A stretch of 64,000 bases of DNA from Verrucomicrobiota bacterium (GCA_046734175.1 JBKPQR010000031.1:2120-66119), one strand, 5' to 3'; shown: positions 1-64,000, counted from the stretch's first letter. The notes: a model not told the origin generated them from the sequence alone. Numbers and translations are program-made.

Positions 1-440
1 ACTACACTGGCCAGCACCTTCTTGCGGGGAAGGCCGGGGAGTTGCAGATCGGCGCGCACGCGGCGCCGAATTGCCTCCAGTGCATCACCGAAGACAAGGA
101 TGCGATCATACTTGTTTTCGTCGCGAACAGCGCGCCATCGTTCGTGATAGCGGTATTGCTTGCGACCGCGAGCGTCGCGACCAGTAGCCTGGATATGCCC
201 ATTGGGAGATGGGCAAATCCAGACGTCAGTATACGCTGGTGGAATGGCGAGCCGGCGAATACGAAGCAACCGCGCCTCATCGCGGATCGGCTTACCTTCG
301 GTGTCGAAGTACTCGAAGGATTTGCCTTTGCGTTTGCGAGTGTAGCCCGGTTGCTCGTCATTTACGTACCGCAGCCCAGCTTCTTCGGCTGCTTCCTGCG
401 GGTCGGTCAGTATTGCTAATTGCCGCTTCTTTCGGGCCAC
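1..440 (-). CDS. DNA topoisomerase IB (poxvirus-type), N-terminal part; gene runs off the window start
   Basis: Absent from the ORF track because of a GTG start at 438-440. The minus-strand translation VARKKRQLAILTDPQEAAEEAGLRYVNDEQPGYTRKRKGKSFEYFDTEGKPIRDEARLLRIRRLAIPPAYTDVWICPSPNGHIQATGRDARGRKQYRYHERWRAVRDENKYDRIL matches the conserved bacterial TopIB N-terminus. Confidence 0.8.
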   Translation of the reverse strand, partial: MARKKRQLAILTDPQEAAEEAGLRYVNDEQPGYTRKRKGKSFEYFDTEGKPIRDEARLLRIRRLAIPPAYTDVWICPSPNGHIQATGRDARGRKQYRYHERWRAVRDENKYDRILVFGDALEAIRRRVRADLQLPGLPRKKVLASV

Positions 441-503
441 GACTCTAATACGCGCACGGGGAGAGGAACAAGCGCATGCGCTCAGCGGCTGCCAGCCGCG
501 TGA

Positions 504-929
504 TTATGCCCCGTAGCTCTTGCTGAATTTTTTGCGCGACTCCCCTTCTGCGCTTTCCACTTCGGGCAGCGTCGCAGATGTTGCTGGTTCAGCTTGGGGT
601 GGCGTCGTCGTTTCGGAAGGGGAAGACTCTGCGGCCGGAGAAGCTTTTTTACCCTGCGCTACTTCCACATAGACGAGTTGAAGATTCGATAAGGCGTTGC
701 GCAAGACGGCGGATTCTTCGTTGCTGAGATTGCCGCGCGTTTTCTCCTGAATCATGGCCAGCTGGTCGATGAACATCTTGGCCAACTCCAGGTTCACTTC
801 CGGCTCGCCGCTATGTGGATTCGGTATCTGCCCGAGGAAAAGGGCCGCGTTCTGCGCATGCATCATGACGAACTCGACGAAGCGCTGCGTCACTTCCCCG
901 GAGTTGGTGCTCGTTTGGACTTCAGCCAT
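504..929 (-). CDS. DUF1844 domain protein
   Basis: FVEFVMMHAQNAALFLGQIPNP...LAKMFIDQLAMIQEKTRGNLSNEE pattern typical of DUF1844. Its start codon directly abuts the stop of the upstream M16 peptidase gene. Confidence 0.65.
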   Translation of the reverse strand: MAEVQTSTNSGEVTQRFVEFVMMHAQNAALFLGQIPNPHSGEPEVNLELAKMFIDQLAMIQEKTRGNLSNEESAVLRNALSNLQLVYVEVAQGKKASPAAESSPSETTTPPQAEPATSATLPEVESAEGESRKKFSKSYGA

Positions 930-3569
930 CTATCTTGCCTTCGTTCCTGAGGCGGCGGCTGGCGGTCGCACTATTGAAAGCACGTAGGGCTGCCGGCTAA
1001 AATATTTCTCCGCCACTTGCACGGTATCTGCCACCGTCACCGCGTTTATTCGCGCTTCCACTTCCTTATAGTGATTAAAACCAAGCCCCAGCAGCTCGTC
1101 CACCGCAGCCGAATAGCCGAAGGCATCGTTACTTTGATTTTGGATTTGTTGCTGCCCGATCAACTTCTTCTTCGCTCGCGCGAGCTCCACTGGCGTCAGT
1201 CCTTCACTGGCCAGCTTGCGAATTTCATCCAGAAAGGCCGCTTTCACCGGCTCGATCTTCTGCGGATCGGTCCCGAGATAAAACGCAAACAGGCCCGGCA
1301 CGAGCGCTTCCATTTGCGCCGCGCCCACGAAGTAAGCCAACCCCATCTCTTCGCGAATGCGAATGAAAAATCTCGAACCAAGGTCACTGCTGGCTTCATC
1401 GATCAGTTCGAGCACGTAATGATCCGGATCAAAAATACTGCCGCCACGATAACCGACCATGAGCACAGCCTGCGCTTTTTCCCGCTCTGTCTCGACGGTT
1501 TTGCTGCCTTTTATTTCCGGTGAGACCGCGGCATTCGCCAGCGCCAATTCTCCCGGCGGCATCGAGCCGAGCTTTTGCTCCAGCATCTGCTTTACGTTGG
1601 CGGCCTTGACGCTGCCGAAAACGGAGATGACCCCGTTCTTCGCCACGATGTACTTGTCGCGAAATGCGAGCAGCTCTTTCGACCCAAGGTGAGCGATCGA
1701 GTCCGCACTGCCTTCCGGCCGCAGGGCAAAGGGATGCTGCGGGAATAGCGCCGCCTTCAGCTGATTGCGCGCAACAGAAGTTGGTTGCTCGTCTTCTTCC
1801 TTAATCCGGGCCAGCTGGTTTTCCTTTTCGCGGGCCACGGCTTGCTCGGGCATTGTGGCATTGAGAAGCACATCGGCCAGTATATCAGTGCCGAGGGCGA
1901 GATCGGGCTGTGTCACACCAACTTTGACGGCCAGGCTATTGTTGCCGGCCTCGGTGTAAATAGCGCCACCCACTGCCTCAAGCTGCCCGGAGATTTGTTC
2001 CGCCGTGCGTGTCTTCGTTCCTTTGAGCAACGATTTCGCCGCCAGCCGCGAAATGCCATTTATCTCGGGTCTCTCCGCGAGTAAACCGCAGCGAAAGACA
2101 GCTGAGATCGCGACAAGAGGCAGACGTGGATCTTCGCGCACCAGCAGCCGCAAACCGTTACTAAGTTCGAATTTCTGAATCTGACCCGCGCTGACCGGCG
2201 CCGCTGCTCCATCCTTGCTCGCGAGCGAACCCTTCGGATTGAGGGAGACGAGGGTAAGGTTTTCATCGCGCAGGTATTTGCCAGCGACTCGCTTCACGTC
2301 GTCGAGCGACACTTTTTGCACCTTCTCGAGATACTCGCGGCTGAAGTTCAGGTTCCGGGTCAGAAACCAATTTGTCCCCAGATCTGAAGCTTGTCCGCGC
2401 ATGGTCGTTAATGACGAGAGCTCGTGGGAGAGCGCGATTTTTTTCGCTTTCGCCAACTCATCCGCGCTCACCCCGTCGTGACGAACTTCATCGAGAACCT
2501 GCGCGATCAATTGCTGTGCAGCTCCGCGCTTCTTGGGATCAAGTGTGGCGTCGATGCCGAGCAAGCCCGGCTCGCCCGGCGTGTAGGAAAAGGCGGAGAT
2601 GGAAAAAACCAGCCCGGCCTCTTCCCGCACCTTGCGATACAAACGCGAGCTGCGCCCTTCCCCCAGTATGATCGACAGAACATCGAGCGCCGGCACATCG
2701 GGATCGCTGATCTCGGGCACGTGCCACCCCATCGCGAGATGGGTCAGCTGAGTAGGAAATTCATCCTGAACTTCACGACGGCCGAGTTGGGGCGGCTCAG
2801 CGGGGATGTAAACCGGCTCGAGAGACTGCGCCGGGTAATCCTTAAAGAATGTCTCAAGTTGATTGCGCACTTTCCCGGCCTCGACATCGCCCACGATGAC
2901 GAAAGTGAGATTGTTCGGCACGTAGCGCGCCTTGTAGTATTCCATCACCTGCTGCTGGGTGAGCTGGTTGTAGATGTCGATTAATCCAATGACGGGCAGC
3001 CGATACGGATGCTGCTGGTAAGCGGTTGCGAAAAGCAACTGCGTCAGCATCCGTTCAGGATCATCCATCCCCATGGCAAACTCGCGCCGGATGACCTCCT
3101 GTTCCTTGGCGTACTCGCCCGGGGGCAAGGTGGAGTTCATCATGGCATCGGACAAAATATCCAGCGCGGCCGGCACGCCATCCTTCGGCACGTCGATCCA
3201 AAAGACGGTGCGATCGAAAGAAGTGTAGGCATTAATGTAGCCGCCAACGTCCTGGATCTTTTGCGCGATCTCGTTAGTGGAACGCGTCTTCGTTCCCTTG
3301 AAGAGCATGTGCTCGAGGATATGGGAAAGACCGGCGCCGAGATGTTTGTCTTCGCTAATGCTGCCCGTGGCACACCAGGCCTGCACGCTTGCCACCGGAG
3401 CGCTGCGGTCTTCCTGGACGATGATGGTGAGACCATTGGGCAGAATCCATTTCTGCGCCGTGTTCGGCGAAAAGGTGATGACCGGAGAATCGGCCGCGGC
3501 GGCAGTATTGAGATTAGCTGTGTCTAACATAAGAAGAAGCCCTACGACCGCCCCGCCGCACCGCTTCAT
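930..3569 (-). CDS. M16 family zinc peptidase (two-module pitrilysin/PqqL-like), secreted
   Basis: 879 aa with an N-terminal signal-like segment, the HILEHMLFKGT (HxxEH) zinc motif and a duplicated M16 architecture. Confidence 0.9.
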   Translation of the reverse strand: MKRCGGAVVGLLLMLDTANLNTAAAADSPVITFSPNTAQKWILPNGLTIIVQEDRSAPVASVQAWCATGSISEDKHLGAGLSHILEHMLFKGTKTRSTNEIAQKIQDVGGYINAYTSFDRTVFWIDVPKDGVPAALDILSDAMMNSTLPPGEYAKEQEVIRREFAMGMDDPERMLTQLLFATAYQQHPYRLPVIGLIDIYNQLTQQQVMEYYKARYVPNNLTFVIVGDVEAGKVRNQLETFFKDYPAQSLEPVYIPAEPPQLGRREVQDEFPTQLTHLAMGWHVPEISDPDVPALDVLSIILGEGRSSRLYRKVREEAGLVFSISAFSYTPGEPGLLGIDATLDPKKRGAAQQLIAQVLDEVRHDGVSADELAKAKKIALSHELSSLTTMRGQASDLGTNWFLTRNLNFSREYLEKVQKVSLDDVKRVAGKYLRDENLTLVSLNPKGSLASKDGAAAPVSAGQIQKFELSNGLRLLVREDPRLPLVAISAVFRCGLLAERPEINGISRLAAKSLLKGTKTRTAEQISGQLEAVGGAIYTEAGNNSLAVKVGVTQPDLALGTDILADVLLNATMPEQAVAREKENQLARIKEEDEQPTSVARNQLKAALFPQHPFALRPEGSADSIAHLGSKELLAFRDKYIVAKNGVISVFGSVKAANVKQMLEQKLGSMPPGELALANAAVSPEIKGSKTVETEREKAQAVLMVGYRGGSIFDPDHYVLELIDEASSDLGSRFFIRIREEMGLAYFVGAAQMEALVPGLFAFYLGTDPQKIEPVKAAFLDEIRKLASEGLTPVELARAKKKLIGQQQIQNQSNDAFGYSAAVDELLGLGFNHYKEVEARINAVTVADTVQVAEKYFSRQPYVLSIVRPPAAASGTKAR

Positions 3570-4000
3570 GCGGGCTTGGGCGCGGGCAGACCGGGCGGAA
3601 CATGCCGTGGAACCAGCCGCTGCGGCTGAAATGGTTTCACGAAGGCATCCTCAAAATCGTAAACGGCCTTGAAATCATCCATCGAATCTTCGTCCGTCTT
3701 ACCAAAAATGCCCGCGGCAATAAGGTTGAAAACCATCTGCCCGATGTCTTCGCAGCAATGAATGCCCCAGCAGGAGAAAACGCTTAGCGCCATCGGACCA
3801 AATTCCTTCAGCGCATATTGCCGCACACCTTCGAGCAACTCCGGCCCCGCCACATGACGCAGCGCCGCGCCCTTTATTTTCTTTTGCTGTTTGGTGGTGA
3901 AATCGAGCGCGTCGCGCAGAAAAACATAAGCGTCGCGCTGATAGCGGGCGTCGCTAGCAACGATGGAGTCAAGTGCCTCAGCGAATCCTATCTTTTGCAT
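3566..4000 (-). CDS. Minf_1886/TIGR04138-like Verrucomicrobia-Planctomycetes restricted protein
   Basis: I take the start at MQKIGFAEAL (cat at 3998-4000) because the longer ORF overlaps the upstream gene. YQRDAYVFLRDALDFT...RHVAGPELLEGVRQYALKEFGPMA resembles that family as I recall it. Confidence 0.5.
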   Translation of the reverse strand: MQKIGFAEALDSIVASDARYQRDAYVFLRDALDFTTKQQKKIKGAALRHVAGPELLEGVRQYALKEFGPMALSVFSCWGIHCCEDIGQMVFNLIAAGIFGKTDEDSMDDFKAVYDFEDAFVKPFQPQRLVPRHVPPGLPAPKPA

Positions 4001-4100
4001 CTTGTCAGTGCGCGAGAGAGCACGCTGGACGATAACGGCAAGTTCGAACCGAGCAACTCGCGCGCCGGAATTTCGCGCGCCGCGCCATCCAGGCATCGTG

Positions 4101-5399
4101 CTACTGCACCTCTGTTTCCATGGCATCGAGATAAATCGAAAGCGGATCATGCCGCCGCGTGCTCTCATCTTTGGCGGCGGCCGCGCGGACGTACTCGCGA
4201 AATGTTCCGCTCGAGCTTTGCGATTGGGTCGCTTCGAACCAATTCATGTAGTCGTCCACTTCGCGCATGCGCAAGGCAACACGCTTTCGCAACATGGCAG
4301 TGGCGGCGAGCCGCTTCTCCAATCCGCGTGTCCGGCCGCGCGCCACGGTTTCCGCCACTGTTTGGTAATCGGCTACAATAGAGCGCAGAAGCGGGTGTGC
4401 CCGCGAGCGCAACAGCATCAGCCGTCCCACCAGCAGGCGAATCGACGCCTGGTCAATCCTGGCCCGGCCTGCGCGGCCGGCCTCTTCGAGCGTGAACACT
4501 TCTTTTGCCTTCACCTCCTGGCCGATGCTCGTGCGCAGACATCGATCCAACTGCTCTGATGTCTCCGCGAACGTCAATAAGGCAAAGCGTTGCTCACGCG
4601 CACTTCGCGCTACGCTCGCGCTCCAATATTTTTCCATCGCTTCTTCATCTTTGCCAAGCACCGGGAAATGCGCGCGCAAGTCTGCCATTGCATCGGCCGA
4701 GGCGTGCGGCCAATCAGCGATATAGCGGGCGAGCTGCGCAGGCCCGTTGGCAGATGCGACAAGCGCGCGCAGCAGCGCGGTGGCGCAGGCGCGATAGAGC
4801 GCGCGCGACTGCGAATCGAGAAGCGCGGGATGCAGGGCAAGGAAATTCTTCAACGGCGGCGGCTGCGCAGCCTCGCTCTCGAGCGTGTCGTAAAGATCGG
4901 AGGATTGGCTGCTAAAGTTGAGAACACCTTCGACCAGCCACTCCGGCGGAGGATTGTAAACCTCACCAGCCGGCAGGGACGGCAAAGTGCGGTAACTCAT
5001 TTCCAGAAGCAGCGCGCGCACGACCTCGCGGCGGAGAACCTGAGGATCCCAAGCACGATCAACCAGCAGGTCGAGCTGGATTTTCAAGCCCGCGCCAGTC
5101 TGGCTGAAATTCAAAGCGACGGGTGGAACTTCGGGAACGTTAGCCTGCGGTTGCTGGAGGTTGAGCAGAATAGGCACCGACCACCGGTCAGGTACTTGCA
5201 AGAGCGCGAGCAACTCGGCCTTAGTTTGCTCTGCTGCGTCCGCCACGCTCCCGCGCAAACGCGCGTCTCCGCCGAAAACAATGAATTGTCGTGAAGTGCT
5301 AAGCGTGCGCGCCAGCGGCGCACTTTCAGCAACAAGCGCTCCCGCCGCGCACAGCCAAACGAAAAACGACAGCGAGCGATGGTGAATCTTCACAAGCAC
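4101..5399 (-). CDS. hypothetical secreted protein
   Basis: 432-aa ORF with a signal-like N-terminus (SLSFFVWLCAAGALVAES). No recognised domain. Confidence 0.55.
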   Translation of the reverse strand: MLVKIHHRSLSFFVWLCAAGALVAESAPLARTLSTSRQFIVFGGDARLRGSVADAAEQTKAELLALLQVPDRWSVPILLNLQQPQANVPEVPPVALNFSQTGAGLKIQLDLLVDRAWDPQVLRREVVRALLLEMSYRTLPSLPAGEVYNPPPEWLVEGVLNFSSQSSDLYDTLESEAAQPPPLKNFLALHPALLDSQSRALYRACATALLRALVASANGPAQLARYIADWPHASADAMADLRAHFPVLGKDEEAMEKYWSASVARSAREQRFALLTFAETSEQLDRCLRTSIGQEVKAKEVFTLEEAGRAGRARIDQASIRLLVGRLMLLRSRAHPLLRSIVADYQTVAETVARGRTRGLEKRLAATAMLRKRVALRMREVDDYMNWFEATQSQSSSGTFREYVRAAAAKDESTRRHDPLSIYLDAMETEVQ

Positions 5400-5515
5400 A
5401 AAGTAGCCAGTCGGGTCGCGTCTGACGAGTCCTGAACAACTAAGGGCGAATCGCGTTGTTTAATCAGCGGACTCAGACTTTGGAGAGATTCTTTGCGCTG
5501 GGTTGGAGGATCATT

Positions 5516-6088
5516 ATGAAACGAAAAAGATTACTTGTCATGGCAGCGCTGACGCTTTGCCTGGCATCGCCGGCCTTTGCCAGGCCCCAAGTTGTTACCA
5601 CATCCAGCGGCAACCGGACCTTTGTCAGGAGTAACCATTACCGACCGTATTGTCGCGGGAGTGGTGTCTCCTGGTCGATCGGAATCGGATTTCCTTTTTA
5701 TGGGGGTTACTACGGCGGTTACCCTTATTCTTACGGGGCCTACCCTTACTCTTACGGCGGTTACCCTTATTCCTACGGGGCCTATCCTTATTACGGGGGC
5801 TACTATCAATCCTCTTATTATCCGTACGCAAGTTCAGGCTATGGCGGCGGCTACTATTCATCGGGCGCTCGTTACTACGGCAGACCCGGTTACGAGCGCG
5901 GCTATCGAGGCTCAACTGTGGCGCGAGTTCAGGAACGGCTCGCGCGCGCCGGTTATTACCGGGGATCGATCGACGGAATTATGGGACCGCGCACTCGCTC
6001 CGCCATTCGCGTCTACGAGCGAAGACATGGTTTGCCGGCAGACGGCGTAATCGATCGTCAGCTGCTCGAGACGATGGGGCTTGCCTAG
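5516..6088 (+). CDS. peptidoglycan-binding (PG_binding_1) protein with Gly/Tyr-rich repeat region
   Basis: Signal peptide MKRKRLLVMAALTLCLASPAFA. GGYPYSYGAYPYSYGGYPYSYGAYPYYGGYY repeats. C-terminal VQERLARAGYYRGSIDGIMGPRTRSAIRVYERRHGLPADGVID motif. Confidence 0.8.
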   Translation: MKRKRLLVMAALTLCLASPAFARPQVVTTSSGNRTFVRSNHYRPYCRGSGVSWSIGIGFPFYGGYYGGYPYSYGAYPYSYGGYPYSYGAYPYYGGYYQSSYYPYASSGYGGGYYSSGARYYGRPGYERGYRGSTVARVQERLARAGYYRGSIDGIMGPRTRSAIRVYERRHGLPADGVIDRQLLETMGLA

Positions 6089-6149
6089 AATTTCCCAAGG
6101 TTGGGGAGCCGGCGGGTGGTAGCGCTACGCGGCCCGCCGGCGAGCTCTT

Positions 6150-6908
6150 TTACGGCGCGGTAAAGACGATCTCTTTGTCGCGCAGCTCCACCGAACCGCA
6201 GCGCGCAATGAGTTTGCGCTCCCGTTCCAGCGCGCGGAGGAGGTCGCCAAAAAGAAAGCTCGCTGATCGCATGAGCTGGGGATGAATCGGCAGCCGCCCA
6301 ATCGCGCCCGCCGACGGCGTGCCATTCAGTCTGCCGCTCTGGAGTTTAACGCTAAAGATACCTGAGGTGTATATCGTGCAACCAAAAATGGAACGGGCGA
6401 CGGCCACGTCGCACGAAGCAGGGTGAAAGGCTGCCGTAACGCGCTCGAAGCCGAGCAGAAGATGCTCGAGCATCTCCTTCTTCCTGCTCAAAACGTATGC
6501 GAGATAGGCGTTCACGTCCGCTTCGGAATAATGCAGCTGCGGGGGCCTGTGATACTGCGTCATTCCTTCGAGATCCAAGCTGATCTGCGGCGGCAGCGTC
6601 TCTGACTTGGTCACCGGCGGTAGAACCGGCGGCGGCAACAGCATCAAGACAACGGCAGCAGCTGCCACAGCCGCGAGAAGCAACTTCACACATCGCATGA
6701 TGACCGGCCGGAGACGCCCGCGCCGCGAATCGAACATGCCGCTGAGTCGCTTGTGCACCTCGTCCGGACTTTCCTTCTCCGCGGCCGCAATGGATGCAAG
6801 AGCGGAGCGGTCCAGACGCGTCCCGCAATCATGGCAATAAATCCGCTCCGGCTCGTTTTCGCGCCGGCATTCCGGACAAACCAGTCGTGCTGGGGCAGCG
6901 GTGCTCAT
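6150..6908 (-). CDS. zinc-ribbon membrane protein, hypothetical
   Basis: N-terminal CPECRRENEPERIYCHDCG zinc ribbon followed by one TM segment. 4-bp overlap with the upstream FmdB-like gene. Confidence 0.6.
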   Translation of the reverse strand: MSTAAPARLVCPECRRENEPERIYCHDCGTRLDRSALASIAAAEKESPDEVHKRLSGMFDSRRGRLRPVIMRCVKLLLAAVAAAAVVLMLLPPPVLPPVTKSETLPPQISLDLEGMTQYHRPPQLHYSEADVNAYLAYVLSRKKEMLEHLLLGFERVTAAFHPASCDVAVARSIFGCTIYTSGIFSVKLQSGRLNGTPSAGAIGRLPIHPQLMRSASFLFGDLLRALERERKLIARCGSVELRDKEIVFTAP

Positions 6909-7234
6909 GTGGATTTTTTTTCCGGCTTCGTTGCGGGTGGCGGCGATGCGCTCTTGTTCTCGCCTTTGCCTTCAGATTTGGGCGACGGCTTCTCCGGCGA
7001 GTCCTTCTTCGCGGCTTCCTTGTAAGAAGAGCTGCGATAATCAGTGATATAAAATCCCGAGCCTTTGAAAATGATTCCCGCGCCAGTGCCGAGGAGGCGC
7101 TTCACTTTGCCGTGTCCCCATTTTCGGAGCCGGCACAATTGCTTTGGACACTCGCGAAAAGGTTCATCGCGCATCGATTGGAACGCGTCGAAATTCTGCC
7201 CGCACTTTTCGCAGGCATATTCATAAGTGGGCAT
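6905..7234 (-). CDS. FmdB family zinc-ribbon protein (CxxC_CxxC_SSSS)
   Basis: MPTYEYACEKCGQNFDAFQSMRDEPFRECP... is the canonical FmdB/TIGR02605 N-terminus. ATG at 7232-7234. Confidence 0.85.
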   Translation of the reverse strand: MPTYEYACEKCGQNFDAFQSMRDEPFRECPKQLCRLRKWGHGKVKRLLGTGAGIIFKGSGFYITDYRSSSYKEAAKKDSPEKPSPKSEGKGENKSASPPPATKPEKKST

Positions 7235-7358
7235 GGGTAAATCAAGGAGCCGCAAAGTAGATTCGTTGCAGAGCAAAATTCAAGCCGCCATGCCCGGTTC
7301 CTGCTCTCTCGCCTTCTTGACTTTAACAAAGCAACGGGGAACATCCCGTTCCAATTTT

Positions 7359-7970
7359 ATGCCGCGCAGGATCTCATTTGCTGCCCTCACCCTTGCCGCC
7401 GCCGCCTTTTCCCTTGTGGGATGCGGCTCGGAAGACGCTCGTTTTTCCACTGAGACGCAATATCTCGGCGGAATCTACGGACCGGGCCCTGTCTCAGCCG
7501 GCGCGCCGCAGGACAATGTCTCCTACTGGGACGGTGACGCCATGGAGGGTAAACCGAGCGTCAAGATCAGCCTGGGCGAGCAGCGCGCCTATTTTTATAA
7601 GAGCGGGAAGCTGGTCGGAATTTCCCAACTTTCCACTGGGCGCGAAGGTCTCAATACGCCCATCGGGAAGTTCGCCATTCAGCAAAAGGACGTGAACCAC
7701 GTCTCGAGCAAGTATGGCGATTACGTTGATGAATTCGATAATGTGGTAAAGCCGAACGTGGAACTGGGTGTGGATCCAAAGCCACCGGGGACGCATTTCA
7801 AAGGCGCGCCCATGCCTTACTTCATGCGGATCGTCGGCGGCGTCGGCATGCACGCCGGCTATCTGCCCGGTTACCCCGCTTCCCACGGCTGCATTCGCAT
7901 GCCGGAGTTTATGGCGGAGAATTTCTTCAAGTCGGTTAACGTCGGAACGCCGGTAACGATCACCAATTAG
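7359..7970 (+). CDS. L,D-transpeptidase (YkuD) lipoprotein
   Basis: Lipobox AAFSLVGC and the catalytic HGCIRM motif near the C-terminus. Confidence 0.9.
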   Translation: MPRRISFAALTLAAAAFSLVGCGSEDARFSTETQYLGGIYGPGPVSAGAPQDNVSYWDGDAMEGKPSVKISLGEQRAYFYKSGKLVGISQLSTGREGLNTPIGKFAIQQKDVNHVSSKYGDYVDEFDNVVKPNVELGVDPKPPGTHFKGAPMPYFMRIVGGVGMHAGYLPGYPASHGCIRMPEFMAENFFKSVNVGTPVTITN

Positions 7971-8130
7971 CAAGGCGCGCCCCGCTACCTCCTGAGCGAA
8001 GCGAAGCGGCGTCGAAAAGCGCGCTGCGAAAACATTAAGGCAGCTTCCGATCGGGATTTCTCCGCTTCGCTTCACACGACGCTTAACGCGACGGAATTGA
8101 AGTGGCGTCCCTTTTCGGCGACAGCTTCGA

Positions 8131-11100
8131 GTGGAGAAAAACCGTCATGCTTTCCTGCTGGAACTGGCGGCTCGCGCCGAGCCGATCGCGCAAAAACTGC
8201 GCGACATCGCCGGCGCCAGGTTTCCCGTGTTTTTTTCCCATGTCATCGAGAGCGCACAGTCATTCCTCGCCGCAATTATTGCGCGCGCCATCGGCCAATC
8301 GATTTGGGTCGTCTGCCCGACTGTCCGCTCACAGGAGCTGTTCTTTGAGAGCATCGTAAACTGGATTCCCGGCGCGCTGTTTCTGCCCGAGGTGGAATTG
8401 GGCGCGGTCGAGAACATCCTTCCCGACCCGGAGATCGCGGCGGAACGGCTGGCTTTGCTTTCCCTGATCGAGAAGCAGCCTGCCCGACAGCTCATCGTGG
8501 CCACGCGCACAGCACTCAGCCAATCCGCCCCGCAAGTTGGCGCTCTCAGATCTTCCACACTGGAATTGCGCGCGGGCGCGACGATGAACATGGAACTCCT
8601 GCTCCGTTCGCTTACGCAGGCCGGCTACGAACGCGTAGCGCAGGTGAGCACGCGCGGCCATTTCGCCGTTCGCGGCGGTATTGTGGATGTTTTCTCATGG
8701 CAGGCGGCGCAGCCAGTGCGCGCTGAATTTTTGGGGGATGAAATCGAATCGTTGCGCGAGTTCGATCTCGACACTCAGGTTTCCATTCGATCGCTCGACC
8801 AGTGCAGCGTGCTGCTCAGTGCGATGGACGACAGCACCGGAACGGTGCGCGATTACATCCACGGCCTTGTCCTCGAGGTGGAACCTGAATTATCAGAGGG
8901 CAAATCTGGCCGAGAGCCGCACCTGCGGCTCGCTCCTCCGGCGCATATCCAAATCAGCGAGGGTTGGCTTAACTCTGCACCAGGCGAGAAAGCGACGACG
9001 GGAGAAGAGGACTTTGCCGCCGCCTTCGTCGAACCCGATATTCCCGAATTCGGTTCCGGCGATTTCATGCTGGCAGAAGCGAAGCGCGGGCAATTCGCCA
9101 TGCGTCTAAGAGATTGGCGGAACCAGAATTCAACGGTAGCGATTTACTTTCAGACCGAGGGCGAGATCGAGCGCTTCCGCGAAATCATTCCCCCGGACGC
9201 GCTCGCCGGCGTCGAGCTTCTCGAAGGGACGCTTAGCCGCGGCTTTAGTTTCCCGGCGGCGAATCTTGTCGTCCTTTCGGCCAACGAATTGCTCGGGCGG
9301 TTTCCCGTTCACGCCCGGCGCCGGCTCCAGCGAGCGGAGCGGCGCAATCGTGCGCCGATCGATTTCAGCGAGCTAAACGAAGGCGAGTTCGTTGTGCATC
9401 TTGAACATGGAATCGGAAGATTTCTCGGGATCGTCGAACTGCCAGGCGAGCGTTCGGCGGCAGCGTCCGAAGTTCTCGCCCTGGAATTCGCCGATGAAGC
9501 CAAACTCTATGTGCCGCTGGAGCAGGCCTACCTCGTTTCCCGCTACGTCGGCGTCGGGAAAAAATCTCCCGCGCTCAGCTCATTGGCAGATGGAAAATGG
9601 GCGCGCGCCAAAAAAAGCGCGAGCGCATCCATATTTGATTACGCCGGCAGAATGCTTGCGCTCCAGGCGGAGCGGCAAACAAACGCTGGTCACGCCTTTG
9701 GCCCCGACACCAAATGGCAGGCTGAGTTTGAGCATTCATTTCCTTATCGGGAAACGCCTGACCAGCTTACGGCGATTATCGAGACCAAGCGCGACATGGA
9801 GCAGCCGCGGCCGATGGATCGGCTACTCTGCGGCGACGTCGGCTTCGGTAAAACGGAAGTCGCCATTCGCGCCGCCTTCAAGGCGGTGATGGAGGGTAAA
9901 CAGGTCGCTGTGCTGGCCCCAACCACGGTGCTCGCCCAGCAGCATCTCGAAACATTCCAGCAGCGCATGCTGGAATACCCCATTCGCATTGAAATGCTCA
10001 GCCGTTTTCGGTCGCACGCGACACAGAAAAAAATCGTGAGCCTTTTGCGCGAAGGCGGCATCGACATCATCATCGGCACGCACCGGCTCATCTCAGGCGA
10101 CGTGGCGTTCAAGAATCTCGGCCTCGTCGTGATCGATGAAGAGCAGCGCTTCGGCGTTTTGCACAAGGAGAAGTTCAAGGAGCTGTTCAAGCTCGTGGAC
10201 GTACTCACGCTCTCAGCTACGCCCATTCCACGCACGCTCTATCTCTCGTTAGTCGGGGTAAAAGATATGTCCACCATCGAGACGCCGCCGCAGAACCGTC
10301 TGCCGGTGGAAACCGTGGTCTGCGGTTACGATGAGCGCATTATTCGCGACGCGATCAACCGCGAGCTCGAGCGGCAGGGGCAGGTTTACTTTTTGCACAA
10401 TCGCGTGCAATCAATCGAGAAAGTGCGCGACCGCATGGCGGAGCTTTGCCCGCAGGCGCGCATCGAGTTCGCCCACGGCCAGATGGATTCGGACGAACTG
10501 GAAGCGGTCATGCACCGTTTCGTGCAGGGGAAAATCGATGTGCTTGTCTGCACTACCATCATTGAGAGCGGCCTCGATATTCCCAACGCGAACACGATCA
10601 TCATCGATCGGGCCGATCGCTTCGGTCTCGCCGATTTGTATCAGCTTCGCGGGCGCGTCGGCCGGGCCGAGCACAAAGCTTACGCCTACCTCCTGCTTCC
10701 CCGCGAGATGATGACGCTAGGCGCCGCACGCAAGCGCATCAATGCCATCAAACAATACAGTTCACTCGGCGCCGGTTTTCGCATCGCCATGCGCGACCTG
10801 GAAATTCGCGGCGCCGGCAGCATCCTCGGCACCGCGCAAAGTGGGCACATCATGGCGGTCGGGTTTGATCTGTATTGTCAGTTGCTCAAGCAGGCGGTTG
10901 CCCAGCTGAAGGGAACAAAAACGCGCTGGCGGCTGGACATCGAGGTGCGGTTGGATTTTGTCACAAGCAACGAAGCTGAGCTCGTGCGCGAACAGACCGC
11001 CCGTCCGGTGCCGGCGTTCATTCCGCGGGCATACATTGATGAGCCGCCGCTGCGCATCCAGGCATATCGCCGGCTCGCCGAGGTGACCACAGCCGACGAG

Positions 11101-11355
11101 CTGCATCGGGTGGAAAAGGAATGGCGCGACCGCTTCGGCTCATTTCCCGAAGCGGTGAAAAATCTCGTCCTTCTCACACAGATTAAACTCGCCGCCGCGC
11201 GCCAGCAGATCACCCGGGTGGAGACCCGTGAGAACAAACTGCTGCTCACCCGCCGTGGAGATTTTATACTTGTCGCAGGCAAATTCCCTCGTTTAGTGAC
11301 ACCGGAATTGCAGGAGCGGCTGGCGGAAATTCTTGAGCTGCTTCGGAAGCTTTGA
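8131..11355 (+). CDS. mfd: transcription-repair coupling factor
   Basis: 1074 aa with a CarD-like domain (FVVHLEHGIGRF), DEAD-box helicase motifs (GDVGFGKTEV, DEEQRFG) and a TRCF C-terminal domain. Confidence 0.95.
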   Translation: MEKNRHAFLLELAARAEPIAQKLRDIAGARFPVFFSHVIESAQSFLAAIIARAIGQSIWVVCPTVRSQELFFESIVNWIPGALFLPEVELGAVENILPDPEIAAERLALLSLIEKQPARQLIVATRTALSQSAPQVGALRSSTLELRAGATMNMELLLRSLTQAGYERVAQVSTRGHFAVRGGIVDVFSWQAAQPVRAEFLGDEIESLREFDLDTQVSIRSLDQCSVLLSAMDDSTGTVRDYIHGLVLEVEPELSEGKSGREPHLRLAPPAHIQISEGWLNSAPGEKATTGEEDFAAAFVEPDIPEFGSGDFMLAEAKRGQFAMRLRDWRNQNSTVAIYFQTEGEIERFREIIPPDALAGVELLEGTLSRGFSFPAANLVVLSANELLGRFPVHARRRLQRAERRNRAPIDFSELNEGEFVVHLEHGIGRFLGIVELPGERSAAASEVLALEFADEAKLYVPLEQAYLVSRYVGVGKKSPALSSLADGKWARAKKSASASIFDYAGRMLALQAERQTNAGHAFGPDTKWQAEFEHSFPYRETPDQLTAIIETKRDMEQPRPMDRLLCGDVGFGKTEVAIRAAFKAVMEGKQVAVLAPTTVLAQQHLETFQQRMLEYPIRIEMLSRFRSHATQKKIVSLLREGGIDIIIGTHRLISGDVAFKNLGLVVIDEEQRFGVLHKEKFKELFKLVDVLTLSATPIPRTLYLSLVGVKDMSTIETPPQNRLPVETVVCGYDERIIRDAINRELERQGQVYFLHNRVQSIEKVRDRMAELCPQARIEFAHGQMDSDELEAVMHRFVQGKIDVLVCTTIIESGLDIPNANTIIIDRADRFGLADLYQLRGRVGRAEHKAYAYLLLPREMMTLGAARKRINAIKQYSSLGAGFRIAMRDLEIRGAGSILGTAQSGHIMAVGFDLYCQLLKQAVAQLKGTKTRWRLDIEVRLDFVTSNEAELVREQTARPVPAFIPRAYIDEPPLRIQAYRRLAEVTTADELHRVEKEWRDRFGSFPEAVKNLVLLTQIKLAAARQQITRVETRENKLLLTRRGDFILVAGKFPRLVTPELQERLAEILELLRKL

Positions 11356-11358
11356 ACT

Positions 11359-12330
11359 ATGGTTCGTTTCCTACTTATTGGTCTTGTCGGAATACTTTTG
11401 CCGTTAACTCCGCTTTGTCGCGGCGCGCTCGCGGCCGGGCCTGAGGTGATTGATGGCATCGCTGCGCTGGTGAACAGCGACGTGATCACCTATTCCCAGG
11501 TGCGCTCCGTTTCCGCGCCAAAGGAGAAATTGCTGCGTTCGCAGTTCCGCGGCGAGGAATTGGCGGCCAAGATCAGGGAGGCTCGCGCCGCTGCGCTCAA
11601 GGATTTGATCGATCGTCAGCTCATCATCCAGGCATTCAAGAAGGAGGGATACCAGATTCCCGACCATTTTCTGGACGAGCAGCTGAAGGAGATCATCCAG
11701 GAAAATTTTGGGGGCGACCGCAATACTTTTGTCAAGACGCTTCAGGCGCAGAACTATACTTTGGGCGAATTCAGAAAGGCGGAAATGGACAAGATGATTG
11801 TGCAGGCGATGCGCCACAAAAATGCGCATCTCGACACGCTCATCTCCCCGAACCGCGTCCAGGATTATTACCGGCAACATCGCGACGAGTTCACGAGCAA
11901 GGAGCAGATCAAACTGCGTTTGATCATGATTCCCGCGCACGCGGCGGATCAGGCGGCGCAGAAAGCGATGGCCGAGGAAATCCTGAGCAAGCTGGTCAAC
12001 GGCGCCGAATTCGAACGCATCGCGCAAATCTACTCCGAGGACAGCACGCGCGATCTCGGTGGTGATTGGGGCTGGGTCGAGCGAGGCACGCTCGCGGCCC
12101 CTTTGGAGAAGGTGGCCTTTAATCTACCACTCGGAAAAATCAGCAGCATCATCGATCTCGCAGGCAACTACTACATTCTCAAAGTGGAAGATAAACGTGG
12201 CGGCGTGACGCGGCCCTTTGCCGAAGTTCGCGAAGAAATCGAGAAGAAACTGCTTCAGGAAGAAGCGCAGCAGAAGCAGGAGCGCTGGCTCGCCAGTTTA
12301 CGCCAGAAAGCTTACATCAAGACTTTCTGA
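11359..12330 (+). CDS. SurA-like peptidyl-prolyl isomerase (parvulin/PpiC type)
   Basis: Signal peptide, SurA-N-like region (IAALVNSDVITYSQV) and a rotamase domain (FERIAQIYSEDSTRDLGGDWGWV). Confidence 0.85.
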   Translation: MVRFLLIGLVGILLPLTPLCRGALAAGPEVIDGIAALVNSDVITYSQVRSVSAPKEKLLRSQFRGEELAAKIREARAAALKDLIDRQLIIQAFKKEGYQIPDHFLDEQLKEIIQENFGGDRNTFVKTLQAQNYTLGEFRKAEMDKMIVQAMRHKNAHLDTLISPNRVQDYYRQHRDEFTSKEQIKLRLIMIPAHAADQAAQKAMAEEILSKLVNGAEFERIAQIYSEDSTRDLGGDWGWVERGTLAAPLEKVAFNLPLGKISSIIDLAGNYYILKVEDKRGGVTRPFAEVREEIEKKLLQEEAQQKQERWLASLRQKAYIKTF

Positions 12331-12371
12331 GCGCCTCTCGATTGCGAAGCTCTTAGCTTACGAGAGAATGC

Positions 12372-13247
12372 GTGATGCCAGCGCGTATCGGCATCACGCT
12401 CGGAGATCCCGCCGGGATAGGACCTGAGGTCATTGAGAAGGCACTTGCTTCCGGCAAGCTGCACGAAAATGCTGAGCTCCACTTAATTGGCCAGCGCGGT
12501 GATATCGGAGCTGGTCGTCCCACTCGAGACTCTGCCCAAGCAGCTCTGGCGGCAATGGAAGAAGCGGCCCGCCTGGCTAACTCAGGCCAGATCGACGCCA
12601 TCGTCACCGGCCCCATTCACAAAGCGCGCATGGCTGAAATCGGTTTTAGCTTCCCCGGCCAAACCGAATTCTTCGCCCACCGCTCCAGCACAACAAACTT
12701 CGCCATGCTCCTCACCGCTGGGGAAATCACCGTCGCGCTCGTTACCACTCACATTCCGCTACGCGGAGTTCCCCGCGCGCTCACAACATCAGAGATTGTG
12801 CGGGTAGGGAGATTGCTCGCCGGTTTTATTCTCAAACGTGGCGCCAGCAGACTCCGGATTGCGGTTGCTGGGCTGAATCCCCATGCCGGCGAAAGCGGAA
12901 AAATTGGAACCGAAGAGCTCGAAGTTATCCAGCCCGCTGTGCACGAATTACAATCGGCGATCGGCAATCGGCAATCGGCAATATTCGAAGGCCCCATTTC
13001 CCCCGATACTCTCTTCTATCATCTCGCTCGCGGTAAATGGGATGCCGCTCTTTGCATGTATCACGATCAGGGACTGATCCCGCTCAAGCTCCATAGCTTC
13101 GATCAGGGCGTAAACGTCACCCTTGGCCTCCCCTACCCGCGCACCAGTCCCGACCACGGCACAGCTTTCGACATTGCCGGCAAAAACGTTGCGCGACCCG
13201 AGAGCATGATCGCGGCAATCAACCTCGCCATCGAGCTCGCCTCCTGA
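12372..13247 (+). CDS. pdxA: 4-hydroxythreonine-4-phosphate dehydrogenase
   Basis: GDPAGIGPEV, TGPIHK, NPHAGE, MYHDQGL and HGTAFDIAGK motifs. Confidence 0.9.
   Translation: MMPARIGITLGDPAGIGPEVIEKALASGKLHENAELHLIGQRGDIGAGRPTRDSAQAALAAMEEAARLANSGQIDAIVTGPIHKARMAEIGFSFPGQTEFFAHRSSTTNFAMLLTAGEITVALVTTHIPLRGVPRALTTSEIVRVGRLLAGFILKRGASRLRIAVAGLNPHAGESGKIGTEELEVIQPAVHELQSAIGNRQSAIFEGPISPDTLFYHLARGKWDAALCMYHDQGLIPLKLHSFDQGVNVTLGLPYPRTSPDHGTAFDIAGKNVARPESMIAAINLAIELAS
12951..12982 (+). repeat. heptanucleotide tandem repeat (CRATCGG x about 4.5) inside pdxA
   Basis: caatcgg cgatcgg caatcgg caatcgg caat, read directly. It encodes QSAIGNRQSAI in a loop that is longer than in E. coli PdxA. Confidence 0.9.
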
Positions 13248-14057
13248 ATGGACCTGGTTAAATACGGGACGGTTTTTAATATCGGGCTCCAGAACACCTT
13301 TGTTTACAGGTGGAATTACTTCCTCCGCGCCCTCTTCGGACTCATCCCGCTCGCCGGAACAGTCTTCCTTTGGAGCGCCATCTTCAAGGAGCCGGGAGGC
13401 GGCGGCTTCGGCGGCTACAATTACGGCTCGATGATTTACTACTACCTTCTCACGATCCTCGCCTCCAACCTGATCACCCCCACGGAAGACGACTGGCAAA
13501 TCGCGGCCGATATTCGAGAAGGCCAAATCAATTCGTTCCTCACCAAGCCGCTGAGCTACCTCAGCTACCGCACCAGCATCTTCCTGGCTGCTCGACTCGT
13601 TTACACTGCCGTAACAATCATACCAATCGCGCTGATATTCTTGTATTTCCGTGACTACCTCCAATTTCCTCACAGCCCAGCGACATGGCTGCTCAGCATG
13701 ATCTCACTTCTCATGGCAGCATTTATCCAGTTCTTCATGACCTACGCGCTCGCTATGATGGCATTCTGGATCCTCGAGATCTCCACTATTGTATTCATTG
13801 TCTATTCTTTCGAGTACTTCCTCGGCGGTCAGATGTTCCCCATCGACATCATGCCTGCCGGAGTGCAGGTAGTAATGAAATGGCTCCCCTTCTACTACGA
13901 GCTATTTTGTCCAATCGCCATCTTCCTCGAGCGACTCCGCGGGGCTCGGCTAATAGAAGCACTAACTATCCAGGCGGGGTGGTTAATTGTGACTTGGGCC
14001 ATAGCTCACTTCATGTGGAAGCGGGGCCTTGGGCATTACCAGGCAGTCGGCGGGTAG
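13248..14057 (+). CDS. ABC-2 family (DUF990-type) transporter permease
   Basis: 269-aa multi-TM protein that starts 1 nt after the pdxA stop. It resembles the paired DUF990 permeases; the partner gene lies at 17656. Confidence 0.7.
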   Translation: MDLVKYGTVFNIGLQNTFVYRWNYFLRALFGLIPLAGTVFLWSAIFKEPGGGGFGGYNYGSMIYYYLLTILASNLITPTEDDWQIAADIREGQINSFLTKPLSYLSYRTSIFLAARLVYTAVTIIPIALIFLYFRDYLQFPHSPATWLLSMISLLMAAFIQFFMTYALAMMAFWILEISTIVFIVYSFEYFLGGQMFPIDIMPAGVQVVMKWLPFYYELFCPIAIFLERLRGARLIEALTIQAGWLIVTWAIAHFMWKRGLGHYQAVGG

Positions 14058-14065
14058 CTTCGCGG

Positions 14066-14428
14066 CTACCGGTCAGATGTTACCGGTAACCCAGCCGCTT
14101 TCCACGCCTTTAGTCCGCCGGCCATGGAGCGCACGTTTTTGTAGCCCATCTTTTGCAAACTTTCCGCCGCCAGGGCAGAACGACCGCCGCCGCCACAATG
14201 GCAGATGATCATCGCATTCGAATCAGGAACTTTTTCCTCGACGTCCAGCTCAAGGGTGCCCCGGCTAAGATGAACCGCGTTTGCAATGTGACCCTCTTCC
14301 CATTCATCCGCTTCGCGCACATCGACAATCACGGCCTCGCCGTTCCTGGCTTTCTCCGCCGCTTCTGCGGGCGCGATCTCAACTACGCTCTTCTTTGCCT
14401 CTCCAACCAGTTTTTCAAAACGAGTCAT
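14066..14428 (-). CDS. rhodanese-like sulfurtransferase domain protein
   Basis: Active-site loop CHCGGGGRS and the flanking DVREADEWEEGHI motif. Confidence 0.9.
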   Translation of the reverse strand: MTRFEKLVGEAKKSVVEIAPAEAAEKARNGEAVIVDVREADEWEEGHIANAVHLSRGTLELDVEEKVPDSNAMIICHCGGGGRSALAAESLQKMGYKNVRSMAGGLKAWKAAGLPVTSDR

Positions 14429-14443
14429 AGGTAACAAATCCAG

Positions 14444-15661
14444 TTATTCATAACGCAGCGCATCAATAGGATCGAGCCGCGATGCCGTGCGCGCCGGGTA
14501 AAATCCGAAGAAGATGCCCACGGCAGCGCTGACCAGCAGCGCGAGCAGGATTGAGCTGGGCGAAATGAGCGATGGCCAATGTTTCCATGCCGACAAGGTC
14601 TTGGAAGCTGCGATCCCAGCGACGATGCCGAGCAATCCTCCCACCGCGCTGAGGGCGACCGCTTCAATAAGAAACTGCGTGAGAATATCGCGCCCATGCG
14701 CACCCACCGCCATGCGCGTGCCGATCTCGCGCGTTCGTTCCGTCACACTCACGAGCATTATATTCATGATGCCAATGCCGCCGACCACAAGCGAGACGCC
14801 GGCGATAGCCCCCAGCAAACCGGTCATGACATCAGTCGCGGCGGTCTGTGCGTCGGCGATTTCCTGCTGATTGCGCACCGTGAAATCGTCGTCACGCCCA
14901 GCGCGGATATTATGCCGCGCACGAAGCAGCTCGATGATTTGTTGCTGGGCTATTGCCAATTCGCTGGCATCGGCAATCCCGACGTTGATGCTGCGCAAGA
15001 TCGTCCCGCCGGAAACGCGTTTCATCGCGCTGCTGTAGGGAATCACCACCACATCATCCTGATCGATACCCTGCATGCTCAATCCCTTCGAACTCAAAAG
15101 ACCAACAACGGTGAAAGGCACGTTCTTGATCCGCAATGTCTGGCCGATGGGATCATCGTTGCCATAAATTTGCGAGGCGGTGGTTTTGCCGATGACGCAG
15201 ACCTTGTTCGCGCTCCGCACGTCCTGCGGCGTAAAAGAGGCGCCTTCCGCCAGCGGCCATGCGCGAATATCGAAGTACTCGGCCGACTCGCCCATCACAC
15301 GGGTGAGCCAGTTCTGGTTACCGGCCGCGACTTGCGCAGTTGAAGCCACTTCTTCGCTCACCGCGACCACACCAGGGACCTCGCGCCGGATCGCTTCGGC
15401 GTCTTCCACCTTCAGCGTCCCTGCCCCACCCCAGCCGGTGCGGATTCCGCTCGAAGTCGTGCTGCCAGAGAAAATCAGAATCACATTCTGCCCGAGGCTG
15501 GCAATCTGTGCCTCCACCTGCGCGCGGGCGCCGCTGCCGATTCCAACCATGGCAATGACCGCGCCCACACCGATGATAATGCCAAGAGCGGTAAGTGCGG
15601 AACGCAGCTTGTTTCGACGCAGAGCACGGAAGGCGATTTTAAAGGTCGAGCCGAGTCTCAT
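14444..15661 (-). CDS. MacB-like ABC efflux permease (FtsX family)
   Basis: 405 aa: N-terminal TM, a periplasmic MacB_PCD-like domain and a C-terminal FtsX 3-TM bundle ending DPIDALRYE. Confidence 0.9.
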   Translation of the reverse strand: MRLGSTFKIAFRALRRNKLRSALTALGIIIGVGAVIAMVGIGSGARAQVEAQIASLGQNVILIFSGSTTSSGIRTGWGGAGTLKVEDAEAIRREVPGVVAVSEEVASTAQVAAGNQNWLTRVMGESAEYFDIRAWPLAEGASFTPQDVRSANKVCVIGKTTASQIYGNDDPIGQTLRIKNVPFTVVGLLSSKGLSMQGIDQDDVVVIPYSSAMKRVSGGTILRSINVGIADASELAIAQQQIIELLRARHNIRAGRDDDFTVRNQQEIADAQTAATDVMTGLLGAIAGVSLVVGGIGIMNIMLVSVTERTREIGTRMAVGAHGRDILTQFLIEAVALSAVGGLLGIVAGIAASKTLSAWKHWPSLISPSSILLALLVSAAVGIFFGFYPARTASRLDPIDALRYE

Positions 15662-15682
15662 GGAATTACGGCCGCGAATGAG

Positions 15683-16420
15683 TCAGCTCTTTGACTCCTC
15701 ACTTGCCGAAAGGCGCTGTTTCACCGGTTGATCATCCTGCACCAGTCCGTCGCGCATCACCACGTCGCGTCGCGCGTAGGAGGCGATGTCGGGCTCGTGT
15801 GTCACCATGATGATGGTAATACCGCGATCGTTCAATTGCTGAAAAATTCCCATGATCTCGATGCTGGTGCGACTATCGAGATTGCCCGTTGGTTCGTCCG
15901 CGAGAAGCACCTCCGGGTCGTTGATCAGAGCGCGCGCAATCGCCACCCGCTGTTGCTGTCCGCCGGAGAGCTGACTTGGATGATGATCTTCGCGACCGGC
16001 GAGCCCGACGGAGGCGAGCACTTCATCAGCTTTCTCGCGCAGCTGCTGATTGGTGCGCTGCCGTTTCCCGTAGAGCAATGGCAGTTCCACGTTTTCCCGC
16101 GCGGACGTGCGCGGAAGAAGATTGAAGTTTTGAAATACGAACCCGAGTTTGCCATTGCGAATGTCGGCGAGTTCGTCGCGGTTAAGATGCGAAATGTCGG
16201 CGCCGTCGAGGATGTAGCGGCCTGCCGTCGGCCGATCGAGGCAGCCGAGAATATTCATCAGCGTCGATTTGCCCGAGCCGCTTGCGCCCATAAGGGCGAC
16301 GAATTCGCCGCGCGCGATTTCCAGTGAGACGCCGCGCACGGCCTGCACTTCCATCTCGCCGCTGCGATATGTTTTGTGCACATCGTCCAATCGAACAACG
16401 CTTGCCGCTCCTCCGGCCAT
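15683..16420 (-). CDS. ABC transporter ATP-binding protein (MacB/LolD type)
   Basis: Walker [10 protein letters not shown], signature [15 protein letters not shown] and Walker [12 protein letters not shown]. Confidence 0.95.
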
Positions 16421-16426
16421 ACCTCG

Positions 16427-17623
16427 TTAGAAACGGCGCGGTGCGCCGCCGAACGGATTCGCCTGCTGCGAAGCATTCGGAGCACTCACCTGCGCGGTCA
16501 CGACGCGATCGTTTTCTTTCAGGCCTTCGACGACTTCGATTGCAATTCCATCGCTAATTCCGGTCCTGATTTGCACCGGAACCGGCTTGTTGCCGCGCAA
16601 AGCATAGACGGTGCGTTGCGTGCGATGCCCGCGCTCGCCTCCATGCCCGCGCTCGCCGCGCGAGCGAGCCTCCGCTGCGCCAGGCGGCGTCGTCGCGCCG
16701 GCCGGGCGGTACCGCAGCGCCGCGTTCGCTACTTTCAGCACGTCGTCCTTGTGAGCGATGACAAATGAGACGTTTGCCGTCATCCCGGGCTTTAATTTAA
16801 GGTCGGCATTGCTGACGCTGATGACGGTGTCGTACGTGACAACATTCTGCACCGTGATCGGCGCGTTACGCACCTGCACAACTTTGCCGTGGAAGGTGCG
16901 GCTGGGAAATGCGTCCACGGTGAAATCGACCGACTGATCTTTCTCCACCGCACCCACATCAGCCTCTGCCACATTGGCATCGATTTGCATTTTGGTGAGG
17001 TCATTGGCAATGGTGAAAATAACCGGGGCTTGCAGACTTGCGGCCACCGTTTGGCCGACATCGACGCTGCGCGAAATCACGGTGCCGTCGATAGGCGAAG
17101 TGATCGTGCAATGCTCCAGATCAGCCTTTGCCTTTTGCAGCGCGCCCTCTTTGATTTTCACATTCGCTTCCGCCTGGTGCAGATTGGCGAGCGCGGCATC
17201 GAGCTCAGACTGCGCTGAACTTTGTTTTGCCACCAGTGCCTGCGCCCGATTGGCATTGAGCCGCGCAAGCTCAAGTGCGGCCTGCGCGCTGGCCAGATCA
17301 CCCTCCGCTTGAGTGACAGTTGCCTGAAACGTCACCGGATCGATCTGCGCCACCGTCTGCCCGGCTTTCACATCGGAATTAAAATCGACGAACAGTTTCT
17401 GAATATTGCCCGAAACCTGACTGCCAACCTGAACGTTCACCACCGGGTTGAGTGTGCCGGTGGCAGTCACCGACTGCGTGATCGGACCGCGAGTCACCGC
17501 CGTGGTTTGAAATTCCGCGCCGCCTGAATTTCGGCAGCGGCTCAGGGCGAAGCCGGCAACGAGCAGCACTGCCAGCGCCACAAGCAGGGCGTTGCGCCGT
17601 CTCATTTGTTTGCCGCTTCGCAA
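16427..17623 (-). CDS. efflux periplasmic adaptor (HlyD/MacA family)
   Basis: TM anchor, coiled-coil hairpin and beta-barrel segments typical of MFP adaptors. First gene of the efflux operon. Confidence 0.9.
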   Translation of the reverse strand: MRSGKQMRRRNALLVALAVLLVAGFALSRCRNSGGAEFQTTAVTRGPITQSVTATGTLNPVVNVQVGSQVSGNIQKLFVDFNSDVKAGQTVAQIDPVTFQATVTQAEGDLASAQAALELARLNANRAQALVAKQSSAQSELDAALANLHQAEANVKIKEGALQKAKADLEHCTITSPIDGTVISRSVDVGQTVAASLQAPVIFTIANDLTKMQIDANVAEADVGAVEKDQSVDFTVDAFPSRTFHGKVVQVRNAPITVQNVVTYDTVISVSNADLKLKPGMTANVSFVIAHKDDVLKVANAALRYRPAGATTPPGAAEARSRGERGHGGERGHRTQRTVYALRGNKPVPVQIRTGISDGIAIEVVEGLKENDRVVTAQVSAPNASQQANPFGGAPRRF

Positions 17624-17655
17624 GGCATAGGCATCATTATAGACAGGGAAACGCC

Positions 17656-18450
17656 ATGCGCCGTTACATCGAAATCTATGGGATCATGCTTCGCAATTCG
17701 CTCATTCGCGAGATGAGCTTTAAGGCGAATTTCATTCTCTGGATGCTGGTCGAGGTGCTCTGGTTTCTCGGCCAGATTGTTTTCTTCAGCATCATCTTCG
17801 GCTCGATCAATCAAATTGGAGACTGGTCGAAATGGGAAGTGGTGCTGCTGGTGGGTACGCATCAGATCATCGCGCAACTCTTCCAGGCATTCTTCTTCGT
17901 CAATGTCGCCAATATTCCCGAACTGGTGCGCACGGGTAAGCTCGATTCCATGCTCGTGCTTCCCATCGACAGCCAGTTCGCCGTCTCGTCCAAGCAATTC
18001 GGGCTGGACAGCGTCGTCAACGCCGCGCTTGGCGGTGTCGTTGTTGTGATCTCGTTAGCGCGCCTGGGATTTGTTCCACAGCCCCTGCACATCGCGCTCT
18101 ATCTTGTCGCGCTCGCCTTCGGCATCGTCATTCATTATTCCATCATGCTCACGCTCGCCGCAGTCAGCTTTTGGATCGTGCGCGCCCAGGGTCTGGTTTA
18201 CGGCTACTTCAACTTCCTCAATATTGCCCGCTACCCCGACGTTATTTACCCGCGTCTCTTCCGTCTCATTTTTAGCTGGTTGATCCCCGTAGTGATCGTG
18301 GCAAACATCCCGGCCCGGGTTCTCATCAAACCTTTGAATGATCCGGTGCTGCTCATGCTTCATCTCATCGTCGCCGCAGCGATCGCCTTCTGGGGCTCAC
18401 GGCTTTTCTGGCATTTTGCTCTCCGGCACTATTCCAGCGCCAGCTCCTAG
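17656..18450 (+). CDS. ABC-2 family (DUF990-type) transporter permease
   Basis: 264-aa multi-TM protein of the same family type as 13248-14057. Confidence 0.7.
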   Translation: MRRYIEIYGIMLRNSLIREMSFKANFILWMLVEVLWFLGQIVFFSIIFGSINQIGDWSKWEVVLLVGTHQIIAQLFQAFFFVNVANIPELVRTGKLDSMLVLPIDSQFAVSSKQFGLDSVVNAALGGVVVVISLARLGFVPQPLHIALYLVALAFGIVIHYSIMLTLAAVSFWIVRAQGLVYGYFNFLNIARYPDVIYPRLFRLIFSWLIPVVIVANIPARVLIKPLNDPVLLMLHLIVAAAIAFWGSRLFWHFALRHYSSASS

Positions 18451-18562
18451 AATTGCATCGGCGAATCCGGCTCGTTTCAAAACCGAAAACTCCGCTTGCG
18501 CCGTTTTCGATTTGTTCTTAATTAGGCGCTCCCCTCGCGCCGCGACTGGCGCAAAATCCGCT

Positions 18563-19231
18563 ATGGCCAAGCCCAAAAATAAAATTTCGCCTCCTAAGCG
18601 TCCGAAGAAGCTGGCGCCGCGCAAGGCTTCTTCCACAAAGAAGGCGGCCAAACCGGCGAAGAAGACGACAGGTGCGCGTTCCGCGCCGAAGAAGGGCCGG
18701 CCCGCTCGTGCAGAATCCGCGCTGATTCTGGCTAACAGTCATCGCCAACGGAAATTGGATCCTTTCGTTCGGGGCCAGAAAGAAAAGCTCTTGCAGCTGC
18801 GCGACGCCATGGTGGACTCGATGGCTGGCGTGGCGCAGGACACGCTGCGCTCGCGCGCGGAAGGAAGTGAAGCTTCCGCTTTCGGCATGCACCAGGCCGA
18901 TGCAGGCTCAGATGCATACGATCGCGATTTCGCCTTGAGTTTACTTTCGCAGGAACAGGACGCGCTTTACGAGATCGATCAGGCGCTGAAGCGGATCGAG
19001 CTCGGCACCTATGGCGTTTGCGAGATGTCCGGCAAACCGATCCCGCGGGCGCGGCTGGAAGCGATTCCGTTTGCCCGATTCACGGTCGAGTGTCAGTCTC
19101 AACTGGAAAAACAGAGCAAGGCGTCGCGCGTGCGGCAATCAGTCACTTCGCTTTTTGGTTTGACCGACGAAGAAGCTCCGGAAACCGAGGAAGAGGGCGA
19201 AACAACCGCGCCCCCGCCGGAGAAAGAATAG
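18563..19231 (+). CDS. DksA/TraR-family protein with Lys/Ala/Pro-rich N-terminal tail and degenerate zinc finger
   Basis: Start at MAKPKNK. The C-terminal [38 protein letters not shown] aligns to the DksA C4 finger but reads CxxS...TxxC. Confidence 0.8.
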
Positions 19232-19233
19232 CC

Positions 19234-19407
19234 ATGCCGCAGGAGATCATCACCCTCGAATGCACAGAGGCGAAGGCCTTGGGGAAACCGGCCTCGCGCT
19301 ACATGTCCACTCGGAATAAAAAAAGCCCGCAAACTCCGAACCGGCTGGAGAAGAAGAAATACAACCCCTTTTTGAAACGGCACACGCTCCATCGGGAAAC
19401 ACGCTGA
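19234..19407 (+). CDS. rpmG: 50S ribosomal protein L33 (Cys-less form)
   Basis: [57 protein letters not shown], with both CxxC pairs replaced (CTEA, NPFL). Confidence 0.9.
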
Positions 19408-19414
19408 CCATTTC

Positions 19415-19654
19415 ATGCAACCGAAAACGCCCAAACGACGTTCCGCTTTTCGCCGCGCCAACCGCATCATGCCACGCCGTCGCATCGATATTGCGGCCGA
19501 AGCGATTGATTACAAGAATCCCGATTTGCTGAGAAAATTTGTGACTGAAAGCGGCAAAATCCTGCCTCGCCGGGTCACGGGGATGCCGGCGCACATGCAC
19601 CGCAAAATCACGCGCGAGATCAAACGCAGCCGGTCCGTGCTGCTCATGAAGTAG
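19415..19654 (+). CDS. rpsR: 30S ribosomal protein S18
   Basis: [26 protein letters not shown]...KRSRSVLLM is the conserved S18 core. Confidence 0.9.
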
Positions 19655-19736
19655 CTCGTCCGCGCGGTCAATGACCGCCGATTCTCTGCCCGGCCGATTC
19701 TTTATCGGCAACGATTTTCGCGGCCGACATGCGCGC

Positions 19737-20891
19737 TCACAGCGCCGCGCCACACCGGTTCAGCAACTCCGCTGTACGGGTCATCTCCTCGCGCGCGTTG
19801 TAAAAATGCGGGCTGATTCTCAGCCAGCTTCGGCCCTCTCGGTCACGCCGTAAGGAAGCGATGACATCGCTATCACTCAGCACGTGCACAATCTTTTCCG
19901 CGGGCACGCGGGAATGACGGAAAGTAAGAATGCCGCAACGATATTTCTCTTCAGCCGGACTGAGGAATTCGTAACCCGCCGAAGCGATTTGTTCGTGCAG
20001 TGCACTCGTCAGCATGAGAATGCGCGCACTGATTTGGGCGGCGCCGACTTCCTCGAGGAGCGAAACCGCAGCGCGCATCCCGGCGATCGCGACGTAGTTA
20101 TAGGCGCCGGGCTCGAACTTTTGGCCACCGGCGGCGAACTCAATTTCAGGTTGGGCGATGAAATCTGGCGACCGCACGTTCCATCCGCCGATAAGACTCG
20201 GCCACACGAGGTCACGGCGGGCCTCGTTTATAAAAAGCAATCCGGCGCCTGAGGGGCCGAGCATCCATTTTTGCGCGCCGGCGCTGAGAAAATCGACGTG
20301 CTGCAATGAAACTGGAAACGCACCCAGGGTCTGGATCGCATCGACACAAAAGAGAACGCTCCGCTCGTGGCATAGCGCCCCGATGGCATCAACATCGATC
20401 CGATAACCGCTGCAATAATTTGCGCTCGCGAGCGCGACCAGTCTCGTTCGTTCAGTGAGGGCCTGCTCGACAACCTCGGGCTTGATTTCTCCGAGCCTGG
20501 CCGTCTCCAGAAAAACAACGCGCACGCCGCGGCGTTGCAGCGCGAGCCACGGATAGACGTTCGCGGGATATTCGTCCAGGTAACACACGACCTCATCGCC
20601 AGATCGCCAATCGAGGCCGCTCGCGATGACGCTGAGCCCGCTCGAAGTCGCACCGGTAAGTGAAATTTCCTCCGCATTGGCGCCGATGAACCGGGCCAAG
20701 GCCGTTCGTGTCTCGGCGATGAAGGCGAGCGATTCATCGAAAAGCTTTTCGTTGCGCGATGCATTTTCCACTGAGGCATGCATCGCTTCGGCAACCTTGC
20801 GCGGGAGCGGGGCATCCGCTGCATGGGCCAGGTAAATCTTGCGCGCGCAAATCGGAAACTCCCGCCGGCGGAGTTGCTCTTTTTCTGTCAT
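19737..20891 (-). CDS. aminotransferase class V / cysteine desulfurase-like PLP enzyme
   Basis: Class V fold pattern with a SAGAQKWMLGPSGAGLLF lysine region. Start taken at MTEKEQL. Confidence 0.8.
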   Translation of the reverse strand: MTEKEQLRRREFPICARKIYLAHAADAPLPRKVAEAMHASVENASRNEKLFDESLAFIAETRTALARFIGANAEEISLTGATSSGLSVIASGLDWRSGDEVVCYLDEYPANVYPWLALQRRGVRVVFLETARLGEIKPEVVEQALTERTRLVALASANYCSGYRIDVDAIGALCHERSVLFCVDAIQTLGAFPVSLQHVDFLSAGAQKWMLGPSGAGLLFINEARRDLVWPSLIGGWNVRSPDFIAQPEIEFAAGGQKFEPGAYNYVAIAGMRAAVSLLEEVGAAQISARILMLTSALHEQIASAGYEFLSPAEEKYRCGILTFRHSRVPAEKIVHVLSDSDVIASLRRDREGRSWLRISPHFYNAREEMTRTAELLNRCGAAL

Positions 20892-20985
20892 GTCGAGCGA
20901 AGTCGAGAGGTCTCTCACCGTTTGGCCTTGCAGAAGCAGTTAGAGATTCCTCTGCTCCGCTTCGCGCCGGCGGAATGACAACAAG

Positions 20986-21351
20986 TCATCTTTTCTTTCC
21001 CGTGCGCTCGCCTTGCTCGATCAACTTCCAAAATTCGCGCGTTTCCTTCAGCTGCTCGTCCTCGCCCGTAGGAAGCTTCGTCCGGTAGAGAAAATCGCGA
21101 AGCGTGTTCTTATGCAGCACGCGGTGCACAGTGATGCCTTCCGGCGTGCGCGCAAAGTAGATGCGATAATCCCTGGCGCGATAGCGATAGAGTTTCTGGC
21201 CTTCGCGTTCGAGAACACCGAAGCGGCTGCTGTCGAGATGATCGAGGTCTTCAGGCAGAATCTGGAACTCGGCCAGGAGATCGAGCTGCAGCTTCTTCGG
21301 CAACGCGGCCATTTCCGAGGCGCTCAGTTCATTGAAAATGATCTGGAACAT
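20986..21351 (-). CDS. RelE/ParE-fold toxin-like protein with C-terminal extension
   Basis: GQKLYRYRARDYRIYFARTPEGITVHRVLHKN resembles the RelE/ParE core (YR.R.GDYRI.Y....V..I.H). No antitoxin-sized neighbour is visible. Confidence 0.45.
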   Translation of the reverse strand: MFQIIFNELSASEMAALPKKLQLDLLAEFQILPEDLDHLDSSRFGVLEREGQKLYRYRARDYRIYFARTPEGITVHRVLHKNTLRDFLYRTKLPTGEDEQLKETREFWKLIEQGERTGKKR

Positions 21352-21358
21352 TGAAGCG

Positions 21359-22465
21359 CTAAATAAAGACACGGTGCACGCGCGCGCCAACGCGCGTCGT
21401 GATTTCCCATGTGATCGTGCCGGCGCGCTCCGCCAGCTCCGCGCAGGAGATTTCTTCGCTGCCTTGTCGTCCCATCAGCACCGCTTCATCGCCCAGCTCC
21501 ACATGGGGAGTTTCGGAAACATCAATCATCATCAAATCCATGGTGACGCGGCCTAGTAGCGGGCAACGTTGCCCGTGCACCAGGACCGATGCGCCCGTGT
21601 TGGAAAGATGCCGCGGGTAGCCATCGGCATATCCGGCGGAAAGAGTGGCCACTCGCATCGGGCGCGGCGTCAGAAAGGTGCGGCCATAGCTGATTCCGTG
21701 GCCCGCAGGCATATCGCGGATGAGCACCAGGCGCGTCTTCCACGTCATGACTGGACGCAGCTCGCGCTGAAATTCCGGCAACGGCGAAATACCGTAAAAC
21801 AGAATTCCGGGGCGCACGATGTCGAATGGTTCGGTGGCAAAAGTGAGCAGGCCGGCCGTCTGCAAGGCGTGCACTTTGTATTGACCGGGAACTTCGCGGC
21901 GCAGCTCGGTAATGAGATCGGAGAAATTCCGCAGCTGTTCGCGGGTGAAAGTCGCATCTTCATTAGAAACGGGAAGATGGGTCGAAACGCTGTGAATGGT
22001 GATGTTCCGAAGCGCGTTGATCTTCTTGAAAAGCGTTATCGCTTCCTCCTCGATCACGCCCATGCGCCCCATGCCCGTGTCGATTTTGAAGTTGATCGAC
22101 GCGGTCCCGGATTGGGCGATTCGGTTGAAGTGTTCCGCTTCTTCCCAGCTCGAGATCGAAGGAATAAAGCCGGCCTTAACGATCGCTGCCCGCTCCTCCA
22201 GCAACGCCGGGCCTAGAATCAGGATCGGATGCGGAACAGCCGGACGCAGCGCGGTCGCTTCTTCGAGGTTCGCGACCGCAAAAAGGTCGACGTATCTCGC
22301 GAGCGCCTGGGCACAGCCGATCGTGCCGTGGCCGTAGGCATTGGCTTTAACAACGGCGAGGATTTCGATCTGCGCGCCCAGCTTTTCGCGGATGAGCGCA
22401 GCATTGTGGTGTAATGCGCTGCAATCGATCTCGACCCAGCAGCGATGATGATGATGTTGCGTCAT
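21359..22465 (-). CDS. alr: alanine racemase
   Basis: AVVKANAYGHG PLP-lysine motif. Start at MTQHHHH gives a 4-bp overlap with the tsaB stop. Confidence 0.9.
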   Translation of the reverse strand: MTQHHHHRCWVEIDCSALHHNAALIREKLGAQIEILAVVKANAYGHGTIGCAQALARYVDLFAVANLEEATALRPAVPHPILILGPALLEERAAIVKAGFIPSISSWEEAEHFNRIAQSGTASINFKIDTGMGRMGVIEEEAITLFKKINALRNITIHSVSTHLPVSNEDATFTREQLRNFSDLITELRREVPGQYKVHALQTAGLLTFATEPFDIVRPGILFYGISPLPEFQRELRPVMTWKTRLVLIRDMPAGHGISYGRTFLTPRPMRVATLSAGYADGYPRHLSNTGASVLVHGQRCPLLGRVTMDLMMIDVSETPHVELGDEAVLMGRQGSEEISCAELAERAGTITWEITTRVGARVHRVFI

Positions 22466-23070
22466 TTCTCTGCCGAAGTGATATGTGGCGCGCGAAGATA
22501 AATCGGCTCGAGCGGAGGACGCGAAAGATTCTTCGCAGTAAACGCGCGGGCGCAAAGCAGCTCTGCTGAGGGAAAACGAAGCTGCGCTCGATCGAACTGC
22601 GGGAGGTCGTCAGCAGTGTAGATCGGCGCCTCGGTTTCGGAAAGGCGTCGGCTCATCTCAGTGCCCGACAGTAGCTCAATGTCGCGGGCAATGACCCCAT
22701 CGATAATGTGGCTGAAGAAATACGAAGCGCGTTTGGCGTCACCAATAACGACGAAGTCGTTCTCCGATGACATTGCGCAAACTGACGGCAGACCGCGCAA
22801 CTCCGCTCCGCAGGCAATGTGCAATCCAATGGCGGCGGAGAGAGCGATACGCGTCCCCGTATAGGAGCCTGGACCGAGCCCGACGACCAGCATCTCGGGC
22901 GCGGCTCGGAGCCGGACAATCTCATCGAGCGCGCGAAAGAAAGGCCCGGAATTGCGTCGATCATTCGGCCAGTCGCGTTGCTCAAGGAGATCGGCCGATG
23001 ACGCGCTGGTCTTGCAAATTAGGGCCATGCTCCCTTGCCGCGTGGAAAGATCGAAGGCCATGATTCTCAT
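22462..23070 (-). CDS. tsaB: tRNA t6A biosynthesis protein TsaB
   Basis: GPGSYTGTRIALSAAIGL motif and YeaZ-like size. Confidence 0.85.
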   Translation of the reverse strand: MRIMAFDLSTRQGSMALICKTSASSADLLEQRDWPNDRRNSGPFFRALDEIVRLRAAPEMLVVGLGPGSYTGTRIALSAAIGLHIACGAELRGLPSVCAMSSENDFVVIGDAKRASYFFSHIIDGVIARDIELLSGTEMSRRLSETEAPIYTADDLPQFDRAQLRFPSAELLCARAFTAKNLSRPPLEPIYLRAPHITSAEK

Positions 23071-23071
23071 T

Positions 23072-23512
23072 CTAATCCGCCGCCACTTTGAACGATGAGA
23101 GATCCGACGCGAAATGGAGGTGCCGCACCTTACCAGACGCGATTTGAAGCCTGATCCAGCGCGACCGCGGCGGGATTACGGCAGGGAACTTATCAGCCCA
23201 TTCGATAACGCTGACGCCGTTTCCAAAAACATATTCATCAAACCCGATGGCGCGGAGTGCTTGCGCGTTCTCCAGCCGATAGAGATCGAAATGATAAAGC
23301 GGCAGCCGGCCACCGGAATACTCATGCACGAGCGTGAACGTGGGACTGGTCACCGCAGCCGCACTGCCGAGTCCGCGCGCAACGCCTTTGACGAATTGCG
23401 TTTTCCCCGCACCGAGTTCGCCCGTGATCGCGAGCACATCACCCGGATTCAACTCCCGAGCAACGCTGGCCCCAGCTTCCTCTGTCTCAGCGGCGCTGTT
23501 GGAAATGAACAT
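23072..23512 (-). CDS. tsaE: tRNA t6A ATPase TsaE
   Basis: GELGAGKTQFVKG P-loop, SPTFTLVHEY and HFDLYRL motifs. Confidence 0.9.
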   Translation of the reverse strand: MFISNSAAETEEAGASVARELNPGDVLAITGELGAGKTQFVKGVARGLGSAAAVTSPTFTLVHEYSGGRLPLYHFDLYRLENAQALRAIGFDEYVFGNGVSVIEWADKFPAVIPPRSRWIRLQIASGKVRHLHFASDLSSFKVAAD

Positions 23513-24386
23513 AGCCGTGGAAGAAAGGCGGAGGGCGGAAGGACGAAGTCGTAATGAGTTTGCCGATTCTCGTTAGCCGGGTTTTGGGAAACTTGCGCTC
23601 CCAGTTTTGCTTTAATCGCTCACGTTGGCGCGGCGAAATCGCGAAGAGTAACTCGTAGTCCTCTCCTTCGGAGATGGCCTGCTCGATTGTGCAGCCGCGC
23701 GCAACCGGCAAAGCATTTTCATCAATCTGAAAACCTAGCCTGCTCGCGCGCGCTAATCGGGGCAGATCAACGCCGAGACCGTCGCTCAGGTCTATCATGG
23801 CGTGAATCGCGAACTGGCGGGCAAGCCAGCGTGCTTCCTCGATTCGCGCCGTGAAGTTTAAATGCCGACCCCGGATCGAGCCGCCCAGTTCTCCGGTAAC
23901 GAACAGGTCGTCTCCCAATCTTCCGCCGCTGCGACTGATCCATCTTCGCGCTTCGACATAACCGGCCAGACTGACCGTGATGACGGTACTCGCGCTCGTG
24001 TCGCTTGTTTCTCCGCCAACGATCGCAACGTCAAACTGCGCGGCGGCACGGTTGAGGCCACCATAAAAGTCGCGCACCCAGATCGCGCTTCGCTTCGAGG
24101 AGATCACCAGAGTGAGAAGAGCAAACTCTGGAACCGCGGCCATGGCCGCGAAATCGCTCAAAGCACGCATCATCGCTTTCCAACCGACGGCAGCCGGCCG
24201 CGAGCTGCTGGTGAAATGAACGCCTTCCACCACGCAGTCCGACTTCAGCACCAGCAGGTCGCGCGTCCCGCGAAACTTGACGAGCGCGCAATCATCGCCA
24301 GGTCCCAGGACCACCCGCTGCGATTGCCGCAACCGCGGCAAAATCTGCGCCAGCAGCTTCTCTTCGCCGAGCTGGCGCAGCGTCAT
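23487..24386 (-). CDS. thiL: thiamine-monophosphate kinase
   Basis: AIR-synthase-related fold: GPGDDCALV, GGETS and DLSDGL motifs. Confidence 0.85.
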   Translation of the reverse strand: MTLRQLGEEKLLAQILPRLRQSQRVVLGPGDDCALVKFRGTRDLLVLKSDCVVEGVHFTSSSRPAAVGWKAMMRALSDFAAMAAVPEFALLTLVISSKRSAIWVRDFYGGLNRAAAQFDVAIVGGETSDTSASTVITVSLAGYVEARRWISRSGGRLGDDLFVTGELGGSIRGRHLNFTARIEEARWLARQFAIHAMIDLSDGLGVDLPRLARASRLGFQIDENALPVARGCTIEQAISEGEDYELLFAISPRQRERLKQNWERKFPKTRLTRIGKLITTSSFRPPPFFHGYVHFQQRR

Positions 24387-25180
24387 TGTTCGACAATGTT
24401 GGGGAAAGCGAGCGCGAGCAAGGTCAGGGAATTAAACATTGTGTGCATCGTCATGGAGACGAGTAAAGAGCCGCTCCACTCGTAGGCGAGGCCAAAACAG
24501 GTTCCGAGGACAAAGAGCGGCGCGAAGGAAGGAAGGTGGGCGTGCACCGCCGCGAACAACAAGGCCGAGATCACCAGTGCGACCATTCGCCCGGCGTAAC
24601 GCCGCAGCACGCCATAAAGAAAAAAGCGAAAGATGAATTCCTCCGCTAAAGGCGCAACTGCCACCGCCAGCACAATGATGAGCACCCGCTGCTCGAGCAA
24701 CTGCGACCCCCTGAAAAGCTCGATGATTCCCTGCCTGCTCGAGCCGGAAGCGCCTGCTACTCGGGTTGTGACCCAATCGGCCAGAACAATCAGCGGATAA
24801 GCCACGATCAAAAGAATGAAGCCAGTGACAAAGCCGCGACGAAAAGTGAGCCGGTTGATCCCGGTGAGTTCTGCCAATTGAAAATTTCGCAGTTTCAGAA
24901 ACAGGGCAATGAACCCAACCAGCCCGAGCTCGACCAAGCCCGTGCCGACGAGATCCCGCGTGCGGAGATTGATCGTGCGCGAGGCCGAGGCTCCGATACT
25001 GGTAGAAATGAAAAGAGTGCTCAGTGCCAGCGCGAGCGCCGCTTCCGGCAAACCGAAACGGCGGCTCGTTCCGATGGTGGCATCGATGGGACGGAGGGCA
25101 ATTTGCCGCAGGAGCGAAACATAAATGTAAATGCTGGCGATGAGAAAAAACGCGTTTGCGATCGAGCCGAGCGCGCTCAC
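24383..25180 (-). CDS. CPBP family intramembrane glutamic endopeptidase
   Basis: Multi-TM protein with the APLAEEFIFRFFLYG and FAAVH motifs. Confidence 0.85.
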   Translation of the reverse strand: MSALGSIANAFFLIASIYIYVSLLRQIALRPIDATIGTSRRFGLPEAALALALSTLFISTSIGASASRTINLRTRDLVGTGLVELGLVGFIALFLKLRNFQLAELTGINRLTFRRGFVTGFILLIVAYPLIVLADWVTTRVAGASGSSRQGIIELFRGSQLLEQRVLIIVLAVAVAPLAEEFIFRFFLYGVLRRYAGRMVALVISALLFAAVHAHLPSFAPLFVLGTCFGLAYEWSGSLLVSMTMHTMFNSLTLLALAFPNIVEQ

Positions 25181-25204
25181 GAAACCGTCGCCTTCCCTGC
25201 GCCC

Positions 25205-26314
25205 CTAGGGAGCGTAGAAGCTCGGCAAAAAGTAGGCGCGGCCGCTTTCCAGCTGCGGTACAAGCTGACGCGGCAATTCGATTCGCATCTTCCCGCTTTC
25301 ACCTAGTGCGCGAAAGAAACGCCCCAGACTGAACGGCGCCGAGTACCGAACAACATGGGCATCCGGCGCGCCCGCCAATTCCTTTGCTTTAGCGTAGGCG
25401 TCTTCGATCTGGCCGAGCCCGTCAATCAACTTGTCCTCCAGCGCCTCTTTACCGGAAAGAATTCGTCCATCGGCGACTGAGTTGCGCAGACCGTCTGCGG
25501 CAAGGTTCCGCTCCCTCGCGACAATGCCGAGGAATTTATCGTAGGTTTTCATCACGAATGCCTGGACGAAATCGCGCTCCTCCGGTGTCATTGGTCGCGC
25601 ACCATTGAGCAGGTCCTTGAACTTGCCACTTTTAAATACGACTGAGGCGAGGCCCACCTTATTGAAGAGCTGCTCGTAATTAAGTGTTTGGATAATCACG
25701 CCGATGCTTCCAGTAATGGTTGTATCGTTGGCCATTAAATACTTCCCGCCGCACGAAACATAGTAGCCGCCCGAAGCTGCCAGCGATTCCATGTAAATCA
25801 CCACCGGCTTCTTCGCGCGCGTCTTGGCAACAGCGTTGTAGATCATGTCGGCCGCGGTCACCTCGCCGCCGGGTGAATCAACTTCGAGCACGACTGCTTT
25901 GACCCGGTCGTCTTCCCGCGCCTGCTGGAGGGCGAGTCGCAAATCGTCCACCATGTTTTCACCCGCGGCGCCGGGGATCGACGTGCTGATGAGCCCGCGC
26001 AAAGAGAGAACAACAACGCGATCGCGAGTGCTGCGCGCGCCGTTCTGCACCATCACTTCGCGGAACCGGGGCGACGGCTCCTCGCGCGTAAAGCCGCTAC
26101 GGAACCGGCCAATCAGGGCAACCCCGAAAATGATGTTGAACAGCACGCTGGCGCAGAGTGCGAGAAAAAGGACCAGAGTAAGGCAGCCGGTTTTCCGATC
26201 GGCCATGACGGGCAAGGTGGAGGAGAAGTGCCGAGCGAACAAGCGCTTTTCGTTTTTACTGATGACGGCAAAGCCAGTGACTGGCTTGGAAGCTGCTTCC
26301 CTAAGGATCCGCAT
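25205..26314 (-). CDS. sppA: signal peptide peptidase SppA (36K type)
   Basis: ClpP/crotonase-like S49 domain (VVLEVDSPGGEV, ESLAASGGYYVS). The start is uncertain (26314, 26206 or 26467). Confidence 0.85.
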   Translation of the reverse strand: MRILREAASKPVTGFAVISKNEKRLFARHFSSTLPVMADRKTGCLTLVLFLALCASVLFNIIFGVALIGRFRSGFTREEPSPRFREVMVQNGARSTRDRVVVLSLRGLISTSIPGAAGENMVDDLRLALQQAREDDRVKAVVLEVDSPGGEVTAADMIYNAVAKTRAKKPVVIYMESLAASGGYYVSCGGKYLMANDTTITGSIGVIIQTLNYEQLFNKVGLASVVFKSGKFKDLLNGARPMTPEERDFVQAFVMKTYDKFLGIVARERNLAADGLRNSVADGRILSGKEALEDKLIDGLGQIEDAYAKAKELAGAPDAHVVRYSAPFSLGRFFRALGESGKMRIELPRQLVPQLESGRAYFLPSFYAP

Positions 26315-26583
26315 GAATAGCGGGAACCTGTCAGTAAGCGAGCGCGCCGCGCGAAGAGTAAACAAGCAGAAACGCAAAGGCCGTGCGCGTCCGCGAAGCA
26401 CAGCGCGCAAAATGTCCGCTTCGAGCGCACCGGATTTGCCCAGCGCCGGCACCCTTGCCCGGACCAAAACTCTCCTCCTGGCGGCGTTGCGTGTTTGGGA
26501 GCTGAAGCACCGCGTTAGCGACTAGATGGGACGCGGGACAGCGGCCGCCGACTCAGTTCCATTGCAGCCAGACGCTGTGGTCC

Positions 26584-27087
26584 CTACCTGCGCCCTTCAA
26601 CTTTGACGTAAATCTCTGCCGGCGGCGCCGAGAAGTATTTGAGTAAGGCCGGACAGAGCCAGCCTTCCTGATTGAACTCGGGACTATAGTACCAGTTGCC
26701 TCCGGATTCCGCCCGGCGCCATCGCAGCTTAAAGGTTGCACCCGGAAACGGCGCGGCACTAAAGATGGCGCGAAACCCACGTTGCGCATCGGGGACATTC
26801 GCCGTCGCTCTATCAATCAAAGTATCGATCCCAGCAATAAAAGGCTCTTTCCTTAACCCAACCGCAGGATCATCAAACACCCACATGCCTTCATACTTAT
26901 AAGGAACGATGACCATGAGTGCATTCACCGGATTGAGTTTCCCGTCGGCGGGCGAGGCGCGCAAATCGAACCGAATTGGCACTGCCAGCAGCGCCATCAA
27001 AACAGCCAGACCAAGCAAAACTGTTCGCTTCCTGGCTTGCCAGGTCATCTGATCAGATAACTTGCGCAAAAAGTCCGCTGGCCGCAA
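26584..27087 (-). CDS. hypothetical membrane-anchored protein
   Basis: 167-aa ORF with one TM. The conserved-looking core YKYEGMWVFDDPAVGLRKEPFIAGIDTLID is not one I can name confidently. Confidence 0.5.
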   Translation of the reverse strand: MRPADFLRKLSDQMTWQARKRTVLLGLAVLMALLAVPIRFDLRASPADGKLNPVNALMVIVPYKYEGMWVFDDPAVGLRKEPFIAGIDTLIDRATANVPDAQRGFRAIFSAAPFPGATFKLRWRRAESGGNWYYSPEFNQEGWLCPALLKYFSAPPAEIYVKVEGRR

Positions 27088-27101
27088 TTTCCGCGCATTG
27101 T

Positions 27102-27124
27102 GCCCGTAGCTCAGCCGGATAGAG
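27102..27124 (+). repeat. direct repeat: 23-bp copy of the tRNA-Arg(TCT) 5' part (att-like)
   Basis: gcccgtagctcagccggatagag is identical to 52782-52804. The sequence downstream diverges and cannot fold into a tRNA. Confidence 0.85.
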
Positions 27125-27231
27125 AGAGCGCGGATTATGTCCTCATGAACACCTTCTGCGAATATTGAAACGCAAATGCAACCGCGTGCTCCGGATCTGG
27201 AGCGTGTGTTATGCTTTTACTAGCCGAATGC

Positions 27232-27858
27232 CTACTTTACGATGACCGTGCCCTTCATCTCAGGATGAAAGGTGCAGTAATACGGAAAGTTTCCGGCTTG
27301 CCTAAACGTGTGGTGCCAGGAGGCTCCGGCGTCGATCGAACCTGAATTCAGGTCGCCCGTGCCTTGTGACGTGACAGTATGCGGCGTCAAGTCGTTGTTC
27401 ACCCATTCGACAGTCTGGCCAGCGCTGACTTCCATTGTCTCTGGCGTAAACTTGACTAGCTGGATCGTTACCCCGGCAATGGCAGCACTACTCTGAGGCG
27501 TCGGAGCCACGGTTAGAGTGGTTGCGGTTTGCGCGACCGACGGAGATTCGCGACTGATTGGCTCGCCAGCTGGAGTTACGAGTCGGCTCATTTGTCTCCC
27601 GTGGAGAAAGGCAACGATAAAAATCACGAGGCCGCAGAACGCGAGCGTTTTCAACGAAACCGGCCCAGAAACAATCCTGACCGTTTTCGCTTCTAAACTA
27701 TTGTCAGGAGAAATTGCAGACCGGACTGGTTCTACGTAGTCGATCCCCTGTCGATGTGGCGTGCTTGAATGCTGCGCGGGCTGCACGGGATCGGTATTAA
27801 CGTCAGACCGAGCCCACGCTGCGCCCTCCCGTTCAACCTCAGAGGGCGCAGCCGTCAT
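27232..27858 (-). CDS. membrane-anchored cupredoxin (plastocyanin/amicyanin-like)
   Basis: C-terminal VEWVNNDLTPHTVTS...YYCTFHPEMKGTVIV carries the type-1 Cu ligand set H..C..H..M. Confidence 0.85.
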   Translation of the reverse strand: MTAAPSEVEREGAAWARSDVNTDPVQPAQHSSTPHRQGIDYVEPVRSAISPDNSLEAKTVRIVSGPVSLKTLAFCGLVIFIVAFLHGRQMSRLVTPAGEPISRESPSVAQTATTLTVAPTPQSSAAIAGVTIQLVKFTPETMEVSAGQTVEWVNNDLTPHTVTSQGTGDLNSGSIDAGASWHHTFRQAGNFPYYCTFHPEMKGTVIVK

Positions 27859-27876
27859 GCTTTGACAGGGACTTCG

Positions 27877-28413
27877 TTACCGCAAAGAGGCTTGCGCCTC
27901 TTTCGCGTGGTTCAGGTGGGAGGTGAAGATCGGCCCCGCACTTTCCAGAAGCGCCTTCAGCTGGGCGTTCTTGGTGTTCGGGATGAGCGTGTCGGTCACG
28001 ACTTTGATCACCGCTTCGTGATAGCTCACTTCATTGTCGATGTAAGCCTTGTCGAATTCGGCGCCGCTGAGCTTTTTCAGCTGCGCGATCATCTTCTCAC
28101 CATCAGATTTTAACTTGCGGCTGGTGGCGCTCTCTTCCGGTGTGACGTTGAGCTTCTTGGCGAGTGCAGTCGCCTGGTTGTTGACCGAGGTGTGATCGCG
28201 GATCATCAGTTCCGCAAATTCCTTCACTTTTGGATTGGTCGTTTTGTCAGCGGCCAATTTGCCGACATCGATATCGACGGTGTTGGCCGTAACCGCGATC
28301 ATGGCGATCTGCGGGTCAGTTGGCGCAGTCGACGTTTTCTCGCTCTGTGCGCGTACAGTAGTGAAGGCCGCTAAAGCGGCAGTGGTAATCGTGAGTGCAA
28401 TGATTTTTCGCAT
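27877..28413 (-). CDS. DUF4142 domain protein, secreted
   Basis: Signal peptide MRKIIALTITTAALAAFTTVRA and two helical repeats (DVGKLAADKT...ELMIRDH; EFDKAYIDNEVSYHE) typical of DUF4142. Confidence 0.8.
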   Translation of the reverse strand: MRKIIALTITTAALAAFTTVRAQSEKTSTAPTDPQIAMIAVTANTVDIDVGKLAADKTTNPKVKEFAELMIRDHTSVNNQATALAKKLNVTPEESATSRKLKSDGEKMIAQLKKLSGAEFDKAYIDNEVSYHEAVIKVVTDTLIPNTKNAQLKALLESAGPIFTSHLNHAKEAQASLR

Positions 28414-28511
28414 AAAGATTTCTCTGTGTTTCGGTTGATTTGGTGATTGCTCTCGCGGAGGGGCTAGGCTCTCCAGTGAACGAACAACTTTGCAAAGTAC
28501 CCTCTCGTAAT

Positions 28512-28539
28512 AATTAGTCAATGTGTTTTTTGACTAATT
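28512..28539. promoter_or_regulatory. inverted repeat AATTAGTCAA-N8-TTGACTAATT (copy 1 of 4)
   Basis: Perfect 10-bp arms, read directly. Lies 99-126 nt upstream of the DUF4142 ATG. Confidence 0.5.
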
Positions 28540-28592
28540 TATGTGGGTTGAAGTGACTGGTAGCTCTTCGCACGGAGTAGGCCCAACCCCCA

Positions 28593-29615
28593 CTAGTGCT
28601 TGTTTAATGCTTCGGTGACTCTCTTTGCTGACACAGTTCCTAGATCAAGGCTCTCATCACTGAAGCTTCCCGAGTAGCGCCCGAGATATGCGCCGCCGAA
28701 GAAAAGCGCAATGGCGTAAATTGCGATCAACGAGATGGAGAGCGGCTCAAGTCCGGCGCGTGGTTCTTCCTTTTCACGCTGGATCGCCGCGTGGACTTGC
28801 TGGACGTCGTTGCTCTCGCCGTAATCGATTCCCTGGCGAGGGCGTGCCTCATCACCTCCGCGACAAGGGTTCATTCGAATTGGTCTCCTAAGGTACTGTC
28901 GACGACCGTACGGACTTCGGTTTTCTGATTCGCAGGTTAAACATTCCACCATGACAGAGAAGCCCATTGCAAAATAGGTATAGCCTTTGGGGATGTGGAA
29001 GCCGAGCGCTTCACCTATCAGGTTCACTCCAATCAGCAGGAGAAAACTCAGGGCGAGCATTTTCAGCGATGGGTGGCGGTCGATGAAATTGCTGATGCTG
29101 GCGGCAAACACCATCATGAGGGCGACTGAGATGATCACCGCCGTAATCATCACCGGAATTTCATTAACCATTCCCACCGCGGTGATGACGGAGTCCAGTG
29201 AGAAGACGATGTCGATGAGAACGATTTGCACGAGAACGCCACCGAAGGACGGCGGCGCGATGGGCGGGGCATGCTCGTCAATATTCTCCAGGCGTTTGTG
29301 AATCTCGCGCGTACTTTTCGCGAGGAGAAAAAGACCGCCGCAAAATAAAATGAGCGCGCGGCCGGTCACGTCGAAGTCGAAAATGGAAAACAGTGGGCGG
29401 GTCAATCCCATGATCCACGACAGGGAGAGTAGGAGTAGCACTCGCATTCCCATCGCCAACATGAGCCCCCACTGCCGTGCACGATTCCGCGAAGCAGCGG
29501 GGAGCTTCCCGGCGAGGATTGAGACGAAGACGACGTTGTCGATGCCGAGAACGATCTCCAACGCAGTGAGCGTGAGCAGTCCGATCCACAGTCCGGGGTT
29601 AGCGAGCCATTCCAT
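28593..29615 (-). CDS. TerC family membrane protein (YegH/YoaE-type N-domain); 3' end apparently frameshift-fused to a downstream small ORF
   Basis: MEWLANPGLWIGLLTLTALEIVLGIDNVVFVSILAGKLP...SLDSVITAVGMV...YFAMGFSVMVECL aligns with the E. coli YegH N-terminal domain. See the finding on the frameshift near 28937-28942. Confidence 0.8.
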   Translation of the reverse strand: MEWLANPGLWIGLLTLTALEIVLGIDNVVFVSILAGKLPAASRNRARQWGLMLAMGMRVLLLLSLSWIMGLTRPLFSIFDFDVTGRALILFCGGLFLLAKSTREIHKRLENIDEHAPPIAPPSFGGVLVQIVLIDIVFSLDSVITAVGMVNEIPVMITAVIISVALMMVFAASISNFIDRHPSLKMLALSFLLLIGVNLIGEALGFHIPKGYTYFAMGFSVMVECLTCESENRSPYGRRQYLRRPIRMNPCRGGDEARPRQGIDYGESNDVQQVHAAIQREKEEPRAGLEPLSISLIAIYAIALFFGGAYLGRYSGSFSDESLDLGTVSAKRVTEALNKH

Positions 29616-29675
29616 GTGGTTATCTCGCGTCAGTCGGTGACGGAGCAACTACAATCCAAGTCTCGCCGCGGTTGC

Positions 29676-29759
29676 TTAGTTTTCTGACAGTGCGTGCTGT
29701 ATCAACCAGGCAACAATCGCCATCAAGATTGCAGTTAAGAAAACAACCAGGTAGTCCAT
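29676..29759 (-). CDS. possible 27-aa membrane peptide (MDYLVVFLTAILMAIVAWLIQHALSEN)
   Basis: Below the ORF-track cutoff. GGAG lies 10 nt upstream of the ATG. The N-terminal DY plus hydrophobic helix resembles the peptides at 30968 and 35239. Confidence 0.25.
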   Translation of the reverse strand: MDYLVVFLTAILMAIVAWLIQHALSEN

Positions 29760-29826
29760 GCCTTCATTCTCCGAGAAGGTTTTCGGCGCCGAGATGCGTT
29801 TGCCAGCGCCGTCGATCCGCCGGTTC

Positions 29827-30909
29827 TCATGCGGCCTTCTTTATGTGGGCTTCCGGCTGGAAGTGAACGGCAATCACCTTCAGCCGACGTACTCCGTACG
29901 GAACCGTCCAAGTAAACTCGTCGCCAACGCGATACCCGAGCATCGCTGTGCCGAGTGGTGCCAGAACTGAAATCTTGCGCACCTCAATGTCGGCATCGCG
30001 CGGGAAAACAACGGTGAATTCCATTCGCTCGCCGCTGTCCAAATCGAGGAGCTCGGCACGGCTGTTCATGGTGATCACGTCTGATGGAAGGTCCTTCGCT
30101 TCGACGATTTCGGCGCGAGCTAGCTCCGCTTTCAGCGCGCTCATCTCAGTGCGCCCGCGCTCGGAAAGCTTCCCGGCGGCCGCAATGGCGTAGGTCAGCT
30201 CTTCGTGGTCGGCAGCAGTCATCGTTATGGTACGTTTATTCATAGGTGTAGTTTGGATTGTTTGTAAGTCAGTTGGTTGAGTCGGTAATTTTGTTGGTCG
30301 CAATTCTCCCAAACCGGTCAACCTCGCGGGCGACGCTTGCTCAAGGAAATTGGGCTCGTTGCTCCGCAACGCTGCACGCACACGCTGCAAGTGTCCGCTG
30401 CCACTGTTATCAATTGGCAGCGGAATAAATAACGAATCGTAGATGGATTTACCGCGAGGCTTTTGTTCCTCCAAAGATGGAGGCGGAGTAGTTATTCGGC
30501 GCTGGACCTCGAAGCCCGCGTCGGTCATCCACACCGCGCGCTTCTTCATCTTAATCAGGCTGCCCAGCCGCATCATCCAAAGCCCAACCCATTCGCTCAC
30601 CAAGTGCGGAACATTAGCGCTACGAATTCGGCCCGCAGCAGGCTGCGCCCACCGCAATGCCGCACCGATCGCGATGGGATATGGATACGCCGCAAGAACA
30701 TTCAAGAGTCGAGCGCCTGGTTCGGTGCGCGCGAAGTAATCCACAATCAAATGTTGGAACGGGCGCAGGTTCTCGATGAGGCGTGGTGGACGCGTGCTAG
30801 GATTGCGACTTAGATCGTGCCGAATGAGCCAGCCGCCGAACAACAGCAGAGTAGCTCCGGTGAAGCCGAAGAGCGCGATTATGATAAGCGCGACGGACTC
30901 GGGTGTCAT
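29827..30909 (-). CDS. membrane-anchored protein with C-terminal GreA/GreB-family (Rnk-like) domain
   Basis: The last 138 aa (MNKRTITMTAADHEEL...VITMNSRAELLDLDSGE...ISVLAPLGTAMLGYRVGDEF...HFQPEA) align with E. coli Rnk. The N-terminal 220 aa are in the same frame, have one TM and no recognised domain. Confidence 0.7.
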   Translation of the reverse strand: MTPESVALIIIALFGFTGATLLLFGGWLIRHDLSRNPSTRPPRLIENLRPFQHLIVDYFARTEPGARLLNVLAAYPYPIAIGAALRWAQPAAGRIRSANVPHLVSEWVGLWMMRLGSLIKMKKRAVWMTDAGFEVQRRITTPPPSLEEQKPRGKSIYDSLFIPLPIDNSGSGHLQRVRAALRSNEPNFLEQASPARLTGLGELRPTKLPTQPTDLQTIQTTPMNKRTITMTAADHEELTYAIAAAGKLSERGRTEMSALKAELARAEIVEAKDLPSDVITMNSRAELLDLDSGERMEFTVVFPRDADIEVRKISVLAPLGTAMLGYRVGDEFTWTVPYGVRRLKVIAVHFQPEAHIKKAA

Positions 30910-30967
30910 GATGTTATGAGTAAAAGGATAGAACTGCAGTTAGCTGATTGAATGCCCGTCTGACGCG

Positions 30968-31165
30968 TTATGCGTCGACAGCCTGTTGGCTTCCACTACC
31001 GACTCCAGTCCGAGCTGACGGCCACGATGTGGGAGAGGCCGGCCTGGTTTTCGCGGAGTAGCGTTTTGGTACCGGCGGTCCCAGCCAACGAAAGAGCCTT
31101 ACACAGAGTGCCCAGAGGATTAAAGTGACGAGTATCGCAATGAGGATGTAATCGAATAGTATCAT
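30968..31165 (-). CDS. small membrane protein (65 aa), hypothetical
   Basis: MILFDYILIAILVTLILWALCVRLFRWLG... It is similar to the 48-aa peptide at 35239-35385 and is the first ORF after box copy a. Confidence 0.4.
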   Translation of the reverse strand: MILFDYILIAILVTLILWALCVRLFRWLGPPVPKRYSAKTRPASPTSWPSARTGVGSGSQQAVDA

Positions 31166-31229
31166 TTTAAGGTGATTGTTTACGGGTTAATTATCTCTTA
31201 ACGCCTTAATGTTAGTCTGTGCAGCAACA

Positions 31230-31264
31230 TTGACTAAGACTTAGATTGAATCGGATAGATAGTA
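31230..31264 (-). promoter_or_regulatory. conserved box copy a (+ strand TTGACTAAGACT-N17-ATAGTA)
   Basis: Read directly. 64 nt upstream (minus sense) of the ATG at 31165. Confidence 0.45.
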
Positions 31265-31270
31265 CCCTAA

Positions 31271-31771
31271 TTAAACGGGCAAGCGTCGGCGCAATGGGAA
31301 TACCGGCATTTCCTGACCACCTCGTTTGCGGTGAGCGCGACTTGTGGCGACTGATGTCTGGTGAGATTTGCCTTTCGCTATCCGGCCGCGTTTTACCAGC
31401 GCGGAAAGATTGCGGATTCGTGATTGATCTTCTGAGTCAACAGCCGCATCCCTTCGCGCGCGCTTGAACTTCTTGGCTAATCGCGTTTTTCGTTTGCGGG
31501 CTAGCCTGGCCAGCTTCGCTACGAGCTGATCAATCGCCGTGTAAAGATTGTGGTGCACGGCGTTGCCATGAATATCGCGACCGGGCAGCGCTAATCGCGC
31601 GCTGATTGAGAACAGATGAGGCGTACCTGCCTTGCCTCGTAAAATAATTTCGGCCGTGAGCATGTCACCGGCGAAGCGGGATAAGCCCGACATTTTCTTG
31701 CGAATGAACTCGCGAAGCGCGGGACTCAAAGTGAGATCGTGAGGTGTGATATGTATAGGTGGATTGCTCAT
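31271..31771 (-). CDS. HPF/RaiA family ribosome-associated factor with basic C-terminal tail
   Basis: Start at MSNPPIHITPHDLTLSPALREFIRKKMSGLSRF...HHNLYTAIDQLVAKLARLARKRK fits the Ribosomal_S30AE pattern. Confidence 0.75.
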   Translation of the reverse strand: MSNPPIHITPHDLTLSPALREFIRKKMSGLSRFAGDMLTAEIILRGKAGTPHLFSISARLALPGRDIHGNAVHHNLYTAIDQLVAKLARLARKRKTRLAKKFKRARRDAAVDSEDQSRIRNLSALVKRGRIAKGKSHQTSVATSRAHRKRGGQEMPVFPLRRRLPV

Positions 31772-32306
31772 TTTGTTTGGGTTGGTTGCAGTCGTGTTGC
31801 CGTGAAGCCATTTGACGCGGTGAGGCCAAGGTCTTTCCGCCCTCATTTTCCCAGCGGCTGATCGCACTGGATCCGTTACGCACCGCGCCATTCGAAGAGG
31901 CACCGACATGTCTTTGATCGGGCCAGCATTCGGGAGCGCCCAGCCCTCCCGCCATGAATTCCAGCAACGCGGAACCGAAGCTGGCATAATGCGGCGTTTG
32001 GCGCTCAGGTCTGGCGTGATCCGGGCAGTCCGGTATGCCAAGGTGGTCTTTTACGAAGGTGACGAGCTCGGCAGCACTTTTTAGGTGAAGCGGCTTTACC
32101 TTCAATGAAGGACTCAAAGGTGGAGCGATCGGAATCGCACCTATCTGCGTTTCTACGATGCGACCATTGGCCGCTTGGTACAAATACCGCGCCGCTTGTT
32201 TGATCGCTGCGTCGCTGGTCCTGGCGTTGTCGTCTCTAGGAAGAGAAAGCGCCGTCGCCAAAACTTTTTCGAAAGGTTCGGACAGATCAATGACGATCAC
32301 ATTCAT
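31665..32306 (-). CDS. hypothetical protein with internal WENEGG motif
   Basis: 213-aa ORF and first gene after box copy b. Its last 107 nt overlap the HPF start in another frame. Confidence 0.45.
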   Translation of the reverse strand: MNVIVIDLSEPFEKVLATALSLPRDDNARTSDAAIKQAARYLYQAANGRIVETQIGAIPIAPPLSPSLKVKPLHLKSAAELVTFVKDHLGIPDCPDHARPERQTPHYASFGSALLEFMAGGLGAPECWPDQRHVGASSNGAVRNGSSAISRWENEGGKTLASPRQMASRQHDCNQPKQNEQSTYTYHTSRSHFESRASRVHSQENVGLIPLRR

Positions 32307-32334
32307 GCCGGCAGTTTAGTGCTGCCCAGATACT

Positions 32335-32369
32335 TCGACTAAGACTGGTATTCGATTAGACCGATAGAT
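32335..32369 (-). promoter_or_regulatory. conserved box copy b (+ strand TCGACTAAGACT-N17-ATAGAT)
   Basis: Read directly. 28 nt upstream (minus sense) of the ATG at 32306, in the divergent region shared with the LysR gene. Confidence 0.45.
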
Positions 32370-32391
32370 TCGAATTATGTATTGTTCAGCC

Positions 32392-33303
32392 ATGGAATGG
32401 CTGAATTATCATCACCTCCGCTACTTCTGGACCGTCGCTCGCAAAGGCGGCGTCCGGAAAGCGGCGGAGGAGCTTCATGTTTCACAACCTTCAATCAGTG
32501 CCCAGCTTCGCCTGCTGGAAGAATCACTCGGGCAAAAGCTCTTCCGTCGTAGTGGCCGCAACCTTGTTCTGACCGAAACGGGTCAGCTAGTCCTCAACTA
32601 CGCAGACGAAATCTTCTCGGCCGGCCGTGAGTTGATGAATGCAGTGAAGCAGCGGCCGGGTAAGCATCCGGTGCGCTTGAACATCGGGCTAACCGACGCA
32701 TTTCCCAAGCTGATCGCGTGGCAAATCCTGCGCGCTGCTTTCCGCTCCGATGAGCCGGTTCACGTCGTTTGCCGCGAAGGCGAGATTGGACCGCTGGTCA
32801 ACCATCTCCAGGCCCACCGGCTCGATATTGTCCTCGCCGATGAGCCAGCCTCGAGCAGTCTGAAAGCGAAGACATTCAATCACCGGCTCGGCGATTCAGG
32901 TCTCACCTTTTGTGCAGTTCCGGCTCTGGCCGCCAAACTTCGTCCCAACTTTCCGCAGTCACTTAATGGCGCACCTGCGCTCCTGCCGGCTACAAACATG
33001 GGAATGCGCGCCGCATTGGAGACTTGGTTTGATACTCACGAGATCCGTCCGCGGCTGGTCGGCGAGTTTGAGGATTCTGCGCTGATGGAAGTTTGCTCCT
33101 CGGGTGGTCGCGGCTTCACCGTCGTGCACACGGTGGTGGACCGAACGGCGCTAAAACACTACAACCTGCGCGTGATCGCGAAGGTGAAAGAGTGTCGAAG
33201 CGAGTTCTACGCCATCACGGCAGAGCGGCGGGTAAAACATCCCGCGGCTGTCGCGATTACTGAACACGCCTACTCGCATTTGTTCGCTGATTCCGACAAG
33301 TAA
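32392..33303 (+). CDS. LysR family transcriptional regulator (NhaR-like)
   Basis: MEWLNYHHLRYFWTVARKGGVRKAAEELHVSQPSISAQLRLLEESLGQKLF HTH followed by a LysR substrate-binding domain. Confidence 0.9.
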   Translation: MEWLNYHHLRYFWTVARKGGVRKAAEELHVSQPSISAQLRLLEESLGQKLFRRSGRNLVLTETGQLVLNYADEIFSAGRELMNAVKQRPGKHPVRLNIGLTDAFPKLIAWQILRAAFRSDEPVHVVCREGEIGPLVNHLQAHRLDIVLADEPASSSLKAKTFNHRLGDSGLTFCAVPALAAKLRPNFPQSLNGAPALLPATNMGMRAALETWFDTHEIRPRLVGEFEDSALMEVCSSGGRGFTVVHTVVDRTALKHYNLRVIAKVKECRSEFYAITAERRVKHPAAVAITEHAYSHLFADSDK

Positions 33304-33319
33304 GCGAGCAGCGGAATGC

Positions 33320-33691
33320 TTACGGCAGCAGAGCTCTGACGGTATGAATTGCAGGCCATACCAGGCCCGCGAGGATGATGATCGTGAAAAGCATTGCGTC
33401 CGTCATGAAGTTGTCGCGTGCCTGGCTGTTGTACTCCCGCAGCAGCTTGGGAAAAGTGCGCGGCCTTATGGTTGGTACGCCATTTCCTCGGGCGAGGTAA
33501 TCGGTACGACTGGCAGACCTGCGGTCTTCTTCCGTATACGCCGAGGCGCGCAAATGAGCGTTCATTGCCGCGACCTCTGGGGAGCGGTCGTTGTAATTCA
33601 CACCTGCGAATGCACGGCGTCGCCGTCGAAAGGAGGTGCCGAATGGCTCTCGGTAGTTAGTGCTTTGTTCTTGGTGGTTTGGGTTTGTCAT
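33320..33691 (-). CDS. hypothetical tail-anchored membrane protein
   Basis: 123-aa ORF, basic and disordered at the N-terminus, with a single C-terminal TM (AMLFTIIILAGLVWPAI). Confidence 0.45.
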   Translation of the reverse strand: MTNPNHQEQSTNYREPFGTSFRRRRRAFAGVNYNDRSPEVAAMNAHLRASAYTEEDRRSASRTDYLARGNGVPTIRPRTFPKLLREYNSQARDNFMTDAMLFTIIILAGLVWPAIHTVRALLP

Positions 33692-34093
33692 AGTCTTGGG
33701 TGATGATTGTTAAATAAAGTCTGCGAGTTCCGGCCGGAGCGTCACGCGGCTGCGCATTAGGCAGCAGCAGCGTGCATGAAACCTGGTTGCGTCCGATCTT
33801 TGTCACTCGGCTTCGCGAGGCGCACTGAAGTGTCTGGTTCCGGCAAGGCCCAGCCATGGTGAGCAAAGATCGCCTCGATAAAAATTCGCAGCCGCGGCAG
33901 ATTCATACCGCGCCGAGCGGCCAGGCGATAGACCCATTCAATCAGGCTGGAGTCTGGTGCGCAGGGTTGAGCGCGGGATCACAACTGGTTCCATGTTGCC
34001 GAAACGCAGCGTGATCTCATCAAGCGTGATTGCGACTTCGTTCCGCGATTCTTCGTCCATTATTACGAACGAAGGTAGCGGGACACGCAGTCT

Positions 34094-34128
34094 TCGACTA
34101 AGACTGATTCTTCAGCTGAATGATAGCT
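34094..34128 (-). promoter_or_regulatory. conserved box copy c (+ strand TCGACTAAGACT-N17-ATAGCT)
   Basis: Read directly. 34 nt upstream (minus sense) of an ATG at 34059. Confidence 0.45.
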
Positions 34129-34236
34129 TTACATTATCGACCCCAGAAGGGGCGGGACGTCACGCAGTCACCATATTACCGCGGTGCCGGTTTCGGCAGA
34201 AAAGTGACGGCGCGCGAGCAGCACGACGCTCGCGAA

Positions 34237-34692
34237 TCACGTTGAGCATGGAAGCACGCGCGTGCTCCCTTCTCGGCGGAGCCTCAGCGGTCGAAATGGC
34301 CGGCTGCTTTGATAGTGGACTTTTGTCACTTTCATCCGGCGAACACCTGCCGGCACCTGCCACTCAAACTCGTCGCCCACACGGTAGCCGAGCATGCCTG
34401 CGCCAATTGGCGCGAGGACGGAGATTTTGCCTGCTTCAACGTTCGCCTTGTCGGGAAACACGAGCGTAAACGTGAGTGCTTCGCGAGTGTCGAGGTCTAG
34501 CATCTCCGCGCGCGAATTCATTGTTATCACATCGGCTGGCACATCATTGGGATCGACGATTTCGGCACGCTTGACTTCTTCGACGAGAGCATTCAGGTCG
34601 CGGCGCGCGCGCGGATCGGAAACGGCCATCACGGCAAGCAGGTCATCGAGACGCTGTTTGTCCTGACTGGTAATAACGATTGGTCTTTTCAT
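34237..34692 (-). CDS. GreA/GreB-family Rnk-like protein (paralog 2)
   Basis: MKRPIVITSQDKQRLDDLL...VITMNSRAEMLDLDTRE...ISVLAPIGAGMLGYRVGDEFEWQVPAGVRRMKV is about two-thirds identical to the C-terminus of 29827-30909. The tail after HYQ diverges from the YQPEA ending. Confidence 0.8.
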   Translation of the reverse strand: MKRPIVITSQDKQRLDDLLAVMAVSDPRARRDLNALVEEVKRAEIVDPNDVPADVITMNSRAEMLDLDTREALTFTLVFPDKANVEAGKISVLAPIGAGMLGYRVGDEFEWQVPAGVRRMKVTKVHYQSSRPFRPLRLRREGSTRVLPCST

Positions 34693-34825
34693 GTGAAGGG
34701 GTCTTTCACGCTTCGTTAACGTGGCAGCGGCGGCCGAGAATAGATCGGAAGGCGAACGAGCGTCGAAGACTTTGATCGAATCAGAATCATCGCCTCAGCC
34801 TATCAGACGCATGAACTGCCACTGC

Positions 34826-35092
34826 TCAGGCCCACCTCAATATTTGCTCAGAAGAGGCAGCAGAGTCCACCGGCGGCTCCGGCCGCAGGGTCTCGACCCA
34901 TATAACGGCTCCAGCATGCAGTGCGACCGAAAGCACCAACGCCGCAACGACCGTCCATTTGCTCGGCGGTTCGTACCCCGCAGGCGGCACCACGTGCCGC
35001 TGGTGAGCCCGTTTTGTTGCTGGGGGCCGCCATACCCGGATCACCCGAGCGTCTGGCGCTACCTGCGAGGTCTTTAGTGTTGCTGTTTGCAT
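34826..35092 (-). CDS. short membrane protein, possibly a TonB N-terminal-like fragment
   Basis: Start at MQTATL. TM segment KWTVVAALVLSVALHAGAVIWV followed by PEPP. Only 88 aa, so it may be a remnant. Confidence 0.3.
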   Translation of the reverse strand: MQTATLKTSQVAPDARVIRVWRPPATKRAHQRHVVPPAGYEPPSKWTVVAALVLSVALHAGAVIWVETLRPEPPVDSAASSEQILRWA

Positions 35093-35238
35093 GATGAGTA
35101 TTTCGACAAGAGGGTTGATACGTCTCGCCAATATGACTCTCTCCACTTTCCTCGATTCGAATAAGACTTTGATCTGATCAAACGGATAGCTTCTCACTAA
35201 CTGTTGGAATTCGGCTAGATCGGCAAGCCCGCGGCAAT

Positions 35239-35385
35239 TTACCGAAAAGAACACTCGCTTCCGTCTGTCTCCTGTCGTTCGAACTCAGAAGAGCGGGAGC
35301 GGAGCCAGCCAACAAATAGGCGATAAACCGTGTAGCCAGCTGCGGCTACAACGCCGGCGAGCAAGAGATAATCGATGGTGTTCAC
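35239..35385 (-). CDS. possible 48-aa membrane peptide (GTG start)
   Basis: VNTIDYLLLAGVVAAAGYTVYRLFVGWLRSRSS... is similar to 30968-31165 (DY(I/L)L(I/L)A...RLF.WL). Begins 28 nt after box copy d. Not in the ORF track. Confidence 0.35.
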   Translation of the reverse strand: MNTIDYLLLAGVVAAAGYTVYRLFVGWLRSRSSEFERQETDGSECSFR

Positions 35386-35413
35386 GCCGGTTAGCCTCGC
35401 ATGAGCGGGTGCG

Positions 35414-35448
35414 TCGACTAAGACTCAGATATAATCACTCACATAGCT
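35414..35448 (-). promoter_or_regulatory. conserved box copy d (+ strand TCGACTAAGACT-N17-ATAGCT)
   Basis: Read directly. Confidence 0.45.
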
Positions 35449-35546
35449 TTATCCTATCTTGCTTCGCGGGACCAAGCCGATTTCAGCTCCACGCTTCGGC
35501 TTATGGGTGCAGAGCCGGCATTCACGGGAAGCCGGAGTAGCTCGAG

Positions 35547-36911
35547 CTAAAGAGATTTAAGGTACTCGACCAGCGCCGTCTTATCGGCGTCACTCAGGCT
35601 GATGTGCAGCGGTTTCTCATAATGATCGACGACGTCGCGCAATGTGGCGAAGCGGCCGTCATGATAGAAGCCACCTTTCTCGCGCACAAAGAGTGCGGCC
35701 AGTGGAGTGGTGCGGTAACGATGATCGGGCGAACGGTCGGCCTGAAAATTGTCGATACCGATCTCCTCACCGGTGTGCATTGGCCAACCCGGTTCACTGA
35801 ACAAGGGCGGCACGTGACACGTCGCGCATTTGGCGCGGCCGTCGAACACGGCCTTGCCTTGCGCTGCCAACGCGTGGTCGTAAGAATTTGCCGGCGGCCT
35901 GGGCGCCGGTAACGAGAGTTGGTAATAGTGAAGCGCTGACAACTTGGCCGTCACCAGATCAGGCGTATTTCTAATGTTGTAGAGCCGCTCGCTCAGCGCG
36001 AGAGGGAATTGCGATTTCTGCAAGCGCGAATCGCGAAAAGTGCCTTCGCCGTGCATCTGCGTGATGGCCACGTAAGCATTCCAGTAAGGTACGCCGCCCC
36101 ACCCTTCGTAAGTATGGAGGTTCTGCCCGGACAAGCCATAGGCGGGTGGAATCAGAATCGCTGCTGAGCGCCCGTTTGGCTGAAACGCTTTCCCGTCAAT
36201 GTTTAGCTCCGCATCATATTTGCCCGGTCCCCAACTTCGAAGAATCCTGCGCAAGGTGGTCTCGTCCTTGTGCACAGCCTGCGCCATCGGCCCGAGATTT
36301 GGGGCGAGGCTGGCGATTGCGCCGATGTCGAGATCCCGATTCGGCCAGCCATCGAGCCTGCGCCCAATGCCGCGAGCGAACGAATTATCGACCGTGGAAT
36401 GGCAGATGGCGCACTGAATCCCGACACTTTTTAGCTGCCCCCTTTCGAAGAAACCGGTCACGCCGACGACGGAATTTGCCCGCAACAATTCAACCGTCGT
36501 TTTCGGCTCATCCAGACTGACAGAGCCGCCTCTCAACGCTTCGATGAGGATCTTTGGCAGTAGTCCGGCGTCGACCTTAAGCCCAAGCTCCAGCGCTTGT
36601 CGCGGTGTTAAGCCGGCGCCGACGCCGCCGAGCTTCTCGCCCATGATCGCTTGGTGCAAGCGGAGCCGGTCGCCCCAGAAATGTTCGCTGCCAAAGGTAT
36701 CGAATCGAAAGATGTCTTTCCCTGAGGAAAAGAGCGAGCGCGAATTCCAGCCCGCTTTGGTGTTATAAGCAATCCGCGGCCACTGCTGGCTTTTGACCGC
36801 GGGATTCGTGTTAACGCTGGGCGGGTATTCAAGGCAACCGGCAACAAGCAATGCGGCGACGATCAGGCCGTTCCTGGCCACATTGCGCAATAAGCAACGC
36901 GGGCGTCCCAT
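35547..36911 (-). CDS. di-haem cytochrome c peroxidase (CCP/MauG) family lipoprotein
   Basis: Two CxxCH motifs (CAICH, CATCH) about 195 aa apart. CCP-like C-terminus ...FYHDGRFATLRDVVDHY. Lipobox LLVAGC. The start could also be 36950. Confidence 0.85.
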   Translation of the reverse strand: MGRPRCLLRNVARNGLIVAALLVAGCLEYPPSVNTNPAVKSQQWPRIAYNTKAGWNSRSLFSSGKDIFRFDTFGSEHFWGDRLRLHQAIMGEKLGGVGAGLTPRQALELGLKVDAGLLPKILIEALRGGSVSLDEPKTTVELLRANSVVGVTGFFERGQLKSVGIQCAICHSTVDNSFARGIGRRLDGWPNRDLDIGAIASLAPNLGPMAQAVHKDETTLRRILRSWGPGKYDAELNIDGKAFQPNGRSAAILIPPAYGLSGQNLHTYEGWGGVPYWNAYVAITQMHGEGTFRDSRLQKSQFPLALSERLYNIRNTPDLVTAKLSALHYYQLSLPAPRPPANSYDHALAAQGKAVFDGRAKCATCHVPPLFSEPGWPMHTGEEIGIDNFQADRSPDHRYRTTPLAALFVREKGGFYHDGRFATLRDVVDHYEKPLHISLSDADKTALVEYLKSL

Positions 36912-36967
36912 TTTGCCGCCGCGAGAATTGCGCGTGTCGCGTATGCTCAAGGGGCCGGGATCTCCGC

Positions 36968-38812
36968 TTAATGAAGATGCGAAGGATCCTTTTGCTCGGG
37001 CGTAAGCAGCCTGATCCAGCCCTCCACCTCGGGTGAAAGTGCGCCGGTGCCGGCGAGCGCCACCGTCGGCTGAATCCAGCCGTCGTGTGTCATGGGGAGC
37101 GGTTTCACTCCCTGACCGCCTGTGCCGTCAGTCGCGCCTGCGCCGCGGCTGCCATTCGCGAGCAGAATCGTTCCGACTGCGGCAGCGTCGGCGCCGTTGC
37201 CGTCTCCGTTCGGATCGGGATCGATAACGGTGAGCACATTCGCGTGCTGATTGGTGACGTAAGCGTAGTATCCGCCGCCTCGTTTCGCGCCCCAGTTCAC
37301 GCCGTGTGTGCCAGCCGGAGTCGGAACGAAGGCGACAACCTTGTCCGTGGTCGTGTCGATGATAGCAACGTGATCCGCTGAGCCGGTCGGCGGCCGGCTG
37401 ACATTAGTGAGGGAGAACACTGCTGAAGCAGACCATTTCTCATCCGGGCTAACCGGCGTTTGAATCGGGCCTTGGAGTGTGTGGAAGATGTTCAGGCCCC
37501 GCTTGCCGTCAGGCGCGAGTGTGACCGGGATATTCGCGGTGATCTTCTGCGCGTCCACATTGATGACGGTGACGAAGCCACTGACCAGATTCGCAACGTA
37601 GGCTTTGTGGACACCGTTAACGTGGCACTCGCCGACGGCGATCGGCATCAAAAGAGGTGCGGTCAGCGGGTCGTTTGGGTTTTGGCGGAATTCTTTCAGA
37701 ATCGCGCCCGTGGCTGTGTTCAGGATGCTGATCGAGCCAGCCGGGCCGATGCCTTTGAAAACGTTGGGAACAATCGTGCGATCTCCCGTTCCGCAGGTGA
37801 GCCAATGACCGTGCGGATGATTCCGACCGACGCCGGTCGGATCGCTGTCGATGATCTGCAAACCGCCGGGGCCATCCTGCACTTTCACCATATTATTGTC
37901 CGCGCTCAACGGCACCGTCAGCACGCCTTTCTGTGGCCCGTCGGTGGGAATGGTGATGATGTGGGTGGGCGCTTCGCCGACCGTGATGCTGTTAACAATG
38001 TTGCCGTTCTGCCGGTTGATCTTGTTGATCCACTGGCCAAACCAGTTGCCATTGTATACGGAATCGAGGGCGAAGTTGGCCCACATGTTGTGCGGGTTAT
38101 TCCACATGCCACCTGAGCTGAGTCCATTGATCTCGCGCTCGACATTGAAGGTAGCTGCATCCATCACCATGATCGTCCCGGGCTTAACAACGCCGGTCGC
38201 GTCCCGTTGATTGGCCACGCGCTCGAATTGCGTGTCGACCCAGACCTCACCCACACCGGGCACGGTGGGTTTCACTTGCGCGGAGGCATCGAGAATGTCC
38301 CACTTCGCCCGCTTGTCGGCATCGGTGGGCGCGATCGTGGTGATTACTGAGAGCACCGTGGTCGCGGGCAACGAATTCACTCCGAGATGCCCAATGAAAG
38401 GGAGCATCGCAGCGGTGACATCAGGAATGTTTCCGGCCGCGTCTTTCACTCCCACTACCGCGGTCATGTAGGGATGAATCTTGCAGTGGAACAGGTAAAC
38501 GCCCGGCACATCGAACGTCGCTGAAAGTGTGCCTTTCTGCGATTGGTCTTGATCCAGGACGAGCCGCGATCCGGCGGGCTTCATCAAAAGTGTAACGGTG
38601 TGTCGCGTCGTGGTGCAGCAGTTGTTGATCTTGAAATCGACTCGCTCTCCGCGCCGCACCGAGGTGAACGGCGTACCAGTGGTCTCGCTCCTGAACCAAT
38701 TGCCCGGCTGATCGGTCAGATCCATGGTATCGACCGCGCCGGCTTGGGCCGCGGAAGAAAGTGCCAGGGTCGCGACCAAGCTCGCGCAGAGATATGAGTG
38801 AACTAGTTTCAT
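36968..38812 (-). CDS. secreted cupredoxin domain fused to YVTN-type beta-propeller
   Basis: Signal peptide. N-terminal type-1 Cu pattern (TTRHTV...FHCKIHPYMTAVVGV). The remainder is propeller-like. GGAG lies 7 nt before the ATG at 38812. Confidence 0.8.
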   Translation of the reverse strand: MKLVHSYLCASLVATLALSSAAQAGAVDTMDLTDQPGNWFRSETTGTPFTSVRRGERVDFKINNCCTTTRHTVTLLMKPAGSRLVLDQDQSQKGTLSATFDVPGVYLFHCKIHPYMTAVVGVKDAAGNIPDVTAAMLPFIGHLGVNSLPATTVLSVITTIAPTDADKRAKWDILDASAQVKPTVPGVGEVWVDTQFERVANQRDATGVVKPGTIMVMDAATFNVEREINGLSSGGMWNNPHNMWANFALDSVYNGNWFGQWINKINRQNGNIVNSITVGEAPTHIITIPTDGPQKGVLTVPLSADNNMVKVQDGPGGLQIIDSDPTGVGRNHPHGHWLTCGTGDRTIVPNVFKGIGPAGSISILNTATGAILKEFRQNPNDPLTAPLLMPIAVGECHVNGVHKAYVANLVSGFVTVINVDAQKITANIPVTLAPDGKRGLNIFHTLQGPIQTPVSPDEKWSASAVFSLTNVSRPPTGSADHVAIIDTTTDKVVAFVPTPAGTHGVNWGAKRGGGYYAYVTNQHANVLTVIDPDPNGDGNGADAAAVGTILLANGSRGAGATDGTGGQGVKPLPMTHDGWIQPTVALAGTGALSPEVEGWIRLLTPEQKDPSHLH

Positions 38813-39010
38813 GAAATAACTCCTTCTTATGTTGGGCCAGCCTATTGGCGCCGAAGCCAGCCGCAATGAAGCAAAGGTTACGCGGTTGTTACTTCGGACT
38901 TCGCGCCGTCGCGGGCGAGCTAATCGGATGGCGAGCCGCTGTGAGTAGTTAAACAGCGTAGTGCTGCCGAACAGCTTCGAGCGTTTCAGCTAGAAGTTAA
39001 TTGGAACAAT

Positions 39011-39799
39011 TTATCGCGTGGCCTCGGCAGAATAGCTGGCCGGGTCCTGACGATAAAAGGCTGCGAGCTGCGCGTATAACGCGGGCTGCTTTGCGCGCAT
39101 GGCGAGCGGGCGTTCGAAGAAGGCTTCTGTCGCGACGGCAAAGAACTCCGTCGGGTTCGTCGCGCCGTAGGTGTCGAGAAGAGTTGGTATCCCTGTCTCC
39201 TCTGCCTTCCGCAACGCCTGGAATTCCCGACTCATCACTCGCGCCCAAGCCAGGTACTCAGCGCGAGTGGAAAGAGCGGGCGCGCCGTCTGTCTGCGAAT
39301 CCTCGAAATCAAGCTGATGCGCGAATTCGTGGAACACCAAATTTTTGCCGTCGGTCGGATCAGCGGCGCCGCGTTTCACTTCGTCCCAAGCGAGCACGAG
39401 TGACCCCATTCGCCGCCCGGTATGACCAAGACGACCTTCTTCGCCTTGCTCCCAAATCTTGTCGCCGAGGTAGCGATCTTCCTGCGCCATGTAAGCCGAA
39501 GGATAAACAAGGATCGACGTCAGCTCAGGATAGTAATCGGTCTCGCGATGCAGGAGAAGCAGGCACGCTTGCGCGGCGATGGTGACGCGAATCTCATCGC
39601 TGAGTTCGAGTCCGCCGCAGCCTTCAAAATGTTTTTCGGCGAGGAAAACCTGGACGTGACTGAGAAGCTCGGATTGATCGGCGGATGGGAGACGGCGAAA
39701 GATAGGCAGGTTACGATTAATGATCGACTTCCATACGCCTGGAAAAGGTCGCGCCCGCAGACGATCGCGCCGGCGACATTTCAGAAAGTTGAAAATCAT
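39011..39799 (-). CDS. M90 (MtfA-like) zinc metallopeptidase
   Basis: HEFAHQLD zinc motif, and the size and pattern of Peptidase_M90. Confidence 0.85.
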   Translation of the reverse strand: MIFNFLKCRRRDRLRARPFPGVWKSIINRNLPIFRRLPSADQSELLSHVQVFLAEKHFEGCGGLELSDEIRVTIAAQACLLLLHRETDYYPELTSILVYPSAYMAQEDRYLGDKIWEQGEEGRLGHTGRRMGSLVLAWDEVKRGAADPTDGKNLVFHEFAHQLDFEDSQTDGAPALSTRAEYLAWARVMSREFQALRKAEETGIPTLLDTYGATNPTEFFAVATEAFFERPLAMRAKQPALYAQLAAFYRQDPASYSAEATR

Positions 39800-39870
39800 G
39801 CGCGCGCTTGGATCGTTTCGCTCCTTTTGATCACCTACTGGGCAAAATAGGTGTGGGATACCTGGCTGCG

Positions 39871-40533
39871 TTATGCCGATGTCGCCTTCGTGATCGCCGC
39901 TTTCGTCGAGTCCACGTAAACGGTGGATTCATCGTAGCTGATCCGGGAAATTTTCTCCGTCGGTATGCGAATCTCTTTTCCAGAAAACCAATGTCCCGAT
40001 TCGACCACGATTTCGGCAATCTTCCACGTCCTTGCGTCCACCAGGAAGTCAGCCACCTCGCCGACGACTCCATCACTTGCTTCCACGTTGTAGCCTTTTA
40101 CCACACGCGTGCTGCGGAGATGTGAATCGGCTCCGCGTTCCTTTGCGGCGCTCGAAGGTGGAGGAGGAGCGACTACAGGATAACCCGCCAAGCCCCACAG
40201 TGGCCACGACTCTGCATAGTAGGGATAACCGTAATGACGATGAAATTCCTCTTCATGCTGGCGAGACACGGGTTTGTGTTCGTCGATCGATGGACTGTCT
40301 TCGATCTGTTTCCGAGTCAACTTCACGCCCAATACGCTTCCTTGCGGAGAAAGATGACCCAGCGCCTGCGGAGAAATCAGCACCAGGCGTCCGGTGAGCC
40401 ATCCACCGGTGTCGGCGACCAGATAGCGGACCGTCCAAGTCTTATCGTCGAAATAGAAGTCTCTAACTTGGCCGATCTCGCCGTCCGATGCGCGTAGTTT
40501 CTCGCCGTATCGTTGGTGAATGCTATGCAACAT
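39871..40533 (-). CDS. PRC-barrel domain protein (two barrels)
   Basis: LRASDGEIGQVRDFYFDDKTWTVRYLVADTGGWLTGRLVLISP plus a second copy, VEASDGVVGEVADFLVDARTWKIAEIVV. Confidence 0.85.
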   Translation of the reverse strand: MLHSIHQRYGEKLRASDGEIGQVRDFYFDDKTWTVRYLVADTGGWLTGRLVLISPQALGHLSPQGSVLGVKLTRKQIEDSPSIDEHKPVSRQHEEEFHRHYGYPYYAESWPLWGLAGYPVVAPPPPSSAAKERGADSHLRSTRVVKGYNVEASDGVVGEVADFLVDARTWKIAEIVVESGHWFSGKEIRIPTEKISRISYDESTVYVDSTKAAITKATSA

Positions 40534-40663
40534 AACGAATCCTCTTTTATCACCGCTCAGCACCCAGAGCCACGGCTTGTTCAGTGCCGATTAAGAAAAG
40601 TACCTCCGATAAACTCCGCGCGACAATTACGATTCGCGATAACGTTTTTCAGGTGAAAGCGAC

Positions 40664-40691
40664 AATAAGTCAAGAATCTGTTTGAGTTATT
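40664..40691. promoter_or_regulatory. inverted repeat AATAAGTCAA-N8-TTGAGTTATT (copy 2 of 4)
   Basis: 9/10 arms. Lies between the PRC-barrel gene and the HTH regulator gene, about 25 nt upstream of the latter. Confidence 0.5.
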
Positions 40692-40716
40692 GACAATCTT
40701 CTCCGATGATTAGCGT

Positions 40717-41346
40717 ATGAAACCGATCGGTTGGCGAATGCGCTTGATGGAAAGCTCGCGCGGGAAAATTCTCGATCTGCTGCGGGCCAGGGACCAAACC
40801 GTAAACGAATTGGCGGCCGCTTTGGGATTAACGGACAACGCGGTGCGGGCACACCTCTTGAGTCTGGAACGAGACGGGCTTGCCCGCCAGTCCGGATCGC
40901 AGCCCGGCGTGAGAAAGCCGCACGCGACTTATGCGCTCACTCCGGAAGCTGAGCAGATCTTCCCAAAATCCTACGGTCTCCTGCTCGATCTCCTTCTCAT
41001 TGTCATTTCAAAACAGCTGAGCCCAAGAGAACTCCGCGCGGCTATGCGCGAAGTGGGCAGGAGAGTGGCTGATACCCATCTCTTCGAGCTCAAAGGCAAA
41101 TCACGGAACGAGCGCATCGAAGCGGCTCTGCGCATCCTGAAAGACCTGGGAGGAGCAGCGACCTTTGAAGAGAGCGACGGCAAACACTTCATTCGCGGCA
41201 ACGGCTGCCCGTTGGCGGCTGCGACCGCTCGCCATCCTGAAGCGTGTCTAATTGCCGAGACATTGCTCAGCCAAATCATCGGCGTTCCCGTGAAAGAACA
41301 TTGCATTCACGGGAGTGCCCCGTCGTGTCGCTTCCAAGTCCGTTGA
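40717..41346 (+). CDS. ArsR/COG2345-type HTH regulator with Cys-rich C-terminal domain (SufR-like architecture)
   Basis: HTH region ILDLLRARDQTVNELAAALGLTDNAVRAHLLSLERDGL. C-terminal C-X12-C-X18-C-X7-C (GCPLAAATARHPEAC...HCIHGSAPSC). Confidence 0.75.
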   Translation: MKPIGWRMRLMESSRGKILDLLRARDQTVNELAAALGLTDNAVRAHLLSLERDGLARQSGSQPGVRKPHATYALTPEAEQIFPKSYGLLLDLLLIVISKQLSPRELRAAMREVGRRVADTHLFELKGKSRNERIEAALRILKDLGGAATFEESDGKHFIRGNGCPLAAATARHPEACLIAETLLSQIIGVPVKEHCIHGSAPSCRFQVR

Positions 41347-41396
41347 TCCGTCCATTTACCGGGCAGCGTGCTTGCAAGCGCAGTAGTGTTACCGTT

Positions 41397-41642
41397 CTAA
41401 ATAACGATTCCTCGTGCTTCCAGGGCCTTGGCCACGTCTTCGACGCGGGCATCCGGTAACATGGTGCCGTCGATGTCGAGAGTGGGACTCTTGCTTTGGC
41501 CGGATGCGGCCTCCACTTCTTTTGCGTAGGCAGGATTGGTCGTGACGTTCTTTACTTCGAAAGGAACGTTGAGCTCGTTCAAAAAGCCCATCACTGCGGC
41601 TGACCAGGGACAACCAGATTTCCGGTAAAGGGTGACCTTCAT
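41397..41642 (-). CDS. glutaredoxin-like thioredoxin-fold protein
   Basis: 81 aa with MKVTLYRKSGCPWS active-site region and ...SPTLDIDG. Confidence 0.8.
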   Translation of the reverse strand: MKVTLYRKSGCPWSAAVMGFLNELNVPFEVKNVTTNPAYAKEVEAASGQSKSPTLDIDGTMLPDARVEDVAKALEARGIVI

Positions 41643-41671
41643 GTTTCAAGATCTAAGACATCCATCATGGT

Positions 41672-41699
41672 AAATAGTCAATACTTATTTTGATTTATT
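41672..41699. promoter_or_regulatory. inverted repeat AAATAGTCAA-N8-TTGATTTATT (copy 3 of 4)
   Basis: Imperfect arms. The right arm TTGATT is followed after 17 nt by TATAAA (41713-41718), upstream of the GH15 gene. Confidence 0.5.
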
Positions 41700-41756
41700 C
41701 AACGGGGCACACTATAAAGGGCCGACGCGGAACTGTCATCAGCTCCGCCTGACATC

Positions 41757-44126
41757 ATGAATACCGAATCAACTCCTCAATTTCGACACGCCTTCGGCGC
41801 GCCGGGAGCAGAACCGCGCTGGACTCAAAGCAGAAAGGAAGGAATCGGCACCGCCTATCACACCAGCTGCCGGCTTTGGTACACGATCTCGCATGGAATC
41901 ATAGACGAAATTTATTATCCGCACGTCGATCAGCCGAATACGCGCGACCTCCAGTTTCTCATCACGGATGGCGAGACCTTCTTTCATGAGGAACGGCGGG
42001 ATTTGGAGCACACCATCGAGTATCCCGAGAAAGGAACGCTGGTTTACCGGCTGACCAATTCAGATCCCGACAGCCGCTACCGTATCATCAAGGAGATCAT
42101 AGCGGATCCGCACTCATCGGTCCTCCTTATGCAGACGCGAATCGAAATCGGCGATGAATCGCTCCGCGAAAAGCTGCGCGTCTTCCTTTTGCTCGCGCCG
42201 CATCTCAAACGCGGCGGCTGGCATAATTCCGGGGCGCTCTGCAACAGTGACGGGCGCGCTTTGATCCGTGCCTGGCGGGAGGACCTGCATCTGATGGTTG
42301 GCTGCACGCCTGATTTTACCCGCCGGTCCATCGGCTACGTGGGCGCGAGCGATGGCTGGCAGGATTTGCAGAACTTCAAAATGGATTGGGAATTCCCGGA
42401 AGCGCACGATGGGAACATCGCTCTCACTGCCGAGGTGAACCTCACCCGCGGCGGCGAATTTACGGTTGGCGTCGCTTTTGGCCGCACCCTGCAAAGCGCG
42501 ACGGCGAAGCTGCTCCAGTCACTCGCCACGCCCTACGAGCAGCACCGCAAAACCTTTGTCGAGCAATGGCATCGCGCCTCCTCTTCGCTCGACCTGAGCG
42601 CGCACACCGGCGATGGCGGCGGAATGCATCGGCTCAGCCGCTGCATCTTGCTCGCGCACGAAGACAAGACTTTTCGCGGCGCGATCGTCGCTTCGATGAG
42701 CATTCCATGGGGCGAGATCAAAGGTGATGACGAGCTTGGTGGCTACCATCTCGTCTGGCCGCGCGATCTCGCGCAAAGCGCAATCGGTTTGCTCGCAAGC
42801 GGGCAGACAGAGACAGCGCGCGCCGCTTTGATTTGGCTGGCTTGTTTGCAGGAATCGAACGGCGAATTGCCGCAGAACTCGTGGATTGATGGCGAAGCAT
42901 ATTGGACGGGGCTTCAACTCGATGAAGTGGCCGCGCCAATCCTCCTCGCCTGGCATCTGCACAAAGCGAATGCACTCGGGGTCTTCGATGCGTGGACCAT
43001 CATCTCGCGCGCGGCAAGTTATTTAATCCTTTACGGACCAATCACGCGGCAGGAGCGCTGGGAGGAAGCATCCGGCTACTCGCCTGGCACTATTGCCGCG
43101 ATTATCGCCGGGCTGGTGATCGTCGCGGAATTCGCGCGCGCGCGCGGTGATGAAAACACGGCGCAGTTCACCCTCGATTATGCCGACTGGCTCTCGGCAC
43201 ACGTTGAGGAATGGACGGTCACAACCTGTGGCGAGCTCGTGCCGGGCCGGCTACGCCATTACATTCGTGTTACGCCGGCCGATTGTCACGATCCGCACGC
43301 GACCGCGCATCCCGATACAGCCATGCTCCGCATCGCGAACGGCGGCGGAGAGTATCCCGCGCGCAATGTGGTCGGCGGAGATTTTCTCAGCCTGGTGCGG
43401 CTCGGTCTGCGCGACCCGCTCGACCCGCTCATCGTCGATTCGCTCGCGGTGATTGATGCCGTGATCAAACATGATCTTCCGCAAGGCCCATGCTGGCAGC
43501 GTTACAATCACGACGGCTACGGGCAACATGCGGACGGCGCGCCGTTCGATGGCGCTGGAGTCGGCGGCGCGTGGCCGCTGCTCACGGGCGAGCGTGGCCA
43601 CTACGAGCTGGCGGCAGGAGGCGACCCATTGCCTTTTATAAAAGCGCTCGAGCGTTTCTCAAATGCAGGTGGAATGTTGCCTGAGCAGGTTTGGTTTAGT
43701 GCCGGCTTACCAGGAACGAGGTTCAAACCTGGCATGCCGACGGGCTCCGCCATGCCGCTTTGCTGGGCACACGCGGAATATCTCAGTTTGGTGCGCAGCC
43801 GCGCCGAAGGTGTGCCGTTCGATCGCGTTGCACCTGCGTACCAGCGCTACGTCGAGGAGCGTACTGGTTCGAACATCGAAATGTGGACATGCACGCATCG
43901 GCGGGCGGCCATCCGAGCGGGCAAGACATTGCGCGTGATCACCGGCGGCCCGGCCGCAATTCGTTGGCGCGCGACCGGCGGCGCCGCAGGTGAAGTGACT
44001 GCAAGCGAAACTGCGCTTGGACTTTGGTACGCCGATTTACAGACTGCCGATTCTCCTAAAGCAACTGAGATCGAGTTCACGCTGCGTTGCGGACAGGACG
44101 AACGCCATCGCGTCGTTATCACTTAA
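41757..44126 (+). CDS. glycoside hydrolase family 15 glucoamylase/glucodextranase
   Basis: 789 aa: N-terminal beta-sandwich plus an (alpha/alpha)6 catalytic domain pattern ([25 protein letters not shown]). Confidence 0.9.
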
Positions 44127-44802
44127 CCAGCGCGAGAAACTCGGTGCGGCTGGCGAGGTTTTCCTTGAACGCGCCGAGCAGACAGGAGGTCACCATTTTG
44201 CCTTCCTGCTTGCGCACGCCACGACTGCACATGCACTGGTGCTTTGCTTCGATCATCACCGCCACGCCTTTCGGCTTCAGAACGCGCTGCAAGTCAGTCG
44301 CGACCTGATATGTCATGCGTTCCTGCACCTGGAGCCGGCGCGCGTACATATCGGTCAAGCGCGCGAGCTTCGAGAGGCCGACGATCTTCTCGTTCGGTAG
44401 ATAAGCGATGTGCGCTTTGCCGTAGAAAGGCAGCATGTGATGCTCGCAGGTGGAGAAAAACTCGAAGTCTCGCAGCAGCACCATTTCGTCGTACTTCTCT
44501 GCCTGAAACTGCGTGACTAGGATGTCCTCCGCCCGTTGCGAGTAGCCGGAATAGAGTTCCGTCCAGGAACGCACAATCCGATCGGGTGTTTGTTGCAGGC
44601 CCTCCCGCTCGGGATCGTCGCCGATGCGGCGCAAGATTTCGCGAAGCAGTTCCTTCGAATCGACCATCGAAAGGTCAGGAGAGTACGGCAATTCACGAAA
44701 CGGTATAGGGAACGTCCCGTTGGCGCAGTGTGATCCATTGACGTGGAGTGGAAAGCCATCGGCATTGTTCAGGTCGACCCGGAGATCTGTAGCTGTATCC
44801 AT
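44119..44802 (-). CDS. folE: GTP cyclohydrolase I
   Basis: [22 protein letters not shown] and QVQERMT motifs. Confidence 0.9.
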
Positions 44803-44827
44803 GACGGGATTTAAACCGCAGGACAGA

Positions 44828-44855
44828 AATAAGTCAATATATCTCTTGACTTATT
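44828..44855. promoter_or_regulatory. inverted repeat AATAAGTCAA-N8-TTGACTTATT (copy 4 of 4)
   Basis: Perfect 10-bp arms. On the minus strand, TTGACT-N17-TTAAAT ends 6 nt before the folE ATG. Confidence 0.5.
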
Positions 44856-44879
44856 GTGCTTGGCTCTGACAGTCGCCAC

Positions 44880-45311
44880 ATGAATGCAGTTCTATCCAAC
44901 ACGTCGGGTCGCCTTGCCGCGGTGAATACCAGCAGCGCGACGTCTCCCGCCTATCAGGCCTTTCGCATCCTTCAGCTTGGTTTTGTCGCGGCGCCGGTCC
45001 TCGCCGGTCTCGACAAGTTTTTCCATCTTCTGGTCAACTGGGATCAATACCTGCCCTCGGCGATCGCGAATTTGTCGCCGATCGGACCGCACAACCTGAT
45101 GCTTGTGGTCGGCGCGATTGAGATCGTCGCAGGGATCGGTGTGGCGCTGAAGCCGCGCATCTTCGCCTACGTCGTAGCTGGGTGGCTCGCCGTAATCATT
45201 CTGAATCTTCTGCTCATCCGGGGCTACTTCGATGTCGCTCTCCGCGATTTCGGCCTGCTTCTCGCCGCCCTCGCTCTCGCGCGGTTGAGTCAGCAATTCT
45301 CCCACGAGTGA
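44880..45311 (+). CDS. small multi-TM membrane protein (DoxX-like?)
   Basis: Four hydrophobic segments. The family assignment is tentative. Confidence 0.55.
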   Translation: MNAVLSNTSGRLAAVNTSSATSPAYQAFRILQLGFVAAPVLAGLDKFFHLLVNWDQYLPSAIANLSPIGPHNLMLVVGAIEIVAGIGVALKPRIFAYVVAGWLAVIILNLLLIRGYFDVALRDFGLLLAALALARLSQQFSHE

Positions 45312-45317
45312 TCTGCC

Positions 45318-46562
45318 ATGGCCACGTATGACTATCTCGTCATCGGTGGCGGGATGACGGCGGCAGCCGCAGCCGACGGCATTCGCGAAATCGATGCTCG
45401 CGGAAGAATCGGCATTATCAGCGCGGAGCCGGATGCGCCTTACAATCGTCCTCCGCTTTCGAAAGGATTGTGGAAAGGCGATGCGCTGGAAAGCGTCTGG
45501 CGTAAATCAACGGACAAGCTGCAGACGCTTCATTTGGGGTGTGTAGTCGAGAAAATCCTGCCCGCGGAGAAGCAGGTGGCCGACGCGACAGGAGAAATCT
45601 TCATTTACAACAAGCTGTTGCTCGCGACGGGCGGTTCGCCGCGTCGGCTGACTTTTGACGTCAGTGAAATAATTTACTTCCGCACGCTTTCCGACTACCG
45701 GCGTCTTCGCGCTTTAAGCGAGACGGGCGCCCGGTTCGCCGTCATCGGCGGCGGCTTCATCGGAACCGAAATCGCGGCAGCCCTGGCGATGAATGGAAAG
45801 GAGGTCGTGCTGATTTTCCCGGGCAAGGAAATTGGCGAGCGCCTCTTCCCTCGCGAATTAGCTCAGTACGTCTCCCGCGTTTACCGGCAAAAAGGCGTCG
45901 AGCTGGTTCCCGGTGAAAAGGTTGTTAAATCCGAGCCGCGGGGCAATCAGCACGTGCTCACAATCACGTCTGGTCGCAAGCTCGTCGTTGATGGGGTGGT
46001 CGCAGGCATCGGCATAGAGCCAGATATTGAGCTCGCGAAAACCGCGGGCGTGTCGACAAACAAAGGCATTATCGTCGATGAATTCCTTCGCACTTCGGTT
46101 CCGGATATCTACGCGGCCGGCGATGTCGCCGAGTTCTACAACCCGGCTTTGGGGAAACGGATGCGTGTCGAGCACGAAGACAACGCCAACTCCATGGGGC
46201 GATTGGCTGGCCGGAATATGGCGGGCATGAATGAACCGTATGACCACCTACCCTCGTTTTATTCCGACATGTTCGAGCTAGGATATGAAGCGGTCGGTGA
46301 AGTGGACTCCCGACTGGAGGCATTCGCTGACTGGAAGCGACTTAATGAGGAAGGCGTCATCTACTATTTAAAGGATGAACGCGTTCGAGGTGTGTTGCTT
46401 TGGAATGTGTGGGGGCAGGTTGACGCTGCGCGCGCGCTGATCGCAGAGCGTAGATCGTTCACGCGAGAGAATCTCAAAGGGCGCATACCGGGGGCGGTAC
46501 CGGCTGAGAAAGTCGACCTAACCGAAGGCTCTGCCGCTAACACTAAGGGCCAAACATGTTGA
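45318..46562 (+). CDS. FAD/NAD(P)-dependent oxidoreductase (ferredoxin-reductase/AIF-like)
   Basis: Two Rossmann motifs (IGGGMTAAAAA, IGGGFIGTEIAAAL) and AAGDVA. Confidence 0.9.
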   Translation: MATYDYLVIGGGMTAAAAADGIREIDARGRIGIISAEPDAPYNRPPLSKGLWKGDALESVWRKSTDKLQTLHLGCVVEKILPAEKQVADATGEIFIYNKLLLATGGSPRRLTFDVSEIIYFRTLSDYRRLRALSETGARFAVIGGGFIGTEIAAALAMNGKEVVLIFPGKEIGERLFPRELAQYVSRVYRQKGVELVPGEKVVKSEPRGNQHVLTITSGRKLVVDGVVAGIGIEPDIELAKTAGVSTNKGIIVDEFLRTSVPDIYAAGDVAEFYNPALGKRMRVEHEDNANSMGRLAGRNMAGMNEPYDHLPSFYSDMFELGYEAVGEVDSRLEAFADWKRLNEEGVIYYLKDERVRGVLLWNVWGQVDAARALIAERRSFTRENLKGRIPGAVPAEKVDLTEGSAANTKGQTC

Positions 46563-47245
46563 ATATCGCTCTGCCAGAGATTGAACAAATCGCGGGCTCC
46601 AGCACGAACGCGAGCGTGATACCGCTGCCGACACATCATTCGTTGCAAGCTCGGCGTTCAGCTTCGGTGACGATGTTCAAGCCCATTTGCACGCAACTGC
46701 CGCGCTGCAAGAAAGAGAATCTGGAACCGGTGATCGAACTCGCCGTCGAGATCGCGCGCGAAGGCCGGGAAGGCCGCCGAATCGGGACGCTGTTTACGTT
46801 TGGTGATGCCGAGGCGGTTTTAGCGCGCTCGCGTCCGCTCATCCTCGATCCGCTGGCCGGGCATTCCGATGAATTGCGCAACATTCGAAACGCGAACCTG
46901 CGCGGCACAGTCAAAGAGCTTGCCCAGCTCGATGGCGCTTTCGTGGTGTCGAACAGCGGCGTTGTCGTTTCCGCTTGTCGCTATCTCGATGCCATGGCGT
47001 CAGATGTTGTCCTTCCATTTGGGCTTGGGAGCCGCCACGTCGCCGGCGCTTCGATTTCCGCGGTGACAGAGGCAGTCGCGATCGTTGTATCAGAAAGCGC
47101 GATGGTCCGCGTTTTCGACAACGGCAGTCTCATCGCAGAAATCATTCCTGAGCTGTGGCTCCTGAGCCATCACGATGTGCAGTTACGCGGCCCACTGCTG
47201 GAAGAGCGGCAAGGCGACATTGCTGTCCTTGTCACGCGTCCATGA
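46556..47245 (+). CDS. DisA_N (diadenylate cyclase-like) domain protein
   Basis: LDGAFVVSNSGVVVSACRYL and GLGSRHVAGASISAVTEAVAIVVSESAMVRVF match the DAC-domain pattern, but RHV replaces RHR. The start may be 46673. Confidence 0.65.
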   Translation: MLNIALPEIEQIAGSSTNASVIPLPTHHSLQARRSASVTMFKPICTQLPRCKKENLEPVIELAVEIAREGREGRRIGTLFTFGDAEAVLARSRPLILDPLAGHSDELRNIRNANLRGTVKELAQLDGAFVVSNSGVVVSACRYLDAMASDVVLPFGLGSRHVAGASISAVTEAVAIVVSESAMVRVFDNGSLIAEIIPELWLLSHHDVQLRGPLLEERQGDIAVLVTRP

Positions 47246-47479
47246 ATGTCACGATCGAAAAGATCGCTTCGACTGCTCGGTTGGGCGTGCAATCGAACTC
47301 AAACTGAACCAGGAGAAAAAGGCAAAGCGATTGGCTTCCAAAGCAGCGGACCGCATGAGAGACTGGTGCGGCGGGTAAATTCATCCATGCTCTCCTGCAG
47401 CCCAGTATCGATGGCCATATAGCCGTCGAGACACCTGGTACACGTCGTAAACTTACGTGAACCGAGTAGTCGCTGAAAA

Positions 47480-49750
47480 TTAAAGCTGGATTGCGCGCAA
47501 ACGCAGCGAATTTGCAATCACGCTGACCGACGAGAAGGACATTGCCGCCCCGGCGATGATTGGGCTAAGCAGGATGCCGAAGAAGGGATAGAGCACGCCG
47601 GCGGCGATGGGAATGCCAAGCGCGTTGTAGATAAACGCGAAGAAAAGATTCTGCCGGATGTTGCGCATCATTGCCCGGCTTAGGCGGATTGCTTTCTCGA
47701 TACCGCGCAGATCGCCTCTGAGCAATGTGATGCCGGCGCTTTCCATGGCTACGTCGGTGCCGGTGCCCATCGCGATTCCGACATCAGCCGCGGCCAGCGC
47801 GGGGGCGTCGTTGATTCCGTCGCCGGCCATTGCCACGACGTTTCCTTCTTCTCGCAACTGACGCACGCGTTCATTTTTGTGCTGTGGTTCAACTCCAGCC
47901 TCCACTTCATCGATGCCGAGCTTCGTCGCGACAGCTTGGGCGGTGCGGGCGTTGTCGCCGGTCAGCATGATGATTTTCAACCCGAGCTTGTGCAGATTTT
48001 CGATCGCGCCTGGCGTCGACTGTTTGATTGGATCAGCAATGCCGATGATGCCGGCGGGACGATTGTCTCGCGCGACGAAGATCACCGTCTCGCCCTGTTC
48101 TTGCAGGTTTGATGCTCTCGCTTCGAGTTCCTCCAGACCAGCAACGTTTTGCGCCCGCAGAAACGCGGGTTTGCCGACAAGGACGCGCTCGCCATTCGCC
48201 CGGCCCATCACGCCGCCGCCGGTGGTCGATTCAAAGTCGGCAACTGCGGACGGAGTGATTCCGTGCTCGCGCGCGCTATTCACGACGGCAGCGGCCAGGG
48301 GATGTTCGCTGTTCTGTTCGACTGACGCAGCCGCAGCCAGCAACTCTGGCTCTGAGATTGAACCAACCGGAACGATCGAGGTAACGCGCGGGCGGCCTTC
48401 AGTCAGCGTGCCGGTCTTGTCCACCACGAGCGTGTCCACCTTTTCCATCAACTCCATCGCTTCGGCTTTTTTGATGAGCACGCCGGCTTGCGCGCCGCGA
48501 CCAACGCCGACCATTACCGACATCGGCGTGGCTAGCCCGAGCGCACATGGACAAGCGATGATCAACACCGCGACAGCATTCACAATTCCATACGCCAGCC
48601 GCGGTTCAGGCCCGAACAGCCACCAGGCAAAAAAGGTGAGGATCGCAACGACGATCACTGCCGGAACGAACCAGCTCGCGACTTTATCGGCCAGGCCTTG
48701 GATTGGCGCGCGGCTGCGCTGCGCTTGCGCGACCATCTCGACGATCTGAGAAAGCACGGTCTCGCTGCCCAGACGCTCCGCTTTCATAACGATGCTCCCG
48801 GTCTGGTTGACGGTGCCGCCAGTGACGCGGTCGCCGGCTGCTTTTGTCACCGGAAGCGACTCGCCGGTGATCATTGATTCATCAATGCTCGTCCGTCCGT
48901 CGATCACGCGGCCGTCGACGGGGACCTTTTCGCCCGGGCGCACTCGCAACTGATCGCCTTTCTGCACTTGGTCGAGAGGCACGTCGCGTTCTTCGCCATC
49001 GCGAACGATGCGCGCGGTATTCGGCGCAAGATCGAGCAAGGCGCGAATCGCGCTCCCCGTGCGGCTGCGGGCGCGCAGCTCTAGCACCTGACCTAATGAA
49101 ACCAAGACGGTTATGATGGCTGCCGCTTCGAAGTAAATGCCGATCTTCCCGTGGGCGGAAAACGACGGCGGGAAAATCCCCGGCAACAGCATAACTACCG
49201 CGCTGTAGAGATAGGCCGCGCCCACGCCCATTGCGATGAGCGTAAACATGTTGAGTGAGCGGTTAACCAGCGATTGCCAGCCGCGTTCGAAAAATGGCCA
49301 GCCGCACCACAGCACAACCGGCGTGCTCAGAATAAACTGCATCCAGCGGGAGACATCGCCCTGCACCCACTCCGGTGCGCCGGGAAACAGATGAGCCATC
49401 GCGACGACGAACACCGGCAGGCTCAGCACTGCGCCGATCCAGAATCGCCGCGTCATGTCGCGCAGCTCGACGTTTTCCTCTTCGCTGCCAGCGAGAACGT
49501 TCTTGGGCTCCAGGGTCATTCCGCAAATCGGGCAGTTCCCTGGATGATCCTGCTCGATCTGCGGATGCATCGGGCAGGTGTAGATGGTTTTTGGAGCGGC
49601 CCGAGACGGCATCGCAGGCTCCAGCGCCATCCCGCACTTCGGGCACGCACCCGGCCGCTCGCTCTGCACCTCCGGATGCATCGGGCAGACAAATCCAGCC
49701 ATGCCTTCTATTCCGTCTCCTTTGGAAGGATCGCAATTATGCGGTAACAC
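47480..49750 (-). CDS. copA: copper-translocating P1B-type ATPase
   Basis: Two N-terminal CPMHPE...CP.CGM metal-binding modules. CPC in TM6 ([12 protein letters not shown]), DKTGTLT and GDGINDAP. The start could be 49702. Confidence 0.9.
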
Positions 49751-49756
49751 AGCCTT

Positions 49757-50734
49757 ATGCCGATTCTTTCCGTGCTTGATCTTGCGTTTGTTCCCGAGGG
49801 TGGAACGCCTGCGGACGCATTAAGGAACACGCGGGATCTCGCCCAACATGCCGAACAATGGGGGTATCATCGTTTTTGGCTGGCGGAACATCACAACATT
49901 GTGGGCATCGCGAGCGCGGCCACGGCGGTCGTGATCGGGTACGTCGCGGCGAATACGCGCACGATCCGTGTCGGCGCTGGCGGGATCATGCTGCCGAATC
50001 ATTCGCCGCTGGTGATCGCAGAACAATTCGGTACGCTGGAAACACTTTACCCAGGCAGAATCGATCTGGGCCTTGGTCGCGCGCCCGGAACTGATCAGCG
50101 CACATTGCTGGCGCTGAGGCGCACACCTGAAAGCGCCGAGAGTTTTCCGGATGATGTCGTCGAGTTGCAGGAGTTCTTCGAGGAACCAAAACCGGGGCAG
50201 CCAGTTCAAGCCGTGCCTGGCGCGGGGCTTCGTGTGCCACTTTCGATTCTAGGCTCCAGCTTGTTCGGAGCGCAGCTTGCCGCGATTCTCGGATTGCCTT
50301 ACGCGTTCGCGTCCCACTTCGCGCCAGCTGCATTGCTCCCGGCTTTGAGGGAATATCGCGGCCGATTTAAGCCATCGAAGCAACTCGACCGGCCATACAC
50401 AGCCGCCGGCGTAAACGTCTTCGCCGCGGAGACCGATGCCGAAGCGCGCCGACTTTTCACGTCAGCTCAACAGCAATTTACCAGAATGGTGCGCGGCACG
50501 CGCGGCAAACTTCCGCCGCCGATAGATGACATTGAGGCTTATTGGAACCCGATCGAGAAAGCGCAGGCTTCGGCGATGCTCAAGTATTCGTTTGTAGGTT
50601 CGCCTGAGACGGTGCGGCGCGACTTGACGCAGTTCAGCGAACAGACGGAGGTGGACGAGCTAATTATCGCCTCAGCTATCTACGATCACGCGGCGCGGCT
50701 GCACTCGTATGAACTACTAATGGAAAAAATGTAA
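49757..50734 (+). CDS. LLM-class (luciferase-like) flavin-dependent oxidoreductase
   Basis: [11 protein letters not shown] and the YhbW-like pattern over 325 aa. Confidence 0.9.
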
Positions 50735-50746
50735 CGCTGCTTTGAA

Positions 50747-51500
50747 CTAAGCGCGATCAGCGAAAGCTATGCGACTCAGTAATTCGGTTACTTTGGCATC
50801 GTGTGAAGGATTAAACCGATGTGAGTGAAGAAGTTTAACGCGCCGAAAAGAAAAGAAACCGAGACCACTCAGATACCAAACAAAGCCGACCACCTTGCGC
50901 ATAGTTGTCGGCTGCGCGCCTAACGAAAAGCCTTTCATCGCGAAAGGAAATAAGACTGCGCCGATGCCGACTAATCCAAACATCCCGGACATAAAGGTAG
51001 TTTCCAGCCACGGATACGGTGCAAACATTCCGGTAATTGGTTCTTCCGGTGGGGCGGCAAATAGTTGGTAATACAAACCAGCCAGTGCAATCGCGCCAAG
51101 CGCCAGACCCATTCCACAATGAAGATGGAAACCGGCCCGGATACATTGGCGATATATCGCGCCGCATCACCGCTCGCGAGGATTACTTCCTTGCGTCGCC
51201 AAACGTAGAAGGCTGCCGCAAGTAGAAGAACACCGAAGCCAAAGCTTCGGCTCGCCGAAGATGATGTTGTCGTATGGGAAGTACTTCGCCATCGGCCAGG
51301 TCAGAGTCATATGAATGCCGGTGACAGTGAGAATGAAACCGGGCACGCTGAAGGCGATTGCTCAAGAATCGAGATTGATCTCTCGCTCTTTCGCAAGCGC
51401 GCGCGCGAACTTCACGAGCATCATCAAGCCGGCGCCCGCCGCCACCGACATGATCGTGTTGCAGGTGGGCATCTGCGTCCAATCGATGACGAGCGCTCGA
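50747..51500 (-). pseudogene. disrupted multi-TM membrane protein gene (DUF981-like by recollection)
   Basis: The reading frame has to be stitched from four pieces. These are VIDWTQMPTCNTIMSVAAGAGLMM...INLDS, then an in-frame TGA (51362-51364), then AIAFSVPGFILTVTGIHMTLTWPMAKYFPYDNIIFGEP, then a frameshift to FGFGVLLLAAAFYVWRRKE...VSIF, then a second frameshift to MGLALGAIALAGLYYQLF...(50747-51112). Confidence 0.55.
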
Positions 51501-51537
51501 CATGAATAGCTACGCTGTGTTGCCGGAAGAGTCAGAA

Positions 51538-52068
51538 TCAGTGGCGTGGCGTGCCGGCGCGGCTGGTTTCGAATAGAAACCACGTGCGGCGTTCCGTCTC
51601 GTCGATCCAATTCTCGATCAAACTGGCGGTCGCCACATCGCGATGTTCGTTGCAAACATCGTGCGCTTCTCTCAGCCGCGTGGCGAGCGTCTTGTTGTCC
51701 TCGCGAAGCTCCGCGACCATATCGAGCGGCTCGACGTAAGGCGCGTCGTTATCAGAGATGCGCTGCATCTTCGATATCTCGCCGATTGAATGCAGCGTCA
51801 TGACCCCGATTTTCCGCACGCGTTCGGCAATGTCGTCGGTCATCGCGAACAGCTGCTCGGCATGTTCATCGAGCAGCAGGTGATAATCGCGGAAATGCGG
51901 GCCGCTGACATGCCAGTGGAAGTTTTTCGTTTTGACATAAAGCGCGAAAACATCGGCCAGAAGCGCGTTCATCGCGCCGGCAATGTCTTTGATTGCCTCT
52001 GACCCAAGATCGGTTGGGGTAATGAGCGGAGCTTCAAATTTTCGGAGGACTGATTCGTTCTTTTTCAT
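51538..52068 (-). CDS. dps: Dps (DNA starvation/stationary phase protection protein)
   Basis: KTKNFHWHVSGPHFRDYHLLLDEH ferroxidase-centre region. Start at MKKNESV. Confidence 0.9.
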   Translation of the reverse strand: MKKNESVLRKFEAPLITPTDLGSEAIKDIAGAMNALLADVFALYVKTKNFHWHVSGPHFRDYHLLLDEHAEQLFAMTDDIAERVRKIGVMTLHSIGEISKMQRISDNDAPYVEPLDMVAELREDNKTLATRLREAHDVCNEHRDVATASLIENWIDETERRTWFLFETSRAGTPRH

Positions 52069-52257
52069 AGTGGATGGTGGCTGTTGGGTTGATAGAGCGA
52101 AAATGCAGAGCCGGAACGTAACCACGCCCTGCGCGGGCGAAAGAGAAGCATCGCCGTTTCACGTCCAGCTCCATAGTGGTATCGGATTTCCGTTCGCAAA
52201 CGGATTGCGAACAAGTCGACGAGTTGGTCGCCCGGAGTTCAATTCTTCACGTCCAGA

Positions 52258-52734
52258 TTATGTCGCCTGAAGCGGACGCCTTTGTGGTGTTAGGGCTTTG
52301 CCGAAGAACCGAGACGACCAATCCGGGCAATCTCCTTCACTGACGCGCTTTGGATCGGCTTGCACCAAAGTTGGCCACGATTTCAGGAGAGCGGCAAGCA
52401 CCTCCTCGTAGTAAGCCCTAGTTCGCGGCTTAATGTGGTTGTTCGATGCAAGTCGATCGCGATAAATCGCGATCGCGTCCGCCATGCTCATCTTTCCCTT
52501 TCCCACCACAGTGACCGAGAGCGAGTGGGCCCGCAGTTTCCTCAATTCGTCTACCAATCGTTGTCGCGCGATTGTCAGCACGGGCGTCTCCAGCGATTTG
52601 TGCAACTTGCCCGCCACACGCGCGCGGATGTAATATTTGCCGGAGGGATTATAACGAACAAGATTTTGGCGCTTCCAGTCGTTTTCCAGAGTAGAGTTAC
52701 GCTTGAGCATGCGAGTATCAAAATGCAGTATCAA
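52258..52734 (-). pseudogene. truncated tyrosine integrase (N-terminal arm/SAM-like part only)
   Basis: RYNPSGKYYIRARVAGKLHKSLETPVLTIARQRL...IKPRTRAYYEEVLAALLKSWP is a typical integrase N-terminus. The ORF stops after 158 aa with no catalytic R..HxxR..Y domain. It sits 45 nt from the tRNA-Arg 5' end. Confidence 0.65.
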
Positions 52735-52779
52735 AAGTGAGATGATGCTCTGAATTTTGAGCGTATTTTCACTCGTAAA

Positions 52780-52853
52780 GCGCCCGTAGCTCAGCCGGAT
52801 AGAGCAACGGATTTCTAATCCGTCGGTCGGGTGTTCGAGTCACCCCGGGCGCG
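52780..52853 (+). tRNA. tRNA-Arg (anticodon TCT)
   Basis: Folded by hand: acceptor GCGCCCG/CGGGCGC, D stem GCTC/GAGC, anticodon stem ACGGA/TCCGT with loop TTTCTAA, T arm GGGTG-TTCGAGT-CACCC. No encoded CCA. Confidence 0.9.
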
Positions 52854-52958
52854 GTCGCAAGCCGGACTGGCATTTAGGGGGCGATGTCGGCGCCGCTCCC
52901 AACGAATTTCGCCGGGATCCCTCGACTTCCCTCAGGATGACGGCAGCTTATCGACGTC

Positions 52959-53876
52959 ATGTCTGAAAAAGCGCAACTTGTTGTCGATGGGAAGAAGCTC
53001 GCGGTATCGAATCTGAACAAGGTTCTTTATCCCAAAGCCGGGTTCACCAAGGGACAAGTCATCGATTACTACATTCGGATCGCTCCGGTGCTGCTCCCGC
53101 ATTTGCGAGACCGGCCGCTGACGATGAAGCGCTATCCGAACGGAGTTGATGGCGAGTTTTTCTACGAAAAGAATTGCCCGGCGCACCGGCCATCGTGGGT
53201 GAAGACCGCCAAGGTGTGGAGTGAAGGCAATCAGCGCGACATGTATTACTGCCTGGCGCAAGATTTGCCGACACTGGTCTGGGCCGCCAATCTCGCCGAC
53301 CTCGAGCTCCATACCTCGTTAGCGCGCAAGAAAAACGTCGCTCAACCGACCATGATGGTGTTCGATCTCGATCCCGGACCGCCGGCAGATATCGTGCAGT
53401 GCTGTCAGGTCGGCATCTGGCTGCGCGACCTCCTCACGGGAATTAAGCTGAGAAGCTTTGCGAAAACGAGCGGCTCGAAGGGTCTGCAAGTTTACGTCCC
53501 GCTGAATACGCCAGCGACATTCGATGAGACGAAGGCATTATCACGCGCGCTGGCTGAGCTTCTCGAGCGCGAACATGGAGATCTTGTTGTTTCAAAGATG
53601 CTCAAAGCATTGCGCACGGGAAAGGTGCTGGTCGACTGGAGCCAGAACGACGAGCATAAGACAACCGTGTGCGTCTATTCGCTGCGAGCGAAGGATGAGC
53701 CAACCGTCTCGACCGCTGTGACGTGGGAGGAGGTGGAGAATTGCTTGAAAAAAAAGAAGGCCGAACTGCTGAAGTTCAAGTCGGATCAGGTGATTGCCCG
53801 CGTTGAAAAGATGAATGATCTTTTCGCGCCTGTGCAGGAGCTAAAACAAAAGCTACCGCGCAAGTGGGAGTTGTAG
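52959..53876 (+). CDS. LigD polymerase/primase domain protein (NHEJ)
   Basis: LAVSNLNKVLYPKAGFTKGQVIDYY, RYPNGVDGEFFYEKN, VFDLDPG and SGSKGLQVYVPL are the PolDom hallmarks. Confidence 0.85.
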   Translation: MSEKAQLVVDGKKLAVSNLNKVLYPKAGFTKGQVIDYYIRIAPVLLPHLRDRPLTMKRYPNGVDGEFFYEKNCPAHRPSWVKTAKVWSEGNQRDMYYCLAQDLPTLVWAANLADLELHTSLARKKNVAQPTMMVFDLDPGPPADIVQCCQVGIWLRDLLTGIKLRSFAKTSGSKGLQVYVPLNTPATFDETKALSRALAELLEREHGDLVVSKMLKALRTGKVLVDWSQNDEHKTTVCVYSLRAKDEPTVSTAVTWEEVENCLKKKKAELLKFKSDQVIARVEKMNDLFAPVQELKQKLPRKWEL

Positions 53877-54014
53877 GGCGGGCATTCCTGCCGCCCGAGG
53901 CGCGGGCGCAGGATCGCCCCTCTGCAACCAGGAATGGTTGCCCTACAGTGAGGGAGCGCTCAGCCACAGCACCACCGAGCACGAGCACGAGCACGAGTAG
54001 GACGAAAGAAGATG

Positions 54015-54087
54015 TGGAGCCTAGGGGATTCGAACCCCTGACCTCCTCAATGCCATTGAGGCGCTCTACCAACTGAGCTAAGACCCC
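54015..54087 (-). tRNA. tRNA-Ala (anticodon GGC)
   Basis: The reverse complement GGGGTCTTAGCTCAGTTGGTAGAGCGCCTCAATGGCATTGAGGAGGTCAGGGGTTCGAATCCCCTAGGCTCCA folds as a cloverleaf with the G3:U70 Ala identity pair. Confidence 0.9.
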
Positions 54088-54185
54088 GGAAAAAGAATCT
54101 TAGATTGTAGATTTACGATTGCTGATTGCAAATAACCGCCAGGCGCGGTCAAGAAGCACGGTTCTTGATCGGGGCCTGCTCCGGT

Positions 54186-56381
54186 TCAGGCCGTGACTGC
54201 TGGGACCTGAGCATGAACGGAAGGCATTCCGGCGCCGCCGTTTAGATGCGCTGCGACAGTCTGGGCGAGCCGATCTGGCAAATATGGCTTGGCCAGAAAC
54301 GCGTGCTGTTTTTCGCGCTCGAAATCGCCGCCGATCAGTTCGGCACTGTAACCGCTGGTGAAGATCACCTTCAGATCAGGCTTATCGTTGATGAGAGTGT
54401 GTGCGAGCTCGCGGCCCGAGATCGATTCGGGCATGACGACATCGGTGAGAAGGAGGTCAATTTCATTGCGGTGCTCGGCCCAGATTTGGAGCGCGGCGCG
54501 CCCGTTGGCGGCAGACAGGACGCGATAGCCAGCGGCACCGAGCGCGTCGCCAACAAACTCGCGCAGCATTTCTTCATCTTCGACTACCAGGATGGTGATG
54601 GTGTTGTTTGGAGCAGCTCCGGCGGCCGGTTCTTCCGGCAGCTTCGCAGCTTCGGCAACCATCCCATCGCTGCTGAGCGGGAAGAATACGCGCACAGTAG
54701 TGCCACGGCGTGGCGCGCTTTCCACCTCGATCCAACCACCGTGCTGCTTGAGCACACCGTAAACAGTGGCCAGACCCATGCCCGTTCCTTTACCCGGATC
54801 CTTTGTGGTGAAGAACGGTTCGAAAATGCGAGCAACCGTCGCTGCATCCATGCCGTTGCCCGTATCCTTGACCGCCAGGCAAATATGCGGCCCCAGTTGG
54901 GCCTCGGGATTGCGCGCGCGCGCGGTCTCATCGATCTCCACCTGCACCGTAGCCAAGGTCAACTTGCCTCCCTCTTGCATGGCGTCGCGGGCGTTCAAAG
55001 CCAGGTTCATAATCACTTGATCGACGCTGCTTGGATCGGCGAAGATCGGCGGCAAATCTGCCGCCAGCTGCATGTCGAGAGCGATGTGTTCACCGATGAG
55101 CCGGCGTAACATGGCAACAGTTTGCTCGACCACCTCGTTGAGCGAAAGCGGACGCCGCTGGATCATTTGCTTACGGCTGTAGGCGAGCAACTGGCGAGTG
55201 AGCGCGGTGGCGCGCTCGGCCGCGCGCTCGACCTGCTGCAGAGAAGCGCAAAGCTTTTCATCCAGGTGCGGATTGCGCAGTTGCATGGCGGTATTGCCGA
55301 GGATGACGGTGAGGATGTTATTGAAGTCGTGCGCGACGCCGGCGGCCAGGCGGCCCACTGCTTCCATCTTTTGCGCCTGGCGCAGCTCGTTTTCAAGGCG
55401 CACGCGATCAGTGATGTCCTGCAAAATGAGAAGGTGGTAGGGCGAGCTTCCCAGTTCGAGATTCTCCGCCGCGATCAGGACTTCGCGCGTCTCGCCGCTG
55501 GCAGTTCGGATGGTTGCGGCGAGATTGCGCACGGCGTTTCGTGCTTTGAGTTTTTCGCGCACCGCCTCTGCGGTTCCTTCATCAGCCCACAACTTCATCC
55601 CACTGCCAAGCATCCGCTCGCGCTCGACGCCGATCAGCTCGAGAAAGCTGGTATTCGCGTCCAGACAACCTTTACCTTCCGGCTTCTGTATAACCATGGG
55701 AACGGGACTGCTGTGGAAAGCTTTGGAGAAACGTTCCTCCGAGCGGCGCAATGCTTCCTCCGCCGCGGTGCGTTCGGCCACTTCGCCTGTGAGCCGCGCA
55801 TTGGCAGCACGCAACTCCACCGTGCGCTGATTGACGAGCGCATCCAGCTCTTCCATTTGGCGGCGCGCCATCTGCGTGAGCTGCCATTTCTTCGCCAGCG
55901 CATGAGCCATTTGCAAAACCTCGACGTTATCGAATGGCTTCTTCAGCACTAGCATCTGGTCAGTGCTGCCCACTGACTTCGAGATTTCGTCCCAGGAATA
56001 ATCCGAGTAGGCGGTGCAAATGACGATTTGCAGATCCGGAAATTCCTTCCAAATGCGTGTGATCGTTTCAATGCCGTCCCATCCGGGGGGCATGCGCACA
56101 TCGACGAATGCGACCGCATAAGGCGCGTTTTTTGCAAAGGCCGCTCGGACTTTTTCCAGTCCTTCCTGGCCTTGAAAAGCCGAGTCGATTTGAAAACTCC
56201 AGGAACGCGAGGCGTCGGCCTTGTCACCGAAGAGGGCGGCCTCATCCGCGTCGAGCTCTTTCACCAGACTGGCATCAGCTGGCCCGAGAATCTTGCGGAA
56301 GTCCTCGTGGATGGAGGGATTGTCATCGATGATGAGGATGCGGTGGTTTTCCGGCGGAAGGTGCAAGGGTGTAGTACTCAT
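54186..56381 (-). CDS. hybrid sensor histidine kinase/response regulator (REC-PAS-HisKA-HATPase-REC)
   Basis: N-terminal REC (ILIIDDNPSIHEDF), H-box AAGVAHDFNNILTVI, N and G boxes, and a C-terminal REC (ILVVEDEEMLREF). Confidence 0.9.
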   Translation of the reverse strand: MSTTPLHLPPENHRILIIDDNPSIHEDFRKILGPADASLVKELDADEAALFGDKADASRSWSFQIDSAFQGQEGLEKVRAAFAKNAPYAVAFVDVRMPPGWDGIETITRIWKEFPDLQIVICTAYSDYSWDEISKSVGSTDQMLVLKKPFDNVEVLQMAHALAKKWQLTQMARRQMEELDALVNQRTVELRAANARLTGEVAERTAAEEALRRSEERFSKAFHSSPVPMVIQKPEGKGCLDANTSFLELIGVERERMLGSGMKLWADEGTAEAVREKLKARNAVRNLAATIRTASGETREVLIAAENLELGSSPYHLLILQDITDRVRLENELRQAQKMEAVGRLAAGVAHDFNNILTVILGNTAMQLRNPHLDEKLCASLQQVERAAERATALTRQLLAYSRKQMIQRRPLSLNEVVEQTVAMLRRLIGEHIALDMQLAADLPPIFADPSSVDQVIMNLALNARDAMQEGGKLTLATVQVEIDETARARNPEAQLGPHICLAVKDTGNGMDAATVARIFEPFFTTKDPGKGTGMGLATVYGVLKQHGGWIEVESAPRRGTTVRVFFPLSSDGMVAEAAKLPEEPAAGAAPNNTITILVVEDEEMLREFVGDALGAAGYRVLSAANGRAALQIWAEHRNEIDLLLTDVVMPESISGRELAHTLINDKPDLKVIFTSGYSAELIGGDFEREKQHAFLAKPYLPDRLAQTVAAHLNGGAGMPSVHAQVPAVTA

Positions 56382-58030
56382 GTGTTTGAAGTGGTGGATG
56401 CGACAGGGAGCTCGAGGGTGAAAGTGGCGCCGTGGCCGGAGCCGGCGCTGGCGACGGAGAGGGAGCCGCCCATGGCACGCGCGGCCAGCGCGCCACTGTG
56501 CAGGCCGAAGCCATGCCCTTCCTCTCTCGTGGTGAAACCGTGAGCGAAGACGCGGGTGAGGTTTTCCGGTGAAATGCCGATGCCGTTGTCTGCGACGACC
56601 ACGTGCACGTTGCGCTCGTTGACGGCGAATACAGAAACGGTGATGCGCTTGTCGGTGTGCTTCACTTCATCGAGCGCGTATTTGGCGTTGCGCAGAAGGT
56701 TAATGAGAATTTGCAGCACTTTGTGCCGATCGACCCGCACCAGCGGCACGGGCGAAAAGTGTCGCTCTACCTTCACACCATGGCGCTCGAAGGCACCGAT
56801 GTTCATCGCGATGGCGTCCTCAACCAGCCGATGCGCGGGCAAATTCTCGAAGACGCCGCTGACCTTGGCGTAGCTTTGCTGCATCGCGACCACTTCCTTG
56901 ATGTGCTCGATGTTGCGGCCAAGCTGGTCGACTTCCTCCAGAAGCTCGGCGTTCTCGGCCACGAAAAATTCCCCCAGCTTTGCCAGATAACTGGGCAGTT
57001 TCTGCCCGTTGGGATCGTTGGTGAGATACTCGCCCACGTTTCCGTTGTGCTGAGTAAGCAGGGCGGCGGCTTTGGCCAGTTTTGGCGCTTTCGACCGGCG
57101 GAGCTTTTCCACGACTAATCCAGCTGAGACATTCACGCTGTTGAGAACATTGCCGACATTGTGGAGCACGCCCGTTGCCACCTCAGCCATTCCGGCCAGC
57201 CGCGAAGTCTCGAGCAGCTTCTGCTGGGAAATGCGCAAAGCTTCCTCGGCCTGTTGCCTTTCATTGATCTCGCGCTGGAGCGCGTCCACCTGCTCTTGCA
57301 ATTCACGTTGCGCTCCCTGTAACGCTGTGTCCTGCGATTCGATCTGATCCAGCATCTGGTTAAATGCATCGGTCAGCACGCCAACCTCATCACGGCAATG
57401 CCGCGGCGCCCGCACGGAGTAGTCGTGATGGTCGGCCACAGTTCGCGCAGTGCCGGTGAGGCGCAGAATGGGATTGGTAATAAACCGCTGAAACTGGTTC
57501 GAAAGAATGAATACAAACAGAAGCGACGCGCCGAGCACGAGAGCGAAAATGCTCCCGTAGAGTCTTAGCAGCTCGGAAGTCATGGCCTGCAAATCAGCCA
57601 GCAGGTAAAGCGTGCCTTCCCGTTTCCCGTTCAGTAGGACGGGTTGCGCGAGCAGGATGCGGTTGCCATCGGCTTTAAAGCCGGAGCGCAACTGAGCCGC
57701 GCTCATCTCACCTTCGTCTCGCGCCGCGCCGAAGAAGGCCAGACGTTGGCCGTCCTCCAGTTCCAGACGCGCGCTCACGATCTGCGGCATCGCTTTTAAT
57801 CCAGTGAGAATCTGCGCCGCTGTGTCTTCGTCTTTAAACATGACCGTGGCGGCACAGTTGTGCGCGGTGATTTCGCCCACCACGGCAAGCTCGTGCGCGG
57901 ACTGCTGGCGCAGCGTGTAGGCTTGAAACCAGAAAAGTGCGGCGAACGCGAGAAGCAACACCACACTGGATATCAGCATGATGACGAGCGTAATCTTTTG
58001 CCGGATAGGGCGATCGCGCAGGTTTGGCAT
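56378..58030 (-). CDS. membrane sensor histidine kinase with HAMP domain
   Basis: TM, extracytoplasmic domain, TM, HAMP, coiled coil, GVLHNVGNVLNS H-box-like region and a HATPase (GHGFGLH). 4-bp overlap with the downstream hybrid kinase. Confidence 0.85.
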   Translation of the reverse strand: MPNLRDRPIRQKITLVIMLISSVVLLLAFAALFWFQAYTLRQQSAHELAVVGEITAHNCAATVMFKDEDTAAQILTGLKAMPQIVSARLELEDGQRLAFFGAARDEGEMSAAQLRSGFKADGNRILLAQPVLLNGKREGTLYLLADLQAMTSELLRLYGSIFALVLGASLLFVFILSNQFQRFITNPILRLTGTARTVADHHDYSVRAPRHCRDEVGVLTDAFNQMLDQIESQDTALQGAQRELQEQVDALQREINERQQAEEALRISQQKLLETSRLAGMAEVATGVLHNVGNVLNSVNVSAGLVVEKLRRSKAPKLAKAAALLTQHNGNVGEYLTNDPNGQKLPSYLAKLGEFFVAENAELLEEVDQLGRNIEHIKEVVAMQQSYAKVSGVFENLPAHRLVEDAIAMNIGAFERHGVKVERHFSPVPLVRVDRHKVLQILINLLRNAKYALDEVKHTDKRITVSVFAVNERNVHVVVADNGIGISPENLTRVFAHGFTTREEGHGFGLHSGALAARAMGGSLSVASAGSGHGATFTLELPVASTTSNT

Positions 58031-58157
58031 AATTCGACAGCGGGAATAACAGCTACTTTCGAGCCGAGCGGAAAAAATTCCGTGGCGGCGGCAACATTCA
58101 TGCTCTTTCCCTGGAGCGACGCCCCCCGGAGAAAGCGAGAACATCCATCACTAATTC

Positions 58158-60059
58158 ATGAATCCAATAACGGAACCTGCCCCACCGCCGTCGAAGCAGC
58201 CGAAGGAAAGAGAAGCAAAGCAATCTGCACGAATACCCGATTCTGAAGATGGCCGCCGCGGTTGGACCGCCGTTATTGTTGCAGGGGTGGCCCTGGTCCT
58301 CGGCTTTGGCTTTTGGAGCTTATCGCGGCGACTGACGCCCGAGATCACCACAGCAGCAGCGACCGAGTCAGCTTACGTCGCTTCTTTTCCGGAGAAGAGC
58401 ATAGCGGTGCTTCCATTCCAGGATGTGAGTGAAGAGCAGCAAGACAGCTTTCTTGCTGATGGATTGCAGGATGACATTCTCACTGCGCTCTCCAAGCTAT
58501 CCGAACTACGAGTAATCAGCCGCACTTCCGTAAGTACCTATACTCCAGGTAAACCGCGCAACTACCGCGAGATCGCGCAAAGTCTGGGTGTGGCTTACAT
58601 TCTGGAAGGAACTATCCGGCGCAACGGCGACAAGCTAATCATTACTACTCAGCTCACCGATGCGCGTCGCGACGCGAAATCATCCACCGAAAACTACGAG
58701 CGCGATCTCGCTGATGTTTTTGGCATGCAGAGCGAACTTGTCCAACGCGTCGCGTCTGAGCTGCAAGCCGATATCTCGCCTGAAGAAAAAGCCGCCATTG
58801 AAGAGCGGCCGACCAAAGATCCAGTCGCTTACGGACTCTATGTCCGCGGAAAAACTCTCATTGCCAGTGTTTCATTCAACGCCCAGATCAACGAGAAGCT
58901 CATCGAAGCCACCCAGCTGCTTGACCAGGCCATCGCGCGCGACCCTAATCTTTACCTGGCCTACTGCCAGCTAGCGGCCGCCCATAATTACCTCTACTTT
59001 TTCGGCCTCGATCATACTCCGGCTCGTCTTGCTCTGGCAGAGTCGGCCGTAAAGAAGGTGGAGCAATTGCGCCCGGATGCGGGTGAGACGCACCTGGCCA
59101 AGGCGAACTACTACTACCGTTGTCACCTCGATTACCAGCGCGCCCGGGCCGAGCTTGCCCTGGCTCAACGTGCACTTCCTAACAATTCCGAGATATTCGA
59201 ACTAACCGGCTACATTGATCGCCGCCAGAACCTCTGGAACGAATCGTCGCGCAGCTTGCAAAAGGCATTTGAGCTCGATCCACGCAATTTCTTCCTTCTT
59301 CAGCAAATCGCTTCGAGCTATCAGGAGCTCCGGCAATTCAGAGCCATGGCCGCTGCCCTCGATCGCGCACTGGCTCTTGTTCCCCATGATTTCGACACAC
59401 GAGTCACCCGGCCTTTAGTCGATTTGGAATGGCGTGCCGACACTCGACCGCTGCACCAAACCATTCAGACGCTCCTGGCCGAGAATCCGAAGTCGGCTCC
59501 CGACCTGGGAGACCAATGGCTCTACGTCTCGCTTTGCGAGCGCGACGCTGCGGGCGCGGCGCAAGCCGTGGCCGTTATCCCCGCCACAGGAACGTCCACC
59601 GACTTAAACTTCCCCCGGCCCTGGTGCGAAGCGCTAGCCGCTCGCCTCCGCGGCGACGAAGCCGCCGCGCATGCTGCATTCCTTGCCGCGCGCGCGGAAG
59701 CTGAAAAGACCGTTCACGAACAACCGGATTATGGGCCCGCTCTTTGCGTGCTCGGCCTCATCGATGCCGGGCTTGGCCGTAAAGAGGAAGCAACCGCTGA
59801 AGGGCGACGCGCGGCTCAAATGTTACCGACGACAAAGGATGCCATCGACGGCGCCGAGATCATGAAATACCTCGCCGTAATCTATCTCTGGTGCGGGGAG
59901 AAAGATCTCGCCCTTGACCAAATCGAAGCCACTCTTCGCATCCCGAGCACGCTGAGCTACGGTAACTTAAAACTTCATCCAAATTGGGATGCCTTACGCG
60001 GAGATCCGCGCTTCGAGAAGATCGTGGCTGACCTCGCGCCCAAACCGGCCGGGACGTAG
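58158..60059 (+). CDS. membrane-anchored TPR repeat protein with TolB-N-like module
   Basis: TM, then KSIAVLPFQDVSEEQQDSFLADGLQDDILTALSKLSELRVISRTS, then multiple TPR-like repeats. Confidence 0.75.
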   Translation: MNPITEPAPPPSKQPKEREAKQSARIPDSEDGRRGWTAVIVAGVALVLGFGFWSLSRRLTPEITTAAATESAYVASFPEKSIAVLPFQDVSEEQQDSFLADGLQDDILTALSKLSELRVISRTSVSTYTPGKPRNYREIAQSLGVAYILEGTIRRNGDKLIITTQLTDARRDAKSSTENYERDLADVFGMQSELVQRVASELQADISPEEKAAIEERPTKDPVAYGLYVRGKTLIASVSFNAQINEKLIEATQLLDQAIARDPNLYLAYCQLAAAHNYLYFFGLDHTPARLALAESAVKKVEQLRPDAGETHLAKANYYYRCHLDYQRARAELALAQRALPNNSEIFELTGYIDRRQNLWNESSRSLQKAFELDPRNFFLLQQIASSYQELRQFRAMAAALDRALALVPHDFDTRVTRPLVDLEWRADTRPLHQTIQTLLAENPKSAPDLGDQWLYVSLCERDAAGAAQAVAVIPATGTSTDLNFPRPWCEALAARLRGDEAAAHAAFLAARAEAEKTVHEQPDYGPALCVLGLIDAGLGRKEEATAEGRRAAQMLPTTKDAIDGAEIMKYLAVIYLWCGEKDLALDQIEATLRIPSTLSYGNLKLHPNWDALRGDPRFEKIVADLAPKPAGT

Positions 60060-60101
60060 CCCGCATTGAGCAAGGGCAGCCTGGAGATCTTCTACAATCT
60101 C

Positions 60102-60392
60102 CTAACGACCTCCGGCGCCGAAGAGCAATTTCAGCGCTTGCTGGAAGCAGGCGACATCATATTGGCTAACTGATTTTGGATTCTTGGAGTTTTGAGTTTG
60201 CTCACCGGCATACACAGTCCCAGCTTTACCGTCCTCGTTAAATGCCGAACCCGGCGCCGACGCCGCATGTCCTGGGGTTGTGTCTTCACATTCCTGATTG
60301 GGTTGCCCGGTACCAGGTGGATTGCCGGCGACGACGGTACTGGCTAGCGCGCACGAGACCACAACTGCCAATGTATTCAATGATGTTTTCAT
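60102..60392 (-). CDS. small secreted hypothetical protein
   Basis: Signal peptide MKTSLNTLAVVVSCALASTVVA. No recognised domain. Confidence 0.45.
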   Translation of the reverse strand: MKTSLNTLAVVVSCALASTVVAGNPPGTGQPNQECEDTTPGHAASAPGSAFNEDGKAGTVYAGEQTQNSKNPKSVSQYDVACFQQALKLLFGAGGR

Positions 60393-60419
60393 AACCCGCA
60401 GACTGCCCTGCTTTTCGCA

Positions 60420-60911
60420 ATGAGACAGGCTCAAAATAGTAACGCGGCTGTTACTTTTACCTTGCTCCGCCCGCCGCGAAAACTCCTAAACGCCAGTCGC
60501 AACTTCAGCGTCAGCTCCGGTGACCACCGCTCCACGACGCAAAACACCGCGCCTTACACGGAAGGCCGAGTCTGGCAGATCACAATGGTCAAGACGAAGT
60601 CTGGCGTGAGCGATGACTACCTCAAAGCTCTGGCAAGATATTCAAATCGCCAATGATGAAGCCAAAAAGCAACAGATCATCACGGATTACAAAAACCTGG
60701 CCGGTGATGCGGCTACAGAGCAGGATTTCGATATGCTGCTCATGGTGGAATACCCAAACATGGCGTCACTCGATGGTCTGCGAGATAAGATGGACCATTT
60801 AGTGCCAAACTAATTGGGACTGAAGACCAGCAGCGCCAGCTCGCAGTCAAGGGTCTGGAAATCCGCGAGATCATGGGTGACAAGACCATGCGCGAGATCA
60901 CGCTGAAATAA
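60420..60911 (+). pseudogene. hypothetical gene interrupted by two compensating frameshifts
   Basis: Frame 0 (60420-60656) ...YTEGRVWQITMVKTKSGVSDDYLKAL. Frame 1 (to 60813) QDIQIANDEAKKQQIITDYKNLAGDAATEQDFDMLLMVEYPNMASLDGLRDKMDHLV. Frame 0 again from 60810 LIGTEDQQRQLAVKGLEIREIMGDKTMREITLK-stop. Confidence 0.45.
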
Positions 60912-61009
60912 TTGCTTCCCGCAGGCGGTGCTGCCTTTCGAAGTGCGAGAAGACGGCACTGGGCTGCCGGCTCGGGGCATTGGCGGATTTTTGCTTAGCA
61001 GACTTTAGG

Positions 61010-62404
61010 TTAGAGATTATCGGGCGGCAGAACCTTTGAGATGTTGAATATCTCGAAAGCGTTCGTGGTGCCGCCGCCTTCAACGATGTAGGCGTAGTTG
61101 CCGGAGACGAAGATGTCATCCGGCTGTCCGCTGTGGGCAAGGGGGCTCTGACTTATGCGCAAAGGCCTGGCCGGGTTCGAGACGTCGAATATCTCGAACG
61201 CGTTGGTCGTTCCCGAGCCCTCCACTATGTAAGCGAAGCCGTTTCTGACCCAGATGGCGTCGCCGCCGCCCGTATCAATGCTGCCCGCGTTGGCAAGGTC
61301 GGCCTGGCCGGCCAAAACCGGGGCCGACGGGTTGGATATGTCGAAGATTTGGAAGGCGTTGGTCGTTCCCGCGCCCTCGGCGATGTAGGCGTAGTTGCCT
61401 GAGACGAAGATGCCATCGTCCGGGACTCCATAATTCAGGTCGGTCGCGCTCTTAAGGACCGGCGCCGCCGGGTTCGAGACATCGAAGATGTCGAAGCCTT
61501 TGCTCCCAGCTCCGCCGATAGCGATGTAGGCGTAGTTGCCCTGGACGTAGATAGAAGCTTGGTCGAACGCAGTGAGATTGCTCTGACTGACGCGCACCGG
61601 AGCTGCCGGATTCGATATGTCGAATATCTCGAAGCTACTGCTGTAGCTGCCGCCCTCGACAATGTAGGCGTAGTTGCCCTTCACGAATAGACGGTCGCCG
61701 GCGTTATTGGTCAGGTTGGCCTGGCCGACGAGCACGGGCGCGGCTGGGTTAGTGACGTTAAATACTTGGAGCGCGTTAACCGTGCCGCCTCCCTCAACGA
61801 TAAATGCGAAGCCGTGTTTAACCCACATGTCGTCCGTCGACACCCCGTTGCCGCCATTGGCCAGCTCGCGCTGGCTGATCAAGACAGGAGCTTTAGGGTG
61901 GGATATATCGAATATCTGGAAAGCGCTGGTAGTGCCGCTCCCCTCCACGACGTAGGCGTAAGTGCCTGTAACGAAGATGCCGTCGCCCCCGCCGCCGACA
62001 ACCTTGCCTTGCGCCAAGTTACTCTGGCTAACGCGCCGCGCGAGAGTAGAGACCTGAAAAATGATAGTTTGCGCGATGTAGCCGCCCGCCGGCGTAGTGG
62101 CGCGCAGGTAGTAGCTGCCCGAGGGAATTGTTATGGTCGAGAGCGTGATCGTGCTCGTGCCACTGACCGCTGCCACGCTGGGACTAGTGACGCCCGTCGA
62201 GCTGTTTACGAATATAAGCTGTGAGTTCGCAGGAAGGCCGAAGTAGTCCGCCGTCACAGTGCTGCCTGTTTGGGATACGTAATTGATGCGGGGACCGGTG
62301 GTGATCGCGCTAGAAGCGAAGGAAACTAAAGCGATGCCGAGAACGAGCAAACCCAGCATCTTTTCTTTCATGCGATCTTTATGATTCTTACGATTAGTAT
62401 GCAC
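61010..62404 (-). CDS. secreted LVIVD-repeat beta-propeller protein
   Basis: Signal peptide, an Ig-like N-domain and about 8 tandem units of the type GNYAYIVEGGGTTNAFEIFD(I/V)SNPAAPV. Confidence 0.8.
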   Translation of the reverse strand: MHTNRKNHKDRMKEKMLGLLVLGIALVSFASSAITTGPRINYVSQTGSTVTADYFGLPANSQLIFVNSSTGVTSPSVAAVSGTSTITLSTITIPSGSYYLRATTPAGGYIAQTIIFQVSTLARRVSQSNLAQGKVVGGGGDGIFVTGTYAYVVEGSGTTSAFQIFDISHPKAPVLISQRELANGGNGVSTDDMWVKHGFAFIVEGGGTVNALQVFNVTNPAAPVLVGQANLTNNAGDRLFVKGNYAYIVEGGSYSSSFEIFDISNPAAPVRVSQSNLTAFDQASIYVQGNYAYIAIGGAGSKGFDIFDVSNPAAPVLKSATDLNYGVPDDGIFVSGNYAYIAEGAGTTNAFQIFDISNPSAPVLAGQADLANAGSIDTGGGDAIWVRNGFAYIVEGSGTTNAFEIFDVSNPARPLRISQSPLAHSGQPDDIFVSGNYAYIVEGGGTTNAFEIFNISKVLPPDNL

Positions 62405-62734
62405 GCATATGATGTAGTCGCGTCATACATCTTATCGGAGTGAATCGTTTTTGCAAAGTGATCAAAAGCTGATGCGGCTCGCACGTTATACGCCGGAACA
62501 AACTGGACCGGCACGCCTTTTCTCTTTGTCGCCGAGTTCGTTTACGACCGTAACGCTGCTCTTCTTTCCGCAGACGCAGCTAGGCTGCGCGTTATTAGCA
62601 GGAAAGCAGAAAGCGACCAGCTAGCATGAAACCAGTTCGGGTGTGGTGGAGCGTAGGACCGGAGCACAAGAAAACCATAACGTCAGGGAGTTCGCATCTA
62701 CTCTTTGCCTTCAAAGGTGCGAGTTGGCGCGTGT

Positions 62735-63547
62735 TCACTCTACTCCGATGAGTGAGATACCGGCCTGAATTGCTGCTTCCATCAGGTCTTCTTTTTCCAG
62801 CAACAACGTTCGTCCAGCCTCCACTGCCACTACTCGAATCTTCGCTTCAGCCGCGGCTCGAACGGTTGCCAGACCGATCACTGGAACATCGAATCGCATG
62901 TCCTGATTCGGTTTGGATACTTTGATGATGATAGCGTTCCCGCGAGCAAGCGCTCCGCCCCGGGCGATCGTGTCGTTGGTTCCCTCTAGAGCTTCAACGG
63001 CGAGAACGGTGCCGTTTTTCACAACTACAGTTTGTCCTACGTCCAAGCCTGCGATCGCTTTGGCAATACGCGAGCCAAATTCCACGTCAGCTTCTTCGCG
63101 GGAAGAAGGCTTAGGCCCTGCGATCAAACCTCTGGGCGCAATGAACGTTTCCAGAAAGGTCGTCGCCGGCAATAAGCTCACGCCGATCCTATCGAGTTCC
63201 GAGGCAACGGCACTAAAGATCGATTCCGCGTTGCGCTGCTTCAGCTTGGCCAGGAGCAACAAGGCACGCCAGTCCGGTCGCAGATCGAACAGATTGCGCG
63301 GGGCGATTTGGCCCGCCATCATGGCCCGAGCTATTCCCCACCCGCGCAGCGCCGAGAACATGCGTCCCAACTGACCGACGCGCAGCCAGCAAATCTCATC
63401 CACAAACTGAGCGAGCTTCGGGTCCGTCTCGTCCGTGAAAGCGACGGCTGCGATCCTGCGCACGCCAGCTGCCCGGGCTGACTGCGCCAGTAAGCGCGGA
63501 TAAGCGCCGTTGCCGGCGATGATTGCGAGTTGATCAACCGCTTCCAT
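62735..63547 (-). CDS. lpxI: UDP-2,3-diacylglucosamine diphosphatase LpxI
   Basis: LAIIAGNGAYP N-terminus. LDVGQTVVVKNGTVLAVEALEGTNDTIARGG and KVSKPNQDMRFDVPVIG are characteristic of LpxI/DUF1009. Confidence 0.85.
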   Translation of the reverse strand: MEAVDQLAIIAGNGAYPRLLAQSARAAGVRRIAAVAFTDETDPKLAQFVDEICWLRVGQLGRMFSALRGWGIARAMMAGQIAPRNLFDLRPDWRALLLLAKLKQRNAESIFSAVASELDRIGVSLLPATTFLETFIAPRGLIAGPKPSSREEADVEFGSRIAKAIAGLDVGQTVVVKNGTVLAVEALEGTNDTIARGGALARGNAIIIKVSKPNQDMRFDVPVIGLATVRAAAEAKIRVVAVEAGRTLLLEKEDLMEAAIQAGISLIGVE

Positions 63548-63589
63548 CGTGGCAGCCCACCCTGCGTTTGGCGCAACGTCTCTACAAAA

Positions 63590-63997
63590 CTATTGATGCC
63601 GGCGCCGTTTGACGTGCAGTTGCGCGAGCGCCTTTTGTAACGACGCCTGGATGGCAGCGATCTCTTCGGCGCTGTGGTCCTCCTTCATCGCAGCCTGCGC
63701 CCGCGCCACTGCCTGCTCCGCCGCTGCTTCATCAATCCGTTCCGCTTCCAGCGCCACATCGGTCAGAACCGAGACGCGTTCGGCCGTGATTTCAATGAAT
63801 CCTTCGCCCACAGCCAACGAACTGGAGCGCCCACTTTTAACGACCCGCAGCTCCCCCGGTTTCAGCAATGTCAAAAGTGGCACGTGATTCGGATAGACAC
63901 CGAGTTCGCCTTCCGATCCAGGTAGCGTCACCATCTCCACCTCCTCCGCGTAGGCAGTAGTTTCAGGAGTAACGATTTCCAGCCGCAGCGTTGCCAT
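63590..63997 (-). CDS. atpC: F0F1 ATP synthase subunit epsilon
   Basis: MATLRLEIVTPE...VTLPGSEGELGVYPNHVPLLTLLKPGELRV pattern. ATG at 63995-63997 (the ORF track starts at the TTG one codon earlier). Confidence 0.9.
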   Translation of the reverse strand: MATLRLEIVTPETTAYAEEVEMVTLPGSEGELGVYPNHVPLLTLLKPGELRVVKSGRSSSLAVGEGFIEITAERVSVLTDVALEAERIDEAAAEQAVARAQAAMKEDHSAEEIAAIQASLQKALAQLHVKRRRHQ

Positions 63998-64000
63998 CAA

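Follow-up and report, generated by a model that had tools for sequence, protein, structure and literature searches.

A repeated box upstream of stress-type genes in Verrucomicrobiota is most likely bound by a neighbouring NhaR-like LysR-type regulator

A near-invariant box recurs upstream of minus-strand genes in a 64,000-nucleotide stretch of Verrucomicrobiota DNA (the window), and the question was whether it marks a transcription-factor site, an alternative-sigma promoter, a transcribed 5′ leader or a dispersed repeat. Judged from the sequence, the box most probably contains the site bound by the neighbouring NhaR-like LysR-type transcriptional regulator (LTTR) and drives a small stress-gene cluster. 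The switch would be of a familiar type in a little-known host, which belongs to an abundant but uncultured group of soil bacteria.

Copies and anatomy of the element

The four copies listed in a preliminary description were all located at the positions given there, on the minus strand. Two more had been overlooked, one strong (35159-35200) and one degenerate (34762-34803), so that six co-oriented copies lie on one strand within 4.2 kb. The bipartite pattern CTAT-N17-AGTCTTAKTCRA was searched with ≤1 mismatch allowed, using 100 dinucleotide-preserving shuffles as the null, and gave 5 matches where 0.00 were expected; each of the 5 had 0 mismatches. A position weight matrix (PWM) derived from sites in related loci was scanned over the 64 kb window and returned exactly six sites of ≥14 bits, all on the minus strand and within 31228-35458. 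The related loci were gathered via an Rnk homologue or via the motif itself, which biases the regulon composition seen in them.

Read on the minus strand, the conserved element is ATAR-N7-CTAT-N7-ATCGAAT-N3-AGTCTTAGTC, followed after 17-19 bp by a TAnnnT -10 box. The 12-mer and hexamer first described are parts of this conserved stretch of ~42 bp with its downstream -10 box, and the repeated box forms the core of a promoter of roughly 65 bp. Positions were numbered from the predicted -10 box and start. Across 103 non-redundant sites, information peaked at ATAR, A, CTATC, T, ATCGAAT and AGTCTTAGTC, with a weaker TAAAnT 17 bp past the motif end; beyond the interval from -75 to -27 and the -10 box it fell to zero. 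The four core blocks are separated by start-to-start steps of exactly 11 bp. The distal pair forms a T-N11-A dyad, ATA(G)-N7-(C)TAT, centred at ~-64, with A-71 in 94/103 sites, T-70 and A-69 in 103/103 each, and the partners T-59 in 102/103, A-58 in 103/103 and T-57 in 97/103; a fourth pair, G-68/C-60, is possible in at most 48/103. The proximal blocks occupy -50 to -30. Their pair, ATCG and GTCT, forms no dyad, and conservation within the motif is highest in the promoter-proximal 10-mer, where it exceeds that of the dyad. No conservation was found among the flanks of the window copies.

Copy a (31232..31273, -71 to -30) reads TAAT..CTAT..ATTCAAT..AGTCTTAGTC with a degenerate distal half-site (TAAT) and scored 28 bits. 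Its predicted -10 box TAACAT (31209..31214, spacer 17) would leave a leader of ~36 nt ahead of the start codon at 31165. Copy b (32337..32378; ATAA-N7-CTAT-N7-ATCGAAT-N3-AGTCTTAGTC; 53 bits) is shared with the divergent LysR gene, and its predicted -10 box TAAACT (32313..32318, spacer 18) stops 6 nt short of the ATG at 32306, which predicts a leaderless mRNA. Copy c (34096..34137; 41 bits) has a predicted -10 box TACCTT (34072..34077, spacer 18), and its gap to the start codon, previously given as 34 nt, measured 33 nt. Copy d (35416..35457; ATAG-N7-CTAT..AGTCTTAGTC; 45 bits) is followed by a weak predicted -10 box GAGGCT (35393..35398, spacer 17), whose end is separated from the GTG at 35385 by 7 nt. 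Copy e, the fifth strong copy (35159..35200; TTAG-N7-CTAT..AGTCTTATTC; 50 bits), has the bipartite core TCGAATAAGACT-N17-ATAGCT at 35157-35191 upstream of a TonB-like stub starting at 35092; its weak predicted -10 box is GAGAGT (35136..35141, spacer 17), and orthologues have TAGAGT at this position. The -10 boxes of copies d and e both lack the first T. Copy f (34762..34803; ATAG-N7-CGAT-N7-ATTCGAT-N3-AGTCTTCGAC; 30 bits) lies upstream of Rnk-like paralog 2, where orthologues have a strong copy at the same position, and has a predicted -10 box TATTCT (34737..34742, spacer 19). All of these features are on the minus strand.

The hexamer had been described as ATAG(A/C/T)T at N17. Its CTAT core is kept in the five strong copies only, the degenerate sixth having CGAT, and the full hexamer fails in copy a (ATAGTA). 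The genes behind copy d, described earlier as a single string, fall into three units that each have a copy to themselves.

Promoter spacing and the divergent regulator gene

The last six bases of the box, TTAGTC, were taken as the -35 position; they match TTGACA at 2/6 positions. The tRNA-Ala promoter of the window is canonical (TTGCAA-N16-TACAAT), and TTAGTC was therefore regarded as a deviant -35 hexamer. TAnnnT was found only at spacers of 17-19 bp, in 64% of short-leader and 87% of long-leader sites compared with ~0-4% at other offsets, and its position is tied to the motif rather than to the start codon. TTAGTC followed by TAnnnT at 17-19 bp was present in 109/151 unique sites; these differ in their hexamers and represent ~23 clusters of downstream genes, which overturns the earlier view that the spacing fits sigma-70 in neither orientation. 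Start codons often lie 6-7 nt past the -10 box, which suggests that the mRNAs of many motif-bearing genes are leaderless.

The proposed cognate binding protein is an NhaR-like LysR-type regulator encoded on the plus strand (32392..33303), divergent from copy b, with its start codon 13 nt from the motif edge. In 29/29 related loci with the regulator N-terminus present (regulator identity 73-90%), a motif copy was located 9-14 nt upstream of the regulator start on the opposite strand. Of the explanations first offered for the box, a transcription-factor site tied to this LysR gene is the best fit, given the T-N11-A dyad and this linkage. The protein scored 223.5 bits against NCBIfam NF008284 (NhaR; cutoff 219), a margin of only 4.5 bits; the next-best model, PcaQ, gave 92 bits (cutoff 304). 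An OxyR identity was rejected, as the OxyR model gave 52 bits (cutoff 329). The regulator's close homologues bear the names NhaR or 'activator of nhaA', and one of them (93% identity) is in a Chthoniobacterales genome. Invariant positions make up 68% of the DNA-binding domain and 39% of the effector domain, a difference that fits an invariant operator.

The regulator's own predicted promoter (32356..32385, plus strand) consists of TTAGAC (32356-32361), an 18-bp spacer and TATTGT (32380-32385), 6 nt before the ATG. The regulator-side copies in related loci have the same layout, TTAGAC-N18-TAnnnT with the regulator start 6-7 nt later and the dyad within the spacer. Because the dyad sits in that spacer, regulator bound there would obstruct the promoter of its own gene.

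Each copy is probably a composite operator-promoter, with the operator of the neighbouring NhaR-like LTTR fused to an activator-dependent promoter of the sigma-70 type. A regulator tetramer would recognise the dyad ATAR-N7-CTAT with high affinity and would also occupy a promoter-proximal activation site, ATCGAAT...AGTC at ~-50 to -36, which abuts or overlaps the putative -35 hexamer at -35 to -30; one tetramer would match the four blocks in their 11-bp register. TTAGTC and the TAnnnT box would then be used by RNA polymerase carrying a sigma of the sigma-70 type, and since the hexamer agrees so poorly with TTGACA the promoter should need bound activator. Transcription would start 6-7 nt past the -10 box. 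In the commonest class of site the predicted start coincides with the start codon, hence the expected leaderless mRNAs. At copy b, where the dyad falls within the spacer of the divergent promoter TTAGAC-N18-TATTGT, the regulator should repress itself and activate the other side. Homology to NhaR suggests cation, pH or osmotic stress as a possible inducing signal. None of the motif copies examined had an nhaA gene behind it, and a single Na_H_Exchanger gene (PF00999) was found, in one related island.

Alternative readings of the box

The dyad could be the LTTR site while AGTCTTAGTC, with TTAGTC, served as the -35 element of a dedicated alternative sigma whose TAnnnT -10 box is shared with the housekeeping sigma. 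The high conservation of the 10-mer, the deviation of TTAGTC from TTGACA in contrast to the canonical tRNA promoter of the window, and the similar hexamer TTAGAC in the regulator's own promoter all agree with such an arrangement. It is nevertheless unlikely: poor -35 boxes are ordinary for activator-dependent LTTR promoters, the 11-bp register suits one tetramer, no sigma-factor family was present among the recurring families of 102 ORFs in ten related islands, and annotation of the window from 26 to 58 kb revealed no sigma-factor gene.

Considerably less probable is a promoter for a dedicated ECF-type or general-stress sigma, with CTATC as -35, GTCTTA as -10 and a start a few bases later. General-stress sigma factors include alphaproteobacterial EcfG, with promoters of the form GGAAC-N16/17-CGTT, and SigB of Firmicutes, and GTC-containing -10-like boxes resemble those of some ECF promoters. 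As in the EcfG and SigB regulons, a tight upstream box precedes HPF and stress-type genes, with DUF4142 and PRC-barrel genes among those of relatives, and the bipartite motif with its fixed spacing of 17 has the look of such a promoter. However, conservation reaches 11 bp further upstream (ATAR) and fills the supposed spacer (ATCGAAT) in 11-bp steps, and an AAC motif is missing from the supposed -35 box. On the sequence evidence the box is not a -35/-10 pair of the EcfG or SigB kind: it includes a LysR dyad, and a separate TAnnnT box lies downstream of it in the 109 sites counted above. The motif travels with the LysR gene, a linkage that this reading leaves unexplained, and not with a sigma/anti-sigma module, no sigma or anti-sigma gene being recurrent in the ten related islands. 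This was the first of the options put forward in the preliminary description.

The remaining suggestion of the preliminary description, a conserved 5′ leader or RNA element acting on the mRNA, would suit the fixed orientation and the nearby start codons, but is scarcely credible. No Rfam match was obtained at E-values ≤1, RNAalifold returned zero pairs for 24 diverse sites, the conserved blocks follow the 11-bp period of the DNA helix, and the predicted -10 box is downstream of the box, which places the box upstream of the predicted start. A dispersed repeat or MITE remnant, the reading that six copies on one strand of 4.2 kb might invite, is the least probable of all, as the flanks are unrelated, conservation is limited to discrete blocks, the copies occupy orthologous promoter positions across a bacterial order, and no terminal repeats were noticed when the sequences were inspected by eye.

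Downstream genes, known systems and relatives

In the window the putative LTTR regulon is gathered in one compact island, made up of six units in the same orientation, with all genes on the minus strand. Copy a is followed by a 65-aa membrane peptide (30968..31165) and then a membrane-anchored Rnk-like protein (29827..30909; GreA/GreB C-terminal domain at residues 275-349, NCBIfam Rnk at residues 223-355). The first gene after copy b encodes a 213-aa protein with an RWENEGG motif (31665..32306), for which no family match was obtained, and is followed by a ribosome hibernation factor of the HPF/RaiA family (31271..31771; PF02482). Copy c precedes a gene (33832..34060) that is frameshifted near 33946 relative to a conserved family of 105-125 aa, followed by a 123-aa tail-anchored protein (33320..33691); in relatives, its homologues come with a separate motif copy. 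A 48-aa membrane peptide (MNTIDYLLL...; 35239..35385) follows copy d, the 88-aa TonB-like stub (34826..35092) follows copy e, and Rnk-like paralog 2 (34237..34692; Rnk_N and GreA_GreB C-terminal domains; NCBIfam NF004396, 115 bits) follows copy f. Its products thus comprise HPF, two Rnk-like proteins of the RNA-polymerase secondary-channel type, small membrane peptides and unknown proteins. The stress-regulon character proposed earlier broadly stands for these genes, though not for the Dps, PRC-barrel and DUF4142 genes of the window, where the PWM scan found no motif site.

Classic LTTR sites are degenerate in the activation site; here the promoter-proximal part varies less than the dyad. LTTRs typically have a regulatory site at ~-65, activation sites over the -35 box and divergent regulator genes (PMC11495319). 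The present element resembles the classical operator-promoters of BenM, CbnR and OccR (PMC11495319) in its T-N11-A dyad, which would lie near -65 by the predicted start, and in a putative second site that would cover the -35 region. It is also alike in that one copy is shared with the divergent regulator gene, with the dyad placed to repress that gene, and in that several target promoters carry the same site. It differs in its six co-oriented copies in 4.2 kb and in that many targets, and the regulator too, appear leaderless.

In E. coli, the NhaR regulon comprises nhaA, osmC and pgaABCD and is associated with high salt and high pH, and nhaR lies downstream of nhaA, not divergent from a target. 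The likeness consists in a regulator that passes the NhaR model (barely) and in the stress theme of both regulons; the targets here are instead HPF, Rnk-like proteins and small membrane peptides. An in-silico NhaR box for E. coli has been given as TCgaAAAAatCtA, which the A-rich T-N11-A box here, TARnnAAAAnCTA, resembles (PMC6307784).

With respect to tetramer sites, the element shares with that of OxyR four 4-mers at exact 11-bp steps, the first two being ATAR and CTAT. The search pattern likewise matched conserved katG upstream regions in Brevundimonas. The OxyR consensus in E. coli is ATAG-N7-CTAT-N7-ATAG-N7-CTAT, and the third and fourth blocks here are ATCG and GTCT, not ATAG and CTAT.

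A search of related genomes showed that the motif is kept across Chthoniobacterales / Candidatus Udaeobacter, upstream of genes for Rnk-like proteins, HPF, small membrane peptides, DUF4142 and PRC-barrel proteins, among others. Three non-verrucomicrobial matches of the genome scan (L073, L077 and L101) likewise adjoin divergent LysR genes; the upstream half of the motif was therefore taken to be a generic LTTR design.

Copies of the motif in the window and their alignment

The four intergenic copies noted in the preliminary description were recovered in place, all on the minus strand (copies a, 31232-31273; b, 32337-32378; c, 34096-34137; d, 35416-35457). A fifth match at 35157-35191 (copy e, 35159-35200), upstream of the TonB-like stub, had been overlooked. 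The pattern CTAT-N17-AGTCTTAKTCRA gave five exact matches in the window, with none expected from 100 dinucleotide-preserving shuffles. The upstream hexamer had been written as ATAG(A/C/T)T; copy a reads ATAGTA, and only the CTAT core is common to the five strong copies. A degenerate sixth copy, GCGAT-N17-AGTCTTCGAC (copy f, 34762-34803), precedes Rnk-like paralog 2, and a strong copy occupies the same position in orthologues.

Related sites were taken from 64 soil-metagenome loci encoding relatives of Rnk-like paralog 2, in which the box is present many times. Alignment of 103 non-redundant sites gave the consensus ATAR-N7-CTATC-N6-ATCGAAT-N3-AGTCTTAGTC. The starts of the four cores ATAR, CTAT, ATCG and GTCT are spaced exactly 11 bp apart, the centre between ATAR and CTAT is A-rich, and information content upstream of the motif is zero across the 103 sites. 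Invariance is greater in the promoter-proximal 10-mer than in the ATAR-N7-CTAT dyad.

A position-weight matrix (PWM) built from the related sites was scanned across the 64 kb and returned exactly six sites, co-oriented and within 4.2 kb of one another. The same scan gave no site upstream of the Dps, PRC-barrel and DUF4142 genes of the window. Stress-type genes lacking a motif copy encode a PRC-barrel protein (39871-40563), a diadenylate cyclase domain (46556-47245), a Dps/ferritin-like protein (51538-52125) and a LigD primase-polymerase (52959-53876).

Predicted promoter geometry and transcript starts

A weaker TAAAnT element was observed 17 bp downstream of the 10-mer. TAnnnT with a 17-19 bp spacer is found at 64% of short-leader and 87% of long-leader sites, against ∼0-4% at other offsets, and the distance of this predicted -10 box is fixed relative to the motif, not relative to the start codon. 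It is present in 109 of 151 unique sites; as these precede ∼23 different downstream gene clusters and the hexamers vary, the box is not merely inherited sequence. The spacing places TTAGTC, the last six bases of the box, at the -35 position of a sigma-70-type promoter. The earlier statement that no sigma-70 spacing fits therefore fails when the downstream region is counted. The promoter is visible only once many sites are aligned; a sigma-70 consensus scan returned nothing at the motif sites, since TTAGTC and TTGACA are alike at only 2 of 6 positions.

Blocks were numbered assuming that transcription starts ∼7 nt past the predicted -10 box. On this numbering the dyad extends from -71 to -57 (centre -64), ATCGAAT from -49 to -43 and the 10-mer from -39 to -30. 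The 10-mer may double as activation site and non-canonical -35 box, which would explain its invariance. GATC is frequent at -50 to -47 (G 54, A 93, T 103 and C 81 of 103 sites) and could be a methylation site.

The distance from motif end to start codon is most commonly 27-30 nt, at which the start codon lies 3-7 nt past the predicted -10 box. Because the start codon then sits where transcription should begin, leaderless transcripts are predicted from the geometry. For copies b and d the transcript start expected ∼30 nt past the end of AGTCTTAGTC coincides with the start codon. Shine-Dalgarno-like tetramers are rare upstream of the motif-linked genes.

Upstream of the tRNA-Ala gene of the window (54088-54160, minus strand) is a canonical-looking promoter, TTGCAA-N16-TACAAT. 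Canonical promoters thus exist in this genome, and this one points to the use of E. coli-like boxes by its housekeeping sigma factor.

Linkage to a LysR-type regulator and alternative readings

The ATA(G)-N7-(C)TAT block forms a T-N11-A dyad, which is characteristic of LysR-type transcriptional regulators (LTTRs). LTTRs have a regulatory site near -65 and activation sites over the -35 region, and the regulator gene is as a rule transcribed divergently from a target (review PMC11495319). The gene divergent from copy b (32392-33303, plus strand) encodes a 303-aa protein with LysR helix-turn-helix (HTH) and substrate-binding domains that scores 223.5 bits against the NCBIfam NhaR equivalog (cutoff 219). 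A homologue of 93% identity in a Chthoniobacterales genome is annotated NhaR, and in soil metagenomes the regulator is encountered very often. The in-silico NhaR box of E. coli, TCgaAAAAatCtA (PMC6307784), is like TARnnAAAAnCTA of this motif.

A motif copy was located 9-14 nt from the regulator start codon, on the opposite strand, in 29/29 related loci, these being the loci in which the N-terminus of a regulator homologue (73-90% identity) is present. The gene on the far side of these copies differs from locus to locus. Read on the regulator strand, they present TTAGAC-N18-TAnnnT followed by the start codon 6-7 nt on, and the dyad falls inside the spacer of this predicted promoter, a classical autorepression layout. 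Invariant positions make up 68% of the DNA-binding domain of the regulator versus 39% of the effector domain. The dyad and the 29/29 linkage support the transcription-factor alternative of the preliminary description, in which a LysR protein was named. Together the analyses favour a predicted LTTR operator joined to promoters that would depend on the activator, while the divergent regulator gene would be autoregulated. This operator-promoter class is already well known and the circuit is an ordinary LysR-type one in kind.

Several other readings were considered. Instead of serving as both activation site and -35 box, the 10-mer may be recognised by a specialised sigma factor. A larger proposal, which we regard as improbable, is a two-key dormancy switch in which the NhaR-like LTTR and a dedicated recognition of AGTCTTAGTC, either through a specialised sigma region 4 or through an atypical contact between LTTR and RNA polymerase, would fire mostly leaderless mRNAs. 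These would encode HPF, free and membrane-tethered Rnk-like secondary-channel proteins and tiny membrane peptides, so that one ionic or desiccation signal would reprogramme transcription and translation together. An ECF-type promoter with CTATC as -35 and GTCTTA as -10 box was rejected, as it explains neither the ATAR block and the conservation of the 'spacer' nor the presence of a separate -10 box downstream and the link to the LysR gene, and the motif occurs without an accompanying sigma-factor gene (no sigma-factor family recurs among the 102 ORFs of ten related islands). A promoter read on the plus strand was likewise rejected: it would have a plus-strand gene at copy b only, and a minus-strand start codon follows every copy. 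A structured RNA element was dismissed, to the extent that the tools used can show, for want of an Rfam match or a consensus structure. Against a mobile repeat or MITE speak the flanks of the window boxes, which are unrelated between copies, and the orthologous placement.

Candidate regulon genes and distribution

The case is of interest for the organism, for a cargo that combines ribosome hibernation with secondary-channel factors of RNA polymerase, and for the leaderless architecture that is predicted. Chthoniobacterales / Candidatus Udaeobacter, a dominant soil lineage, rank with the most abundant bacteria in soil and are essentially uncultured (PMC7343977). Literature searches on Udaeobacter promoters and on leaderless Verrucomicrobia transcription yielded no description of a promoter, operator or regulon from these bacteria, nor are the regulon genes named in a 2026 preprint on a Udaeobacter metatranscriptome. 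The analysis provides a precise predicted operator sequence, names a candidate regulator, and predicts both a promoter architecture in which starts are leaderless and a compact candidate stress regulon tying HPF ribosome hibernation to RNA-polymerase secondary-channel factors. With the position-weight model, hundreds of metagenome-assembled genomes could be annotated for this regulon.

The first genes downstream of the motif belong to recurring families: Rnk-like proteins, free or membrane-anchored; TonB-like stubs; DYLLL-type small membrane peptides, in some cases with DUF4142 next; IDLSEPFEK / RWENEGG proteins; the 'MIALLTYPT' family; RWENEGG-globin fusions; HPF; a cNMP-binding protein; PRC-barrel proteins; M90 peptidase; and an FNR-like reductase. 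The commonest Pfam families in the 102 island ORFs were GreA_GreB (9), LysR (7) and HPF (4), a sampling that is biased because loci were gathered via an Rnk homologue or via the motif itself.

The product of 29827-30909 (minus strand) has an N-terminal membrane helix, ∼200 residues without a family match and a C-terminal Rnk / GreA-GreB domain. The same membrane-tethered layout recurs in relatives (322-409 aa); it is unusual for a secondary-channel factor to be anchored in the membrane. A frameshift near 33946 interrupts the first gene downstream of copy c (33832-34060, minus strand). Two different frames align there with a conserved family of 105-125 aa, one with its residues 4-39 and the other with residues 40-77, which indicates either a pseudogene or an error in the sequence. 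The RWENEGG peptide is shared by otherwise unrelated regulon proteins (window 31665-32306, minus strand; L072:2196-2837; and loci L082, L103, L109 and L118) and also lies within the N-terminal extension of a bacterial globin. It gave no family match, and a literature search for the 'WENEGG' peptide returned nothing relevant. The last 107 nt of the 213-aa ORF after copy b (31665-31771, minus strand) are shared, in another frame, with the beginning of the HPF gene, which starts at 31771; the true end of this ORF is uncertain, as its homologues range from ∼60 to ∼220 aa.

A scan with an 18-base exact pattern, using one genome per species, gave 62 matches in total, 32 of them in Chthoniobacterales, Candidatus Udaeobacter, Terrimicrobiaceae and other soil Verrucomicrobiota. 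Six further matches were on short metagenome-assembled contigs binned to other phyla (L065, L118, L091, L092, L103 and L126), with the labels Gemmatimonadaceae, Pyrinomonadaceae, Binatia, Acidoferrum and Blastocatellia. As these carry the same regulator (85-90% identity where the N-terminus is present) or other regulon genes, they are probably mis-binned Chthoniobacterales DNA. The remaining matches were mostly singles in unrelated taxa, where L073, L077 and L101 adjoin other divergent LysR genes. On contigs of Brevundimonas and other alphaproteobacteria (L068, L079, L081, L098, L114 and also L071), ATAA-N7-CTAT-N7-ATCA-N7-GTCTTAG is conserved upstream of katG-like ORFs. This sequence resembles an OxyR-type site, and the fetched DNA showed no divergent LysR gene beside it. 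The LysR- and katG-adjacent matches in unrelated taxa indicate that the upstream half of the motif is a generic LTTR design.
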